Shown: positions 1-64,000 of the stretch, one piece after another | Position numbering within the stretch: position 1 is the first letter of the stretch | Layout of the letters: the number at the start of each line of letters is the position of its first letter | From: Oikopleura dioica | Lineage: Eukaryota > Animalia > Chordata | Reading direction: 5' to 3' | Assembly (NCBI GenBank): GCA_907165135.1 | Contig: OU015569.1 | Coordinates: 2,728,001 to 2,792,000, forward strand | DNA length: 64,000 bases | Notes under the pieces: generated by a model | The model's database searches: none | Told to the model about the DNA's origin: nothing | The model's input: only the letters and a program-made list of their open reading frames with translations | Made by a program: the position numbers and the translations under genes

Positions 1-3000
1 CACATTTGACAATCGCCAGTGTTTATCGTCAGCGATCGAGAGCTTTTCCGAGCTTTGACTTGAGTAAGTTTGTGAGTTATTGTTGCTCCACGCGCCTCTT
101 GGACCAGCCAAGAAGCGATTCTGTCTTCTCCAGCTTCGGAATGAGCCTGCATGTTGGTTTACTAATTGTCTCTTCGCTTTTTCATAACGCTTGCGTTCGT
201 TTTCAAGGAATGTTTTGAACGGCTCGTTCAAGTTCCCTTCTAGTAACAGCTTTGCTTCTCCACTTTGCTTGTCGCGGTGATGTGACTCGATTATTGCCAG
301 TTCCGAAGCTTGCTGAAGAAGTAAATTTATTTCCACGATTCGGTGATTGTCTAATGATTGTTCGAACTTGCTCGCTGCAGGCGTTGCGACTTCAGTGATG
401 AATGCCATGATTTCATCGGACTCGGTGTACTTGATAAATGAGTTCTGGAACTGCATTAAGTTTCCTTCGCGTGCAGGCATATTCGGCATACGAGACGCCG
501 CCCAAGGAATAGAATCGACAAGATCGCGGATGACTGGAATGACGAAACTGGAAACACGCTGATCGGGCTCAGACAACACGAGAAGAATTAGCCCGTTGAG
601 GACGAACGCCGCGCTCTCCGGTGAGTACCGATTGTGGCCAACAAGAAGACGATGGAGCTGTGAACTCGCTTCAGCGATGACGGAAATCTTCTTGCTCTTC
701 ATCGAGTAAACAAGAATTGCAATAGCAATTGCCTGAAGTTCGGGCCATCCATCAGATTCTGAGTTCTCCCAGACAAACATGGCGTCCATCAACTTCACGA
801 GTAATTGCAAATCTGCCTCTTCCAAAACTTTCGTTCTATTTGCCTCAAGAAAGTAGAAGTTGTAGAAAAGAACGCACAAGGTTTCACCATCCTTCGCACA
901 ATTGAAAGAGTCAGAAGAATCTTTGTAAATTTTCAGAATTGCCTTCTCCACCCACTTTCGGATCAGCTGCTGACCGGTGATTACGTACATCTCGATGCCG
1001 ACAAGTCGTTCAATTGAGCACAGTGCGGCAAGAGATGCTTTCCACTTGTCAAGATGAGTTTGACGTCCTTTGGCTGACCCATTCCAGGATATTTGGTAGA
1101 TCGAGTTCACTACATTTTCTACGAGCTCTTCGTGAACTTCTTCGCTTACAGCTTCACTGGCAAACTTATCACCGTGGGGGACTTGAAGAAGACGAACCAG
1201 AGTATCTTGCCATCCAGCGATCGCAGCAGCTTGCCTCGCTTGTTCTGGACTAGCAGAAAGCCACTCGGAAACGAGACTCGCTGTTTTCAGCTTTTCTTTC
1301 ACTCCTGAATGCGTGCCAATGTAGTGGACGAGTGCAAGGCGATCGGAAATTGTAAAACTGCACGTAAACACGACATCAATGAGCAAGCTATGCGCTTTAC
1401 GGGATTCTGCTATTTTAGATTTTAGAAGTATTCCGAGAATTCCGCCGGCTGAGGAGAGTCTCAATCGACCTCTGTATTCTTCCGAGACATGGGACGACTT
1501 TAACAGGAGCAAGAATAAGTTTAGGATTGATGAATGTAGTTCGGGTGCGTTTTCAAGCGTAAGAAGATACCAAAGAAGCTCTCCTTTTTCAGCTTCGAAC
1601 ATGATTCGTACAAGATTCTCGCAGCCTGGTCGCCTCAATAGCTCAATGCAGGATGTAAGTGCTTCTGCAGCGGCGCTGACTTCTGATTCCGAGCCCCCAA
1701 CTGAGCAAACAATGATGAAGCTAAGAATCGCGTCGATTTCGTCTACGTTCGTGTTTTTGAGCATGTAAAACTTGACTAAAGAAAAGATCGCCCCGCGAAC
1801 TTGCTTTTCGTCTTCAGGAAGAATGCCGATATCCATCGATGAAACTGAGCTTCGGGTTGATAATTCACCATCCCTACTCGACGACGATGGGAGCGGAAAC
1901 GACTTGCAGCAGTACGTCCGAATGACATCGAGCATGAAACAAACGCCATACTGTGAGCGATTGAAACGTTTGGAGTCTTTTATCAAAGTAGAAAGATACT
2001 GAACATGACTGACTCTTGTAGCGTAGTCAGAATGGCACCACACTCGGAAGTCGAAAAGCAAGTAATGGCGAATATCGGATACAAGATCAGGAAACTCCGA
2101 AACTGGAAAAGCTTCAAGTAATCGCTGACATTCGAACAGAAAATTTCCATCAATCAATGGACCGGGGAACTTTTGCAAAAGGGCTCCAAGGATCGCAAAC
2201 GAATTATTCTCCACAGCAATTAGTTTCAATGGAACATCACTCCCATTGAGCAGTTTCCGCAAAAGTCTTATAAAAATGGCCATCGGATGTAATTGAGTAC
2301 GCTCAGATACCGGCGGCCATCTTTTTATTTGATCAAGAAGTGGAAACATAACCGAGATGCCTGAGAGTGCATGAACAGCCGCTCGAATATCAGGAGCACC
2401 ACGTAGTCTTCCTGTCAAACAGGCATCGTTTCGCCCTGTCGGTGCCAGATTCCGCACCGAGTAGGAGTCGCAGTTTTTCGGGTGATAGTAAAGACGCAAG
2501 AATATTTGAAAGTCAGATGTTGCCGAATTGGTTGATTGAAATTGAACGAGAGAGTTTGGCCCCCACTCTGAAAGAAGCTGAATCAGATTTTCAGGGACAG
2601 CGGCGTTGAGAAGCAGCTGGTATCCTATCAGTCCGTGAACACTTCGAGGACGTCCCCAGATTCTATCCCTTGACTCAGCTTTGCACCAGCTTACGGAGCC
2701 GTCGTCGTTGAATTCTTCGCTCTTCGACTTGGTCATTTTAGACATAATGCTTCCAAGAGCCATGCCGGCCATTCCAGAGATCGAATTCGACAGGGGCATT
2801 CCTTGACTTGGCATGTCCAGGCCACATCCTATTCTCACTTTGAGTTTATCCGTCGATGTGGTGGTCAGTTTGTGAGAACAGATCAAAAACTTGTCGATGT
2901 AAATGCTACACGTCGCGGTGCCAGAAAGCAACGAAGCAGGACTCAGTTGGACTGCGATAGAGTGCCACGAAGAGTCGACGACTGATTTTTCCAGCTCCGC

Positions 3001-5145
3001 AGTGACGGTAGTAAAGGAGCTTTTCGATAAATGCGCGAATACAAGCTTATTTTGGTCGGAAATGAAAAGCTCGTAGCCGCAATAGTTCTTGTCCAGGAAA
3101 CTGAAGAGAACTCGTCTCCATGAAACCTTTACCGGAAAAGGATCAAGACAGAACCAGCCAAAGTAAGTAAAGCCATTTAAAAGCGGCTGGATATAATCCG
3201 ATGACAGGCCAGTCCCTTGATCGTACATTTCGAAAAAGTCCTGCGCGGGCGAACGGTCCATCGGAATTTCAGACAAGCACTGGAGCAAAGCTAGCCCGTA
3301 GGATTGTTTGTCATGGATGAGCTTGAGCAGTTTTGTCAAATTCTCGGTGGAGATAGCGTACGATGACACTGTGGAAATGATAGAAATGACCTTGTCGACA
3401 ATTTCTCGAGGAACATGGCTTTCGTGTGCTTCTTCTAAAATGAAATGTTAGATTTGGTGTGGCTTGAAGAATCAAGATTACCGAGATAGTTGAGGAGAGC
3501 TCCAACGATGTCAGCTTCGAAGCCCAAGACTCGATTCGCCGTCGAGTATTTGAAGAGATCTTCGATCTTCTCAACTAGCCACAGGCGAATAGACTCGTCC
3601 ACTTGCAACAGCCAAGTGACTGTAAGAGTCGGAATTTCAGAAATCTTGAGCCGTTCGAAAGACGTCCCTTCATAAGTCCGCTCCAAGCACTAAACTCATT
3701 CATAGCAACATAGAAACACTTGAAAGTCTTTATAAATCGACATGCAATTTGACGAATAGAAGAATGGACACAAATGTTAAAATCAAATAAATGAAGAATA
3801 AATGAGATGAAGGAATCACATAACTGATAAATTGTTAAATTATTCACCGTTTTTAAGCTTTCTTCTTTGAACTGAAAGTAACAGTAATTTACACCACTGT
3901 TGCGCTAGCTAACTCCTGATTTGAAGGTTAAAAATTCTAAAAGTACTTCTTGGAATACAATGTTACTTACGAAGTGAAGCAGTCTGGATATGAACTGTTT
4001 TTGGTTCTTTGTTTGCCAGAAGAGCGGCTCGAGCAAGTCCTTCCAAGATCCCCAGACGTCAATAATCGCAGCCTTCACGTTTTCATTGTTGCTCGAGAGT
4101 CTCTCTACAGTGGAGAGGAATGTATCAGCGTCGATGTTGTCAATGTCCTCGTCCATCAACGATTTGAGAATTGCGAAAAGGCCGTTTTGAAGAAAGCTCA
4201 TTTGCATGGTCGAAATGTCGCCGTTGTTGCTGTTCGATATGATGCGATTGACCGAGGAGAGGAACTGGCTGTTTGCGCTGTGGCGAATAATTGACAGAAA
4301 ACAGGAAATGCAGTCGCGAAGCGGAATAGGCTGAAGACCCTGAAGGATGATGGTTGAAAGAAAGTTAGTTTGAAAAAGAAAAGTACCTTGAAATTGTGAG
4401 TAGAATAAATAAAACGCTCGAATAATCGAAGAACAAGCTCGAAATGCCCGTTGAAGTCTTCGCCAGGATCAATCGAGCGCCGCAGCTCTTGCTCCAAAAC
4501 AGTTAGCAGCTCTTGCGTGAGCAGCAGTCGATGATGCGCGATATTCGAACTGAGCAAAAGGCCGTACACGCGCAAAACGAGCCGCTTCTTCAAAAAGCCG
4601 CCTGAGCCAGAAAAGCTCCCCACGGCTCTGGCGTAATCCACCAAAGGTCGAACGAAGTCTTCGATGTTTCCCCGCGCCGTCGTGTCAGATTTGTTCTTGC
4701 AGTTTTGGTCCCGCCAGTTTCTGCGGGGATCGATGATGATTTCGAAAAACTCAAACAGTGTGTCAAGAAAGATGCTTTCGAATTTCTCGTCGTCGGAAGA
4801 GTCCAGCACGGAGGAAAAGCATCGCGTAAGAAACTTGATTGAAATGTCCGTCGAGCGAGAGAATCGCCGTAAAACGTGAATGAGACGGATCAGCTTTGTT
4901 TGCTCGATTTCATCTTTATCTGAAACAATGATGTAAAAATGAATGTCTCGTAAGAAGAGGATGAGTCTTGCTCTCTTACCTAGCATAGATTCAAGCTGCG
5001 TGGCGAGAGCCGAAACGGTATTTTGGGGGATATGATCTAGCGAAATATCAACCGAGGCTTCTATTATCACTACAACTTCAAAAAGATCGCATTCTCCAGA
5101 GGCAAAGCGCTGCCAAACGGCGTAAAGCCTGTCCAATTCCGTCAT
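1..5145 (-). CDS. NBEAL1: Neurobeachin-like (NBEAL1/2) protein, N-terminal part; runs off the left edge
   Basis: Manual translation gives LWLVEKIEDLFKYSTANRVLGFEADIV, FTYFGWFCLD, VLFSFLDKNYCGYELFIS, DSSWHSIAV and RIWGRPRSVHGLIG, matching the NBEAL ARM and ConA-like region as recalled. GT-AG intron near 4330-4386. The minus frame below ~3400 appears to run off the edge. BEACH/WD40 domains are not in the window. Confidence 0.75.
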
Positions 5146-5225
5146 TTTTAGAATTTTACATTCTGAAAAGAATCCTTTTATTTATAATTGGAATCTTATT
5201 TTAGATCACATGCTACAATTTCACA

Positions 5226-6316
5226 TTAATCTAGATTGCTTCTTTTCGGTAAATGGCTTGCTCCCAGACACGGTACATTTTTAAACGTTTAGCGCGATTT
5301 ACTTGAAGTCTTCTATCAGTCAGCAATTGCTCGCGTTTCAGACCAGCCTGGAAAAAGAAGAATTAGCAACTTATCGTGGAACTAGAAGAGCTACCGATTC
5401 AAATAAATTAGCAACATCTTCTTCTGTAAAAAAGTAGACCAATGTTCCGTCTCCTCTTGTGTAGGTATTTTCGCCTGCTACTCTTGTTGGCTTATTATGA
5501 GTTTTAAAAATTTTCGATGAAAGTGGTTTATCAGTAGAATTCCGAATGTTTTCAACCCTTCCTTGAACCTGAGTTGCGACATGTCATATCTTCCATAGTC
5601 GCGGAAAAAAATATCCCCGCCGGGTTTCAAGCAGTCCGCCATTTTCGAAATGGCATTCTTCATTCTGTCAAAGGGCAGGGCAGATAGCACGAAGGTGCAA
5701 ATGATCACATCTACTTTTTCCGGAATTTCAATCGCCACGTCACTCGCCAAATCATGCTGAAAGATATGCCCTCGATCGCCGTATTTTTTCACGAGTTCTT
5801 TGCAAATTTCCACGCTTTTTGGAGCGAAGTCACAACCCAGATTTGAGTTCGATCGTGCTTTTCTACATTATAATATAAAAAACAAAGTAATCTTTTGAAA
5901 AAATTCGAACTCTTTCCGAAAACTTTGTAATTCTGATGCGAAGTCGTCGCCTCCAAAAGCGGCACCACATTCGACCCATTTCCACAGCCCAGCTCAAGCA
6001 CAACCAGTTCCGGCGAGTTCTTCGGATTTAACCGTTCAAACTCCGTGAACAACCAAGACCGGTCTTTGAAGAACTTGTTTTCGTGCTTTTCGTAAAAGCA
6101 GTTCCAGTTTTCCGAGGCCGTTTCTCCCGCCACTTTCATTCTTTCTTCCACATTTTCCGACTTCTCGATTTGCTTTCTGATCTGTTCCAGCGCATTTTCC
6201 TCCTGTTGTGCGTCCCATTCGACGCGGTCCCAAGCGTTGTGTTTGAAAATTTCACTGTCTTCTTTTATCAAGCGATTTCCGAATTGCGGCCGTTTTTCTG
6301 TCTCTTCCACGGTCAT
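5226..6316 (-). CDS. METTL2: tRNA m3C methyltransferase METTL2-like (multi-exon)
   Basis: FGNRLI...FKHNAWD, WNCFYEKHENKFFKDRSWLFTEF, LELGCGNG, FVLSA...LKPGGDIFFRDYGRYDMSQLRFK and C-terminal DRRLQVNRAKRLKMYRVW; stop TAA at 5228-5226. Confidence 0.92.
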
Positions 6317-6584
6317 TCTAGCGCTCAAATTTTTTTTACTATGAGTTTTCTTTAGGGTGCATTTTGGATCTGTCAACGAATTGGTCGGTATTCGCTGAGA
6401 GGGAAAAGTACCGAAACTGCTTCGATTGCGGCTTCTAGTTTTTTTCAATTGAAATGCATTTGCATTTCAAAGGGAAGGTAGAATTGGATTTATTTGAGTA
6501 AGGTACTGTCGGGCATACAGAAAACGAAAGAATTGATTACAGAAAAAGTATTTATCTAGAAGTGGTGATTTACGGCTTGAGAAA

Positions 6585-7127
6585 TCAGGACATTTCTTTA
6601 TTGAGCGCCCAGCGGAAGAAAACATTCAATCCCCACGCAGCCGCGTTGACCAGGCCAATGGAGCTGCCGACATTAACCCGGACATTGCCAACGTCTCCCT
6701 TTCCGAAAGAGACGGCAGTGTTAATAAGTGCGATGATTGAACCAGTGGCGACAAGGATCACTAGAGTAAGCAAATTACTAATTAGCTGTAGTGCTTATTG
6801 CTTACCCATGAAGATAGGGACGACTAGGTCGACCATGTGCCAGGGAATCTTGCTGCAGAATTCCCATTTTTCGTGGAGTTTTGATCCGAAGAATGTGAGA
6901 CCAAGACAGGAAAACTAGAATTTTAATAATTTTGCAAGCATGACTTGAGGGCTTACCGCGAGTGAGAACTTAGAAATGTGATAAAGAAATCTCACTCCGC
7001 CGAGACCATCATACCGGGCAAACCTAGCCAGTAGAATGATTGTAACAAGCGCGCAAATTGCTTGTAGGATCTTCGCTATGCCCAGCCGCGATTTTAAGTA
7101 CTCCAAGCTCGAGGAAATGAACATCAT
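6585..7127 (-). CDS. MARVEL-domain four-TM protein (CMTM/MAL-like)
   Basis: LEYLKSRLGIAKILQAICALVTII start motif and hydrophobic segments ending GSSIGLVNAAAWGLNVFF. Exon boundaries approximate. Confidence 0.6.
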
Positions 7128-8143
7128 CGTATTTTTTTCGTTGTTATTTCTTACTTCTTTTGCGTTCTCAGCTCGATTGATGAAGAAAAAAGGGATGAAA
7201 CGGGCTACTCATAGAAAGCGCGAATCCCGGCGACCCAATAAGCGCCTCGGCGGGGCATCGCGCTTATCTATCCTCAGGGACGACCAAAAAAAGGAACATA
7301 TTTTCATGCCCGACAATAAATTTCTCAGTTCAGTCATCGTTGAAGAAGTTGATTTTTGACAAAAATCATTATTCTTTTTAATTTCTACGTATTTTTTGAT
7401 TGAACTTTTAAAGAATAAAAATTAAGTGTGTTTGGAACAGTAATTCTTTTACAGAAATTCTTCATTTTCCACACTTCTGATCAAAAGCTCTGGAAAGTTG
7501 AAGAAAATCGAAAAAATCGAGTTTGTAAAAGAAATGAGTGGGCGCCGAGAATCTGGGCTAGCCTCTCTTTTGACGAGTGGGCGCTGCGGAAAACTCGACC
7601 AGATTCTCTTTCGGAAATTGAAAAAGTGATTCTAGAAATTCTCGTTCGCAAGTTAAAGTTACAGAGAAATATGCAGAGTCCATTCCTTCTAATTTTATCT
7701 GTTTATTATTAATTAATTGTTTTGCAATTAAAAATTGACAATTGAATTGAAAGATTTGTAAATTACCATTTCTTAACCGAAAATCTTGTTTCTAGTAAAA
7801 TCTAAGTCAAACAATAAAATATTTATAATTGGGAATTAACATTGTTAGAAAAAGCGAATAATATCTTGTTATGTGAATCGATTCCAAACAGTGGGTCAAT
7901 GATTGCATAAGGAAACTTAATTTCAAAGTCGAAACAACTCGCATCTGAAAATTTACAAGCAGAGAAACAAAACTTCCTCCAGTCAGTAGTATTCTCTTAG
8001 GAAACACTCAATATTATTCGCCAAAGAATATCATATTCTGATATTCTGATTGACAATAAAGTGCTAGTGTAAGAATTACTGACGCTTCTAACGCTAACCT
8101 TCACCGAAATCATAGGGGCCCTACGTTAGGGCTGTCCCTTTGG

Positions 8144-8190
8144 CTGGGTTCGGCAACCTGTGGAGAAAACCTGAGTCAGGATTTGAAAGA
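8144..8190. repeat. Single arm of the short palindromic repeat family (CTGGGYTCGGCAACCTGTG...CCTGAGTCAGG)
   Basis: ctgggttcggcaacctgtggagaaaacctgagtcagg matches the arms at 56356 and 12400; no second arm seen. Confidence 0.7.
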
Positions 8191-8977
8191 GCAAGGTTTA
8201 AACGCAGGCCGGTGAGCCTAGCCTCTGGTTCTGCCACTGTACATACGAAGTGTTGTGACAGTGATTGAATTTTCGGAATTACATGTATTTTGTAAATGTT
8301 TTTTTCTGTATATTTCCATAATTTAAATTTCAAACTTGGTCAACGAGACGTTATTGTAATCCAGAAAGTAGCATCTACTATCGTGCATTTTCGGAGTCGT
8401 CTTTTCATTATTTACAGTCAGAGTTCAATGAAAATGTACAGCCAGTTTTTCATTTTGCCGAGGAGGTTCAATTTGATCGCTCCATTTTTTATTTATGGCG
8501 TTATGTTATCCGGGGAGCATTCGATATTATGGACCATGTCAAAACAGACAATTTGGAAGGTGCCCCTGTCCTTATCAATTATTCAGCGATTATTTATTTA
8601 TTTTCGGAAAATGGATTCTCCACTGGCAGTTAAAGCTCATTTTAACTTCGCGAACTGGCGATTTTCGCCACATTTGTCCTGCTTTAATATTAAACGACTA
8701 TTTATCGAGTGGCGAAGATCCGAATCAAGCTCCATTTGAAGTAAATGGGATAATCGCTGATAGCGAACCACTCATCACTATATTAGTCGCCCGCGGAGAG
8801 AACTGCTGCACATCAAGTTTACAATCCTTCTTTCTTTTTTTCAGCCCTTTTTCGGCCGATTATTTTAGCGGCGAAAACAGGAAACAGCGCCTTTGAAGAG
8901 AGCGGAATAGACCCATTAGAGGCTTATTACAAGAGTGAAAGGATACGAATAAGTACAGTAAGAGTAGTGCTTCAGAC

Positions 8978-9105
8978 TTGGCTGAACAACCTTTGTACAA
9001 AACCCGAGACAGGGTTCGGGAAGAGCTTTTACAAAAGCCGTGTAGCTTGTTATCAAAGTCCTTTCAGTACCCTGACTCAGGTTATGTTCACATGTTGCCG
9101 AGTCA
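8978..9105. mobile_element. Short palindromic MITE-like element (family copy)
   Basis: Degenerate left arm gctgaacaacctttgtacaaaacccgagacaggg; right arm ccctgactcaggttatgttcacatgttgccgagtcag; core aaaagccgtgtagc shared with the 51700 copy. Confidence 0.65.
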
Positions 9106-9575
9106 GGGCTTCAGAAGTTCAACGACTAGTACAGTCGATGATTAAATTAAACATTGCTCTCCTTCTCCTTGTCTTTAACTTGAAGCCGATCAGGTGCAAT
9201 TAGATTCGTCTCGCATTCCTCGACAAATTATTGCCCTTGATTTCGTCGGCTCAGAGTCTAGTTGTCGTAGCCATCTAATGAAAACAGAAACGCTTGTGAG
9301 AAAAGAGGGAGGATATCTTTAGAATTAAACTATTTGCGTCAAATCTGCTAGTAGACTCTATTTTACTGGCAAGAAGCAAGAGTCAGCGTAGAGGCATGGG
9401 AACTTAATTTGGCAGACTGAGATAGCGTCACTGCCGGGATAACTGCGAGGGCGCATATACCTCGTTTTTTTCTTCTTCTTTCGCGAGAAAAAAAGAAGCT
9501 TTGAAAGAAAGATAGAGCTGCTGCTATCAAGATATTATAATTTTTCCTTCTGAAATCAAACAGAGATTTTTTAGA

Positions 9576-11950
9576 ATGCAGTGCAGCAGCTGTTTGCTCC
9601 TGAGCTCGTTGTGCGTCTCACACTACCTGGCATTCGCGTACGCTCAAGTGCCGGACGTCGACATCGAGGTACCCGCGCTGATTGATCCACAGCCCCGTTG
9701 CCCAATGCTCTTCAACGACCAAAGCTCGCCAGGGAAAAGAGGAAAGATCAGGGTGAACGTCCTCGACGAGATACGAGAGCTGAACGTCTCCAGCTGGGAG
9801 ACGGGCGAAGTCTACGAAGATGTCCTAGTCAAGAAATTCGACTCTTCCGAGTTACCGATGTCCCCCAACGAAACTACCGAATTCTTCATGAACGAAATCC
9901 TCAAAGCCGGCGAAGAAGATTCGCTAGTTCTAGTTTATTTAAGGACAGGATCTTGATTTCCATTTTTAAATTGACAGTTGTGAACAAAAATGTCTCTAAA
10001 TCCTGGAAAAAGTGATCGAAGACGGCGAAAAATGAACTGGGAATTCACGAAAATAATCACTACCGAAAACCTCCCGGCTTTTTACAAAAAGAAAGGTACT
10101 CTTTCGAAGCGATTTTCTTGAAAAATTACAATATTTTAGGGATTTACTTGATCACTGAATTCACAATCAAAGCAGTGAGAGATTGCTCCAACGTAAATGG
10201 CATCTCCGGTGTAAAATCGAACAAAGTCGCCGACTTCATGAAAGACTGCGATTTCTATTACAACGAATGTCTTTGCGAAAAGAGTGGGGAGGAGAGCCTT
10301 AAGCCTGGATGCGATTGCTACGATGCTGACACTTGCCATGCGAATGCCAATCTCCCTGGCGGGTACCACTGCGCGAAGGTGAGTGCTTGAGTTGCTCTGA
10401 GCAGTAATGAATGGTTTCAGTGTCCTTTCGGCTATATGGGCGAGCACTGCAAGAAAAGCATTTTCTTCATCGGTTCATTGGCGATTTCGATCATCTCGCT
10501 TACCTCGCTGGCCGGCGCCGTCTTAGCGCCGATGCGATCATGGCCTATTTATCCGGACTTACAGTCGGGAATGGTGGCATTAGCCATCGGATGCCTTTCT
10601 GGCGATGCCGTTTTGCATTTGATCCCCGTAAGTCTTTTCTCATCGCTGAATATTGTGCTGATCCGCGCTTATGATCGTATAAGTCAAGCAATATTGCTTA
10701 TATCTCTTTGAAGATTATCTTCGGCTTGCATGGGCATGCGCATAACGAACACGAAGAAGATCGCCATCACGGACACAATCAGGAGCATCATGAACTCGAC
10801 CACCACGGCCACGAAGGTGAAGAAGAAGGGGAAGGACTCCCGCATAACATTATAACTAAAAGGTAAGCCAATCACTATGAATTTGAATGATGTATTGATA
10901 ATCAGAGGGTTGATGCTTCTACTCGGTCTCTACATCTTCTATCTCTTCGAAACTGGCATCGGACTGTGGCACAGCTTCAAGCAAGCAAAGCAAGATTCTT
11001 CAGACAACGAAATCGGCGCAAGAAGAAAGTCCTCCAAGTCGAGGCATTATTCGGAGAGCGGAGGCCCTGGCCACAAGCTAAGGTACTCTTGGTATGATTT
11101 CTTCATGCAAATAACGATCCGAATTCAGTATCATCGAAGACAGAAACAACGAAATCTGCATTGACGAAAAGTGTAATTCGAATACAGACGACGTTTTTCT
11201 CAACCAAAATGAAGAGACCGCGATGCTAGAAAACGCGCAAGAAATGCTGATAAAGAACGGGAATGGACACGTAGGTCATCACGGACACACGCATGGACAC
11301 TCGCACGGGCCAAACGACGTCGCTCTCGTTGGCTGGATGGTGATTTTAGGCGACGCCTTTCACAATTTCGCCGACGGTTTAGGTTAGCTCTCCTTCGTTT
11401 TCCAGAGCCATTAAAGTTCGTTTCTAGCGATCGGTGCAGCGTTCTCGGCTTCCTATTCGATTGGATTAGGCACGGTTTTTGCCGTTTTCTTTCACGAATT
11501 GCCGCATGAAATTGGCGATTTTGCTGTCCTCCTCAGCTCTGGCTTCACTGTCAAAAAAGCCATGTTCTGGAATTTAGTTTCTGTAAGTCAAATGGACCCC
11601 CTCGCTTTTGGTTATTTTGATTATTTCAGTCGTTCACCTGTTTTATTGGATTTTTCTTTGGCGCACTGCTTGGTGATACAGAAGAAATTAAAATTTGGAT
11701 TTTGGCGATTTCAGCTGGTGCATTTGGTAAGGAAGTAATTTGGAAATCTGGAAATTGAAGGAATGATTCAGTGTATATCGCGCTCGTTGATATGCTGCCT
11801 GAGATTCGTCTGACAACGCTGCCAGATGGTTGCGACGTCGGGACTATGCTTCGCCGCTTCTTCGTCCAACAGCTCGGCCTCATCAGCGGCGTCCTGCTCA
11901 TGTGGCTCCTCGCCGCTTTCGAAGAAAAACTCGTTGCCATCTTCCAGTAA
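9576..11950 (+). CDS. SLC39A: LIV-1 family ZIP zinc transporter with signal peptide, Cys-rich/EGF ectodomain and His-rich loops
   Basis: [13 protein letters not shown], His-rich HGHAHNEH and [44 protein letters not shown]; stop TAA 11948-11950. The 9950-10060 junction is unresolved (stop/frameshift). Confidence 0.9.
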
Positions 11951-12399
11951 CAATTGAAAATACTATTTGAAAAACATCTACTCGTACACAAACTCAGCAA
12001 GCCTCAAGTTCTTCCACTATCTCAAGTCACTCCCACTGGCTTCGCTGCCAAAAACTTTAAAAAAGAAAAATCAAAGAAAAAAAAATGAAAAAACAATACT
12101 GCTGTACTCCATGATTATCAAAGAAAAAACCCATTTCCCATTTAGTTCACACTGCTTGTCCTTCATTGTTTAGGCCCTCGAAAGAATACTCTGGACCTTT
12201 TTTAATCCATACCTCAATTTATTTCTTGTTGTCTGTGTAAGCTTTTTTTATTTCTGATTTATACTATTTACTTCATTCGTCGTATTAAATAATTATTTAT
12301 CCAGTTTCATTAATTCGATTTCTTTAAACCCATAAGTTATGGGAATACTTATGGGCCATAAGATATCTTACTCCCTCAAATATTTACTGTAGATGATCT

Positions 12400-12570
12400 G
12401 GGTTCCGCAACCTGTGTAGAATACCTGAATCAATTTTCTGTAAGAGCTTCGACAAAAATCCGTATTATTAATTCTTTTTGGCTTCGTTTTTTTAAAAAGC
12501 TGCTCCGCGGCTTTTATTGAAGCTCTGTCAGAGCCCTGACTAAGGTTTTCTACACAGATTGCCGAGCTGA
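12400..12570. mobile_element. Short palindromic MITE-like element (family copy)
   Basis: Left arm ctgggttccgcaacctgtgtagaatacctgaatca; right arm reverse-complements to agctcggcaatctgtgtagaaaaccttagtca. Confidence 0.75.
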
Positions 12571-12597
12571 TCATCAGCTCATCATCATTGATCTTAA

Positions 12598-13283
12598 GGG
12601 ATCCCCACCGTTTTGGCCATCTTTGACTGAAAATTCAGTCGATTTACGCTTATGTATTGGGGCGTACAATAGCTCTACGTAAAGCCCAGGTGCTATCCGC
12701 TATTCTCTAGTACAGAGAAGTTTTTTACTCAAGTCAAACCTACCACTGGGAGGGGCCAAAGTTCGAGAATTTCGAAAAAAAGCCATTTTAGGCCAATTTT
12801 GAGCCGAAATTCAGCCGATTTGGGCTTAGATAGACACCGTCTACGACTAGATTTAGATAGACCGAGGCCTAATCTTCAATCTCTAATACAGAGAAATAAT
12901 TTGGCCAAGTAATTAAAAAAATTTCTTTTGAACAACCGAATGGGGCCATTTTTGGCGTTTTTTGGAGGTAAAATGCTCTCTAGCGCCAACATTTGGTCAA
13001 AAAGTCTAGTGCGGTTATAAAATTCTTAATCAGCACATTCTAAGCTATCGATAGACCCCTTATATGTCTTATTTCGATGTTATTGAAAAGTCGAAAAATA
13101 TTCCGATTTTTACGCGAAGTATAAATTACATGCATTTTTGCAATTTTCGAAGGCTAAAATTTCAGAGATAGATGTTCGTAAAGGGGTCATATGATACACC
13201 AAAATGATCCTCAGATCACGAGGAATCTAAATTTGCCAGATATAACCCCCTATGAAAGACTTGAAAAAACAGGGGGGGATCCC
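12598..13283. mobile_element. Non-autonomous TIR element with TTAA duplication (Kolobok-like termini)
   Basis: TTAA|GGGATCCCC...GGGGATCCC|TTAA. The interior matches 58640-59328 in inverted orientation (e.g. aaatgctctctagcgccaa). Confidence 0.8.
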
Positions 13284-14425
13284 TTAAGAGTCAAAAAGTT
13301 TAGTTATAAATTTTCTGACTTATTTTTTATCAATATACGTAGATTACGTCCTTTACTAAAGGCTTTAGAAAAAGACGCATGAGCCCATTACTTAGGGTGC
13401 CCTGTATAAATGACTGCGATTTTTAGTTCGAAGAATTCATGTTGGATCCTCTTTTGAGAGATTGAATTTTAATCGTTGGGGACGGCCTTAAAATTCGGGA
13501 TTTCCTTACTTCCTTAGTAATTTTACTTGTAGGTTTCCTACTTGATTAATTGTAGAAACCGAAAGAATAATTATCTACACTCCATTACCATTATTCTGGA
13601 TTGTCAATCGATTTGTATCCGAATATTTTATAGAATTCGTTTATTTAATAATTTTCTATATGCTTTACTTTTACAACTATCCGTGATTTCCATGGTGAGA
13701 AAATAAGTTTCATCAAAATTCGACGTTTTTCAATTTTTCTATTTTCTGTTTTCAATTGACGTCAATCTTCTCCCACACACTACGCTATCAAAACGCCAGT
13801 CTCTCTCTTCCTTTCTCTCTTCAGATAGATTAAGAGGGAGAGAGACAACAATAAATATTATGTCTTAATTTCAAGCTATCTTTTTTGCTGCATGTCTGAG
13901 TATTCATAAATGAGAATACGGACATGAATGTCTGAAGACAGCTTTCTGTCTTTATCCGATAGCGTCTATCGTGTTAATCGCCTTTCAGCCTCCACTCCAA
14001 CTACTGAAGCTCTTTTCAGAAGAGCTACAGTCACCGAAACGCTAGAAAGATTTTTGATTATATTTTGCTCAAAATACTTTCTTTGAAATTTCATTCAATT
14101 CAAACGAAGAACTTTTTCTTTTTTACCTTTTCCCGACTTTGCTATTTGCTCGTTCTGTTTTTTTCTGCCTAAACTTATTATTTCATTCAAGAAAACACGC
14201 TTCTGACAAGGTTCTTGTTCAAAATTGAGTAGTTTCGAATTGAAATGGAATTCAAGAAATCTCGTGCTCAAGCGTAGTACTACAACTACAAGGCGTTAAT
14301 TCAGACATATCGTTGACTCTCCCCTTGCGTGGTTGATTTCATTTCGCCAGTGATTTTCCAAAGAGAGAACAAACGAAGAATACAGCTTCGTTTAATTTCA
14401 ATTTTGTTTGAAAGAAGACGCGAAA

Positions 14426-14604
14426 ATTACGTCGACAAAAACCGAATCTGAACTTAGAGTTTTAGGGAAAACTCTCCAGGTGAGTTAAGCTTATATTTCC
14501 CCTTTTCTAGTCCTTTTTAGGGAGTCGTATCAAAATTCGTCGCTGCTGACGGGCTCAACAGAAAGCTCCGATACGGTCTTGCGCCGCCTTGCCGACCGAG
14601 ATAG
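14426..14604 (+). promoter_or_regulatory. AUU-initiated spliced upstream ORF (uCC-like), 45 codons, ending ...GLAPPCRPR*
   Basis: AAA-ATT at 14423-14428; 18 codons to GT donor 14480; AG acceptor 14520; 27 further codons to TAG 14602-14604. No ATG between this stop and the main ATG at 14710. Confidence 0.65.
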
Positions 14605-14709
14605 CACCCTCTAGCTTTCCCACAAAGCCAAAAAATAGAATAGTGTCTTTTCGTCGTTTCGACGTCAATTTCATCCAATCTCCAAATACCAACTTCTCAG
14701 TCCGCAAGA

Positions 14710-17284
14710 ATGAAGATTCCTGACTCGCAAAACTCATTCAACTTACCTCTCAAAACCCACCATTCCTGGGACGATGAACATCTTACCTCTTTCGAGGTTC
14801 AATCCTGCTGCGTGGTGGACTTTCAATCTGTCAAGCAAATGGTAATTGAAGGGAACTCGATCTAGAATTCATGAACTCTTTGAGGTAGCACTTTGGGAAA
14901 CTCACCTGCCCCGGGTGGAAATGTTCCACAAAGTCAAAAGCAACAACAACGTCCGTCTCCTCGCCGATCTTGCCGAACTGGGCCTGCAATTCCAGTTGAC
15001 TTCTAAGAAAGACTTTTCCGCCCTCGAGTCCGCTGGATTGTGCCCTTCCAGCTCCGTCCTCATCAGCCCAGCAAAAATGAACTCGCTGCTCAGAGAAGCA
15101 GAGAAACAATCGGTCCCGCTCTTGTCCTTTGATTGCGAAAACGAACTCGTGAAAATTCGCAAAACTCATCCAGACGCTCAACTTTTGCTTGACGTTTCCT
15201 CTTTTCAATTCCCTCAAGGTATAGCGAAACTCAACTTTTCATTCATCTCTTATTCATGTTCTTTTAGCGATTGATAGCTGCCAATCTCTGCTAGAACGTA
15301 CTGCTTTGTTGGGAATGAAAGTAGCCGGAGTGTGTCTTGACGAAACATCTCTTGGAGATGTAGAACTGCTCAAAGCCGAGCTCTTCAAGTGCGTGAAAGT
15401 CGCGAAAATAGCGAAACTCTTTGGACACGAGCTGAAGATTCTCCATCTTGGAGCAATCATTTACGAAGAACTTCAACTCTTTGAAGCTTTCAGTGCTGAG
15501 CTCTCCACGCTCTTGGACGATCACTTTGCCAACTACAGGTAGATACGTTCGTATTTCTTTTTTTTTAAACGAAGCTAGAATCATGGCGAACACGACGGAG
15601 TTCCACCTTGGCGAGCCTCTCGCCATCTTGACTCCTGTTTTGTCGACGGAAGCAGTGCCCGACCAGGGTGTCCAGGTCCAGCTGAATACCAAGCTCAATT
15701 CCTTCAACGCCGAGCATTTGCCGACCATTGTCACAAGTAAGAGAAACCAGCGATAAGCAAAATTTTACGAAAATTCTCCTAGAAAAGGCGAATCGAAAAG
15801 CAATGCCCGTGTGCTTCCGAGGCGCCGACGATCTGGTCTCTTCTGGGAACTTCCCGGAAGTCTTCACTGGCGACATTCTCCTCTGGAATTTATCAGGTAA
15901 TATCCTAACATAGGTCATCCCCTTGTTACCAGGATAAACGTTGGCGAAAATCTGAATTTAGCAGGATAAACCCCAGGCAAACTTGCCCCCATGTTAGCAG
16001 GATAAACTTTGGCAAAAGGGCTCATTGTTAGCAGGGTAAACTTTGGCACTCAATTAACAGGGTTGCGTGAATCATCAGCGCTCGCCCAGGGCGTGACGTA
16101 ACTGTTAGCCCGAGGAGGACTCAACCTGCTGGAAGAAAATGCGAATGAAGCAAATCTGCTTGAAATACAAGTGAACAATTTTATGTTATTAATTTTAATT
16201 TTAATATATAATTTTTTTAAATTAAAATGGGCCAAAAAATAAAATCCCTGTTCCTGTCTCTGTTCCTGTTTACAGGATTCCGAGGCCATTCATTAGATCA
16301 AGCGACTTCGGTGAAGTATAGCCCATATCATTATAGAATATAGGGACTAATATCTTATATATCTAATATTGGATATAATATCTGCATCATTGCTGACCTG
16401 AGGTCAAGTTGGGGTTACCTGGGATCACTCAGGATCAACTTTGGAGATTTTTCTTCTTGAAAGATGGTTAGAGTCCGAAAAGGGCCAGGTACGAGATCAC
16501 CCCGTTATCAATAGTCAAAATAAAGCTCAGCTTCTGAGCTTTCTAATACAGTATTAGTAATACTGTATAATGTGCCTACCAGAGTTTCAAATTTGCTGAG
16601 TTAAGTGAGCTGAGACTGCTCAGTGATTTTCAAAAGTGAACTGATCTCCTCAGCTCAGACGATAAATTATCGTCGATAATCATTCAGCTCAGCTCAATGA
16701 TTTCAACACAATTTTACTACTAAAATACAGTAAAAAATAGCTCAACTCAGCTCACTCAGCTCAGCGAAAATAAAGCCAAATTTGCAACTCTGGTGCCTAC
16801 CCTCCTAAGCCCTAAAAATAAATAATTTAAAAATATGAATAAATATCAAAATTAAAATTAATAATGATAAAATCGTTAACTTGTATTAAATACTGAATTT
16901 ATAAATATATATTGAAATTTTCAAGCAGATTTTATGAAGATATTTTTCATTGGCATTTTCTTCCAGCAGGTTGAGTCCTCCTCGGGCTAACAGTTACGTC
17001 ACGCCCTGGGCGAGCGCTGATGATTCACGCAACCCTGTTAATTGAGTGCCAAAGTTTACCCTGCTAACAATGAGCCCTTTTGCCAAAGTTTATCCTGCTA
17101 ACATGGGGGCAAGTTTGCCTGGGGTTTATCCTGCTAAATTCAGATTTTCGCCGACGTTTATCCTGGTAACAAGGGGATGACCTATGTTATTTGTATTGTG
17201 AATGAATGCTCAACTGTTTTTTCAGATATGCAATGGTCATCGAAATTCCCCCTTCATTACTTAGATGATAAGCAGATGAACTGA
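14710..17284 (+). CDS. AZIN1: Ornithine decarboxylase homolog lacking catalytic residues (antizyme inhibitor-like)
   Basis: After removing intron 14842-14884, VVDFQSVKQMVALWETHLPRVEMFHKVKSN aligns gap-free with ODC [43 protein letters not shown] is conserved. The last exon (17226-17284) lies beyond an intronic TE. Confidence 0.75.
15908..17187. mobile_element. Long-TIR (foldback-like) non-autonomous element with TA flanks in the last AZIN-like intron
   Basis: 15908-~16170 is a near-perfect inverted copy of ~16915-17187. TA|acataggtcatcc...ggatgacctatgt|TA. Internal sub-repeats caggataaac. Confidence 0.85.
16580..16792. mobile_element. hAT-type MITE with GAGCT/AGCTC repeats, nested in the long-TIR element
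   Basis: Exact 8-bp TSD gtgcctac on both sides; TIR cagagtttcaaattt / aaatttgcaactctg; same family as 41002-42222. Confidence 0.85.
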
Positions 17285-17557
17285 AATTGACGTCGAAACG
17301 AAACCTTTCCTTATTTTTTTCCTTATTCTTTTATAAATGTCAAATGCGTATACTCAGTATACTGCATCGTTTTAGACTTCTTTGATTTCAAAGTATATAC
17401 AAGCCTTTTAGCCCTGTAAAATAAACCTTATTTAAAATATGCTGTGATGTCTCTCCAACTACCTACAAACTTTGTAATACCCAACAGAAATGCGTTCAAC
17501 CCCTCGTTCAACCCTATTTATTTACTGTGCTGATGTAGAATCTCTCCAATAACTGTC

Positions 17558-20500
17558 ATCAATGTTCATTCCAGGCACTACTAGTTTTATTTGCAAGCAG
17601 GGAACGGCAGTGATAGTACTTTTCAGATTTGAGGTTGATTTCTTTGAAAACTTGCAAATTACAAGTCTTCTTTTCTGGTGCCCTTCCACGAGGTCTTGGG
17701 GTGATATGCGCTCTTCTTGTAGATTTTGCGCGCTGCGTCTGGAGAGTCGTCGTATTCGGAATTCAGAGTTTTGCATTCAGGGTCTTCTTCTGCATTAAAA
17801 TTCTATTCATTCGGAAAAAAAGGCGATCTCACCTTCTGGGATGTTGTCGAGCAGATGGTCCCGTGCGCCTCTGAAGGCGACATCTTGTTGTGAGACTAAA
17901 TCGGCCTCTACGGAAGGAGTGCGTCCACTAAAAGTCCTTTGAAAAAAAGTAAGCTATGGAAAATGTACCGGAGGAAAACGGGCCCGACTCGGAGAGAGTT
18001 CATCACCTCTCCCAAGGACTCGGAAATCATCGATATCAAGCCACCAAGCCAGGCAAGGCCAGCAAGCATCCACATCAAGACTTTTTTAATTCGCGAAATA
18101 TGAACTTTTGGATAGAATATGAATTTTTTCGCCGAGTTTCCTATTGTTCGATAAATCTCCAAGAAAAAGTTCAACCATGCGGAATTGTCGATGTCGCCTT
18201 GCTGGAAAGCTGGAACGTAGTCGCCGAAACCAACAGTTGTAAGCGTAATTATCGTAAAATACCAAGCGTTGAGCATCTCCCAGCCTTCTAAGAAGTGGAA
18301 GCAGACAGCGGGAATTATCTGAGCACGTTTAACAACTGATAAAGCAAGCGACTCTTTACCGAGAAGATCAAGGATCCGAAGAACACGTAAGCAGCAAAGA
18401 TTGTGAATGCTTGTCGTTTAGTAGGGGTCTTTCCGTAGATGGAAATGAGTATTTGACTCATGTAGAGTTTGAGTGTGTCGCCGATTTTGCCCATGAAGAA
18501 TCCAAAGAGCGGAATGGACGTTAATGCATAGAACACGCTTAAAAATATATGACTATCTAATTCTGTCGTAGCTCTTACCAGAAAATCTTGCCGCCACTCG
18601 TAGTTGGATAGACATTTCCATATCCAATTGTCGTCCCGATTGTTCCAGTAAAGAAGAAAGCGTTCCGGTAGGACCAGAGATTCGGGCAGCCGAGAGTTCC
18701 ATCTTTTTTGATGACCATTTTCGTCTTTGACGGATGGGGAACGTCCAGTGAGTCCAGGAAACCTTTCTTTGCTTCGTGCGCCTTCGTTGCTACAGAAGAC
18801 GTTTCAGTGCCCTTGGAGCGGAAAATATAGCTTGCCTTTTTGAGAGTAACGAGGAACCATGTCCATGAGATTCTTGACCAGCTCGTTTTTGAACTAACTC
18901 TTGGGTCTCGATATTGCCTAATCCGCTAATAAACGCTCGCACTACTGTATCGCTGGCCCGTTCATTTAGTTGCTGCTCTTTTTGCCTGAGAAGGGCATCT
19001 TTCGCGGAGATGGACATGTTGAGCTTGTTTAGCTCATCTTTGTACTACAGTATCTAAATCAGCCCAAACAAAATTTTTCACACGACCTTCATTTCGATCA
19101 TTTATGAGTAGAAATGAGATGAAGACGCTGAATTAAAGAGCTCATTCGCGACTTTCTGACACATAAAATCCTTCTTTTGGGCAAGAACGATCATGGCCTC
19201 TGAATCAAGATAGATTCCGTCGACCGAATTTGCCCTAGAATTCGTCCATTACTAATTAACATGAGTTGATGATGTGAATTAGATACTTGGCCATGAGCGC
19301 GATTCGCGTTTGGAGGAGTTCTTCGCGGGTCAAGTGAACCTGCTCCGTTTTCACGACGATGGTGGCGGTTTTGTTGGTAATCACTTCAGATGCATTCCTT
19401 ACCTCGGACTTGAGCCCCTCAATTTCGTCGGCCTTGTCTTTATCGACAATGACGATAGACTCTTCTATGTCTCCAGACTCTTCGCTTTTGTGCTTTACGA
19501 CCTGGAGTTGTTTTCTTGATGGTTTGTGTCCCTAAATTACTCCCGTAACTACCACTTCTGCTGGAATTCTAGTTATAGGCGTTGCCAGAGTAATAAAACA
19601 TCATTCACCTTTGACATTGCCACCTCAGTCACGATTGTCCCCTGCTCAAAGTTGATAATTGCATTGCCAACGAGGAGAGCAGATTTCCCATAAGTTTCAT
19701 TCTTCAGAAAGAGCTTATTTATAGCGTCGATCTGGTTCGCGCCATTTTCGGGATTTTCTGAGACAACTACACGAAAATTATAAGTTCATGTCAAACCAGG
19801 CACAGCTGAAGCTCTGCGCCACGTGTCTTGTTGGCAAGAAGAAAACTTACAACGAGATGTGGTGTGCCCTTTACGCATCTTCCACAACGTCACTTCAGCA
19901 CTGATCATGAATTCCTCGATCTTTGCCAGCTGGCTTGCTGCACTTCGTTCATAACTTTTGCGAGGGAAAAAACTCTGTCGCCGTCTGCAAGCTTCTAGCG
20001 CATTTTGGAAAGGCTAGATTTGATCCCCTTCCTAGGCATATCCTTGAAAAATCGCTGAGCCGCATGCCAAACGGAATCTTGCACGAATCCCTCTTTCAGC
20101 GCCGTATGAAACTCGAGTTTTGTTGGGAAATTCGGGAATCCACGTTGTCGCGTCGCTTTGTACGAAATTTCGCCGCTCAGTTTTCCTATTTCAAAATATT
20201 TTCAAGCTATTCAGTCGACAGATTTATACCAATGCCACTGTAGTTGCCGTATTTACTAGCCACTTCTTCTTGGGTAAAGTATTCTGAAATCTTTTGAGCA
20301 TTACTGTTATAAGGGTTGATTTGTGCGGGTCGCGGCTTCTCAGATTTTGAAACTTCTTCAACGGGTATTTTATGTTTTTTGATAAGAGCCATTATGTCCT
20401 CCTCTTCCTCTGTCGTTTTGTTCCCTGAAATTTGAAAGTCCCAACTTAGCCCAGGTTGCTTTGCAACACAAAAGTATATCGCAATATCGATATACGGCAT

Positions 20501-22588
20501 GTTATATACCTCCAGTATATATTCTTTCAATGCGTCAAATGGAATTCCAGTTTGACGACGGACTCAGTATAGCTCTTATACTGAACAGTTCTACGCTGAT
20601 AAATTAAATTTATCATTAGGTAGTGACCTGTATAGAAGCTTCTTGACATTGTGACCCCTGTCGCCTGGTTTTGGGTCAAGAAATTCGAAATAATTTCCTT
20701 CCCTAAGAATGTTGTGAAACAATTCTCGCGTCCCAGTTTCGGCCACGGATATAGATATGGGTTCCTTTGTGAATTAGCGGCGAAAGCACGAGCGCGCAAT
20801 TACATACCGCGACATCCTGCCACCAGTAACACCGTTGTTAATTGCCTCCTTGCTACTTACTGTGATCTGGATTACAGTTTCTATTCGTTGAGTCTGTAAA
20901 GTCGCAGTCAACAGCAGGCTCTTCGACAGGTCCCCACAAACTTTGCTTCTGACAGATGAGCTCCCCATTCGATCGCTTATAAATTTGGTAAGGGCAGGAA
21001 CAAATGTAGTCTCCGCGGCGATTGAGACAGATGAATGGCTCCTGGCACTGGTGAACTCCTTCTTCGCACTCGTCGATGTCGAAGCATCCATACTCGGTTT
21101 CTTCGCCAGGATTAGCGTACGGCCGCCCCCAAGCGTAGCCGATCGGACATGTTCCTACACACAGATTTTTCTCATCAGTGGGTTGCCTTCAATCGTCAAT
21201 ATAAAATGACTAGCGCAATAACAAACACAGAAGATAGGTAGTTATTGATTTAATGTGTAAAGAAACCCTTTCAGAAGAATAAAACTGGCCACCGTCGCAT
21301 TGACAGGTGTACCCCTTGTCTTGACGGGAGTCCAAGGCGCAGACACTTCCTTTTGGACAAGTGTTGCCCTCGCATGGACTTTTTGGCTTCGTTCTTTTAC
21401 AGATTGTTGGAAGCTGCTTGTGGCAATTTTTGTAGCGGAAATTCGGATGGCGCTTCCAGCTGCTCACATGGCGATTGTATTTCGAAAAGGTCGTCTTCTT
21501 CCACGCCCAACATGTGGTATCGCATGGAGTAGCCCCTGTCTCTCTGAAAAGGAGAGTGTCAAACTTTTCCAACTTGCGTCGCCTGCGATCAGCAAGTCTT
21601 AACTTACTTGAGCCTTAGCCACAGCTGGAGCGGCTGGGCAGCTAGAACCTTGTGATGAAGAAATATGAGTTCGTCCATCGATGTCGTCGATGTCATCGCC
21701 CAGTCACCCAAGAACTCACATCTGCTTACTGCTTCCGTGTATGTCATTTCTTCGTTGATGACCCTAAGAATAGTTCAACCCGAAAATGAGTAATCGAATT
21801 AAGTGCATTTAGTAAATTCTTTTCGGGAAATATATTTTGCTTTATTTCGCACATTTCCTTGTCAGGATTGACCTTTGATGACAAGACGATCTTTTTTATT
21901 TAGGGATACGTTGAGCTGCAGGAAAGTTGAGAATCCCAACTGTCAAAATGATTCATTTTTGACAAAATGTGATAATGGACACTAATGTGGTCAGCGCGAT
22001 GAACCTGTATCTCTTTACTACTGTAATTTAAAAGTAACTGTAGTAAACCTGAATATTTTACGGCTTACCGATAATTGTCGACGTCGTAATTCTTCGTGAT
22101 ATTTTCTAGCTTCCTGAGTTCCCAAGTCGTATCCCAGTGCGCCTGTCTTTTTCTTCTTTGTCCCGTCAGATATTCCATTTCTCCGATTCCGTTGTCGACA
22201 ATGCTAAAATCGGTTCTTTGTTCTGATAATTTTAAATTTTTACCTCAAAGCTCTTTGAATCGTCATCGAGTCATCATTATCCGTGAGCAAAGAAGTATCC
22301 ACTTCATTTTCAATCTTCAAGCTTAAATTCTGAAGACGGGCAATATTTTGATATCGTTCATTTTCGATGCTAGTAATAAAATAACAGTTGATTTGAGAGA
22401 CAACTGGACCCACCTGCAAACCCGTTCTTCTTCAGGTTTTTCTAGCCACATGAAGACAACTCCTCCGATGATGATGTAAGTGAAATAAACGATGAACAGG
22501 AAAATGTTCACGTATCCTAGTAAACTCGGTTCAAAGGTGAAATTTTATGCTCCCTGAAATATGCAAGCGGAAGGCCACCCAATATCAT
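17558..22588 (-). CDS. Two-pore-domain K+ channel (K2P) with a large lectin/EGF insertion in the M1-P1 loop
   Basis: M1 [24 protein letters not shown] at ~22430-22500; P1 [17 protein letters not shown]; M2 [11 protein letters not shown]; P2 [19 protein letters not shown]; M4 [13 protein letters not shown]. Intervening exons encode CTL, EGF and Ca-EGF motifs. 3' end approximate. Confidence 0.85.
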
Positions 22589-22740
22589 TGACGTACTTAA
22601 TTTAACGCCTTTCTATTTTACACCCTTTTTCTACATTCCAATTGAATAATTAGTGAATAAAATTATTAATTAATAGATGAAATAATATTTCAACTTGTCG
22701 TGACTTTCGAAGAATAGCTTTAGTAGGGAAATTTTGAAAA

Positions 22741-23960
22741 TTACCGATTGATCTGCCCTCCATCGAGGACATGACCGATGTCCGGATCATCTTCGTAAAG
22801 TGACCGCAACTCTGATAAGTTTATAGTAGTCCTCTATAACTCTTCGAATGTAAATTCGTGTACTTGTATGAGCTATCGATTAATCAACGCGCTAGCCTCA
22901 ACTTGACGATCTCTTTCTGACCCTCTAGCGTTAACAATCAAGAAAACTTAAGAGCTTAATGCAAAATGCGCCAAGTGCCTTTTTAAATGTCCACTCGTTT
23001 TCCGAGTTTCTTTAAAACTTTCTTTTTTTTTTTGTTAAATATCTAATATAAAAGAATAATTAATATATGTACATCGGTGAACCTTTTGGACTTCTAAAGC
23101 TTCAAAACACTTTCTTTTTGAGATGAAATTTTATTTATTAAAAAATCAGTGACCAGTTTCAGACTTCAAACCTCGATCAAGAACGAATGTATCAGTCGCT
23201 GTGAAAAAATCTTGAGGTTCTCGCTTGATGCTCTTCGACTTCGATAGGGATCGATCCAAGGACTTTTCGTGGGACTTGTTGTCTCGCGTTCGTGGAGATC
23301 GAGATCGGCTAAAACAATAAGATCTTCCAGGAAAGCTTTCTCACCTTCTGGGTTGACCTTGAGAGTCACTTCGGAATCTGCCTCGTCCGTCGTTTCCAGC
23401 GACATCGCCTCCCCATTCTTCTCGAACCTGAAAAAAGGCAATTGAAAAAGAAACCGAATCCAAAATTTTACTCTGAACACGAGCTTGATCTTCTGTCCGC
23501 AGAAATAACGACCATCGAGTTCTTCGACAGCGCGTCGCGCACCATCCTCCCGCTTGTAGCAAACCACTCCGCGGTTAAATCCATGATGGCCTAAATTCGA
23601 AAACCAATCTTTTTTGAACTGATAAAAGAATGTTTACTACCGTGGGCACCCGCATAAGTCACTTCTCCAGCCTTTTGCATGAATTCCTTGAGATTAAACC
23701 AGCTAAATAAAGCAATATTTGATGTCAAAAATTATTAGTAGGAAAGGTAAAGAATCAACTGGTGGACTTGCTCAAGTGCTAACCTGCATGCCGAGCTCAA
23801 GTTTTCGACTTCCACGGTCCAGGGGGTATTTTTCGGGGCTACGTACATCTTGAAAGTAGGCTTGACATGGAAGGTTCCTCGTCGGTCGTAGCCCTGAACA
23901 CAATTGACTGTCGGCAAGGTTAGGGGAAGGTTCTTACCCAAGCCGGGCTTCGGGAGTCCC
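22741..23960 (-). CDS. SR protein, SRSF4/5/6-like pseudo-RRM plus short RS-like tail (5' end unresolved)
   Basis: [31 protein letters not shown]...GVVCYKREDGARRAVEELDGRYFCGQKIKL aligns with SRSF4/5/6 RRM2; downstream RSRSPR. Confidence 0.7.
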
Positions 23961-24256
23961 CTGGTCGGTAGGATATTCGCTTATGAATCCCCGAGAAATG
24001 GGTGTTGAGATTTGTGTTGAGTTCCAATCGGCTAGGCTTCATAGAGACGGATCTGGACCAGGAGCTAGAGGATCCCTTCTTCGATTCGGAAACTAATACC
24101 GTGATTCACATTTCTGACTGACCAGAATCAATTTCTATTGTAATTCGTTTGAACAAAAGTCCTATGTTTTAGCACAGGGAAATTTTCAAACGATTTTGAA
24201 TTGGTCACTCACGAATGTGAACCGCGGTATATTCATAAGATTTGCATTTTGAAAAA

Positions 24257-24701
24257 TTACTGACTTTTATATTTTTGATGACGCTTTTGCTTTTGAACTG
24301 GCTCTTGTGGGCTACAAGTGTCGGAAGGAAGGACCCTTTTCAAAGGCGATTTTGAAGTTTTTGGAGGTGTATTGGATGAAGAGTCGGGTGCAGTTGGCGT
24401 TTTTGACGAAGACTCGTTTTTTGCAACTAAAATTAGCAATTAAATAACAAGAGTTGCGAAAATACTAACCTTGATCTTTTTCGAGATCTCCGATTGAAGA
24501 GCGCTGATGATTGAGCTCATATTGATCTGTATTGTTGAGTTGTTCGAGGAAAAATTTCAAAATTTTAACGTCCTCTCCGGTAACTGGTGTGCTCTCCCGA
24601 ATATTTTTCTCGAGCTTGCTCACGTGATCCAAAACTCTTGGCCAGTATTTTCTCTCCCTATTTACTATTTCTTTAAATTCTTCGTTCCGAAGAGCTTCCA
24701 T
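24257..24701 (-). CDS. Hypothetical protein exons (helical segment plus Ser/Pro/Lys-rich); may be the 5' part of the SR-like gene
   Basis: ORFs MEALRNEEFKEIVNRERKYW... and SSSKTPTAPDSS... separated by an intron-like gap; no recognisable family. Confidence 0.35.
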
Positions 24702-25289
24702 GTTAAAAAATGAACAAAGATGGAAATTTGGATAAATTTTTTTTGAGTCTTGGTGCTTTCGAGAAATCTAGGGAGTAAAGACGCGGAGAGATTTTCGATT
24801 CGACTGAGATTTGTGACGACATTATTCAAAAACAGCTTCCTCAAAAATGATGATATGATGATACTGTGCCTTGCTTACGTACATTTTTGATAGAACAATC
24901 GATAATAACAAGTAACAAATTATTTTTCTGTATTTTGGAGCAGCAGTTTTAATCGAGTGGTCTCCGTTTGCCCAAGTCGCCGTTTACCCAACATCGCCGT
25001 TTGCCGAACAATGAATGATTACAAACAAAAGTTTATTTATCCGTATTTTTGAGCCATGTTGTCTTCAAAAGAAGTCGAGTTGATATCCTTATTGAGCAAA
25101 CTATCACAAGATATATCTTTTGTAAATATAAAAAATAAATAGAAAGATGTTTTTGACCCATTTTGGCGGCTCCGCCCATGCCGGTAACAGTCTGTTAAAA
25201 TTTGTAGATGATCGCCTTTATTGCCGTGCAAATTCCGGTTCCATCACATGTAGTTTTAAACACACGAGTTCACATCGAAAAATTCCCAG

Positions 25290-28200
25290 ATGCTTCTTCA
25301 CGTTGCTCTGGTTTCGATCGTAGCCGGTGAGAAATAAGAGAGGTTTAACAGAGCTTATTGGAGTTTAGCAAAATGCGGCTACGAAGCCTGCCACCCCACG
25401 AAAGAGGGAGTCATCAATGTTCACATGGTCCCACACTCTCACGACGATACCGGTTGGAAGAAAACGGTTGACCAATATTACTACGGATCGAACAACACCA
25501 TCCAGGGAGGTGGAATTCAGTACACCATAGATACAGTCGTCACTGAGCTCTTGAAGAATTCAGACAGAAAATTCGTCTTCGTTGAAATTGCTTTCTTTGC
25601 TAAATGGTGGGCCGAAGCTACCGATCACCAACAACAGGTAAATTAAAACGAAATTTCCCTTCATAAAGTAATTAGCAAACTCGTCATTTGGTTGAAACCG
25701 GCCAGCTCGAGTTTTTACTTGGAGGTTGGTGCATGAACGATGAAGCTGCTTCTCATTACACCGCTATGCTCGAGCAAAATGGTCTTGGACTCCAATGGCT
25801 CCGACACCATTTTGGAGAATGCGGCCGTCCTCGCGGCGCCTGGCAGATCGATCCGTTCGGGCATTCCAAGACCCAGGCTGAACTGTTTGCTCTGATGGGG
25901 TGAGACATTGCAATAATTACTCTGTTTTAACATATTTGCGTAGTTATGATTCGGTTTTTTTTGCTCGAATGGACTACCAAGAATATAATCAACGCTCGAA
26001 GGACCGAGCGATTGAGATGATTTGGCGAGGAAATGACGATTTCCCCCAGTCCCGGGACCTGTTTACTGGAGGACTTGTCGACACCAGCTATGGTCCACCA
26101 GGAGGATTTTGGTTTGAGGGCTTTAGTGTGGACCCGATCATTGATAATGAAGAGTCAGACGAATATAATCTTCCTCAGCGCCTTGACGATTTTATCAAGC
26201 AAATTCAACATTACCAAGATCAGACTCATCCCGGAAATATCATGTTCACAATGGGAAGCGACTTTGCCTACTATAACTCGATCATGTACTTCAAGAACAT
26301 GGACAAGATCATCTACCACATGAATCGACTCCATGGTGATAAATATAACGTCATTTACTCGACTCCCGCTTGTTACACCAAAGCAAGAAACGAAGCTCAG
26401 CAGCAGTGGACTGTTAAGTCCGACGATTTCATGCCTTACTCCAACGGTCCTCAAGGCCAATACTGGTCAGGATACTTTACTTCTAGACCAGGTTTCAAAG
26501 GATACGTTTGGGATACAAACCCTGTCCTGCAAATGTGTCATCACATGAACCTCAGAGGCGCACACGTCCTTGGTCACCACGGAGATATTGCTGAGCATAA
26601 GCTTGCTGCTGCCTTTGGAGTTGGTCAGCATCATGACGGTATCTCCGGAACAGAGCAAGAACATGTTACATCCGACTACACCCGTCAATTGCATCGGGGT
26701 CGAACCGCTTGTAGAAACATCACAAATCAAGTGTTGGAACAAGAGTTCCAAGCTCCACTCAACTCAGTCAACTGCGAGTATCGAAATGTTTCCATCTGTG
26801 CGGAGACTGAAGCTGCTAAAGAATTCACGGTTGGAGTGTACTCGCCAGCTTCGCACGCTTTCCACTACCACATTCGAGTGCCTGTGAATGGCTCCAACTA
26901 CGAAGTTACCAATCAGGCAGGCGAGAAGGTTCCTTTCGACGTTGTCCCAGTTTCTGACAACACGAAGAGCATTCGACGAAACAGAGGCTATGCAACAAAC
27001 GAGCTCTGGATCACTGCAAAGACTGAAGGATTCGACTTTGCAACTTTCAACGTAAAGGAAGCCGAGGGTAACGAGGTTGTCTTGCCATCGCCAAAAGACT
27101 CAAATATGATCGAAAATGAGTACTACAAAATCTCGTTCGGGGAAAGAGGACTGGAAACGATCAATGGAATGGCTATCAGGAATGATCTTCTTTATTTTAA
27201 CTCTAGCCAGGGCTACGGACAAAACTCTGGAGCGTACATCTTCCGGCCTAACAAAACCGACCCTTTTACCATCAACGCGAAACCAACTGTTGAAATTACG
27301 AAGGGATCAAGCGTCGAATTCGCTACAGTAACATGGGGAAGCTGGGCGTCTCAGGAAAAGTGCGATTTTAGTCTCTGTGTTCGTATTGAGAATGAATTTT
27401 AAACACTAACATAAGGTTTACCGACTCTGGAAAGGTGAAAACACAGTAGAAGTTGAATGGTCAGTTGGTCCAGTTCCAGTCGAAGAAAAATGCCCGTGGG
27501 ATTCTAAACAAACTTGCAAATGGGGCAAAGAAGTCATTTCCAGGTATCAAACACCCATTAAATCGGCAGATGAAAAGGGACGTCCAACTGTGTGGACCGA
27601 CACTTCAGGAAGAAATAAATTGAAACGAACGAAAGACTACAGAGCTTGTTTCGACTTGAACACCACTGATGCAGAAACTGGCGTCGCAGGAAATTACTAT
27701 CCCATCAACTCTAGGATCGCTGTTGAAGACGATTCAAACCTTTTCTCTGTGCTTGTTGATAGAGCTGAAGCTGGTGGCTCAATGACAGAGGGGTCCATTG
27801 ATCTTATGGTTCACAGGAAGGTTTTTTTGCTTCATTGATACAAATTTTAAAAAGTATCAGAAAAGCCGATTGAAAGACGAATAACTGTCGACGATCACCG
27901 TGGAGTTGATGAGCCTCTAATGGAACCTGGTCAGTTTGGAGACGGTCTCATGGTTCGAGGACGCCACTTCCTTTTCCTGGGCAAGAGTGGCTCACTCGAA
28001 GACAAGCCAATGGAGGAAAAGATTCTTATGAAGCCACAAGTCTTTTTATACCCGGGTATGATGTAATGTCTGTTTTTATTTAACACCCTTATAAGGACAA
28101 ACTTTCCAGGCAAAGTCGAGTCCAATTTTGACGAAGGCTCTTGATCCTCAGTTGAAGATTATCTTGATCCAAAAACATTTCGGAATGTTCAACAATGACC

Positions 28201-28597
28201 GAGAAGTGGTTATTCGAATCGAGCATCTCTACCAGGCGGCTGACAAAGCTGGAAACGCTGTTGATATTGATCTCACGCACTTTTTAGGAATCGTTTTACT
28301 ATATTTTTAACTCTATCTTAAATATCTTTAATTATATTATATATAAGACATATAGTCATTTTGAGAAGATATCAGTTCAAAAACGTGAATAAAGCAAATT
28401 TCCAGACGGAACGCGCGAAGGAGTTTATGGCTGGAGGCGATGTGCCTATCGACCATTTTGAGAGATTCTCCTGGAATACCGGCGAGCAAGAAGAACACAA
28501 CAAAGAAAAATCAACCTGTGAACTGGATAACTTGTGTCTAAGAGTCAGCCCCGGCGATCTGAAGACTGTTGTTCTCGAAGGAGTTCACCATAATTAG
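25290..28597 (+). CDS. MAN2B1: Lysosomal alpha-mannosidase (GH38)
   Basis: Signal peptide; [82 protein letters not shown]. Confidence 0.95.
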
Positions 28598-28819
28598 AAA
28601 TAATAAAACAAGGTCGTATCAAGTTGTCATTCTCTATTTTTTTTCATACACAGTCACTAGTTCTTCACAGAATGAATTTTATACAGTAGAGTGCTTATTC
28701 GACTGAATTTCCGAGGTTCGCTCACTTATTGTTTTCCTTGTAAACTCTTCATGAATTTGATTTTTCTTTTTCTAAAAAAAAATAATTGTAAATTGACCTA
28801 AATTAACAAAAAGACTGTT

Positions 28820-29727
28820 TAATTTCTAACCTCATAGACAACATAACAAATAATTATGAATAAAATCAGTGCCGCACAAGGAATCGCGAGCAAGATTCCT
28901 GAAAGAATGTGATGGTCTCTACTAAATTCACACTCAAAGGAAAATACCTGTAGTTCGCCACTGATTGTTGTTCATCCTTTTTCTATCAACTCAAAGGTCC
29001 TTCTCGATAATTTTCTCCTGGGCAGATAAATATACAGGGTTCTGTCAATGAACGCTGCGTTGCAAGAATGAACAATGAGCGGAGTTAGATTTCTGCGGGC
29101 GCAGAGCTAATCGCTCGTGAACTCAAGTCCTTTCATTTTTTATCAAAAATTAATCAGATACAACATTGCGAGGATACTGCTTCATATATACAGATGTTAA
29201 TAATTGAGTTGGCCGTCAATCCCGCTCACCATCTGAATTTTAAATCGACTTGCCTTTAAATCGACTTCTTTATCAAAGGAAAATGTCATTTTGGACTTGC
29301 TTGAGTCAATCTGGATCGAAGATCCTCCGTCCAGAGGATGAAATCTGAACACAGTTTGGTATATACTGGTGGTTTATTTAATGTATTTCTTAAAGTTTCT
29401 AGGATTAATAAATAATCTGTTGCCAAAAAATTTTCTAACGTTTTATCTGAGAACTGGAATATGAACTGGAACTAGGGTAAGAGTAACTCTGGTCGTATGC
29501 AGAATCAATTGATACGTCGCTTGATTCAGATTCGTAGATTTGCTGGGCCGAGCTTGTAAGATCTATCTGTTGTTGTCAAATTGCAGGTTAGATTACCAAA
29601 TATGAGTTCTCATTGACAACAAAGCTTGTTCTCTGCTTGAGCTTGCGAATGAGTTGGAGCTCGAGCTAGATGAGCTGAAGGAACTGGAATGGCGGGGTTT
29701 GTACTCGTTGTTGTAGTCGCTGTTTGG
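28820..29727 (-). CDS. 3' part of the Thr-rich lectin/SRCR membrane glycoprotein gene split by the giant transposon
   Basis: PNSDYNNEYKPRHSSSFSS continues the frame from 43370; terminal hydrophobic ILLAIPCAALILFIIICYVVYEVRN* near 28820-28900. Intermediate exons unresolved. Confidence 0.5.
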
Positions 29728-30117
29728 CTCAGGTAGAAGTCTCCAATTGTGGCAGGGTGAAAAAAAAATTTTTTTTTCTGAATGGCTCATCTGAAAGAGC
29801 TTCTCAAACTGTATAAAAAACGTTTTTACAGTCTGCCCAAATCTTTGAAATTTTCGAGATTTGGACTTGTCAGAGGTGGAAATTCCGAAATTTTAACTGC
29901 TCGTAGAGCAAAATTTTTCCATAACAAATTTTTTTTTCTATTTTTTTTCGGAAACTCTATAGTCGAATCTATGTGCTCGCGAAAATTGAAGCAGATCGGG
30001 CAACATTTGGGCTGCAAAAATTTTTTTTTGAGGATTAGTTTTGCATTAATTTTGCAAATATAAAGCATATACTTTTATTTAATTACAAACTACAAAAAAT
30101 TAATCAAATAATGCTCT

Positions 30118-30165
30118 AAAGTCACTTGAGGTCATTTGAGGTCATCTGAGGTCATTTGAGGTCAA
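30118..30165 (+). repeat. 10-bp period AGGTCA array in the left TIR (mirror copy at 42931-42980)
   Basis: aagtca cttg aggtca tttg aggtca tctg aggtca tttg aggtca; the right TIR has five TGACCT at 10-bp spacing. Confidence 0.9.
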
Positions 30166-30253
30166 CTTTTTTTTGCCGGTAAATTACATATTTTTATTTA
30201 TTTGAAACATGAAAACGATTATTTTATCAATTTTAAAAACAAAAAAATAATTT

Positions 30254-32011
30254 TTATACCGTGCATATGTGTAAGATGCAAATGTAAAAGCACTTTAAAC
30301 TAAAAAGAATGAGGCATGTTGTGTTTGTTCCTTCTCGTTTTGTTCTTCTTTTAAAAATCTTCTCAGTCAGAAAATCCAGGCATTCTGCGATGAAAATTTC
30401 CTTAATATTTTTAAAATTTAAAAAATAAAGATACAAGCAATTACTTTTTTTTCTCGACGGCATAAGAGAGAGTTTAGAGCAGTCAAAGAAGATTGTTTGA
30501 CGATCTGAAACTTTAACACTGAGGATTTCGACCATATTTTTCATGTTTATAAATACCTTTCTTTCGTTTAGGAAGACTCCGTGGTTCTGGATAACTGTCA
30601 TTCGCTGTTAAAATTTGTTTTTCGACGCTCTATTAAAAATAATTTAAAAGGCAAAGATTTCAGATAGTAAGATATTTGAAGTTACTGTAAAATATTCTTT
30701 ATTTAAGGACTTGTTTGCTTAATATCCATTTTTCGAAAAGAATGATGCCGGGGGCAGGGTCCTTAAATCTAAGCTTCTATGAGTATCCTCAATTTTACCT
30801 GAATAATTGAGACGATTAATTGACGAGCATAATTGTCTTTCAGATGAACTTTATCTGGCGAAAAAAAATGCTGTTTGAGGCTTCTGAAGAATCGGTACTC
30901 AAAAACATTCAATTTTTAGTTCTATTTCCAATTAAATGAAAACCTCTTCCTGTTTTACTCGATAATAGTTAGCTAAGCTAGGTACTTTTGCACTTAATAT
31001 CTTCTTGAGCCATTTTTGTGTTGATTCTTCAATTGTTCTAAGCGGCTTAGCAAGTGGAAAAGGTTGAACAAAGAGGATTTTTCTTGCATTCGTAAACAGC
31101 GATGTAAGGGTTCTATGTAAAACCTTTGAAAAGTTCTTTTATTTTTATTTTGTTAATTATCTTTATAATCGGACATAGATAAAAAAAATGTTCTTGCGAC
31201 GATTTAGATAGAGAAAGAACTATCCTGAATTGCTTTATCTAGGTCAACATCTTGGAATGCCAGTGTTGATGCCTTCAGAATATTGTTGTGTCCAGCATAG
31301 ACTAGAACTGTTCCGGAGACGCGCGAATGACAATTTGTATGGCAATTTTCGCATAAAAATCTCTCCGGTAGATTTTCACCATAGTTCCAGGCATTCCGGC
31401 TCTTGATTTGAAGAATTGGTCTTCTTTCCTCATCGCAGATTTGTCCTACTTTCATCAGGACTGCTAATTCAGTTAAACAGGCACCAGAATATGACGTAAT
31501 AATCCAGTTTTTTTTCTTTAATTTGTGTTTTCCGAAATATTTTATCTAAAGTGGTGTTTGAATAATTTCTTACTTTAGCTAATGAAACACATATATAAGG
31601 GGACTCCGCGGAAAACCAAAAGCAGGTCGCACCCTCATATTTTGAAAATTTTTACGCGTCTACTTAAAGATCTCAAGATGCTCATTCAGAATCGCGATTA
31701 AAAATTGTATCGGGGGCATCGGGATATAGATATGATGGCCGCCGAAAAGAGGCCCACAAACCATAAAATCGAATTTTTCTCGAATTCCCAATACCCCCGA
31801 TATGATGTTTATTCGCGATTCTGAACAGGCATATCAAGAGCTTTAAGAAAATGTGTTCAAAATTATCTCTCCATAAGGACGCCCCCATTAAAGTATTTTT
31901 TCCGCGTAGACCTAACTGTTCTATCATCTTTTTATATTCAAACAGTCCTGTGAATCTCCGAGAAGGAAATTTGTTTTTTCGTATCCGAAGAAACATGGTC
32001 GGCGCCAGCAC
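30254..32011 (-). other. Fragmentary ORFs of unknown function inside the giant transposon
   Basis: Short minus-strand ORFs (31682-32011; 31204-31455 with CENCHTNCH; 30254-30601) in the same orientation as other cargo; no family recognised. Confidence 0.3.
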
Positions 32012-32107
32012 TCTCGTTCATGCCCTTTGAACCATAAAGACTCCATAACTAATGTATGATATTAAGGATAGAACATGGATATTATGGATAGAACATCGGC
32101 TGAGCGC

Positions 32108-32478
32108 GGCTGCCCGTTTAGCGCCCCGCCATGACCGTTTTTTCAGAGACCCGTCAAATCTGAACGGTAAATGATTTTATCTTTATTATTTTTGCTTAAT
32201 GATCATCAAAGCCTATTCTTTTATACAAACAATTTGAAAATATCAAAATGGGATAACTTGGTCAAAGTCTCGGAATGAGAGCGACTCTTTCAAAGCCCTC
32301 TATAAAAATCTAAAGATTTATTTTGAAACTCAGACTAGAAATAAAAGGAAAGTAGAAGTGAAATAGAAGACTAAAAGTGAAGAAGTCGGAGCTCTACAAA
32401 ATCGAAGAATATAATTCATCGTTCAGATTAGACGGGTCTCTGAAAAATAGATAACGACGGGGCGCTAAACGGGCAGCC
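32108..32478. mobile_element. MITE nested in the giant transposon
   Basis: ~60 bp imperfect TIR ggctgcccgtttagcgccccg...cagagacccgtcaaatctgaacg mirrored at 32421-32478; no clear TSD. Confidence 0.75.
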
Positions 32479-33047
32479 GATCTTATATTTTACGCTTAAG
32501 ATGGAGAAAACAATTTTTCAATTAACTAGTTTTCCATTTTTCTAACATAGATATTGCGCTCATTTTTCTGACCTGTGTCGAGGCATCACCCATGTTCCGT
32601 TATGAGAACATACAGACAGTTTGAATCGATGATAAATATTAAATATCTTCTGTGTTTCAGGATTTGATTGAAGAATGGCTGTTTTATTTTATAGTCACAC
32701 GGGCAATAAAAAAAATTATAAGCATTCTGAATTCAATGATTTGATTTCTTCTTTCTTTTGCCTTTCTTTTACTCACAGAAAAGAGAATTTCAAAAACAAG
32801 AATTAACAATTAGGAATATTTGTATTTAACAACGAGGAAAAAAAATGTAATCGTGATATTTCCAGATTAGGAAAAACGGACTCTTTTCGATTCAGCATTG
32901 ACTTCACTTGAATGCTGTGCGACTCTTTTTGATGGAGTTGTTTTATTGCACACCCAATGACTTAAATTTATGAACTGTATTTATTAATATTGCCATACTT
33001 AATTTTTTTGAGTTGATTTTCCTTGATCTCAAGAATATTCGACGATG

Positions 33048-33400
33048 TTATTTCTGGTGTTCCAGCTTTGAATTCTTGCTCAATTCTTTAATAATTTTTA
33101 TAAATAATTTTAAGCAACAAATAATTTTAAAGATTTTTTTTAACCTGTTGAGCACATAGACCGCGCAATCACGATTCGTTTGCGGAACATTTTCGCGTTT
33201 TTTCTTCCAAGGGCCCTGATCATTCAGAATTTTTCCAATAGTATCAAGAAGTTTTTTTTTCGAACTATCAATGGCGTTTTGATAATTTCCAATAGCCCCA
33301 TTTGTATCATAGACAGTAACTGAGCGAGATTTGACATTAACGATCAAGAGTGCCGCGTGGTTTTCATCTTTTGATGACAGCAATAATGGTGCACAAATTT
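33048..33400 (-). CDS. Ulp1/SENP-like (C48) cysteine protease domain
   Basis: KICAPLLLSSKDENHAALLIVNVKSRSVTVYDTNG...ENVPQTNRDCAVYVLNRL shows His, Asp, Gln and Cys in C48 order. Confidence 0.75.
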
Positions 33401-33722
33401 TTTTCGTTTCTTAAGGCTTGGGTCATTATAAGTGCCTTGAGTCATGTTTCCGACGGAAGATGTAGGATATGAGCAAAAATCTGTTTCTCGAATTTTAAAT
33501 TCGGACAAGATAACGATTTTGACCCCGGACTTTGGAAATTTCCGCTTTCAGAGAAGATTTTGATATTTCGCTTAAGAAAAACAGAAAATTAGGTTTTAAA
33601 GCTCTAGAGTCACACCTTTGGCGGGCCACAGGGTAGAGGATACTGACTGTTTTATTTGTATTTTCTAATCTTAAGAGCGCAATCTTAATCAGGGTTCTCT
33701 AGAGCATATAGCCCTGTTTTAG

Positions 33723-36700
33723 TTAATGACGTTCGGTCGTTAAAACCCTTAACTGAGCTTGAATATCTGTTGCAGAGTAGACGTAATCGCTGATTGTTTG
33801 TTTGTTTGATAATTCTCGAAGATTGACGGGTCTTCTTTGAGGCTGATTTTTATTATCAATAATTATTGTTCCGTCTTTCTGTCCGATTTTTCTGGAAAAT
33901 GTGTTTCCAGAATTTCGAACACAGAGACTAATTTTTCCACTGGAACAGAGATCGCAGCTGCAGACTATGTCTTTTGCATAAAGAGCTCCTCTTGCTGCGT
34001 CGAAGTTTATCATACGAATCGATTTAATTGACGGTATGTTGAGATTTACGGAAGATTTCGTGGTCTCTTCATTTTTATTCTTGAGAATGGCATATTCTCG
34101 CCCAGCAAAATTTTGTTTTGCGCGTTTTTCTTTTTCTTCTGTCCGCAGCTTCTGCTCATTTTCCTTCAAGAATCCGAGGCATTCATCAAGAGTACCACAG
34201 CGATTTACAAGTTTCGCATTTTTTATCGTGGTAGCGCAGTGACTATGGGCGCCATCGACGAGGCCTCAGAATTCTAGAATTAGTTTCGCGGAAAAAATAC
34301 CTTTTCCATGGCGGCTGGTTTTGAAAATATAAGTTCTCCGCAGGCCATCGTTATTTGAAATGGCATGGTGAAAATGTTCCCTCGATTTGAATTCAGAGCT
34401 CGCATTATGTAAAACAGGGTTCGGGAAATTCAAAGATCTTATAAATCCGCAAGATCGAAATAGACCATTACCTACCGACGAGCCATAATGGAATTATCGT
34501 CAACATTAAAATGCAAATTTTAACCCTTTCGAACCCTTTCAGAAATCCTGTTAATGACTGTGAAATTTATGTTTCGATTTTTAAAATTTTCAACAATCAT
34601 TTTTTCCGCCTCAATCGGCGCTCCGGCAAATTTCTTCTCCATAAGAAAATGAAAGTATTGCATTTTTTGTATTTCGTTTTCATTCCATCGAGCGACCGCC
34701 GTTAAAACGTTACAATTCAATCCAAGGCGCCCGGCTTGAAGATATTCATGCTATTTTTAGGGTTCATGTAAACAAGCCAAGCGAAATTAATGAATTTTCT
34801 GATCCCGAACTGTGACGCAGTATTATTTTGAAGAACAAACGTCGAGGCGTAGTCAAGCTTTCCACGGGTCTCAGAAAGTTCTTGCTTATAGACACACTTG
34901 ACGTATTCATTCGATACAATTTAAGACCCTCGGCTCAAGATGAAGACTCCCTGGCTTAACATCTCCATGTTCATATACTTTAAGATCTTCATTATTTCTG
35001 CTCTTGTCGATGCTATGGGCAAGTGTTTCTCTCGTCATACTTTTAAGCTGATCGAAGAATTGCCGTATTGGCATTTTACCGCGAGTTTCGCTACCAGAAA
35101 CAAAAGCTGTCTCAGCTTTAACTCCAGCTTTGAGGAGTTCGAATCTGTCAAAGGCAACGGTCTCGTCAGGATGCATTTGTACGACTTTTTCGAATATTTC
35201 TCGATCAAAGTCTTCCATAAATTCATCCGGACCAACGCAACTCTTGTGAGTGCAGTCGCTGCAGGATGTTGAATTTTTTGGGTGAACAAAGCAACTTGTC
35301 TTCTTTTTACGATCAGTGACACAATATTGTTTGTCCGTTGTTGCACAGGTGCTCCTTTCCAAGATTTCTTTGAAATTGAAGCCTGCCAATGCGGGAACGT
35401 CTTATGGAGGGGGGCTTTTTTATCCTCAAGATCTTGTTAGGACCTGTTAACGGATTCTGCGATGAACTGTGATATCTAAGAAAAGAGTCTCCTGTCCTAA
35501 TTTCTTTCCAAGGCTCTGCGCAGCCTTCTCATAAGTTCCCTTGTTAAGGCAGGACTAATAAATGGTCTTAATCATATCATGGTGTGATTTCCATTACAGT
35601 GACAATAAATTTATAATAATTCACGATTTAAGACCCTATCTCGCAGGCGCATACAACTTGCGTTGTACGTGAGGGCGGAATGTAGTAAAATGGAGTCATA
35701 CTTTTGAACTCCTTCAAAGTTAGGTGTGTAAGCTGTGGATATTCACTAATAAATTCAGCGTGAAGTTCTTCAAGAGTTTTTTTCAGTATTCTTCTCGAAG
35801 TGGTCAGAGACTGAGTCGTTGGTCGTAGCAAGTCAATTTTATGGGTTCGCGTATCACATTTTTCACGAAGATATTTCAAGACAGTGCGGTCAAGAATTAA
35901 GGATTCCCTTAGAGTTGCTTTCTTTTGACTCGGATCAATGAAAGCTCTCTCGTCAAGAAATGCGTCTATTGCCGAAACAAATATAGGATTATAGACATGA
36001 TGGAGATCGTAAAATTCATTAATTTTATAATCCAATCTAATGAAATATTCGCGGATTTGATCTGATTGAAATTGGCATAATTTTCCCCAGATTCTTTTTC
36101 ATCTGCAAGCTTCTTCAGTTTCTTTTTCTAAAGCGAGGTCGCTCAACTTTCCGATATTTATAATAGGGTGTTTTTCCATTTACTCTATCAATATTGTTTT
36201 GGACTTTTTGACCGGTCCTTAATTCCAAATGTCGAGGAAAGAACATGAATTCTTTCTTGCGAATTATTTTCTTTTAATACCGCTTTTAAAATCACGTTCT
36301 CATTTTTCCAAGTTGATTTGTCAAGCATATTTTTCATTATTTCACTAGAATTATAATCTTTTATAAATTGTTCTATTCTTTTATAAAATTTTCTCTTCAC
36401 AAACCTTGGTAAAAGCTGCATTTTGATGAGAGTATTTTGATTCTGCTCACTCAGGTTTTGCATTTCACTTTTAATTTCCTCGGTTGTTTTCAAAGTTGAC
36501 AGAGCTTCCAAAATACTTGGAACGGAAGATGTACTGGCAATTTCTTCAAGTGCACCTATCAAGTTTTCTTTTTCAAGTTCAAGCCGCTCAGCGGGATTTT
36601 CATCTATCCAATCAGGATCAGAGTCATCTTCCTCAGAATTCGTCGTTTTATTCTTTTTAAGAATAGAGCGAGGCTGAATGTTTAGTTCCTGCTCTTGGTT

Positions 36701-37400
36701 CTGTTCAACACTTCCTTCCTCTTCTCTAGAGGCGCGTGATATTTTTTCGAGACGAACGTCAGCATCCAAATGCTCTATCGTTGATTTTGATAGAATCCCG
36801 ACTTCTTGAGGCATAAAAAGCATCTGCTCACTTGCCTCGACATTTTTCGTTAACACTGTAGGCAAATTTTTTGATGAATGCGGTGCCTCTTGATTTTCAA
36901 GAAGATAAGGCTCTTCAGATGATTTTTGCACCCTGACAGGTTCTTCTCTAACAGCTTGAACTAGACCGGAGCCGAAGTCATCTTTGTGATTACTCACGTG
37001 GTCTTCAATATGCTCTAATGGGATCCTCTGGCAGCATATAAAGCAGGTTGGCAAAACGCATTGTCTGATCTCATGCTGTCGTTTTACCCGGCCATTCTGT
37101 TTTGTTGGACGACTTCCACAGCATTTGTAGGCATCTTTTCTCTTCAATAGCTTCACATCATAGTCTTTGCTTGTGACGGAAGCCGTACAGTTACCAAGGT
37201 GATTATTGTATAAATCCAAAGAAGAAAAGTGCTTTTTGCAATCTTATTTTTGATAAGAACACAGCATACTTAGACAATCCTGATAATTATTATCTTTCCT
37301 GTGCAGACTCGACCAGAGCATATTTTAACATGATCATGAAATGCTGAGGCAGTAGAAGATGTTGGAAAATTATTTCCACATTTACGACAACAAGAGTATC
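33723..37400 (-). CDS. Intron-containing Sola2-like DDD transposase with N-terminal Zn-binding motifs (possibly disrupted)
   Basis: LTLKEFKSMTPFYYIPPSRTTQVVCACEI, CSDC, D-x-IEYVKCVYKQELS-like segment, NASSEFKSR, IFKTSRHGKG|LVDG and IVCSCDLCSSGKISLC parallel the Sola2 motifs F..LRP...C.C..H, DFAENY..Q.E.QS, DG..SQFK, SHGKG..DG and SC.C..C as recalled. The second catalytic Asp is not cleanly readable. Confidence 0.6.
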
Positions 37401-37439
37401 CTTTGATGGATTTTAACAGCGCTCAAGCTAAAAAGCTAG

Positions 37440-37510
37440 ACAAGTCCTGGGATTGAACAACGGTTTCCCGCGTCCGGCCGGGGTGTGCTACCACTGGATC
37501 AACTCGCCGA
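37440..37510 (-). pseudogene. Degenerate tRNA-Asp-like sequence (pseudo-tRNA or SINE head)
   Basis: Minus strand tccagtggtagcacaccccggccggacgcgggaaaccgttgttcaatccc has A and B boxes and resembles tRNA-Asp CCCCGCCTGTCACGCGGGAGACCG; anticodon loop and acceptor stem are broken. Confidence 0.55.
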
Positions 37511-37852
37511 GATCTCTATCGAGATTTTGAAATGATACTCTGAACGGTCGGGCCTGAGCGCTGCTAGGACCCATCACCTTTATAATTGGACAATTTAATC
37601 GATGGACGAGACGTCGGTCCATTGTATCTATTGGGTTGTAAGCGGTCGTTTGGGCAGACAAGTAAAGATAGAAAAATTTTTAGGTAAAATATTTTTCATT
37701 CTTTGAAGGTCTGTTCAAAAGGCCGCCTACCACCCTTTTTGTATTAAGCTCTTTAACTAAAAACTTTGCAAAAAGTTTTTCTGCTTCTTTCGCCGTAAAA
37801 GCGGGAGAAGATTTCAGCTTAAGAATGTTAGAAAATTCTTAAAAAAAAACGA

Positions 37853-40800
37853 TTATACCTTTGAGAGAATATCACCTAATTTTGACTTTTTCTTTGACGA
37901 TATTATCTTTGTCACATCATTGATTATTTTCGTGGCAAGTTTATCAGTCATTGATAGAAAACTAAGCTCTCTTAGAGAGTCTGCAGACCGTTGATCGGTG
38001 ATTTCGACCGATGCGGCGATCTCGCGGAGCCTACTTCTTGCCAGAGCTTGCCTTAAGCCTGTTGTTTTTGCTTTTGATTCTTTCTTGAACGCGTTTCTTA
38101 GGGAACGAGTTGAAGAATTTGTTCTGGTTAATGGAAAATTCTTCGTCCGACTGCACTCAAGAAGACTTGGTCTATGAGTGCTTGGTTTGCGTGCGATTTT
38201 TTGGAAGCGTGATCGTGTGACATTTTCAGTTTTCGTAAGCGCCTCAAGGTGACCATTTTGCGATTGTTTTATCATTTCCATCGTTTCTTCGTGATCTTGC
38301 AGATATTGATTCTCCGGTGTGTCCATCGAATTTTGAATTTCTGTCCCGTTGACATGATTGTAAGTGTAGTCGGAATCTTGTATATCCTCACTCACATTTT
38401 CATGACCATAACTTTGCAGGTGCGAAGAGCAATCTGCTTCCGCTCCTAATTCATTCACTGAAGACGTCGATAATTGAATTTCTGAATCCTCATCAATCGT
38501 AAGAGAACTTATATCTGGCACAGAAGGCGCTCGTTCGTTCATTATGTCGAAATCTGATGAAGATGGTACACTTGGAACGCATCCGTTCATTATGTCGAAA
38601 TCTGATGAAGACGGTACACTTGGAACGCATTCGTTCATTGTGTTTATATGGTCAAGATCAGGGTCTCGAAAAATACGAGGCCAGGCGGCAGCCACAACCC
38701 ACTCATACTCTTTTGGTTTCCACCTCTTAGAGACCCACCTCCGCTGGCCGCCAGGGTTCAGCGGCCACTTGGTGATTCATCTTGCGTTAACGCGACCCAG
38801 TCCGAATTTTACATTATCCGAGGCTGAAATTCGGTCTCCAGTGGAATCCAGCGGCCAGCGGCTGGCTTTGCCGCCAGAGCGTGGATTCGAAAAATGAATG
38901 GAGGCCGTAAGCGAAGGGCGCGCGGAGTATGAATAAATCCTCGCCGCCGCATGGCTGCCAATTTTTCGAAACCCTGGTCAAGATTCATCACACTTGGAAC
39001 TCGACCATAAAAACCTCCGTTAAATCAGTCAGTTCAGAGTTATTCGCCTGAACCTCATCGTGGGAATAAACAGAAATGGTGTCAATATTAAGAATTGACG
39101 GAGCTGTGCCAAGCGGTTCATTTAGATTATCAAGTCTCTCGAGATCAAGAACACTGAAATGCAAAATTAACTTTAATTCAATCAATCTTGAACGAATAAA
39201 AACCTTGGTACTTGAAGAAGATTAACAGGAGCTTCATTGGGGTCAAAGTCATAGTTAGACACAGCATCAATAGAATCGATATTCATGACGCTTGGCGCTG
39301 GACCAAGTGCGCATAAATCATCTGGTGGTGGTTCAACAGGCATCATAGAGACGCCAAACTCGGACATCGTCTAAATACTTTAACAATTAATCCTTATCCA
39401 AGATTTTATCGAACAAATTGCTTAAGGGTAACAATCACGTAAAAAATAAGGAAAGAGTGAAAGAAAAGGATAAACATCGTAGAACATTGACATCATAACA
39501 GAACTTCTCATCCACGACGACGACTTAAAAAGAAAAATGAACTCCACATCATATAATTCGATTTTACCACAAGTTTTTGGAAACAACGATGTGAGAGAGA
39601 CAAATTTTCCACACAGTAATTCGTAATAACCCTGATGTCGTCCACCTTGATTGTAAGATCGTCTTATTCTTTGTTGGAGACGTAGCTCATCATATGCACG
39701 ATGAAGTTGATATATTCTGTAGTCTAAACACCTCGTCATTTCCAAAACATCTATTGTTTCTTTAGATATTTGATTCCAATTTGAAGGCTTGTCAAGTTTT
39801 TGGAAGAAAAACTTTTAACCAATCGTTCAGCTTTTAATCTGAGCCATTCTTTCGAAGAGATCGTCTTAAATATAACAGCAAGCTCAAGAGGCCTCTTAAC
39901 CATAAATTTTGCAATTTCTCGATCGTCTAGATCAGAGCTGGTTATTTGATAACTGTCGTCACTCGAAAAGAAAAAGAATTAATTTTTAGAGAAATTTTGG
40001 AGACTTTTAAAGCGCTTACTTCTATTATCTTTTTCTAAAGCTTTCTGAAGATGATTGAACGAGACGAACGCGAAAGATAGAAAAACGACGCGTAAATATT
40101 AATTCGCACACTAAAATTTTTTGACAGATCATAGGACGCGAATTCGACAGCCATGATCCCGATTATAATCGAAAATTCATATGATAAGCGGTACCGCACA
40201 TTCAAAAGAGCAATTTATGACAGGCCCGCCCTGAAAATGGAAAACGAAAAACGACTCGACAGTCATAGTGGCTTCGGTTCTTTCCAATATATCTTCTAAT
40301 GCCCTGTACATTTGCTTTGGAGCAAACTCAGGGAGTTGGCTTTGCACGACACGAGACATCATAAAGGTAAGATTCGCCATGGTCCCCGAGCCATCATTTG
40401 ACACTTCGAAGGAATTAAGGAATCGTGGGATTTTTCCAAGGTATTGTTTTCGAGCATCCATGGTTTTAACTAAGCAGATCAATTTTTATACTTTTGAAGC
40501 AATAATCAACGATCAGAAAGCAGAAAAAGCGGGTGTGCGCTCCGCGCCTGTCTTAAAGGAAACCCGCAACTTTCTAGAATTGATGGCCTTGAGGGCGTTG
40601 TTGAATTCAGGTTATAGGGACTTTTGCTGATTTCTAAAATGGTCTTTATAGCCTCGATGGCCATGATGTCCTTGATGGCCTTGTCGACAATCTCTTTTTC
40701 TTTTATCGCCAGAGAGAAATGAAAAAAATCGGTCAAAACGAAAAACACAAAGAAACCGACTTAAGCCGACCACCCACCGACCAAACCCCACCACCGATCA

Positions 40801-42660
40801 AATCAAAAAAAAAATCCATGGTAGGATCGTTCGGTGCCAATATAAACCCCACCATTTCCGACTAGGTCGAGTTTTTTGGTCGGGTCGATGGCCTTGATGG
40901 CCATGCTGGCCGTGATGGCCTTGATTGCCTTGTTGACAATTTCAGGTTCATCCCTATTAAAGGTGTAACGAACGTTAGTGATCATAATTCTCGGTCCGAC
41001 CCAGAGTTGCAGATTTTTGAAAATTTTTTGTGAGCTGAGCTAGCTGAGCTGTGGTCGAAATTGAGCTGAGCTGGCCCCTTGAAAAGCAACTGAGCTGAGC
41101 TGGATTTTTTCGAAAAAAATGAACTGAGCTGAGCTGAGCTTGGGCTAATTTGAAAATTTTTGAGCTAAGCTGAGCTGACAATTTTTTTAAGCTGAACTGA
41201 GCTGAGCTGGCCCCTTGAAAAGCAACTGAGCTGAGCTGAATTTTTCGAAAAAATGAGCTGAGCTGAGCTGAGCTTGGGCTAATTTGAAAATTTTTGAGCT
41301 GAGCTGAGCTGACAATTTTTTTAAGCTGAGCTGAGCTGAGCTGGCCCCTTGAAAAGCAACTGAGCTGAGCTGGATTTTTTCGAAAAAAATGAGCTGAGCT
41401 GAGCTGAGCTTGGGCTAATTTGAAAATTTTTGAGCTGAGCTGAGCTGACAATTTTTTTAAGCTGAACTGAGCTGAGCTGACCCCTTTGAAAACAACTGAG
41501 CTGAGCTGAGCTGAGCTGGATTATTTCGAAAAATTTGAGCTGAGCTGAGCTGAGGTTTATCTGTTAGTTTTTGAGCTGAGCTGATGATTTTTCAAACTGA
41601 GCTAGCTGAGCTGAGCTTACAATTTTTTCAAGCTGAGCTGAGCTGAGCTAGCTGAGTTGAGGTTAAAATTGAGCTAGCTGAGCTGATCTGACTTTTCTCG
41701 AAGAACCATTGAGCTGAGCTGAGCTGAGCTGGCCCCCTTGTAAAGCATCTGAGCTGAGCTGAGCTTGGGCTTATCTGAAAATTTTTGAGCTGAGCTGAGC
41801 TGACAATTTTTTTAAGCTGAACTGAGCTGAGCTGACCCCTTTGAAAACAACTGAGCTGAGCTGAGCTGAGCTGGATTTTGTCGAAAAAATTGAGCTGAGC
41901 TAAGCTGGGGTTTATCTGTTAGTTCTTGAGCTGAGCTGAGCTGATGATTTTTCAATCTGAGCTTGCTGAGCTGAGCTGACAATTTTTTCAAGCTGAGCTG
42001 AGCTGGGCTAGCTAAGTCGAGGTTAAAATTGAGCTAGCTGAGCTGAGCTGACTTTTCTCGAAGAACCATTGAGCTGAGTTGAGCTTGCTTTCTTCAGAAA
42101 AATTAAGCTGAGCTGAGCTGAGCTGACCCTCACCTCGAAATCGCTGAGCTGAGCTGAGCTGAGCTGTAGCTCATCTAGCTCATATAGCTCACCTCAGCTA
42201 GCTCACAAAATTTGTAACTCTGGTCCGCGCTATTCCGATTTACGGAAAAATGTAAAATGAGGGAATTATAATGGCCTAAATTCCCTTTTATAATTTTAGA
42301 CTTGTAATAGATATATCTGTTTAAAAAATAAGTCAAACGATAATTATAATAAATAAGTATAAGAAGGACCACCGAACATACTGTTTTTTCAGAATTTTTT
42401 TCTGCGCGAGGCCCATCTAGGCCAAAACCGTGGGGGAAGTCTTTAAAGCATACCTTCTGTCTTCGTTTGAATTCTACTTTCTTTGGAGTCAGTCGTTGGC
42501 AGGATTTCTTCTGTTTTTGATTTTTTCTGCAATTAACAAGCGTCTTATATAATTTTAAGAATAAATATATATATTTAGTATACCTGTCACTGGTATCGAA
42601 AATTATTAACAATCTTTCTCTTAGCTTTCTCTTCTTCTCTTTCAATTTTGTGTGTTTCAC
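37853..42660 (-). CDS. Multi-exon cargo gene(s) of unknown function with internally duplicated exons
   Basis: Minus-strand ORFs 42175-42660, 40803-40985, 40506-40748, 40177-40482, 39422-39745, 39182-39367, 38988-39185 and 37853-38695; paired modules EIV(D/N)KAIK and (G/P)xAPS(V/I)xNID. Confidence 0.45.
38521..38640. repeat. 48-bp tandem repeat (about 2.5 copies) encoding 16-aa units
   Basis: attatgtcgaaatctgatgaagayggtacacttggaacgcatycgttc repeated; translates MN(E/G)CVPSVPSSSDFDI. Confidence 0.9.
41002..42222. mobile_element. hAT-type element filled with (GAGCT)n higher-order satellite
   Basis: TIR cagagttgcagattt / aaatttgtaactctg; imperfect 8-bp flanks gtccgacc / gtccgcgc; ~135 bp and ~360 bp higher-order repeats of GAGCT runs. 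Confidence 0.8.
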
Positions 42661-43370
42661 AGAATTAACTTTCTCGAAGTGAACTGCCAGCCAGAAATTA
42701 GTTTGGAAATTTTTTTTTCATACTGTGATTTTGATTGATGCATCCATTAAATAATCATTAATGAGCGAGGTAGTTCCGGAATCGCGAGCGCATGTGTACA
42801 CTTCACCGTCGATCGATATTGAAACAAAAAATTTTCAAAATCAAATGAGCAATATTTTTGCTCAAAATTATTATTTTCAAAATTAAAAAAAATAAAAAAA
42901 TGTAATTTAACGGCAAAAAAAATTGTTCTCAAATGACCTCAGATGACCTCAGATGACCTCAAATGACCTCAAGTGACCTCAGAGCACTATTTGATTACTT
43001 TTTTGTAGTTTGTAATTTAATAAAAGTATATGCTTTGTATTTGCGAAATTAGTGCAAAACTAATCCTCAAAAAAAAATTTTTACAGCCCAAATGTTGCCC
43101 GATTTGCTTCAATTTTCGCAAGCACATAGATTCGACTATAGAGATTCCAAAAAAAAATAAAAAAAAAATTTTGTTATGGAAAAATTTTGCTCTATGAGCA
43201 GTTAAAATTTCGGAATTTCAACCTTTATCAAGTCCAAATGTCGAAAATTTCGAAGATTTGAGCAGACTCTAAAAACGTTTTTTATACAGTTTGAGAAGCT
43301 CTTTCAGATGAGCCAATCAGAAAAAAAAAAATTTTTTTCGACCTGCCACAATTGGAGACTTCTACCTCAG

Positions 43371-45332
43371 GATAATACGCGGGGAAATAGTCGCATATAT
43401 CGATTTCGAAGAAAGGCCTTAAATTTTCCTTTCCAAGAGCCTAATTTGTCAGTTTTACCCATCGCAGCAAAGGTACTCGTTCGAATCGATGTTGTCAGGG
43501 TCAACACAGTGACGAACACGTTTTCTGTCTTCATAAAATTCAAAGTTTTGGAGCTCATTGCGTTCGTCACAGCCGTTACTCCAGCCAGCCCAGAGTGTCC
43601 AAACACCCAATTTTGCGTTTTCTTTATTTGAAGTTCAATTTTATCTTTTGGCGAAATAACTTCTCTGTGTTAAAACTAAACGTTCCTGGGCATTTTCCCT
43701 CTGGAAGAGGTCCTCTTCGTCTTCGGGTAAGACTATCTCCTCTGTTACCACTGTTTCCACAGCATATTTTCAGTTCCGCTCTACCGTAGCGATTGTGACA
43801 GTCTGATCCAGGTCCGGTTATGTGAGGCTCGTAAGGCAGAAAGTAGTAGGGGAAGTTCGAAGACTGTCCATTCAATCGAGTTATTTGAAAGCGAGTTTCA
43901 TGTTCATTCAGATTTCCAGGGTTCAGCTCTCTACAACTTTGAGAAATAGTTCATTATTTTTTAGCTTACCCGATTCCACATGTTAAGGGTGTCAATGGAA
44001 GTTCATCTTCATTTAACCAACCAACTGGCTCCGCATTTCCCGGCACTCTTCCATCAAAACCAAGGTACTTGCAAACAGCATTTTTTGTATGTTCTGAAAA
44101 TTTCAACAAAGATTTATCTACACAGCCTTTATTCGTTGCTTACAATTCTCTCAGTGACAAGAGGGTCGCCAATCATTCCTAGCTCTTTTGTTTCTCCATC
44201 ACGAACTTTTATAATAAAGGTTAGAGCAAAAACTTAGAGATTTTTCTTTGAATAATTAACCCTTTTCCATGAAAAAAACTCGGCCGCAATCATAGCCTTC
44301 CAATCGCAATGTTTTGAGATTATCAGGGATTTCGATTTCGATGGTTCTGATTGAGCTAGTCGTCGTTGATGTTGTCGTCGTCGTTGTCGTTGTTGTAGTC
44401 GTTGTTGTAGTCGTTGTTGTAGTCGTTGTTGTAGTCGTTGTTGTAGTCGTTGTTGTAGTCGTTGTTGTAGTCGTTGTTGTAGTCGTACTCGTGGTGGTAG
44501 ATGTTGTTGTCGTGCTAGTGGTAGTTCTTTTAGTTGTTGATGTTGTGGTTGTGCTCGTTGTTGTCGTGGTGGTTGTTGTTGTAGTTGTCGTAGTTGTTGT
44601 TGTTGATGTTGTGGTGGTGGTTATTGTGGTGGTTGTTGTTGTCATTGTTGTGATCATAGTTGTCGTCGTTGTTGTCGTCGACGATATTGTGGTTGATGGA
44701 GTCTTGGTATTAGAAGTAGTGACAGTTTTCTCAGTTGGCTCAGTAGAAGTTGCAATGGTAGTTTTGATGCTAACAAAGGTAGTTGTTTTTCTTATGGGTC
44801 TAGGCGTCGTCTTCAGAGTCGTTTTGTTAGGAGTTCTTGTCGGAGCTAACGGATATTTTGCCATAGTCTGCTGGTCGTAATCTGGTGGAGGATCTATCTC
44901 CGGTCTCTCTACTTCCCGCTCTGGTTCTTTCTTGCTTGAATCACAGACCAATCGGTTTCCACATCTTTTGCAGTAAATTTTCCTTCGTCCAGAAGTGTGA
45001 AAATCTATTTCCAATAGAGTCCAATAATCACTTCACATGGCTGAAACTAGACCTGCTTCGAGCGTTAATCTCTCATGATCAGTTTTTTCAGCCCGTCATT
45101 GAAACACTCAATACTTACATCTGAGTCGGCGTAATAAAGTCTTCGGTCGACGAGAAGATTAATCTTGTACCAGCTGGCATCTTGATTCGAAGGGGGAGAT
45201 CTTGGGCAGGCTATTACGACACTGGCTGATCAAACTTTTCACTCTACCCTAAAAGCCCTTCCTTCTTGGCCTTCTTCGAAGACTCGACCTAGACGCAACA
45301 CAAAGAGATATGATAAAGAGGACGCATTTCAT
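43371..45332 (-). CDS. 5' part of a secreted/membrane Thr-rich mucin-like glycoprotein with SRCR-like and lectin-like Cys domains
   Basis: Signal peptide MKCVLFIISLCVAS at 45332; ~110-residue poly-Thr tract; VCKYLGFDG SRCR-like motif; Cys-rich segments; reading frame cut by the TIR at 43365. Confidence 0.6.
44360..44700. repeat. Coding low-complexity repeat (gttgttgtagtc)n giving poly-Thr
   Basis: 12-bp unit repeated about 9 times plus degenerate ACN codon runs. Confidence 0.9.
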
Positions 45333-45562
45333 TCTCTCGGTCTCTGCTCTGCTCCCTGTCAGGAAAAAAGACGAAGTCGCCAAGCGCGCGTGGCACTGCT
45401 TCCCTTCCACGCCATATTAATTGAAATAATAAACAACAACTCGTCAATGACCATGGAATCAAATCTATTCAGAGTTCACCCTGTTTGTGTAGCCAATTAG
45501 CCAAGAAATACAAATGCGATGACGTTTGGACATATTTTGAAAACGTTTCCGTTTTTGACATA

Positions 45563-47190
45563 CAGTGAAACCCCAACTTAAGGCCACTTTTTGGATGACA
45601 GCTAATTTGAAAAGTGGCCTTAAGTTGGGTGATTCTCCAACTTAGTTGGATGACGCTAAAATTTTTCTCTTTCTGGAGTAAGGGACTGAATCATGGGAAT
45701 CAAAAATGAAAGGCGGAGGGTCTTATCAGAAATTTCTCGCACGAACCATGTATGAATTGTAAAAACTAAATGCGCTATTTGAATCAAACCTTAGGTTATT
45801 TTTTCATTCTCTTAAAAATATATTTGCTGCAAACATGTCGCAAGAAGAAAAGAGAATCCACATGACATATGCCTAGGGTTTCTCACGGGAAAATGGTAGT
45901 TATCACTTTTTTCTGAAATTTTCACTGTAGGCATAATTTGACCCGCTGATTCCAAAAATACAAAAATCAGAGGCGCTGGTCAAGGTTTTTGTGGTGCGGC
46001 GCGCGCTGTCTTGGCGCATTTGGTGCAAGGGTGATTTTTCAGTGAAAATTTCCCAAAATAGTTTTCTATAGGTTTTTGAACATGGTGAACACGATACTCA
46101 TAGTTATTTTAGCTAAATAAGAGTTATTATTAAACATGAGTATCTTACAACATATGCGACGCTGATTTCTCCGGAAAAAATATGAATAGCCTGCTTTGAC
46201 TTCTTTGTTAAATCTCTGGAGAAGTTTTGATTCCTTGTCCCGAAGGAATATGCTCTTTTACTTTTGTTAATCTTGACCCTTGTTGCAAACCGATGTTCAG
46301 AAACTAATTGACAATTAGCTTTTTTCGGAATTTTCGATGGTAAGTCACATTATTTACAATGAAATTATCATATTGGAATCGGAAATCCCCCAATTATTGC
46401 ATCGAACCACTTTATTTCGTCACCTTCCACAGAAAGGTTCGGACTGCTCTCCGGGGGAGTGAGTAAATATGCGCGTTTTCAGCCCAGGCGGTGACCCCGT
46501 GCGCGACTCCAGCGCCCGCGCAACGCCAGAAAGTTCTAGTTAAATGCAGATTTCCGGGTGTCCTACCAGATCCTGCTATTCCAAAATTTTAGAGGTGATT
46601 ACTAAGTGCCTAAAGTTTATCATATTCGAAAATGAAGAGTGTGCTAAAGTGTGATCAGTGTTTGGGAGGCGATTTTCCAAAAAATTCCCCCCTTTTCGCC
46701 TTTTTTCAACATTAACTTAAATTATAATTATTAATTATTAATGTACACCTTCGATTTGGTACTATCTGTGAGTTTCATGAAAAAATATAGACAAATTGTG
46801 AAGATTAAAATCGCGGTGAGAAGGCGTTCCGAGCCCCGCGCGCTCCCGTGAAAAACCCTACATATGCCGAGAAAAAAAAAGATATGCAGAGATTCTAGTG
46901 AAGACACCGAAGTAGAGTGATGCAAAGAAGATTATCAATGGGCTATTTCGAAAGAAACATGATGGAAAAGACATTCCGACGCGGACATTTTCTCGACTTT
47001 ATGATCAGCGGAGGAGGAGAATAATTTTGACGAGTTTTTTTTTATTTAAAAGTGAATCTGCGATTTACTCACTGTGAATAAAAATTGAAAAAAAAGTGGC
47101 CTTAAGTTGGATTTTTTTCGGATGACAGATTTCGGGGATTTTTCAAAAAAGTGGCCTTAAGTTGCTCGGCCTTAAGTTGGGGTTTCACTG
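45563..47190. mobile_element. Tc1/mariner (pogo/Tigger-like) non-autonomous element
   Basis: TA|CAGTGAAACCCCAACTTAAGGCC...GGCCTTAAGTTGGGGTTTCACTG|TA; relic MSQEEKRIHMTYAEKKK resembles the start of a pogo/CENP-B HTH. Confidence 0.88.
45874..46860. mobile_element. hAT MITE nested in the pogo-like element
   Basis: Exact 8-bp TSD catatgcc; TIR TAGGGTTTYTCACGGGA. Confidence 0.88.
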
Positions 47191-47456
47191 TAATGGGACT
47201 AAACCAATTTATGGAAGACCATTTCGAAAATTTTGACGTTATTATTGTCTTTCGCGAGCATGAACGGTATTGCAAATTTTTTTCGTTGCAAAGTTCATTT
47301 TGATTTTGATCAGCATCACCAACCGTTTTCGTAAAATCACGCCATCAGTACGTGAAAAACAACGGCGCGCTGAAAAATATTCTTGCAGACTGCCTCATTC
47401 ACCGTTTTTTTTCAAAAACGGAACGCAGCAAAAAGTTAATTTTATTTTTTTCCAGA

Positions 47457-50400
47457 ATGAAGTCGGATAATGTGCGAGTGCATATCCGAATCCGGCCAAT
47501 CTCAAAGAAAGAGATCGATGAAGGTAAGAGAGAGACAAAAGAGCTTTCAATTTAACATAAAAAAAAAGATATTTTTCTTCATCTGTTTTTTAGGGGCACA
47601 AGAGTGCCTTATCGCTGCGGGCCCGCAAATCGACTGTCGAGGTAGCCAGTTTACCTACGACAAAGTATTTGGATACTCCGTCGAGCAAACGGAAATCTAC
47701 AACCAAACGGTAGAGCCGATGCTCGCCAGCTTGCTCGACGGGTTCAACCAGACTGTCTTCGCCTATGGACAGACTGGTTCGGGCAAAACCTACACGATGG
47801 GAGGAGAGTTCGGAAAGCGCGACCGAGAACACGATGGAATCCTCCCACGTGTCGCCGAGGACTTATTCGAAAGGTAAATTTACTCGTTTTTTAATCAATT
47901 TAACAGCTTTGTTTCAGAATTGCCTCAATGGCAGACAAGTACAAAAGTAGCTTGCAGGTCAGCTACTTTGAATTGTACAAAGAAGAGATCCGGGACCTGC
48001 TGAAGCCGGAAACAAGCTCCAAGCTCCTTCAAGTCCGAGAGCTCCCCAACGGCGATACCATCGTCGCCGAGCTTTCCAGAACCGAGGTAAACTCCGCCTC
48101 CGAGCTTCTGGAAAAGCTAAAAGAGGGCAACACTCAGCGCTCCGTCGGTAGCACAAATATGAACGCCACATCCTCTCGTTCGCACGCAGCTTTCAATATT
48201 CATCTGGAGCAACAGTCACATGAAGATCCAGATGATTCGAAATCGGCTGTGCTGCGACTTGTCGATCTCGCTGGTTCCGAGCGTCTCAAACGAACTGGCG
48301 CCGAGGGACAGCGAAAAGAGGAGGGCGTCAATATCAACATGGGTTTGCTGGCGTTGGGCAACGTTATCTCCGCGTTGTCTGATGGCGACAGCCACGTCAA
48401 GTATCGAGATTCGAAGCTGACCCGAATCCTAAAGGTAAGCGCTTTATTCTAATAAACAGTCTTTTAACTATCAATTTAGGATTCTTTGGGCGGTAACTCG
48501 CATACTCTCATGATCGCCTGTGTTTCTCCAGTAGACACAAATCATGACGAGACGATTCAAACCCTGAGATACGCCGATCGCGCGCGCAAGATCAAAAACA
48601 AACCGATCGTGAACCGAGACCCTGTTCAAGCGGAGTTGATTAACTTGCGAAAACAGGTTCAGATGCTACGAGCGAGCGGCGCTACCGAGGTCAACATCGA
48701 TCCTCGCGAAACGCCCGAGTACGTCGAGATGAAGGAGCAGTTGGAGTCGCAGTTGGAGGACTACAAGCTCGCCTTGTCGAACTCGTCAAAGCAGCAGAAT
48801 CGCCTGATGCTGCAGATCGAAGACGAGTGCACCAACAAAACTGCTCTTTCGAACAAACTCGAAAAGCTGAAACAAGCTGCAGAGGCACTCTCGGCCGAGC
48901 ACAACAACATGACAATTATGGAGGATAACTTGGTCGAGAATGGTGACATCGACGAGAACGCTGCCGAGGCGTTCAAGGAGCTCAGAGGTCTTCAGCGACT
49001 CATTCTCGACGTCGACAAAACGCACAAGAAGTCGAAGCGGCTTTCTTACGCGCTTGTGAGAAACGAAGAGAATGATGCAGACGAGAACGACCTGACGGAC
49101 ATCGACGAATGCTCCGGGTTGGACGATTCGAACGAAGCTGAGGAAGGTGAAGCTGCTCTTGACTCGCCGATGCGTCTGCACAAAATCAACGAAGATCTCT
49201 TCGCGCTGCAGACCGACATTGAAACGAAAGAGCAGAACATCAAATGCCTCAGTCTGGACGAGAACAACCCGCACTTGCTTCGCGCCAAGTACGAACGACA
49301 AGTCACAGAGCTTCAAGAGAAGATCGAACGACTTGAGAACGAGCGGCAAGCTACTCTCGCCTCGAAGTCGCACGGGGCGAAAGAGAAAAACAAGAAGCAA
49401 GAGGCGATGCGATTGAACCGGCAGAAGGAGCTTGAACAAGAGATCGCGAAGCTGAAAAAGGCGAAGAAAGAAAAGGAGCGACTGGTCAAAGAAAAACGGG
49501 AGAAGGAGCAGTTCATCGAAAAATTGAAAAAGGAGCTGGAGGATCTCAAATCGAGAAAGGTAAAGTTTTTTATTCCATCTTTTTTCCTTACTCTATTATT
49601 TAGATTCAATTGGTGAAGAAAGCCCGTAATGACCAGAAAAAGTTCTCGGAAGAAGAGAAAAAGTTCAAAAAAGAGATCAACACTCTTCAGAAAGCCGACC
49701 GTCGAAAGGCGAACGACATTATGCGTATGAAACTGCAGCATGAGCGCGTCGCCAACAGACTCAAAATTCAGTCGGCCAAGGATGCATCCGAACTCAAAAA
49801 GCTCAAGATGCTCCTTGCTAAGAGAACAGAGAACTCGGCAAAGGCGAAGGCGCATGGATCTCTTAAATTTGGGTAAACCAGTTTCTTTATGAAAAACAAA
49901 TTTAATCATTTGATTCTAGTCATCTCAAAGAACAGCTTCGAAACGACCTGGAGTGTCGAATGGAGATTAAACGACTCAAGTATCAGGTCAAACTCTGCGA
50001 TAAGGATCGAGCTGAAATGAAGCGGCGTACAAAGCTCCCCGGCGCTTCTGAGAAGATGACCAAGCTCCTGAAGGACAAAATCAAGCGAAAAGATGCTGAA
50101 ATCGCTACAATTCAGGTAATTATTTTTCTTCCTTCCTTCCATCCTACTCTCTTGTTTCAGGAGCAGATCAACTCTGCCGAATCGCACGAGAACCCAGTAT
50201 CTGCGAAGCGACTCCCAATCAAAGATACTGCGGAAGCTCGTAAGCTGATCGAATTCCTCGTCCAGGAATTGATCGAGCAAGGCGGAGATTGTCTCATTCA
50301 GACCGAAGATGCTGACCAATTGGTAAGTAACTTTCAAACAAAAACCTAATTATAACTTTCATTTTTAGAGAGCGAATCTCAAGGAGATCCATGACGAGTT

Positions 50401-63736: not shown

Positions 63737-64000
63737 ATGTTTCGAATCGCCCGTTCTGCCGCGAGAACTCTCACCACTTCCGCTCGAACTCCCAAGCAAG
63801 GTAACTCCTCATTCTAGGGATTCAATCTTTCCGCCTATTTTGATAGTGTTCGTGCGAGATGCGCTCAACATGGCTATGGACGAGGAAATGGAACGAGATG
63901 AAGGCGTCGTTCTGATCGGCGAGGAAGTCGCCCAGTATGATGGTGCCTATAAGGTTTCTCGAGGTCTCCTTGGCAAGGTAACCCCCGTTTGTTTTCTGCA
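63737..64000 (+). CDS. PDHB: Pyruvate dehydrogenase E1 beta, 5' part (runs off the right edge)
   Basis: Presequence then [39 protein letters not shown]. Confidence 0.93.

What the first reader, a model, noticed from the sequence alone, without database searches (positions are those of the whole stretch)
14423..14712. AUU-initiated uORF ending PPxxPx-stop upstream of the AZIN-like gene (uCC-like polyamine sensor)
Seen: AAA-ATT start, 45 codons across a 41-nt intron, ending DGLNRKLRYGLAPPCRPR*, then an ATG-free 105 nt to the main start. Known: AZIN1/ODC-homolog mRNAs carry a ~50-codon AUU-initiated uCC ending ...EPPWEPS*, whose PPW motif stalls ribosomes when polyamines inhibit eIF5A function. 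Inference: the circuit is retained in this fast-evolving genome, with PPW changed to PPC. Standard annotation would miss it.
Basis: partly seen in the sequence, partly recalled or inferred. Interest (0 to 1): 0.78.

Follow-up and report, generated by a model that had tools for sequence, protein, structure and literature searches.

The report
Conserved AUU-started uORF before ODC-like gene
The leader of this larvacean (Oikopleura) gene for an inactive ornithine-decarboxylase relative carries a spliced 45-codon reading frame with no AUG. That frame is conserved far better than the main protein and has the layout of the known polyamine-sensing "uCC" of animal ODC/antizyme-inhibitor mRNAs, though with a changed stall motif.

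Summary
AAA-ATT lies at 14423-14428. Eighteen codons run to 14479, a 41-nt GT..AG intron spans 14480-14520, and 27 more codons end ...APPCRPR-TAG at 14602-14604. A 105-nt ATG-free spacer then reaches the main ATG at 14710.

RNA from other Oikopleura lineages shows the intron spliced out: 41 reads and several transcript contigs. Four contigs carry the spliced leader joined 121 nt upstream of the ATT, so the frame lies inside the mature mRNA.

The frame is 45 codons in every larvacean lineage recovered. It has the same AAA-ATT-ACG start, no ATG anywhere in the leader, and the ending APP-x-[R/K]-P-R-stop. Between the two most distant lineages the peptide is 76% identical and the main protein 39%. 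Changes are mostly synonymous in this frame only, and the two prolines use three and four different codons.

The main protein is an ODC homologue lacking the catalytic residues, so it is antizyme-inhibitor-like.

A scallop-type ODC transcript fetched here carries the canonical uCC: AAA-ATT start, 50 codons, ending ...PPWDPS-stop. It shares the P-P-x-x-P-x-stop register. However, the residue after PP varies here (C, L or Y), and the ending is Pro-Arg rather than Pro-Ser.

Verdict: a real, divergent member of a known regulatory class. Polyamine sensing is inferred, not tested.

The parts
14303..14304 (+). AG of the spliced-leader trans-splice acceptor; the mature mRNA starts at 14305
   Evidence: Contigs L003, L007, L011 and L015 begin with the 3' part of the Oikopleura spliced leader joined to the orthologous base. 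Genomic loci L009, L022 and L006 show ...aattcag| at that point. For the window itself this is inferred from the conserved acceptor.
14305..14425 (+). 5' part of the leader (121 nt) before the AUU, ATG-free
   Evidence: It is poorly conserved except for its first ~25 nt and last ~15 nt.
14423..14428 (+). AAA-ATT: proposed non-AUG start in the same A-rich context as the main AUG
   Evidence...cAAAATTa is invariant in all larvacean lineages and in scallop-type ODC transcripts (gacAAAATTc). Peptide conservation starts here.
14426..14479 (+). uORF codons 1-18
   Evidence: 93% identical to the Bergen genome.
14480..14520 (+). 41-nt GT..AG intron inside the uORF (phase 0)
   Evidence: 41 spliced RNA reads. 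An intron at the same codon boundary is present in L009, L022 and L002, but its sequence is only 47% alike.
14521..14601 (+). uORF codons 19-45, including the invariant GVVSKFVAADGL and KLRYGLAPP blocks
14581..14601 (+). Terminal A-P-P-C-R-P-R codons: proposed stall and termination module
   Evidence: Pro40 uses 3 codons and Pro41 uses 4 codons across lineages but both are always Pro. Codon 42 is C, L or Y, codon 43 is R or K, and P-R is invariant.
14602..14611 (+). TAG stop plus conserved CACCCTC
   Evidence: 9-10 of 10 bases are identical even in the distant larvacean L004.
14605..14709 (+). 105-nt ATG-free spacer to the main AUG
   Evidence: It is 99 nt in other O. dioica lineages after removal of a second leader intron, and 96 nt in L004.
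14654..14672 (+). Invariant spacer motif TCGTTTCGACGTCAATTTC of unknown role
   Evidence: 95% identical in L004, where the surrounding spacer is 32-47% identical. It is complementary to the AAATT/ACGTCGA start region, but that duplex is not exceptional against shuffles.
14710..14841 (+). Main CDS exon 1 of the ODC homologue
   Evidence: Intron 14842-14884 is confirmed by metatranscriptome contig X1.
14885..15218 (+). CDS exon 2 (Orn_Arg_deC_N; keeps the K69-equivalent lysine)
15268..15538 (+). CDS exon 3
   Evidence: (loose end behind 15218).
15579..15736 (+). CDS exon 4
   Evidence: The end is set by homology to P0003.
15783..15896 (+). CDS exon 5 (missing from the public model P0155)
   Evidence: Homology to P0003, P0151 and P0152.
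17226..17284 (+). CDS exon 6 with TGA (missing from the public model)

Best explanation
This is a translated, cis-acting upstream conserved coding region (uCC) in the spliced-leader-capped mRNA of a catalytically dead ODC homologue, which is probably an antizyme-inhibitor-like protein.

Proposed mechanism, by analogy with AZIN1: most scanning ribosomes pass the weak AUU at 14426 and start at the AUG at 14710. The few that start at AUU translate 45 codons and pause at the invariant A-P-P-x-[R/K]-P-R-stop tail, which sits in a conserved stop context (TAG-CACCC). When polyamines are high and eIF5A is limiting, the pause lengthens and following ribosomes queue back to the AUU. The second proline lies 40 codons, about four ribosome lengths, from the AUU. 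The queue raises uORF initiation and blocks access to the main AUG. Less ODC-like protein then leaves more free antizyme and lowers polyamine levels.

Shown here: position in the mature mRNA, splicing, absence of AUG, fixed length, selection on the peptide, and loss of catalytic residues in the main protein.

Inferred: initiation at AUU, stalling, polyamine and eIF5A dependence, and antizyme binding.
For: - Anatomy confirmed.
- Intron spliced in RNA (L003, L011, L015, L004).
- Spliced leader joined 121 nt upstream of the ATT in four independent contigs.
- 45 codons, AAA-ATT-ACG start and APP-x-[RK]-PR-stop in six O. dioica-type lineages and one distant larvacean.
- L003 versus L004: uORF 76% amino-acid identity against 39% for the main protein (P=7e-7). 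In the uORF frame dN is 0.20 and dS 0.56; in the other two frames dN/dS exceeds 1.3.
- About 22 synonymous to 25 non-synonymous events (my hand count from the codon table), against a neutral 27:73 (P=0.003).
- No ATG in any leader (0 observed, 2-3.8 expected).
- The main protein keeps the K69 equivalent but lacks H197, the GGG loop, E274/R277, D332, C360/D361 and Y389.
- The canonical uCC in scallop-type ODC transcripts has the same AAAATT start and the same P-P-x-x-P-x-stop register. Global similarity to the larvacean peptide gives z 3.3-3.7, P 0.003-0.009.
- The AZIN1 mechanism is described in PMC2811004, PMC11058473 and PMC9082881.
- The human uCC peptide ending ...AEPPWEPS is printed in PMC9648851.
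Against: - There are no ribosome-profiling, reporter or polyamine data.
- Trp of the PPW stall tripeptide is absent and its position is variable (C, L, Y). The ending is Pro-Arg, not Pro-Ser.
- Similarity to the second canonical-type uCC (L020) is nil.
- ACG at codon 2 and non-conserved upstream in-frame near-cognates could also serve as starts.
- Synonymous sites are more conserved than in the main CDS. L003 versus L011 is 135/135 identical although CDS dS is 0.32 (P=1e-5). Some constraint therefore acts on the RNA itself.
- No leader RNA from the window's own lineage was available.
Confidence: 0.72

Rival explanations
1. The block is conserved as an RNA element (structure or protein-binding site) and is not translated. 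The open frame would be a by-product.
For: Synonymous sites are unusually conserved: L003 versus L011 is 135/135 identical against CDS dS 0.32, and L003 versus L015 has pS 0.16 against 0.41. A second invariant motif in the spacer is complementary to the AUU region. The helix appears in the MFE and centroid folds of both L003 and L004.
Against: - Changes that do occur fall mainly on third positions (10, 10 and 19 variable sites by codon position).
- Twelve variable codons are purely synonymous, and Pro codons vary 3-4 ways.
- dN/dS is below 1 only in this frame.
- Length is fixed at 45 codons and the stop is conserved.
- The leaders do not fold better than shuffles (z +1.1 and -0.1).
- The duplex energy is matched by 2-32% of shuffles, and the Bergen-type variant GTCGTC breaks the helix without compensation.
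- There is no Rfam match.
Confidence: 0.08
2. It is a translated uORF or micropeptide that represses or acts constitutively, or responds to another signal, and is unrelated to polyamines. The likeness to the uCC would be convergent.
For: The W of PPW and the terminal Ser are absent. Sequence similarity to canonical uCCs is weak (P about 0.005 for one, none for another). The review states that uCCs arose independently several times.
Against: It sits on an ODC-homologue mRNA, exactly where uCCs occur. It shares the AAAATT start context, the length class and the P-P-x-x-P-x-stop register with the canonical animal form. Adjacent prolines near the end are the one near-universal uCC feature.
Confidence: 0.17
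3. A chance open frame in a leader, given meaning only by allowing a non-AUG start and an intron.
For: A single sequence with a free choice of near-cognate start and splice sites can easily yield such frames.
Against: The intron is confirmed by RNA. Frame, length and ends are conserved in all lineages, including one whose main protein is only 39% identical.
Confidence: 0.01

Closest known systems
Animal uCC of AZIN1 and invertebrate ODC mRNAs (Ivanov, Loughran & Atkins 2008; Ivanov et al. 2018), seen here in scallop-type ODC transcripts L018/L019
   Same: It lies in the leader of an ODC homologue and has no AUG. AUU sits in an AAA context. The length is about 45-52 codons. Two adjacent prolines are followed by x-x-P-x-stop in the same register. 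The peptide is conserved most strongly towards the C-terminus.
   Different: PPW is replaced by PP followed by a variable residue (C, L or Y). The ending is Pro-Arg, not Pro-Ser, and F[DN]FNAE before the prolines is replaced by KLRYGLA. The frame is five to seven codons shorter and split by an intron. The mRNA is SL-trans-spliced. The host protein is a short (about 356 aa) dead ODC homologue that is not the vertebrate AZIN1 orthologue.
Fungal ODC uCCs (Pezizomycotina, Basidiomycota, Zygomycota)
   Same: Non-AUG conserved coding regions with adjacent prolines near the end, upstream of ODC genes.
   Different: They are said to have arisen independently, are 22-100 codons long, and share no sequence with this one.
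AMD1/AdoMetDC uORF (MAGDIS) and the plant AdoMetDC small uORF
   Same: A polyamine-pathway mRNA in which a nascent uORF peptide stalls the ribosome at or near termination in response to polyamines.
   Different: Those are AUG-initiated and much shorter, with different peptides. They do not use a queue to activate a weak start.
Antizyme +1 frameshift sensor
   Same: A polyamine sensor acting at a stop codon with a conserved pyrimidine-rich context just 3' of it. It belongs to the same homeostatic circuit.
   Different: It is recoding rather than a uORF.

Membership tests
uCC of ODC-homologue mRNAs (animal type) | Lies in the 5' leader of an mRNA encoding an ODC homologue | tested here: met
   Pfam Orn_Arg_deC_N on exon 2 and on the full proteins. 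The leader is defined by SL-joined transcripts.
uCC of ODC-homologue mRNAs (animal type) | Conserved coding region without AUG, with a conserved near-cognate (usually AUU) in a strong context | tested here: met
   AAA-ATT-A is invariant and matches the context of the main AUG. There is no ATG in any leader. Actual initiation at AUU is not testable here.
uCC of ODC-homologue mRNAs (animal type) | Purifying selection on the encoded peptide | tested here: met
   dN/dS is 0.36 in frame and above 1.3 out of frame. Peptide identity is 76% against 39% for the main protein.
uCC of ODC-homologue mRNAs (animal type) | Two adjacent prolines near the C-terminus | tested here: met
   Codons 40-41 are always Pro, encoded by 3 and 4 different codons.
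uCC of ODC-homologue mRNAs (animal type) | Pro-Pro-Trp stall tripeptide | tested here: not met
   The third residue is C (window, Bergen-type), L (L015, L004) or Y (L002).
uCC of ODC-homologue mRNAs (animal type) | Ends with Pro-Ser-stop (animals of six phyla) | tested here: not met
   It ends Pro-Arg-stop in all lineages. The P-P-x-x-P-x-stop register is kept.
uCC of ODC-homologue mRNAs (animal type) | Recognisable sequence homology to canonical uCC peptides | tested here: inconclusive
   Against the scallop type: z 3.3-3.7, P 0.003-0.009. Against the plankton variant L020: none.
uCC of ODC-homologue mRNAs (animal type) | Polyamine- and eIF5A-dependent repression of the main ORF through stalling and queuing | not testable with these tools
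   Needs reporters, toeprints or ribosome profiling.
Antizyme inhibitor (functional class) | ODC homologue that has lost decarboxylase catalytic residues | tested here: met
   Equivalents of H197, the GGG loop, E274/R277, D332, C360/D361 and Y389 are absent. K69 is kept.
Antizyme inhibitor (functional class) | Binds antizyme and thereby frees ODC | not testable with these tools
   No binding data. I did not establish whether a catalytic ODC exists in this genome.
Antizyme inhibitor (functional class) | Orthology to vertebrate AZIN1 | not tested
   The review places the origin of AZIN1 in early vertebrates. The nearest non-larvacean relatives found here are invertebrate ODCs at about 40% identity, so an independent origin is likely.

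The most novel reading that the evidence does not exclude
The larvacean uCC may be a dual-constraint element. Besides encoding the stall peptide, its RNA would be selected nucleotide by nucleotide, and a conserved 19-nt spacer motif would pair with the AUU start region. This helix would loop out the whole uORF, so that start-site choice on this mRNA is set jointly by an RNA helix and by ribosome queuing. The variable residue after Pro-Pro would show that the stall depends on Pro-Pro plus the Pro-Arg-stop context rather than on Trp.
Probability: 0.15. Interest if true: 0.7.

Novelty: new member of a known kind. Interest (0 to 1): 0.5.

Why it matters
The uCC of AZIN1 is the textbook case of ribosome queuing activating a weak start codon. 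A fast-evolving chordate lineage keeps several features of it: the AUU, a fixed 45-codon length with 40 codons from the AUU to the second proline, Pro-Pro and a proline two codons before the stop. At the same time it freely varies the residue that is Trp elsewhere.

This gives a natural mutagenesis series showing which features are essential. It also shows that Oikopleura retains translational polyamine control on a dead ODC paralogue, and that public gene models miss both the uORF and the last two coding exons.

Tried and rejected
1. A word search of the protein database with the aligned uORF peptides found nothing. Such non-AUG frames are not called as genes, so this blank says nothing.
2. 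The 2008 PNAS and 2018 Mol Cell primary papers are not held. I relied on reviews and could not check whether Oikopleura was already in the 2008 supplement. No held paper links Oikopleura, ODC and uORFs.
3. The long-range AUU-spacer helix is predicted in two species, but it is not significant against shuffles and is broken in one lineage. I kept it only as a lead.
4. An N-terminal extension from the ACG inside the spacer motif is in frame in O. dioica lineages, but in L004 it is out of frame and closed by a stop (read by eye). Rejected.
5. Read-through fusion of the uORF to the main ORF was considered because the spacers (105, 99 and 96 nt) are all multiples of three. In-frame stops in the spacer exclude it (read by eye).
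6. There is no Rfam family in 14200-14800.
7. My first exon-2 end (15228) was 10 nt too long. The true end is 15218. The queries therefore carried three intron-derived residues, which had no effect on the results.
8. An alignment that used L007 on the wrong strand was discarded.
Full report
**What is in the window.**
AAA-ATT is at 14423-14428. Eighteen codons run to 14479, then a 41-nt GT..AG interval covers 14480-14520. Twenty-seven further codons end ...KLRYGLAPPCRPR, with TAG at 14602-14604. A 105-nt spacer leads to ATG at 14710. Unspliced, the frame would stop two codons into the intron.

The downstream gene is an ODC homologue (Pfam Orn_Arg_deC_N, E 1e-18 on exon 2). Its exons are 14710-14841, 14885-15218, 15268-15538, 15579-15736, 15783-15896 and 17226-17284. 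The window matches the Okinawa O. dioica assembly, chromosome XSR (L010 is identical over the region compared). ZIP and K2P genes flank the locus in that assembly.

**RNA evidence.**
I had one read-laying run. Three oligo-dT RNA-seq runs of the same species label but another lineage gave reads 90-95% alike. They lay only on 14410-14611, and 41 of them skipped exactly 14480-14520. Nothing at 88% likeness or more lay on the flanking leader or on the coding exons.

The uORF is therefore the best-conserved stretch of the locus at nucleotide level. A marine metatranscriptome contig 95-99% alike confirmed the first coding intron, 14842-14884.

**Relatives.**
Exon-wise protein searches and exact look-ups recovered genomic and transcript contigs. 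A degenerate DNA pattern for the uORF added more. They fall into these groups:
- Okinawa: the window and L010.
- Bergen reference genome (L009) and a matching metagenome contig (L022).
- Bergen-type transcripts: L008 and L011-L014.
- L003.
- The group L006, L007, L015 and L016.
- A Tara metagenome lineage: L002.
- A distant larvacean transcript, L004, whose main protein is only 39-40% identical.

Every contig that reaches far enough upstream has the frame. It is always 45 codons and always starts AAA-ATT-ACG. It always ends A-P-P-x-[R/K]-P-R-stop, followed by CACCC.

Four contigs (L003, L007, L011, L015) begin with the 3' end of the Oikopleura spliced leader, joined at the base orthologous to window 14305. 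Genomic loci show ...aattcag| there. For the window's own lineage this rests on the conserved acceptor.

No leader contains an ATG, where dinucleotide shuffles expect 2.0-3.8. The chance of zero is 0.01-0.09 per lineage.

**Is it coding?**
Twenty-four of the 45 codons plus stop vary among lineages, and 12 of those vary only synonymously. The two prolines use three and four different codons but are always Pro.

For L003 versus L004, dN is 0.20 and dS 0.56 in this frame, while the two other frames give dN/dS above 1.3. All other five frames contain stops.

The peptide is 76% identical between these species and the main protein 39% (binomial P=7e-7). My hand count from the table gives about 22 synonymous and 25 non-synonymous events, against a neutral 27:73 (P=0.003).

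Window versus Bergen is 93% and 88% identical in the two uORF exons. The same comparison gives 47% in the intron, 58% and 47% in the flanking leader, and 63% in coding exon 1.

**An excess constraint.**
Synonymous sites of the uORF change less than those of the main CDS. L003 and L011 are identical over all 135 nt although their CDS dS is 0.32 (P=1e-5). Something beyond the peptide is conserved, and I cannot say what.

A 19-nt spacer motif at 14654-14672 is 95% conserved even in L004. It is complementary to the AAATT/ACGTCGA start region, and the helix appears in the MFE and centroid folds of both L003 and L004. However, the leaders do not fold better than shuffles. The duplex is matched by 2-32% of shuffled spacers. 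The Bergen-type variant breaks the helix without compensation. I keep it as a lead only. Rfam has nothing here.

**The main protein.**
I aligned it with trypanosome ODC and with scallop, spider and plankton ODCs. All larvacean proteins keep the PLP lysine but lack the equivalents of H197, the GGG loop, E274/R277, D332, C360/D361 and Y389. They are about 100 residues shorter.

This is a pseudoenzyme, so 'AZIN-like' is a fair functional guess. It is probably not the vertebrate AZIN1 orthologue.

**Comparison with the known system.**
Reviews describe the uCC as a non-AUG (mostly AUU, good context) conserved coding region in leaders of ODC homologues. It has two adjacent prolines near the end. In animals of six phyla it ends Pro-Ser.

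In AZIN1 a PPW motif stalls ribosomes when polyamines impair eIF5A. The resulting queue raises AUU initiation and represses the main ORF. The human peptide printed in PMC9648851 ends ...AEPPWEPS. I compared it by eye only and sent it to no tool.

To have a canonical example in hand, I fetched transcripts of the nearest non-larvacean ODCs.
- Scallop-type contigs L018 and L019 carry gacAAAATTc, 50 codons, ending ...KFNFNAEPPWDPS-stop.
- A plankton ODC (L020, L021) has a variant ending ...AELPWDP that runs on for seven more codons.

The larvacean frame shares with the scallop one the AAAATT start, the length class and the P-P-x-x-P-x-stop register. Global alignment gives z 3.3-3.7 (P 0.003-0.009) against the scallop peptide and nothing against L020.

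It therefore meets the broad definition of a uCC. It fails two animal-type features, Trp after Pro-Pro and the terminal Ser.

**Mechanism and verdict.**
The best-supported reading is a translated cis-repressor of the AZIN1 type. The stall module would be A-P-P-x-[R/K]-P-R-stop in a conserved stop context. The fixed 40-codon distance from the AUU to the second proline fits about four ribosome lengths.

Position, splicing, coding selection and loss of catalytic residues are shown. Initiation at AUU, stalling and polyamine dependence are inferred.

It is a new, divergent member of a known class. It is useful as a natural variant series and is not a surprise in kind.

**Limits.**
- There is no translation or polyamine data, and no leader RNA from the Okinawa lineage.
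- The species behind L004 is unknown.
- The two primary uCC papers were not available.
- I used exon pieces by reference and natural spliced transcripts instead.
- No contig that I took for human was met.

Noticed in passing
window 15906-17189: A 1,284-nt element with 261-nt terminal inverted repeats (97% complementary) sits in the last intron of the ODC-like gene. The public Okinawa model (P0155, 304 aa) reads into the preceding intron and misses the last two exons, 15783-15896 and 17226-17284.
   Followed up: partly
L009:1012-1054; also L022 and L002: A second 43-nt leader intron begins 10 nt after the uORF stop in the Bergen-type and Tara lineages. It is spliced out in their transcripts. 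The window (Okinawa) has no intron there.
   Followed up: partly
window 14654-14672: A 19-nt spacer motif, TCGTTTCGACGTCAATTTC, is almost invariant across larvaceans. It contains a CRE-like GACGTCA core and is complementary to the AUU start region. Its role is unexplained.
   Followed up: partly
window 14426-14601 and its orthologues: Synonymous sites of the uORF are far more conserved than those of the main CDS. L003 versus L011 shows 0 differences in 135 nt although CDS dS is 0.32. No explanation so far.
   Followed up: partly
L006 (minus strand of the stored locus): A 3.7-kb metatranscriptome contig carries a complete 628-aa ZIP transporter ORF, 1.2 kb of intergenic sequence, the unprocessed trans-splice acceptor, and then the spliced ODC-like leader. 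This suggests co-transcription or read-through from the upstream ZIP gene.
   Followed up: partly
L012:1-122: One Logan transcript joins a different, coding-looking upstream sequence to the same acceptor that elsewhere receives the spliced leader.
   Followed up: no
L009:978-980: The Bergen reference assembly has GAA (Glu) at uORF codon 39. All transcripts of that lineage and metagenome contig L022 have GCA (Ala), so this is an allele or an assembly error.
   Followed up: partly
L020:77-250, L021: A plankton ODC mRNA from a JGI metatranscriptome has a uCC variant with Leu-Pro-Trp instead of Pro-Pro-Trp and no stop after the Pro-x position. It runs on for seven more codons.
   Followed up: no
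window 14605-14611: CACCCTC directly after the uORF stop is conserved in all lineages. Antizyme mRNAs are reported to have a conserved UCCCU just 3' of their sensing stop codon, which may be a parallel.
   Followed up: no

Follow-up and report, generated by a model that had tools for sequence, protein, structure and literature searches.

The K2P potassium channels (KCNK family: TWIK, TREK, TASK) carry a GxxVFxxLE motif at the end of M1, a helical cap region between M1 and P1, the filters TIGYG and TVGFGD, the helices M2-M4 and a Pfam Ion_trans_2 match in both pore halves, and the Oikopleura dioica gene described here agrees with them in these respects, its cap region being predicted to be helical. 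It departs from them in that the cap-coding intron houses eleven conserved exons for an unrelated ectodomain. Type II C-type lectin receptors such as CD23, DC-SIGN and the asialoglycoprotein receptor begin with a short cytoplasmic N-terminus, which is followed by a signal-anchor helix, then a helical neck and a C-type-lectin-like domain. Of the two proteins that we propose for the locus (called products A and B), product B would have the same layout plus a candidate proteolytic release site, but its anchor and neck would be the K2P M1 and first cap helix. EGF and calcium-binding EGF modules would follow its lectin-like domain as in selectins, thrombomodulin and CD93, which are type I proteins whereas product B would be type II. 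Two unrelated proteins are made from common 5' exons at the cholinergic locus ChAT/VAChT and at GNAS, and alternative last exons with intronic polyadenylation distinguish membrane from secreted IgM and generate soluble receptor isoforms. The proposed gene would resemble these loci in having one promoter and common first exons, and in that the product would be set by the choice between splicing from an internal donor to a distant exon and reading on to an internal terminal block. In contrast to them, its common exons are coding and would give a transmembrane helix to both products, and its alternative block comprises eleven exons conserved over deeply diverged lineages. In the literature searched, K2P, extracellular cap and C-type lectin were coupled in no paper.

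The window analysed is a stretch of 64,000 nucleotides of contig OU015569.1. On its minus strand the exon for a K2P-type M1 (22516-22414) is separated by 3.6 kb from the P1 pore exon downstream of it, as an earlier note on this DNA had stated, and a tblastn search of the window with the assembled K2P model gave no other M1-like match. The gap between M1 and P1 is filled with coding exons, with about 3 kb of lectin-like and EGF exons after the M1 helix, and these exons are kept in at least four divergent larvacean lineages. The window was compared with relatives' sequences (L003, L017, L020, L025, L026, L030 and L036-L040), a relative's mRNA contig (L001) and three RNA read sets from relatives (X5, X6 and X7, the reads of the latter two called sister-lineage), in which junctions were read from joints and loose ends. 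Exon 1, M1, the exon with RRKRQAHWD, the lectin-like exon, the calcium-binding EGF (cbEGF), the cap exons and P1-M4 follow one another in the same order in window and relatives, on one strand throughout. This order is retained in L017 (3.6 kb), L020/L003 (5.5 kb), the sister lineage and a tandem copy, and the lectin/EGF exons occur together with the K2P core in every lineage examined and in the tandem copy. This anatomy of M1, lectin/EGF exons and K2P core is genuine. We give an even chance to the reading that one transcription unit yields two membrane proteins with exon 1, M1 and the first cap helix in common; the lectin/EGF exons as an obligatory insert in the channel cap are not supported by the evidence. 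The exons shared by both proposed products and those of the channel core are:

22745..22790, minus strand: exon 1, start codon, MIRTSVMSSMEGRSI(G), common to both proposed products
22414..22516, minus strand: M1 exon, first transmembrane helix with K2P end motif; GT donor, phase 2
22303..22369, minus strand: exon 3, first part (3a), first cap helix or stalk
18958..19044, minus strand: cap exon 'Y', YKDELNKL...LNER; phase 0 acceptor; GC donor in the window, GT in sister lineages
18836..18893, minus strand: cap exon E2; GC-AG intron into P1, GT in sister lineages
18579..18789, minus strand: P1 exon, linker, pore helix 1 and filter TIGYG; Pfam Ion_trans_2 9e-9
18360..18537, minus strand: M2-M3 exon
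18141..18318, minus strand: P2 exon, filter TVGFGD; GA donor at its end
17969..18080, minus strand: M4 exon
17659..17927, minus strand: two C-terminal coding exons (17927-17833 and 17789-17659) and stop; AATAAA at 17591

Both pore-loop filters were confirmed, TIGYG in 18789-18579 and TVGFGD in 18318-18141, and relatives have precomputed Ion_trans_2 matches on both pore halves. The P1 exon shows 35 invariant columns across eight lineages, and the C-terminal tail is kept in L003 and L001. The frame of cap exon Y is conserved in L003, L017, L025, L026 and L030; for E2, tblastx against L003-L005 yields KTNLVKTLMTMVPAFADR, and this exon was also aligned with L025. Both cap exons had been missed in the earlier note, whose exon chain followed the wrong frame ahead of P1, where the frames that are conserved cover 19044-18958 and 18893-18836. 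The GA-donor intron after the P2 exon is crossed by the spliced relative P0001/L001, which reads EIYRTI|VLMWML, and 11-12% of introns in this species are non-GT/AG (PMC8008620). With M1, P1, M2, M3, P2 and M4 all present, an in-frame 421-aa model can be assembled, in which 133 residues would separate the end of M1 from the P1 filter, compared with 61-84 in the aligned animal-type K2Ps.

Exon 1 is joined to the start of the M1 exon by six X5 reads (loose end 22744) and is also kept in L017 and L020. The M1 exon has 86% amino-acid identity in L017 and is found in L001, and its K2P-specific motif is almost unaltered across all lineages. Since the M1 donor has phase 2 and a single base is required at the P1 acceptor, a direct M1-P1 join is out of frame, as previously noted. 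The 44-nt GT-AG intron that had been proposed to lead from M1 into new exons in the window is likewise borne out: in L017 and L020 the first 16 codons of exon 3a run on from the M1 exon as one exon, and in L001 the M1 and exon 3 stretches are joined. Directly after exon 3a stands an internal GT donor (22302-22301, phase 0). This donor (after SLKIENE) is homologous to the one used in L001 (after AEKLME), and its homologues are GT in L020 (ATGA|GTCAAG) and L017 (CAG|GTCATT); each is phase-compatible with the cap-exon acceptor of its own lineage, in L020 by way of a second AG 7 nt downstream. Product A would be made by splicing from this donor across 3.26 kb to the phase 0 acceptor at 19044. Joining 22303 to 19044 in the window leaves a K2P frame of 421 aa without interruption, predicted to encode a two-pore K+ channel with a helical but long cap from exon 3a and the two cap exons. 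We infer this junction from phase and homology; it was in no read or contig examined, all RNA being that of relatives.

Product B would result when exon 3 is read onward into eleven further exons, and the following features would belong to it:

22244..22302, minus strand: exon 3, extension specific to the lectin/EGF product
22069..22203, minus strand: exon 4, conserved furin-type site RRKR|QAHWD
21608..21763, minus strand: N-terminal half of the lectin-like domain, ends LWLRLK; kept in L017
21267..21543, minus strand: C-terminal half of the lectin-like domain and first EGF-like module; 67-89% amino-acid identity in three other lineages
20861..21170, minus strand: cbEGF exon, Pfam EGF_CA E=1e-7, 32.5 bits against a cut-off of 27
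20628..20702, minus strand: exon 8, placed by alignment with L036; frame kept
20230..20424, minus strand: exon 9, acidic/basic stretch, in frame
20032..20185, minus strand: exon 10, GA donor
19851..19954, minus strand: exon 11, conservation with L025 begins only near 19955
19609..19766, minus strand: exon 12, 12-nt in-frame indel against L025; homologous ORFs in L003, L017 and L030
19256..19531, minus strand: last conserved insert exon, eight-sequence alignment, ORFs P0180-P0182; yields the 704-aa product

The end of the exon 3 extension is joined to exon 4 at 22203 by 31 X7 reads and 10 X6 reads, exon 4 is linked to the lectin-like exon by a joint and a loose end at 21764 (25 X7 reads, 5 X6 reads), and nine X7 reads connect the EGF exon ending at 21267 to the cbEGF exon at 21170 across an intron with a GTTTCT donor. 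Relatives' RNA thus supports the exon 1-M1, M1-exon 3, exon 3-exon 4, exon 4-lectin-like and EGF-cbEGF junctions. The furin-type motif sits just before the lectin-like domain as R(R/K)(K/R)RQAHWD in the window, L017 and L020 (QRRKR|Q, KRKR|Q and RRRR|Q) and no other R-x-[KR]-R match was listed when the model was translated; cleavage at RRKR|QAHWD is proposed from this motif. As to the C-type lectin domain of the earlier note, language-model (atlas) features place both halves in Lectin_C clusters: the N-terminal half at 0.92 with 176 shared features and 92 of 100 matches in such clusters, and the C-terminal half with the EGF module at 0.73, in selectin, versican and thrombomodulin-type Lectin_C+EGF clusters. 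Pfam Lectin_C (PF00059) did not match the ORF stretches of the window at E<=1, nor the separate exon halves, from the window and from L017, at E<=0.1; only halves could be scored because an intron splits the domain in every lineage. As candidate framework motifs the sequence shows TYTEAxxxC, LWLRL, CWxW and C...ICKR, and every cysteine of the C-terminal half and EGF exon is invariant in four lineages. By eye, neither of the sugar-binding motifs EPN/QPD and WND was seen in the corresponding stretch of any lineage, and 'lectin-like' is therefore the better name; in this, and in the lack of a Lectin_C score on the separate halves, the domain differs from the C-type lectin receptors. The first EGF-like module gave a weak EGF_3 match (L017). 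The claimed calcium-binding EGF exceeds the Pfam cut-off in the window (start DIDECEEG) and also in L017 (27.3 bits against 27; start DINECDD).

Further downstream, the junction at 20400-20800 that had been left open earlier is resolved by exon 8, which has 6- and 6-nt indels inside and a 1-nt indel just upstream in comparison with L036, and a conserved acceptor CATTCTTAG. Changes in exon 9 against L025 and L036 fall mostly at third positions. In exon 10 conservation extends to GATATGCCTAGGAA and ceases there, and only a GA-AG intron keeps the frame. The stretch PFQNALEAC, taken earlier for the start of a second lectin domain, lies upstream of the exon 11 acceptor in sequence with about 25-30% identity to L025; being unconserved and carrying a 32-nt indel against this sister lineage, it looks intronic. 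The whole of product B would be a 704-aa (or 738-aa) type II membrane protein in which M1 serves as signal anchor and is followed by a helical stalk, the furin site, the C-type-lectin-like domain, EGF, cbEGF and a tail of about 330 residues of unknown fold.

Within the last insert exon and beyond, a 52-nt GT...AG block (19286-19235) is conserved, and four X6 reads pass through it. When it is retained, the frame closes at TAA 19258-19256 in the window. In L030 read-through lasts 5 codons before a stop; the window, L036-38, L025 and L040 have theirs within 9-16 codons, and in L003 and L017 tails of 43-68 codons come first. Two further features separate this exon from the cap exons:

19095..19234, minus strand: fast-evolving stretch from insert to cap exons, 3' UTR or intron
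19045..19094, minus strand: near-invariant 50-nt block with AATGAA, GU/U-rich run, CTGAT branch-point-like motif and acceptor CTGTAG

The fast-evolving stretch, which an insert-core link needs, evolves as non-coding DNA does: it has 1-nt and 7-nt indels among close haplotypes (L025 vs L026; L036 vs L037 and L038), and its conserved blocks are read in differing frames. The 50-nt block shows 92-95% identity as against 77-88% in neighbouring exons, and its hexamer is AATGAA in the window and AATAAA in sister lineages. Product B would end at the stop codon, its mRNA probably being polyadenylated shortly before the cap-exon acceptor, a 3' end that we likewise infer; a poly(A) end for it was not seen in the RNA.

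The main rival, which we consider rather unlikely, is a single 1059-aa K2P whose cap bears lectin-like, EGF, cbEGF and unknown modules, some 640 extra extracellular residues; it may also exist beside a short-cap isoform, the insert being an included or skipped cassette. An in-frame chain to the core, as claimed earlier though along another path, does exist: in the window it is open throughout across GT-AG, GA-AG and GC-AG junctions, by way of a 46-nt exon (19234-19189) with donor GTTCTT at 19188, but it is not conserved. Equivalent in-frame paths are found in L025, L039 and L040, which counts against the two-product model, as does the long M1-P1 distance of product A. In L017 the cap exon is preceded by a good donor (GAG|GTAACA) at a distance of 132 nt, which is divisible by 3, and a candidate in-frame junction was picked out by eye in L003; insert and core are unseparated wherever they occur. 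However, the linking exon is placed among frame-shifting indels, with the frame lost in L036 and L038 (the aligned L037 stretch shares the L038 indels), its donors are weak and vary among lineages (GTTCTT, GTCCCC), and GT and AG sites are so many that chance supplies in-frame paths by the dozen (23-55 solutions per lineage with GT donors only). The read-through stops and a poly(A)-like signal come before the cap exon, and cleavage at the conserved furin site would sever M1 from the pore. A single RNA, L001, is the only mRNA contig linking M1 to the K2P 3' exons. It includes the first ~18 nt of the lectin-path exon and then jumps out of frame into M3; it is therefore aberrant, and fits a long fusion mRNA and product A equally. 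Since the RNA lineage is <90% identical over the K2P core, the read depth there carries no information. The insert reading is thus disfavoured by the non-coding-like 3' link, the stops, the furin site and the phase-compatible internal donor; from the K+ channel of new architecture proposed earlier, M1 splicing to lectin/EGF exons in a conserved arrangement stands, while the obligatory cap insert lacks support.

Operons and trans-splicing occur in Oikopleura dioica. The poly(A)-like hexamer, GU-rich run and strong acceptor within about 50 nt look intercistronic, which would suit an M1-lectin-EGF gene ending near 19070 and a spliced-leader site at 19044 for a separate K2P-core mRNA, the trans-spliced leader of this animal being described (cited in PMC8008620). 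Such a channel would have no M1, or have it supplied in trans. We regard this as improbable: a conserved start codon was not found (the ATG pair 19101/19092 is CTT and ATA in L025 and L026), the first in-frame Met of the cap exons varies among lineages, the K2P-specific M1 motif is nearly constant, and L001 holds M1 and K2P 3' exons in a single RNA. Nor is a K2P known to fold when M1 is missing. Least probable of all, and scarcely credible, is an independent nested gene in which the lectin/EGF exons have their own start and are not joined to M1. X7 reads on exon 4 and the lectin exon far exceed those on exon 1 and M1, but X7 depth tracks the regions in which identity between the lineages reaches 90% or more. 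EGF and lectin modules, being rich in disulfides, require secretion, and there is no in-frame ATG with signal peptide between M1 and the lectin-like domain; moreover, exon 3a runs on from M1, intronless, in L017 and L020, and L001 has it joined to the lectin-path exon. The preferred model of two products is also favoured by the ratio of exon-1 to lectin-exon reads, which differs about 17-fold between X5 and X6 (same variants, small counts).

Both the two-product and the fusion reading are unusual for an ion-channel gene. If the two-product reading is true, M1 and a cap helix of the channel also serve as anchor and stalk of an unrelated lectin-like/EGF protein, probably shed; expression of a leak channel would be tied to that of an extracellular protein, and the question arises whether the M1-and-stalk product pairs with channel subunits. 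If the fusion is true, a K2P cap that includes folded binding modules would be on record for the first time, in a K+ leak channel carrying its own ectodomain for binding a ligand or the matrix. Comparing cryptic lineages can mend exon models where GC-AG and GA-AG introns defeat a GT-AG reading, and the arrangement has been retained despite deep divergence and massive intron turnover in larvaceans.

The locus lies on the minus strand, and its layout is as follows.

Features of the locus in the window
22790-22745, minus strand: exon 1, with an ATG at its start
22516-22414, minus strand: M1 exon, ending GxxVFxxLE as is typical for K2P M1 helices
20702-20628, minus strand: exon 8
20424-20230, minus strand: exon 9
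19286-19235, minus strand: 52-nt GT...AG block, as conserved as the flanking exon
18789 (start), minus strand: P1 exon, filter TIGYG (Pfam Ion_trans_2, E=9e-9)
Downstream of P1, minus strand: M2-M3, P2 (TVGFGD), M4 and two tail exons, with the stop at 17659 and AATAAA at 17591

Exon 1 and the M1 exon are separated by a 228-nt intron. Direct splicing of M1 to P1 is out of frame, as the earlier note had stated: a phase 2 donor at M1 meets an acceptor at P1 that requires one base. In the K2P core (P1 to M4 exons), P2 and M4 are separated by a 60-nt GA-AG intron (18081-18140, minus; junction EIYRTI/VLMWML), which is absent from the L003 and L017 lineages; P0001, a protein fragment from the spliced relative L001, reads without a break across its position. 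Rfam yielded no match at E<=1 over 17400-23100, and nothing convincing was seen on the plus strand of the locus.

The exon chain was corrected by judging coding constraint in alignments with the sister-lineage contigs L025, L026 and L036-L040. These alignments placed exons 8 and 9, where the junctions at 20400-20800 had been left open. Exon 10 was assigned a GA donor at 20031, its initial donor tcc/gtttgg being ruled out by conservation. Conservation likewise ruled out PFQNALEAC as an exon start: the sequence proposed as a second CTL-like start precedes the true acceptor at 19955, in a part of the alignment that lacks conservation and contains a 32-nt indel. The chain previously drawn into the core had to be redrawn as well, as it had taken two conserved cap exons upstream of P1 (19044-18958 and 18893-18836) in another frame; the former pre-P1 frame and donor cat g/gttcc were replaced by the conserved frame with a GC donor. 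Both cap-region introns (18894-18957 and 18790-18835, minus) are GC-AG in the window, and their donors are GT at the same positions in L025, L026, L036, L039 and L040. Introns of O. dioica have a median length of 49 bp, and 11-12% of them are of the non-GT kind (PMC8008620). The intron between exons 8 and 9 (203 nt) contains several blocks within 20430-20625 (minus) that are near-identical in L036, e.g. GCGATATACTTTTGTGTTGCAAAGCAACC, GATAAATTTAATTTATC and TCAAACTGGA; unlike it, other introns are scrambled, and Rfam had no match on its blocks.

With the P2-M4 piece as query, the representative search returned fragments only, i.e. no full-length annotated or transcript-derived protein, and word-index searches for full-length proteins returned metagenome ORFs only. 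A metagenome scan gave 11 loci, of which L025 and L026 are the two near the window's lineage; both are collinear with the window's introns and therefore genomic. Further searches yielded genomic contigs from metagenomes, representing several lineages. The more distant contigs L017 and L020 carry, on one strand and with their order unchanged, exon 1, M1, the RRKRQAHWD exon, the C-half of the lectin-like domain, the cbEGF and the K2P core, with M1 and P1 3.6 kb (L017) and 5.5 kb (L020) apart, and in both M1 and the next 16 codons form a single exon. M1 thus runs into the lectin/EGF path, which bears out the proposal that M1 is spliced into new exons, and the layout is old. The L016 lineage (L016 and L030) has a tandem duplication of a unit consisting of a cbEGF remnant, the insert C-half, the cap exons and the K2P core (~400-5900 and 8041-12510 of L016); the upstream copy has a short cbEGF match with loss of cysteines (PFHTCHRPSPFINK).

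As to the domains of the insert, EGF_CA scored above the Pfam cut-off in both the window and L017, confirming the cbEGF predicted from the sequence, and the first EGF was weak (EGF_3, E=8e-4 in L017). The predicted C-type lectin domain stood in part: Pfam Lectin_C matched neither half of it, an intron splitting the domain in all lineages, while language-model features grouped the N-half with Lectin_C clusters (0.92; 176 shared features, 92/100 matches) and set the C-half plus EGF beside clusters of the selectin, versican and thrombomodulin type (0.73). The cysteines of the C-half are all invariant across four lineages. The domain contains no EPN/QPD or WND motif, and lectin-like is therefore the safe name. 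Directly before it, a putative furin-type site is conserved: R-(R/K)-(K/R)-R, then QAHWD. The last ~330 residues of the insert product had no Pfam match. Long K2P-containing proteins were rejected as precedents for a cap insert: the nine scanned from the representative search carry further Ion_trans_2 stretches, two of them also PAS or EF-hand, and none had a lectin or EGF domain at E<=0.001. The literature search found no paper connecting K2P caps with C-type lectins, and its sole hit for Oikopleura together with two-pore channels, as far as the accessible part of the text goes, was a review on acid sensing.

RNA evidence came from three oligo-dT runs (X5, X6 and X7) of the sister lineage, which is 90-95% alike to the window in patches only; junctions were taken from loose ends, since nearly all reads aligned to the window in part only. 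Exon 1 was joined to M1 in 6 reads (X5), the end of exon 3 to 22203 in 31 reads of X7 and 10 of X6, and the end of exon 4 to 21763 in 25 reads of X7 and 5 of X6, the last appearing as a joint 21764/22173 because the remainder of exon 4 is too diverged for read alignment. The EGF and cbEGF exons (21267 to 21170) were joined in 9 reads of X7, and reads unspliced at this junction numbered 8 in X7, i.e. about half, and 4 in X6. Reads within a 42-nt block and the 52-nt block are hence weak proof of exonic status. The X5 peak at 21057-21089 (~190 reads matching these 33 bases only, with unrelated sequence on either side) is a 33-nt stretch shared with another, highly expressed, paralogous cbEGF gene. 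The complete lack of depth on the K2P core was rejected as a sign of separate transcripts: depth tracks places with identity of ~0.9, and across the core identity to the sister lineage is 77-88% (60-nt windows), below the 90% cut-off. The ratio of exon-1 to lectin-exon reads differed 17-fold between X5 (~6-7 vs 4 reads) and X6 (~3-4 vs 25-30 reads), estimated as depth x bin length.

The last conserved insert exon ends at 19287 and is followed by the 52-nt block, which four X6 reads read through. If the block is retained, the insert frame of the window stops at 19258-19256; the equivalent read-through ends in YLIHITSSC-stop in L036-38 and in ...SSCKLEIEEF-stop in L025 and L040. The stop codon inside the block is present in the window and L036-38 and absent in L039. 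In the next 140 nt (19234-19095), a 7-nt indel separates L036 from L037/L038, 1-nt indels set L025 apart from L026 and L036-38 apart from the others, and a common nucleotide block falls in different frames; this is how non-coding DNA behaves. HFYS-stop (19104-19102) is thereby weakened as a conserved stop, one of the 1-nt indels (L025 vs L026) lying just upstream. The mini-exon ATGatcgaaATGaag (19101-19087, followed by gt) was rejected as a start for a K2P-core protein of its own, both ATGs being missing in L025, L026, L036, L039 and L040. A subsequent 50-nt block is 92-95% identical; it has the hexamer AATAAA, which reads AATGAA in the window, as well as a GU/U-rich run, CTGAT and the acceptor CTGTAG/TAC.

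Exon 3 has an internal GT directly after SLKIENE (22302, phase 0), with counterparts in L020 (ATGA/GTCAAG, phase 1) and L017 (CAG/GTCATT, phase 0). Each of these donors fits the phase of its own lineage's cap-exon acceptor: in the window and in L017, donor and acceptor are both phase 0, and L020 reaches agreement if an AG 7 nt downstream is used. The donor at 22302 is also homologous to the point, after AEKLME, where L001 leaves the lectin-path exon. L001/L002, the source of P0001, is a 1040-nt polyadenylated metatranscriptome contig with the order exon 1, M1, SQLNEEYRILKQLERE, AEKLME, an out-of-frame jump into M3, P2, M4, tail and poly(A). In it, ~18 nt of the lectin-path exon are joined to a cryptic AG within the M2-M3 exon, and P1 and M2 are absent; the joint could stem from aberrant splicing, from template switching or from the assembly.

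A real fusion, i.e. a 1059-aa K2P with the insert in its extracellular cap, possibly as an optional cassette, appears unlikely to us. Its path in the window, with the 52-nt block removed, 19234-19189 read and the donor GTTCTT joined to 19044, is open; if the acceptor is shifted it can also be followed in L025, L039 and L040, but in L036 and L038 its frame is broken. Enumeration of GT-only splice paths was too permissive to discriminate, giving 23-55 in-frame solutions per lineage, so that in-frame status weighs little. The fusion is favoured by the insert never being separated from the K2P core, by a good L017 donor exactly 132 nt ahead of its cap exon and by the presence of lectin-path sequence and K2P 3' exons within one RNA (L001). 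Arrangements other than a fusion or two products take up the rest of the probability; an operon would have to do without a conserved start codon, and lectin/EGF exons forming an independent nested gene would lack both a start and a signal peptide.

Two products from one locus, a K2P and a lectin-like/EGF protein, is a reading to which we give about an even chance. It accounts for the read-through stops that terminate the insert frame, the non-coding evolution of the link between insert and core, the poly(A)-like signal and ultra-conserved acceptor region, the furin-type site, the conserved internal donor and, on few reads, the 17-fold gap between the read ratios of X5 and X6. Exon 1 and M1 would be common to a 704-aa type II lectin-like/EGF protein and to a K2P made by joining 22303 to 19044, a junction that we infer and that was seen in no RNA. 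This junction opens an uninterrupted 421-aa K2P frame in the window, in which the end of M1 and the P1 filter would be 133 residues apart, compared with 61-84 in the animal-type K2Ps aligned here.

Follow-up and report, generated by a model that had tools for sequence, protein, structure and literature searches.

The window analysed here, a 64,000-nucleotide stretch of the Oikopleura dioica genome (GenBank assembly GCA_907165135.1, contig OU015569.1, positions 2,728,001 to 2,792,000), contains two long inverted arms on either side of an interrupted transposase-like gene. We asked whether arms and gene form a single mobile element and, if so, to which lineage of DNA transposons it belongs. Our analysis indicates that positions 29732-43366 are probably one copy of a young cut-and-paste transposon of a Sola2-like lineage, here called family A.

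A recently mobile 13.6-kb element

The following features delimit the element, with terminal inverted repeats abbreviated as TIRs and target-site duplications as TSDs.

29732..43366, 13,635 bp: transposon (family A), defined by its arms and by comparison of six genomic copies
29729..29731, unstranded: left TSD, TCA, identical to the three bases at the right end
29732..30164, plus strand: left TIR, starting GGTAGAAGTCTCC, with a weaker extension to 30225
30121..30164, unstranded: 4.4 tandem copies of a 10-bp subterminal unit, GTCATTTGAG, closing the left TIR on its inner side (TRF)
42934..43366, minus strand: right TIR, with a weaker extension from 42864
43367..43369, unstranded: right TSD, TCA, placed by comparison with the other copies

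The first-pass annotation of this DNA had described TIRs of ~500 bp. An inverted-repeat search recovered the arms, measured as 437 nt at 93% identity (29728-30164 and 42934-43370) plus a weaker inner extension of 59 nt at 83% identity. The element ends GGTAG...CTACC, that is, with GG...CC termini. The 10-bp repeats of the left TIR are mirrored in the right TIR at 42928-42981 (TRF), and are candidate transposase-binding sites.

Searching the genome with the TIR gave 12 matches, corresponding to six elements. The genome-wide search with a terminal oligomer that the first-pass annotation had proposed was run with the terminal 25-mer, which occurs exactly 12 times, with no further match at up to three mismatches, and thereby yielded six insertions with 3-bp TSDs. 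The copies are 99.5-99.95% identical and each lies at an unrelated site; copy 6 has an internal deletion of 2.7 kb within the transposase gene. Their TSDs are TCA (window), AAA, TCT, ATG, ACT and AAA/TAA, perfect in five of the six and with a single mismatch in the other. The flanking CTCAG duplication noted previously is present on both sides, and its reading as TCA next to GG...CC termini holds; the alternative 5-bp TSD fails in all five other copies, which also rule out a 4-bp TSD with asymmetric ends. A 29-mer representing the empty site was without match in the JGI metagenomes, a result that is uninformative.

A second 13-kb element, family B, lies in the same genome (C4:5755114-5768168). 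It has TIRs of 541 bp at 97% identity, the TSD TTA, the same gene layout as family A and a transposase 29% identical to that of family A. Two short derivatives of family B (1.7-1.8 kb) both have the TSD TTT. Family B ends GGGAAG...CTTCCC, and the first ~130 bp of the family A left TIR align with its ends, showing that the termini are homologous. Across the nine insertions of the two families the TSD is 3 bp, perfect in eight and mismatched in one. Family A combines TIRs and TSDs with several unrelated insertion sites and codes for a DDE/D transposase, as class II cut-and-paste TIR transposons do; it is a real element of this kind and has been mobile very recently.

A predicted intron-split gene encodes the transposase

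Searches for the transposase were run exon by exon, with family B and P0003, an intronless metagenomic relative of 1461 amino acids, as the main comparisons. Family A exons are collinear with both, in agreement with the earlier proposal of an intron-containing transposase with Sola2-like motifs. Together they make up a single long minus-strand gene, with many exons and predicted splice sites, running from ~39.4 kb down to 33.05 kb. The large predicted protein begins with an acidic N-terminus followed by C2HC zinc fingers and a Cys/His cluster, after which come an RNase-H-like D-D-D core and, at the C-terminus, a cysteine protease of Ulp1/SENP type.

37856..39367, minus strand: probable 5' coding region, with a low-complexity acidic N-terminus and diverged (A/V)PSV... 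repeats (open frames, TRF)
36980..37282, minus strand: N-terminal C2HC-type zinc fingers, aligned with family B (E 3e-5 to 6e-4)
35643..35978, minus strand: exon ending ...TPFYY...CAC (tblastn, P0003 E=5.6e-6, family B E=4e-13)
34937..35401, minus strand: exon that precedes the catalytic core and holds the conserved Cys/His cluster (tblastn, family B E=1.4e-19)
34795..34857, minus strand: exon providing the first catalytic Asp (LDYAST; P0003 counterpart LDYGSD, family B counterpart SDYASK)
34538..34717, minus strand: exon ending INRISE, with Glu at the position of the second catalytic Asp (family B ends ...MRISD)
34305..34406, minus strand: exon NASSEFKS...RHGKG, with the HGK block and, next to D2, the FKS block (aligns to P0003 NCAGEFKS...KHGKS; matches published Sola2 blocks)
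33921..34262, minus strand: exon that supplies the third catalytic Asp (LVDGAHSH), with CxC...C as its C-terminal motif (tblastn, P0003 residues 974-1117 E=2e-7, family B E=6e-10)
33051..33493, minus strand: part of the transposase gene encoding the Ulp1/SENP-like cysteine protease (exons ~33458-33493 and 33051-33368)

The probable 5' coding region includes a 48-bp tandem repeat at 38536-38643 (TRF) and a candidate start codon near 39367; a search for homology to this region found none. The P0003 counterpart of the zinc-finger region has a weak match to the LYAR zinc finger. A block comparable to that of exon 35643-35978, FY..VP...C..C, is present in published Sola2 (PMC3627910), and the C/H columns of the Cys/His cluster are invariant in five relatives. 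In the search for further relatives, an all-against-all protein search returned three true matches and one false one, two word searches with the P0003 core found nothing beyond P0003 itself, and scans of metagenome and viral contigs found no further relatives.

Read by hand, the junction at the second catalytic position (D2) has a single frame-keeping canonical GT-AG intron, of 53 nt, which leaves 24 extra codons, and the stretch with Glu and the 24-codon insert is identical in all six copies. We considered a MITE inside the D2 exon (34405-34545) and rejected it, as the stretch is confined to the six copies. Because of this Glu and insert in every copy, the autonomy of family A is only putative. 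The six copies could accordingly be non-autonomous, with a catalytically dead transposase, and have been moved in trans by a source absent from the assembly or unrecognised in it. The loss of 2.7 kb of the gene from copy 6 would fit such a reading, as would 1-bp differences in a core exon of copies 3 and 4 and in the N-terminal exons of copies 2 and 5. However, these indels, which may be frameshifts or assembly errors, all lie in homopolymers, and unusual splicing, reported as common in the Oikopleura genome, could alter how D2 is read. The assembly also holds no other source bearing these termini, the only relatives of family A in the genome being 29% identical or degenerate. The copies spread very recently, and their other exons are open. 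We regard trans-mobilization of dead copies as unlikely.

The Ulp1 protease is a predicted domain of the transposase

The C-terminal part of the gene matched Pfam Peptidase_C48 (E=1.9e-6; 28.3 bits against a cut-off of 20.7 bits). It aligns to SENP1 across the H, D, Q and C residues, in order, and the C-terminal end of P0003, itself intronless, is collinear with it. Family B and P0003 protease domains show only H..D..C collinearity (E=0.87). The first-pass annotation had reported a multi-gene cargo of several co-oriented open reading frames (ORFs). These ORFs exist, but the one encoding Ulp1 is part of the transposase and most of the others lack support. On the sequence comparison, the predicted Ulp1 part is a domain fused to the transposase, its position kept in three divergent lineages, and is not cargo. 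Pfam-based annotation of family A detects the protease alone.

Cysteine proteases of the C48/Ulp1 type are also encoded by other DNA transposons, namely plant KI-MULEs and some CACTA elements. There, a gene of its own or a captured one usually encodes the protease, and the transposase is Mutator or CACTA, unlike the arrangement seen here, where the protease forms the transposase C-terminus in three divergent lineages. In the literature searched we found no link between a Ulp1/C48 fusion and Sola2, nor between Zisupton and Ulp1. KDZ/Zisupton elements, considered on account of the combination of zinc fingers and protease, were rejected because their TSDs are 7-8 bp.

Short catalytic blocks point to Sola2 kinship

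The Sola2 group of the Sola superfamily was reportedly described by Bao, Jurka and Kapitonov in 2009. For comparison, we read the Sola2 reference blocks from Sola2_DFa-2 and Sola2_PPa-1 (PMC3627910), which are DFKEN, W[SC]D[GN]A[KR]HFKS and YHGKS[DE][VC]D. P0003 carries DYGS at residue 890, DNCAGEFKS at 973 and HGKSEVD at 1004, the last being an exact match to HGKS[DE][VC]D, and the second fits the loose pattern D[GN][AC]..[HE]FKS. The spacings between these blocks are 83 and 37 residues, compared with 87 and 43 in Sola2_DFa-2. In 200,000 shuffles, the strict D3 block arose once and the loose D2 block 17 times. The window exons carry LDYAST, NASSEFKS...HGKG and LVDG, the D2 codon itself being Glu. 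A low-confidence model of the D1-D2 segment gave weak matches to RNase-H-like folds, namely IstA, Transib, and retroviral integrase at Z 5.5. At signature level, then, the Sola2 blocks around the three catalytic Asp are found, by eye and regular expression, and on these short blocks kinship with Sola2 is probable.

Further resemblances to Sola2 include the D-D-D core, in which the D2 (D[GN]A..FKS) and D3 (HGKS.VD) blocks are near-identical and similarly spaced, a block rich in Cys that precedes this core, transposase genes with introns and termini starting with G, for which the first-pass annotation had given the Sola2 form GRG. The size of the element, which had been called giant and unusual for Sola2, is not a distinguishing feature, since the dictyostelid Sola2 elements (from Dictyostelium fasciculatum and Polysphondylium pallidum; Bao & Jurka 2013, PMC3627910) reach 10-15 kb, against 13.6 kb here. 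Other features differ. Published TSDs are 4 bp for both Sola2 and Sola1, and therefore one defining Sola2 feature is missing from the present elements; the earlier description of the target-site duplication as atypical is borne out, with 3 bp and no obvious consensus here versus 4-bp AT-rich sites. The TIRs are 440-780 bp, whereas those of the dictyostelid elements are 12-22 bp; the D1 block is DY[AG][SN] instead of DFKEN; the C-terminal Ulp1/C48 fusion is a difference from Sola2; and a Fanzor gene is absent.

These differences raise the alternative that the transposon is genuine and its transposase is not Sola2, belonging instead to another Sola group, to a DUF7869-type lineage (arthropods, tardigrades) or to an undescribed superfamily that has only short catalytic blocks in common. 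Besides the TSD length and the D1 block, this reading draws on the searches with the transposase core, as Pfam, PDB, word-index and all-against-all protein searches gave it no named relative, and a language-model search placed it nearest to DUF7869 clusters (similarity 0.95). Pfam contains no Sola profile. However, the DUF7869 HMM (PF25273; cut-off 26 bits) had no match in P0003 or the exons at E<=10, and in a six-frame search of the whole genome it found a single, unrelated 15-bit match. TSD length also varies inside superfamilies, with 5, 6 and 7 bp in hAT families, and D2 and D3 blocks and D-D-D spacing so close to those published for Sola2 are very improbable by chance. We consider a non-Sola2 origin rather improbable, and keep to the Sola2-like assignment.

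Zator, PIF/Harbinger and CACTA/CMC elements share the 3-bp TSD. Zator, Harbinger and CACTA were rejected: the element has GG...CC termini, not CAC...GTG; the Pfam models for Harbinger, for CACTA and, as PF07592, for the Zator-related group found no match in it; and D2 and D3 are only 37 residues apart, without C(2)C/H(3-4)H motifs. Finally, the notion that a shorter element inserted twice, independently, to give the two arms, or that segmental duplication produced the copies, has an a priori possibility and the 7% divergence between left and right arm in its favour, but it is refuted by the unrelated flanks, each copy's own 3-bp TSD and termini that never occur singly in the genome, and all six copies have the same 13.6-kb interior (copy 6 with its deletion) and the same arm difference, so that we attach next to no probability to it and the earlier reading as a single element stands.

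A possible new clade and a proposed mode of transposition

Taking the Sola2-like reading, we propose that the transposase would bind the conserved terminal ~25 bp, and perhaps also the subterminal 10-bp repeats, and excise the element at its GG/CC ends. Integration would proceed via cuts staggered by 3 nt, the repair of which would generate the 3-bp TSD. We speculate that the protease domain may act as a deSUMOylase on proteins of the host or the element, which might, for example, counter SUMO-dependent silencing or regulate the transposase; alternatively, the protease might process the fusion protein itself.

It is plausible that these elements represent a distinct, currently active Sola2-related clade, characterized by TSDs of 3 bp, termini of the form GG...CC, TIRs several hundred bp long and a permanent fusion to an Ulp1/SENP deSUMOylase, and comprising at least two 13-kb Oikopleura families together with short TIR-only derivatives. 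In such a clade the fusion would be functional in transposition or anti-silencing and would not be cargo. We hold the case for this fuller proposal, which draws on sequence comparison, to be evenly balanced. It would add a Sola2-like lineage with an integration stagger of 3 nt in place of 4, and, with the protease fusion present in three divergent lineages, it becomes directly testable whether deSUMOylation plays a part in transposition or silencing escape.

The genome of O. dioica is among the smallest and most transposon-poor of animals. Six near-identical 13.6-kb copies and a second family of the same build in so compact a genome therefore suggest that very large elements remain active under strong compaction. 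Family A is worth adding to larvacean repeat libraries.

A candidate second gene and nested repeats

Downstream of the transposase gene, the element may encode an esterase-like protein, a plausible second gene judged by the order of its motifs. The remaining features of the interior are listed with it.

30772..31545, minus strand: candidate SGNH/GDSL-esterase-like gene (open frames 31207-31545, 30935-31138 and 30772-30915)
31646..31864, unstranded: internal palindrome with 79-nt arms at 75% (inverted-repeat search)
32107..32479, unstranded: nested MITE-like insertion with 72-nt inverted arms (inverted-repeat search)
39425..40485, minus strand: region specific to the element (six copies), containing short ORFs
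40472-41060, unstranded: nested dispersed repeats (TRF, genomic matches)
41062-42171, unstranded: GAGCT-rich satellite, a dispersed repeat (TRF, genomic matches)

The SGNH-like blocks SYSG, YGE, GHNN and DKVH occur in correct order and spacing by eye. Pfam, NCBIfam, PDB and word searches with this candidate were all blank, and an AF2 model of the exon (pLDDT 30) was unusable. The short ORFs at 39425-40485 have no Pfam match and resemble nothing in family B or P0003.

What remains of the 13.6 kb is mostly non-coding and contains the long TIRs, the nested MITE, dispersed repeats and the satellite. The satellite recognized in the first-pass annotation is a member of a dispersed GAGCT-rich repeat, and many other genomic loci match the repeats and satellite at 40472-42171 with 70-97% identity. 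Of the nested MITEs reported there, the insertion at 32107-32479 belongs to a dispersed MITE-like family, its arms recurring as inverted pairs at many loci (74-81% identity), whereas the palindrome at 31646-31864 is found inside this element only, in the six copies. The MITE-like insertion is present in all six copies and was therefore inserted before the burst.

Copies, ends and target site

The 13.6-kb element in the window, hereafter family A, is a real and young Sola2-like DNA transposon with a 3-bp target-site duplication (TSD) and a transposase–Ulp1 fusion, and is of moderate relevance to transposon and larvacean genome specialists. Using the left arm as query against the genome of the window (64.3 Mb in 19 contigs), we found 12 full-length arm matches. 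They are the paired ends of six elements, of which five measure ~13.6 kb and the sixth 10.9 kb. The terminal k-mer search proposed in the first-pass annotation agrees: a 25-mer from the terminus is found at precisely 12 places in the genome, with no further match at ≤3 mismatches. When all six copies were aligned, their interiors were 99.5–99.95% identical over the whole length, while flanking DNA was unrelated from copy to copy. In the short copy, 2.73 kb of the interior, equivalent to window 35647–38378, are deleted.

Inverted arms of the window element
29728–30164 and 42934–43370: inverted arms, 437 nt, 93% complementary, plus a weaker 59-nt extension

The long inverted arms described initially are thus present. 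All six copies share the same 7% divergence between left and right arms, which is a family property rather than a sign of age. At both ends of the window element CTCAG adjoins GTAGAAGTCTCC, which had been read either as a 5-bp TSD or as a 3-bp TCA duplication. Across the six copies, the duplicated bases in element orientation are TCA, AAA, TCT, ATG, ACT and AAA/TAA, and the invariant sequence is GGTAGAAG...CTTCTACC. This comparison sets the element limits at 29732–43366 (13,635 bp) and the TSD at 3 bp, TCA in the window; the 5-bp reading is an accident of that site alone. In 6/6 copies the TSD is directly preceded by G or C and directly followed by a purine, six sites being too few for a target preference. 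An empty-site 29-mer had no match in JGI metagenomes, which is uninformative either way. Arrays of a GTCATTTGAG-like 10-bp unit, corresponding to the subterminal repeats of the terminal inverted repeats (TIRs), also lie at G000:C4:8396846-8397124 and G000:C3:369126-369268 without the rest of the element.

A second family with the same duplication length

Transposase searches were run exon by exon. A six-frame genome search with exon 34910–35401 recovered, besides the six copies, a single distant paralogue (contig 4, 29% identity). Its exons are longer, and it is collinear with the window between ~37.8 kb and 33.8 kb. This paralogue is itself an element of 13.06 kb (family B; C4:5755114-5768168), present as a single full-length copy with TIRs of 541 bp at 97% plus a further 125 bp, termini GGGAAG...CTTCCC and a TTA TSD. 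The ends of families A and B align over the first ~130 bp, including a G-A7-T7 tract. Two elements of 1.7–1.8 kb (G000:C5:5408416-5410137 and G000:C1:15661651-15663483), each flanked by a TTT duplication, consist almost entirely of two ~530-bp arms 83–85% identical to the family B TIR and look like non-autonomous derivatives of it. In total, 3 bp were duplicated in 9/9 insertions of two families whose transposases are 29% identical. A third, degenerate transposase relative with stop codons (G000:C5:4754343-4757687) lies between ~400-bp inverted repeats (80%; 4750278–4750681 and 4767626–4768038) ~17 kb apart, whose ends are unlike those of families A or B and at which no TSD was seen.

The Ulp1 protease is a transposase domain

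Nearly all open frames in the family A element are on the minus strand. An exhaustive search of 1.84 billion protein representatives with the 276-residue family B exon yielded no more than three true relatives, each of them from an ENA metagenome assembly. One of these, P0003 (1461 residues, intronless), aligns with the window exon by exon.

Transposase blocks aligned with P0003
37282–36995, minus strand: zinc fingers
35978–35643, minus strand: block ending TPFYY...CAC
35401–34937, minus strand: Cys/His cluster
34406–33921, minus strand: NASSEFKS...HGKG and LVDGAHSH region

Frames from 37856 to ~39367, with diverged (A/V)PSV repeats, probably encode the acidic N-terminus. A 182-residue ENA metagenomic fragment, P0002, is ~40% identical by eye to exon 34910–35401 and continues beyond ...TLNIE into unrelated residues where the window exon stops (...SLHLE); this suggests that a related larvacean element has an intron at that position, read through in P0002.

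The sole piece of the element recognized by Pfam is a Peptidase_C48/Ulp1 domain at 33048–33383 (E=1.9e-6, above the gathering score), which aligns to human SENP1 over the catalytic His, Asp, Gln and Cys. The P0003 C-terminus matches the window Ulp1 exons in consecutive order (IRETDFCSYPTS, then DENHAALL), and family B encodes a C-terminal Ulp1-like H..D..C pattern at the equivalent place, although this alignment is not statistically significant. The collinearity and the shared pattern indicate that the protease is a C-terminal transposase domain in three divergent lineages, not cargo.

Placement relative to Sola2

The transposase part had no sequence match in Pfam, NCBIfam or PDB; a blank Pfam result is expected, as Sola, Zator, Kolobok, Academ, Dada and KDZ have no Pfam models. 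Signatures were compared with those of the two Sola2 transposases whose sequences accompany Bao & Jurka 2013 as a supplementary file (PMC3627910); the blocks published there are ...FY.FVP...C..C..., DFKEN, W[SC]D[GN]A[KR]HFKS and YHGKS[DE][VC]D. P0003 carries DYGS at 890, DNCAGEFKS at 973 and HGKSEVD at 1004, with spacings between the three catalytic Asp residues (D1–D3) of 83 and 37 residues versus 87 and 43 counted in Sola2_DFa-2. A strict D3 pattern, drawn up from published Sola2 sequences only, arose in 1/200,000 shuffles of P0003, and a loosened D2 pattern in 17/200,000. The matching D2 and D3 blocks support the Sola2-like motifs noted initially, at the level of signatures rather than of a profile or tree.

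A language-model search placed DUF7869 clusters nearest to the P0003 core, and the DUF7869 HMM had no match in P0003, the exons or the element (six-frame genome search). An AlphaFold model of the family B D1–D2 exon was of low confidence (pLDDT 62.5); its residues 174–276 gave weak fold matches enriched in RNase-H-like folds (IstA, Transib, RNase H, Argonaute PIWI and retroviral integrase, Z 5.5), all within the range rated common by the structure-comparison tool.

The published TSD is 4 bp for both Sola2 and Sola1, whereas families A and B duplicate 3 bp in nine insertions. TSD length can vary within a superfamily (hAT families have 5, 6 and 7 bp), and we would thus file the element as a Sola2-like variant rather than a strict Sola2 member. 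Its size, initially considered exceptional, is not unusual, as dictyostelid Sola2 elements measure 10–15 kb (PMC3627910).

The second catalytic position

D1 and D3 are present in family A. At D2, 6/6 copies read ...INRIS-E, versus ...MRIS-D in family B and ...RLT-D in P0003; this stretch shows no variation among the six copies and did not come from a repeat located elsewhere. Read by hand, the sole canonical GT-AG intron that preserves frame nearby is 53 nt long and leaves 24 extra codons ahead of HNASSEFKS. Three explanations are possible: a catalytic Glu accompanied by an extra loop, a different reading at D2 produced by unusual splicing, or an inactive family A protein. The assembly holds no other transposase source bearing family A ends.

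Canonical splice sites fit the transposase junctions poorly at 34497–34549 and 34780–34860, one candidate GT-AG intron would measure only 23 nt, and Asp would be restored at the D2 junction only with non-GT/AG boundaries. The copies also differ by exonic 1-bp indels (35273, 36330 and 38197), all within homopolymer runs, which could be assembly errors.

Remainder of the element

The co-oriented, multi-gene cargo of the first-pass annotation is mostly without support: the minus-strand frames exist, but Ulp1 belongs to the transposase, and neither the ORFs at 39425–40485 nor those of the plus strand match a Pfam model or correspond to anything in family B or P0003. A putative second, esterase-like gene is plausible at 31545–30772 (minus strand), where SGNH-like blocks (SYSG, YGE, GHNN, DKVH) were recognized by eye in the right order and spacing; these frames were blank in Pfam, NCBIfam, PDB and a word search, and a single-sequence structure model reached pLDDT 30. 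Of the nested MITEs proposed, one belongs to a dispersed family and the other is a palindrome confined to the element, while the reported satellite is confirmed.

Repeats within the element
31646–31864: palindrome, found in the family A element only
32107–32479: nested MITE-like insertion, dispersed family
40472–41060: matches to dispersed repeats
41062–42171: GAGCT-rich satellite, present at many other loci
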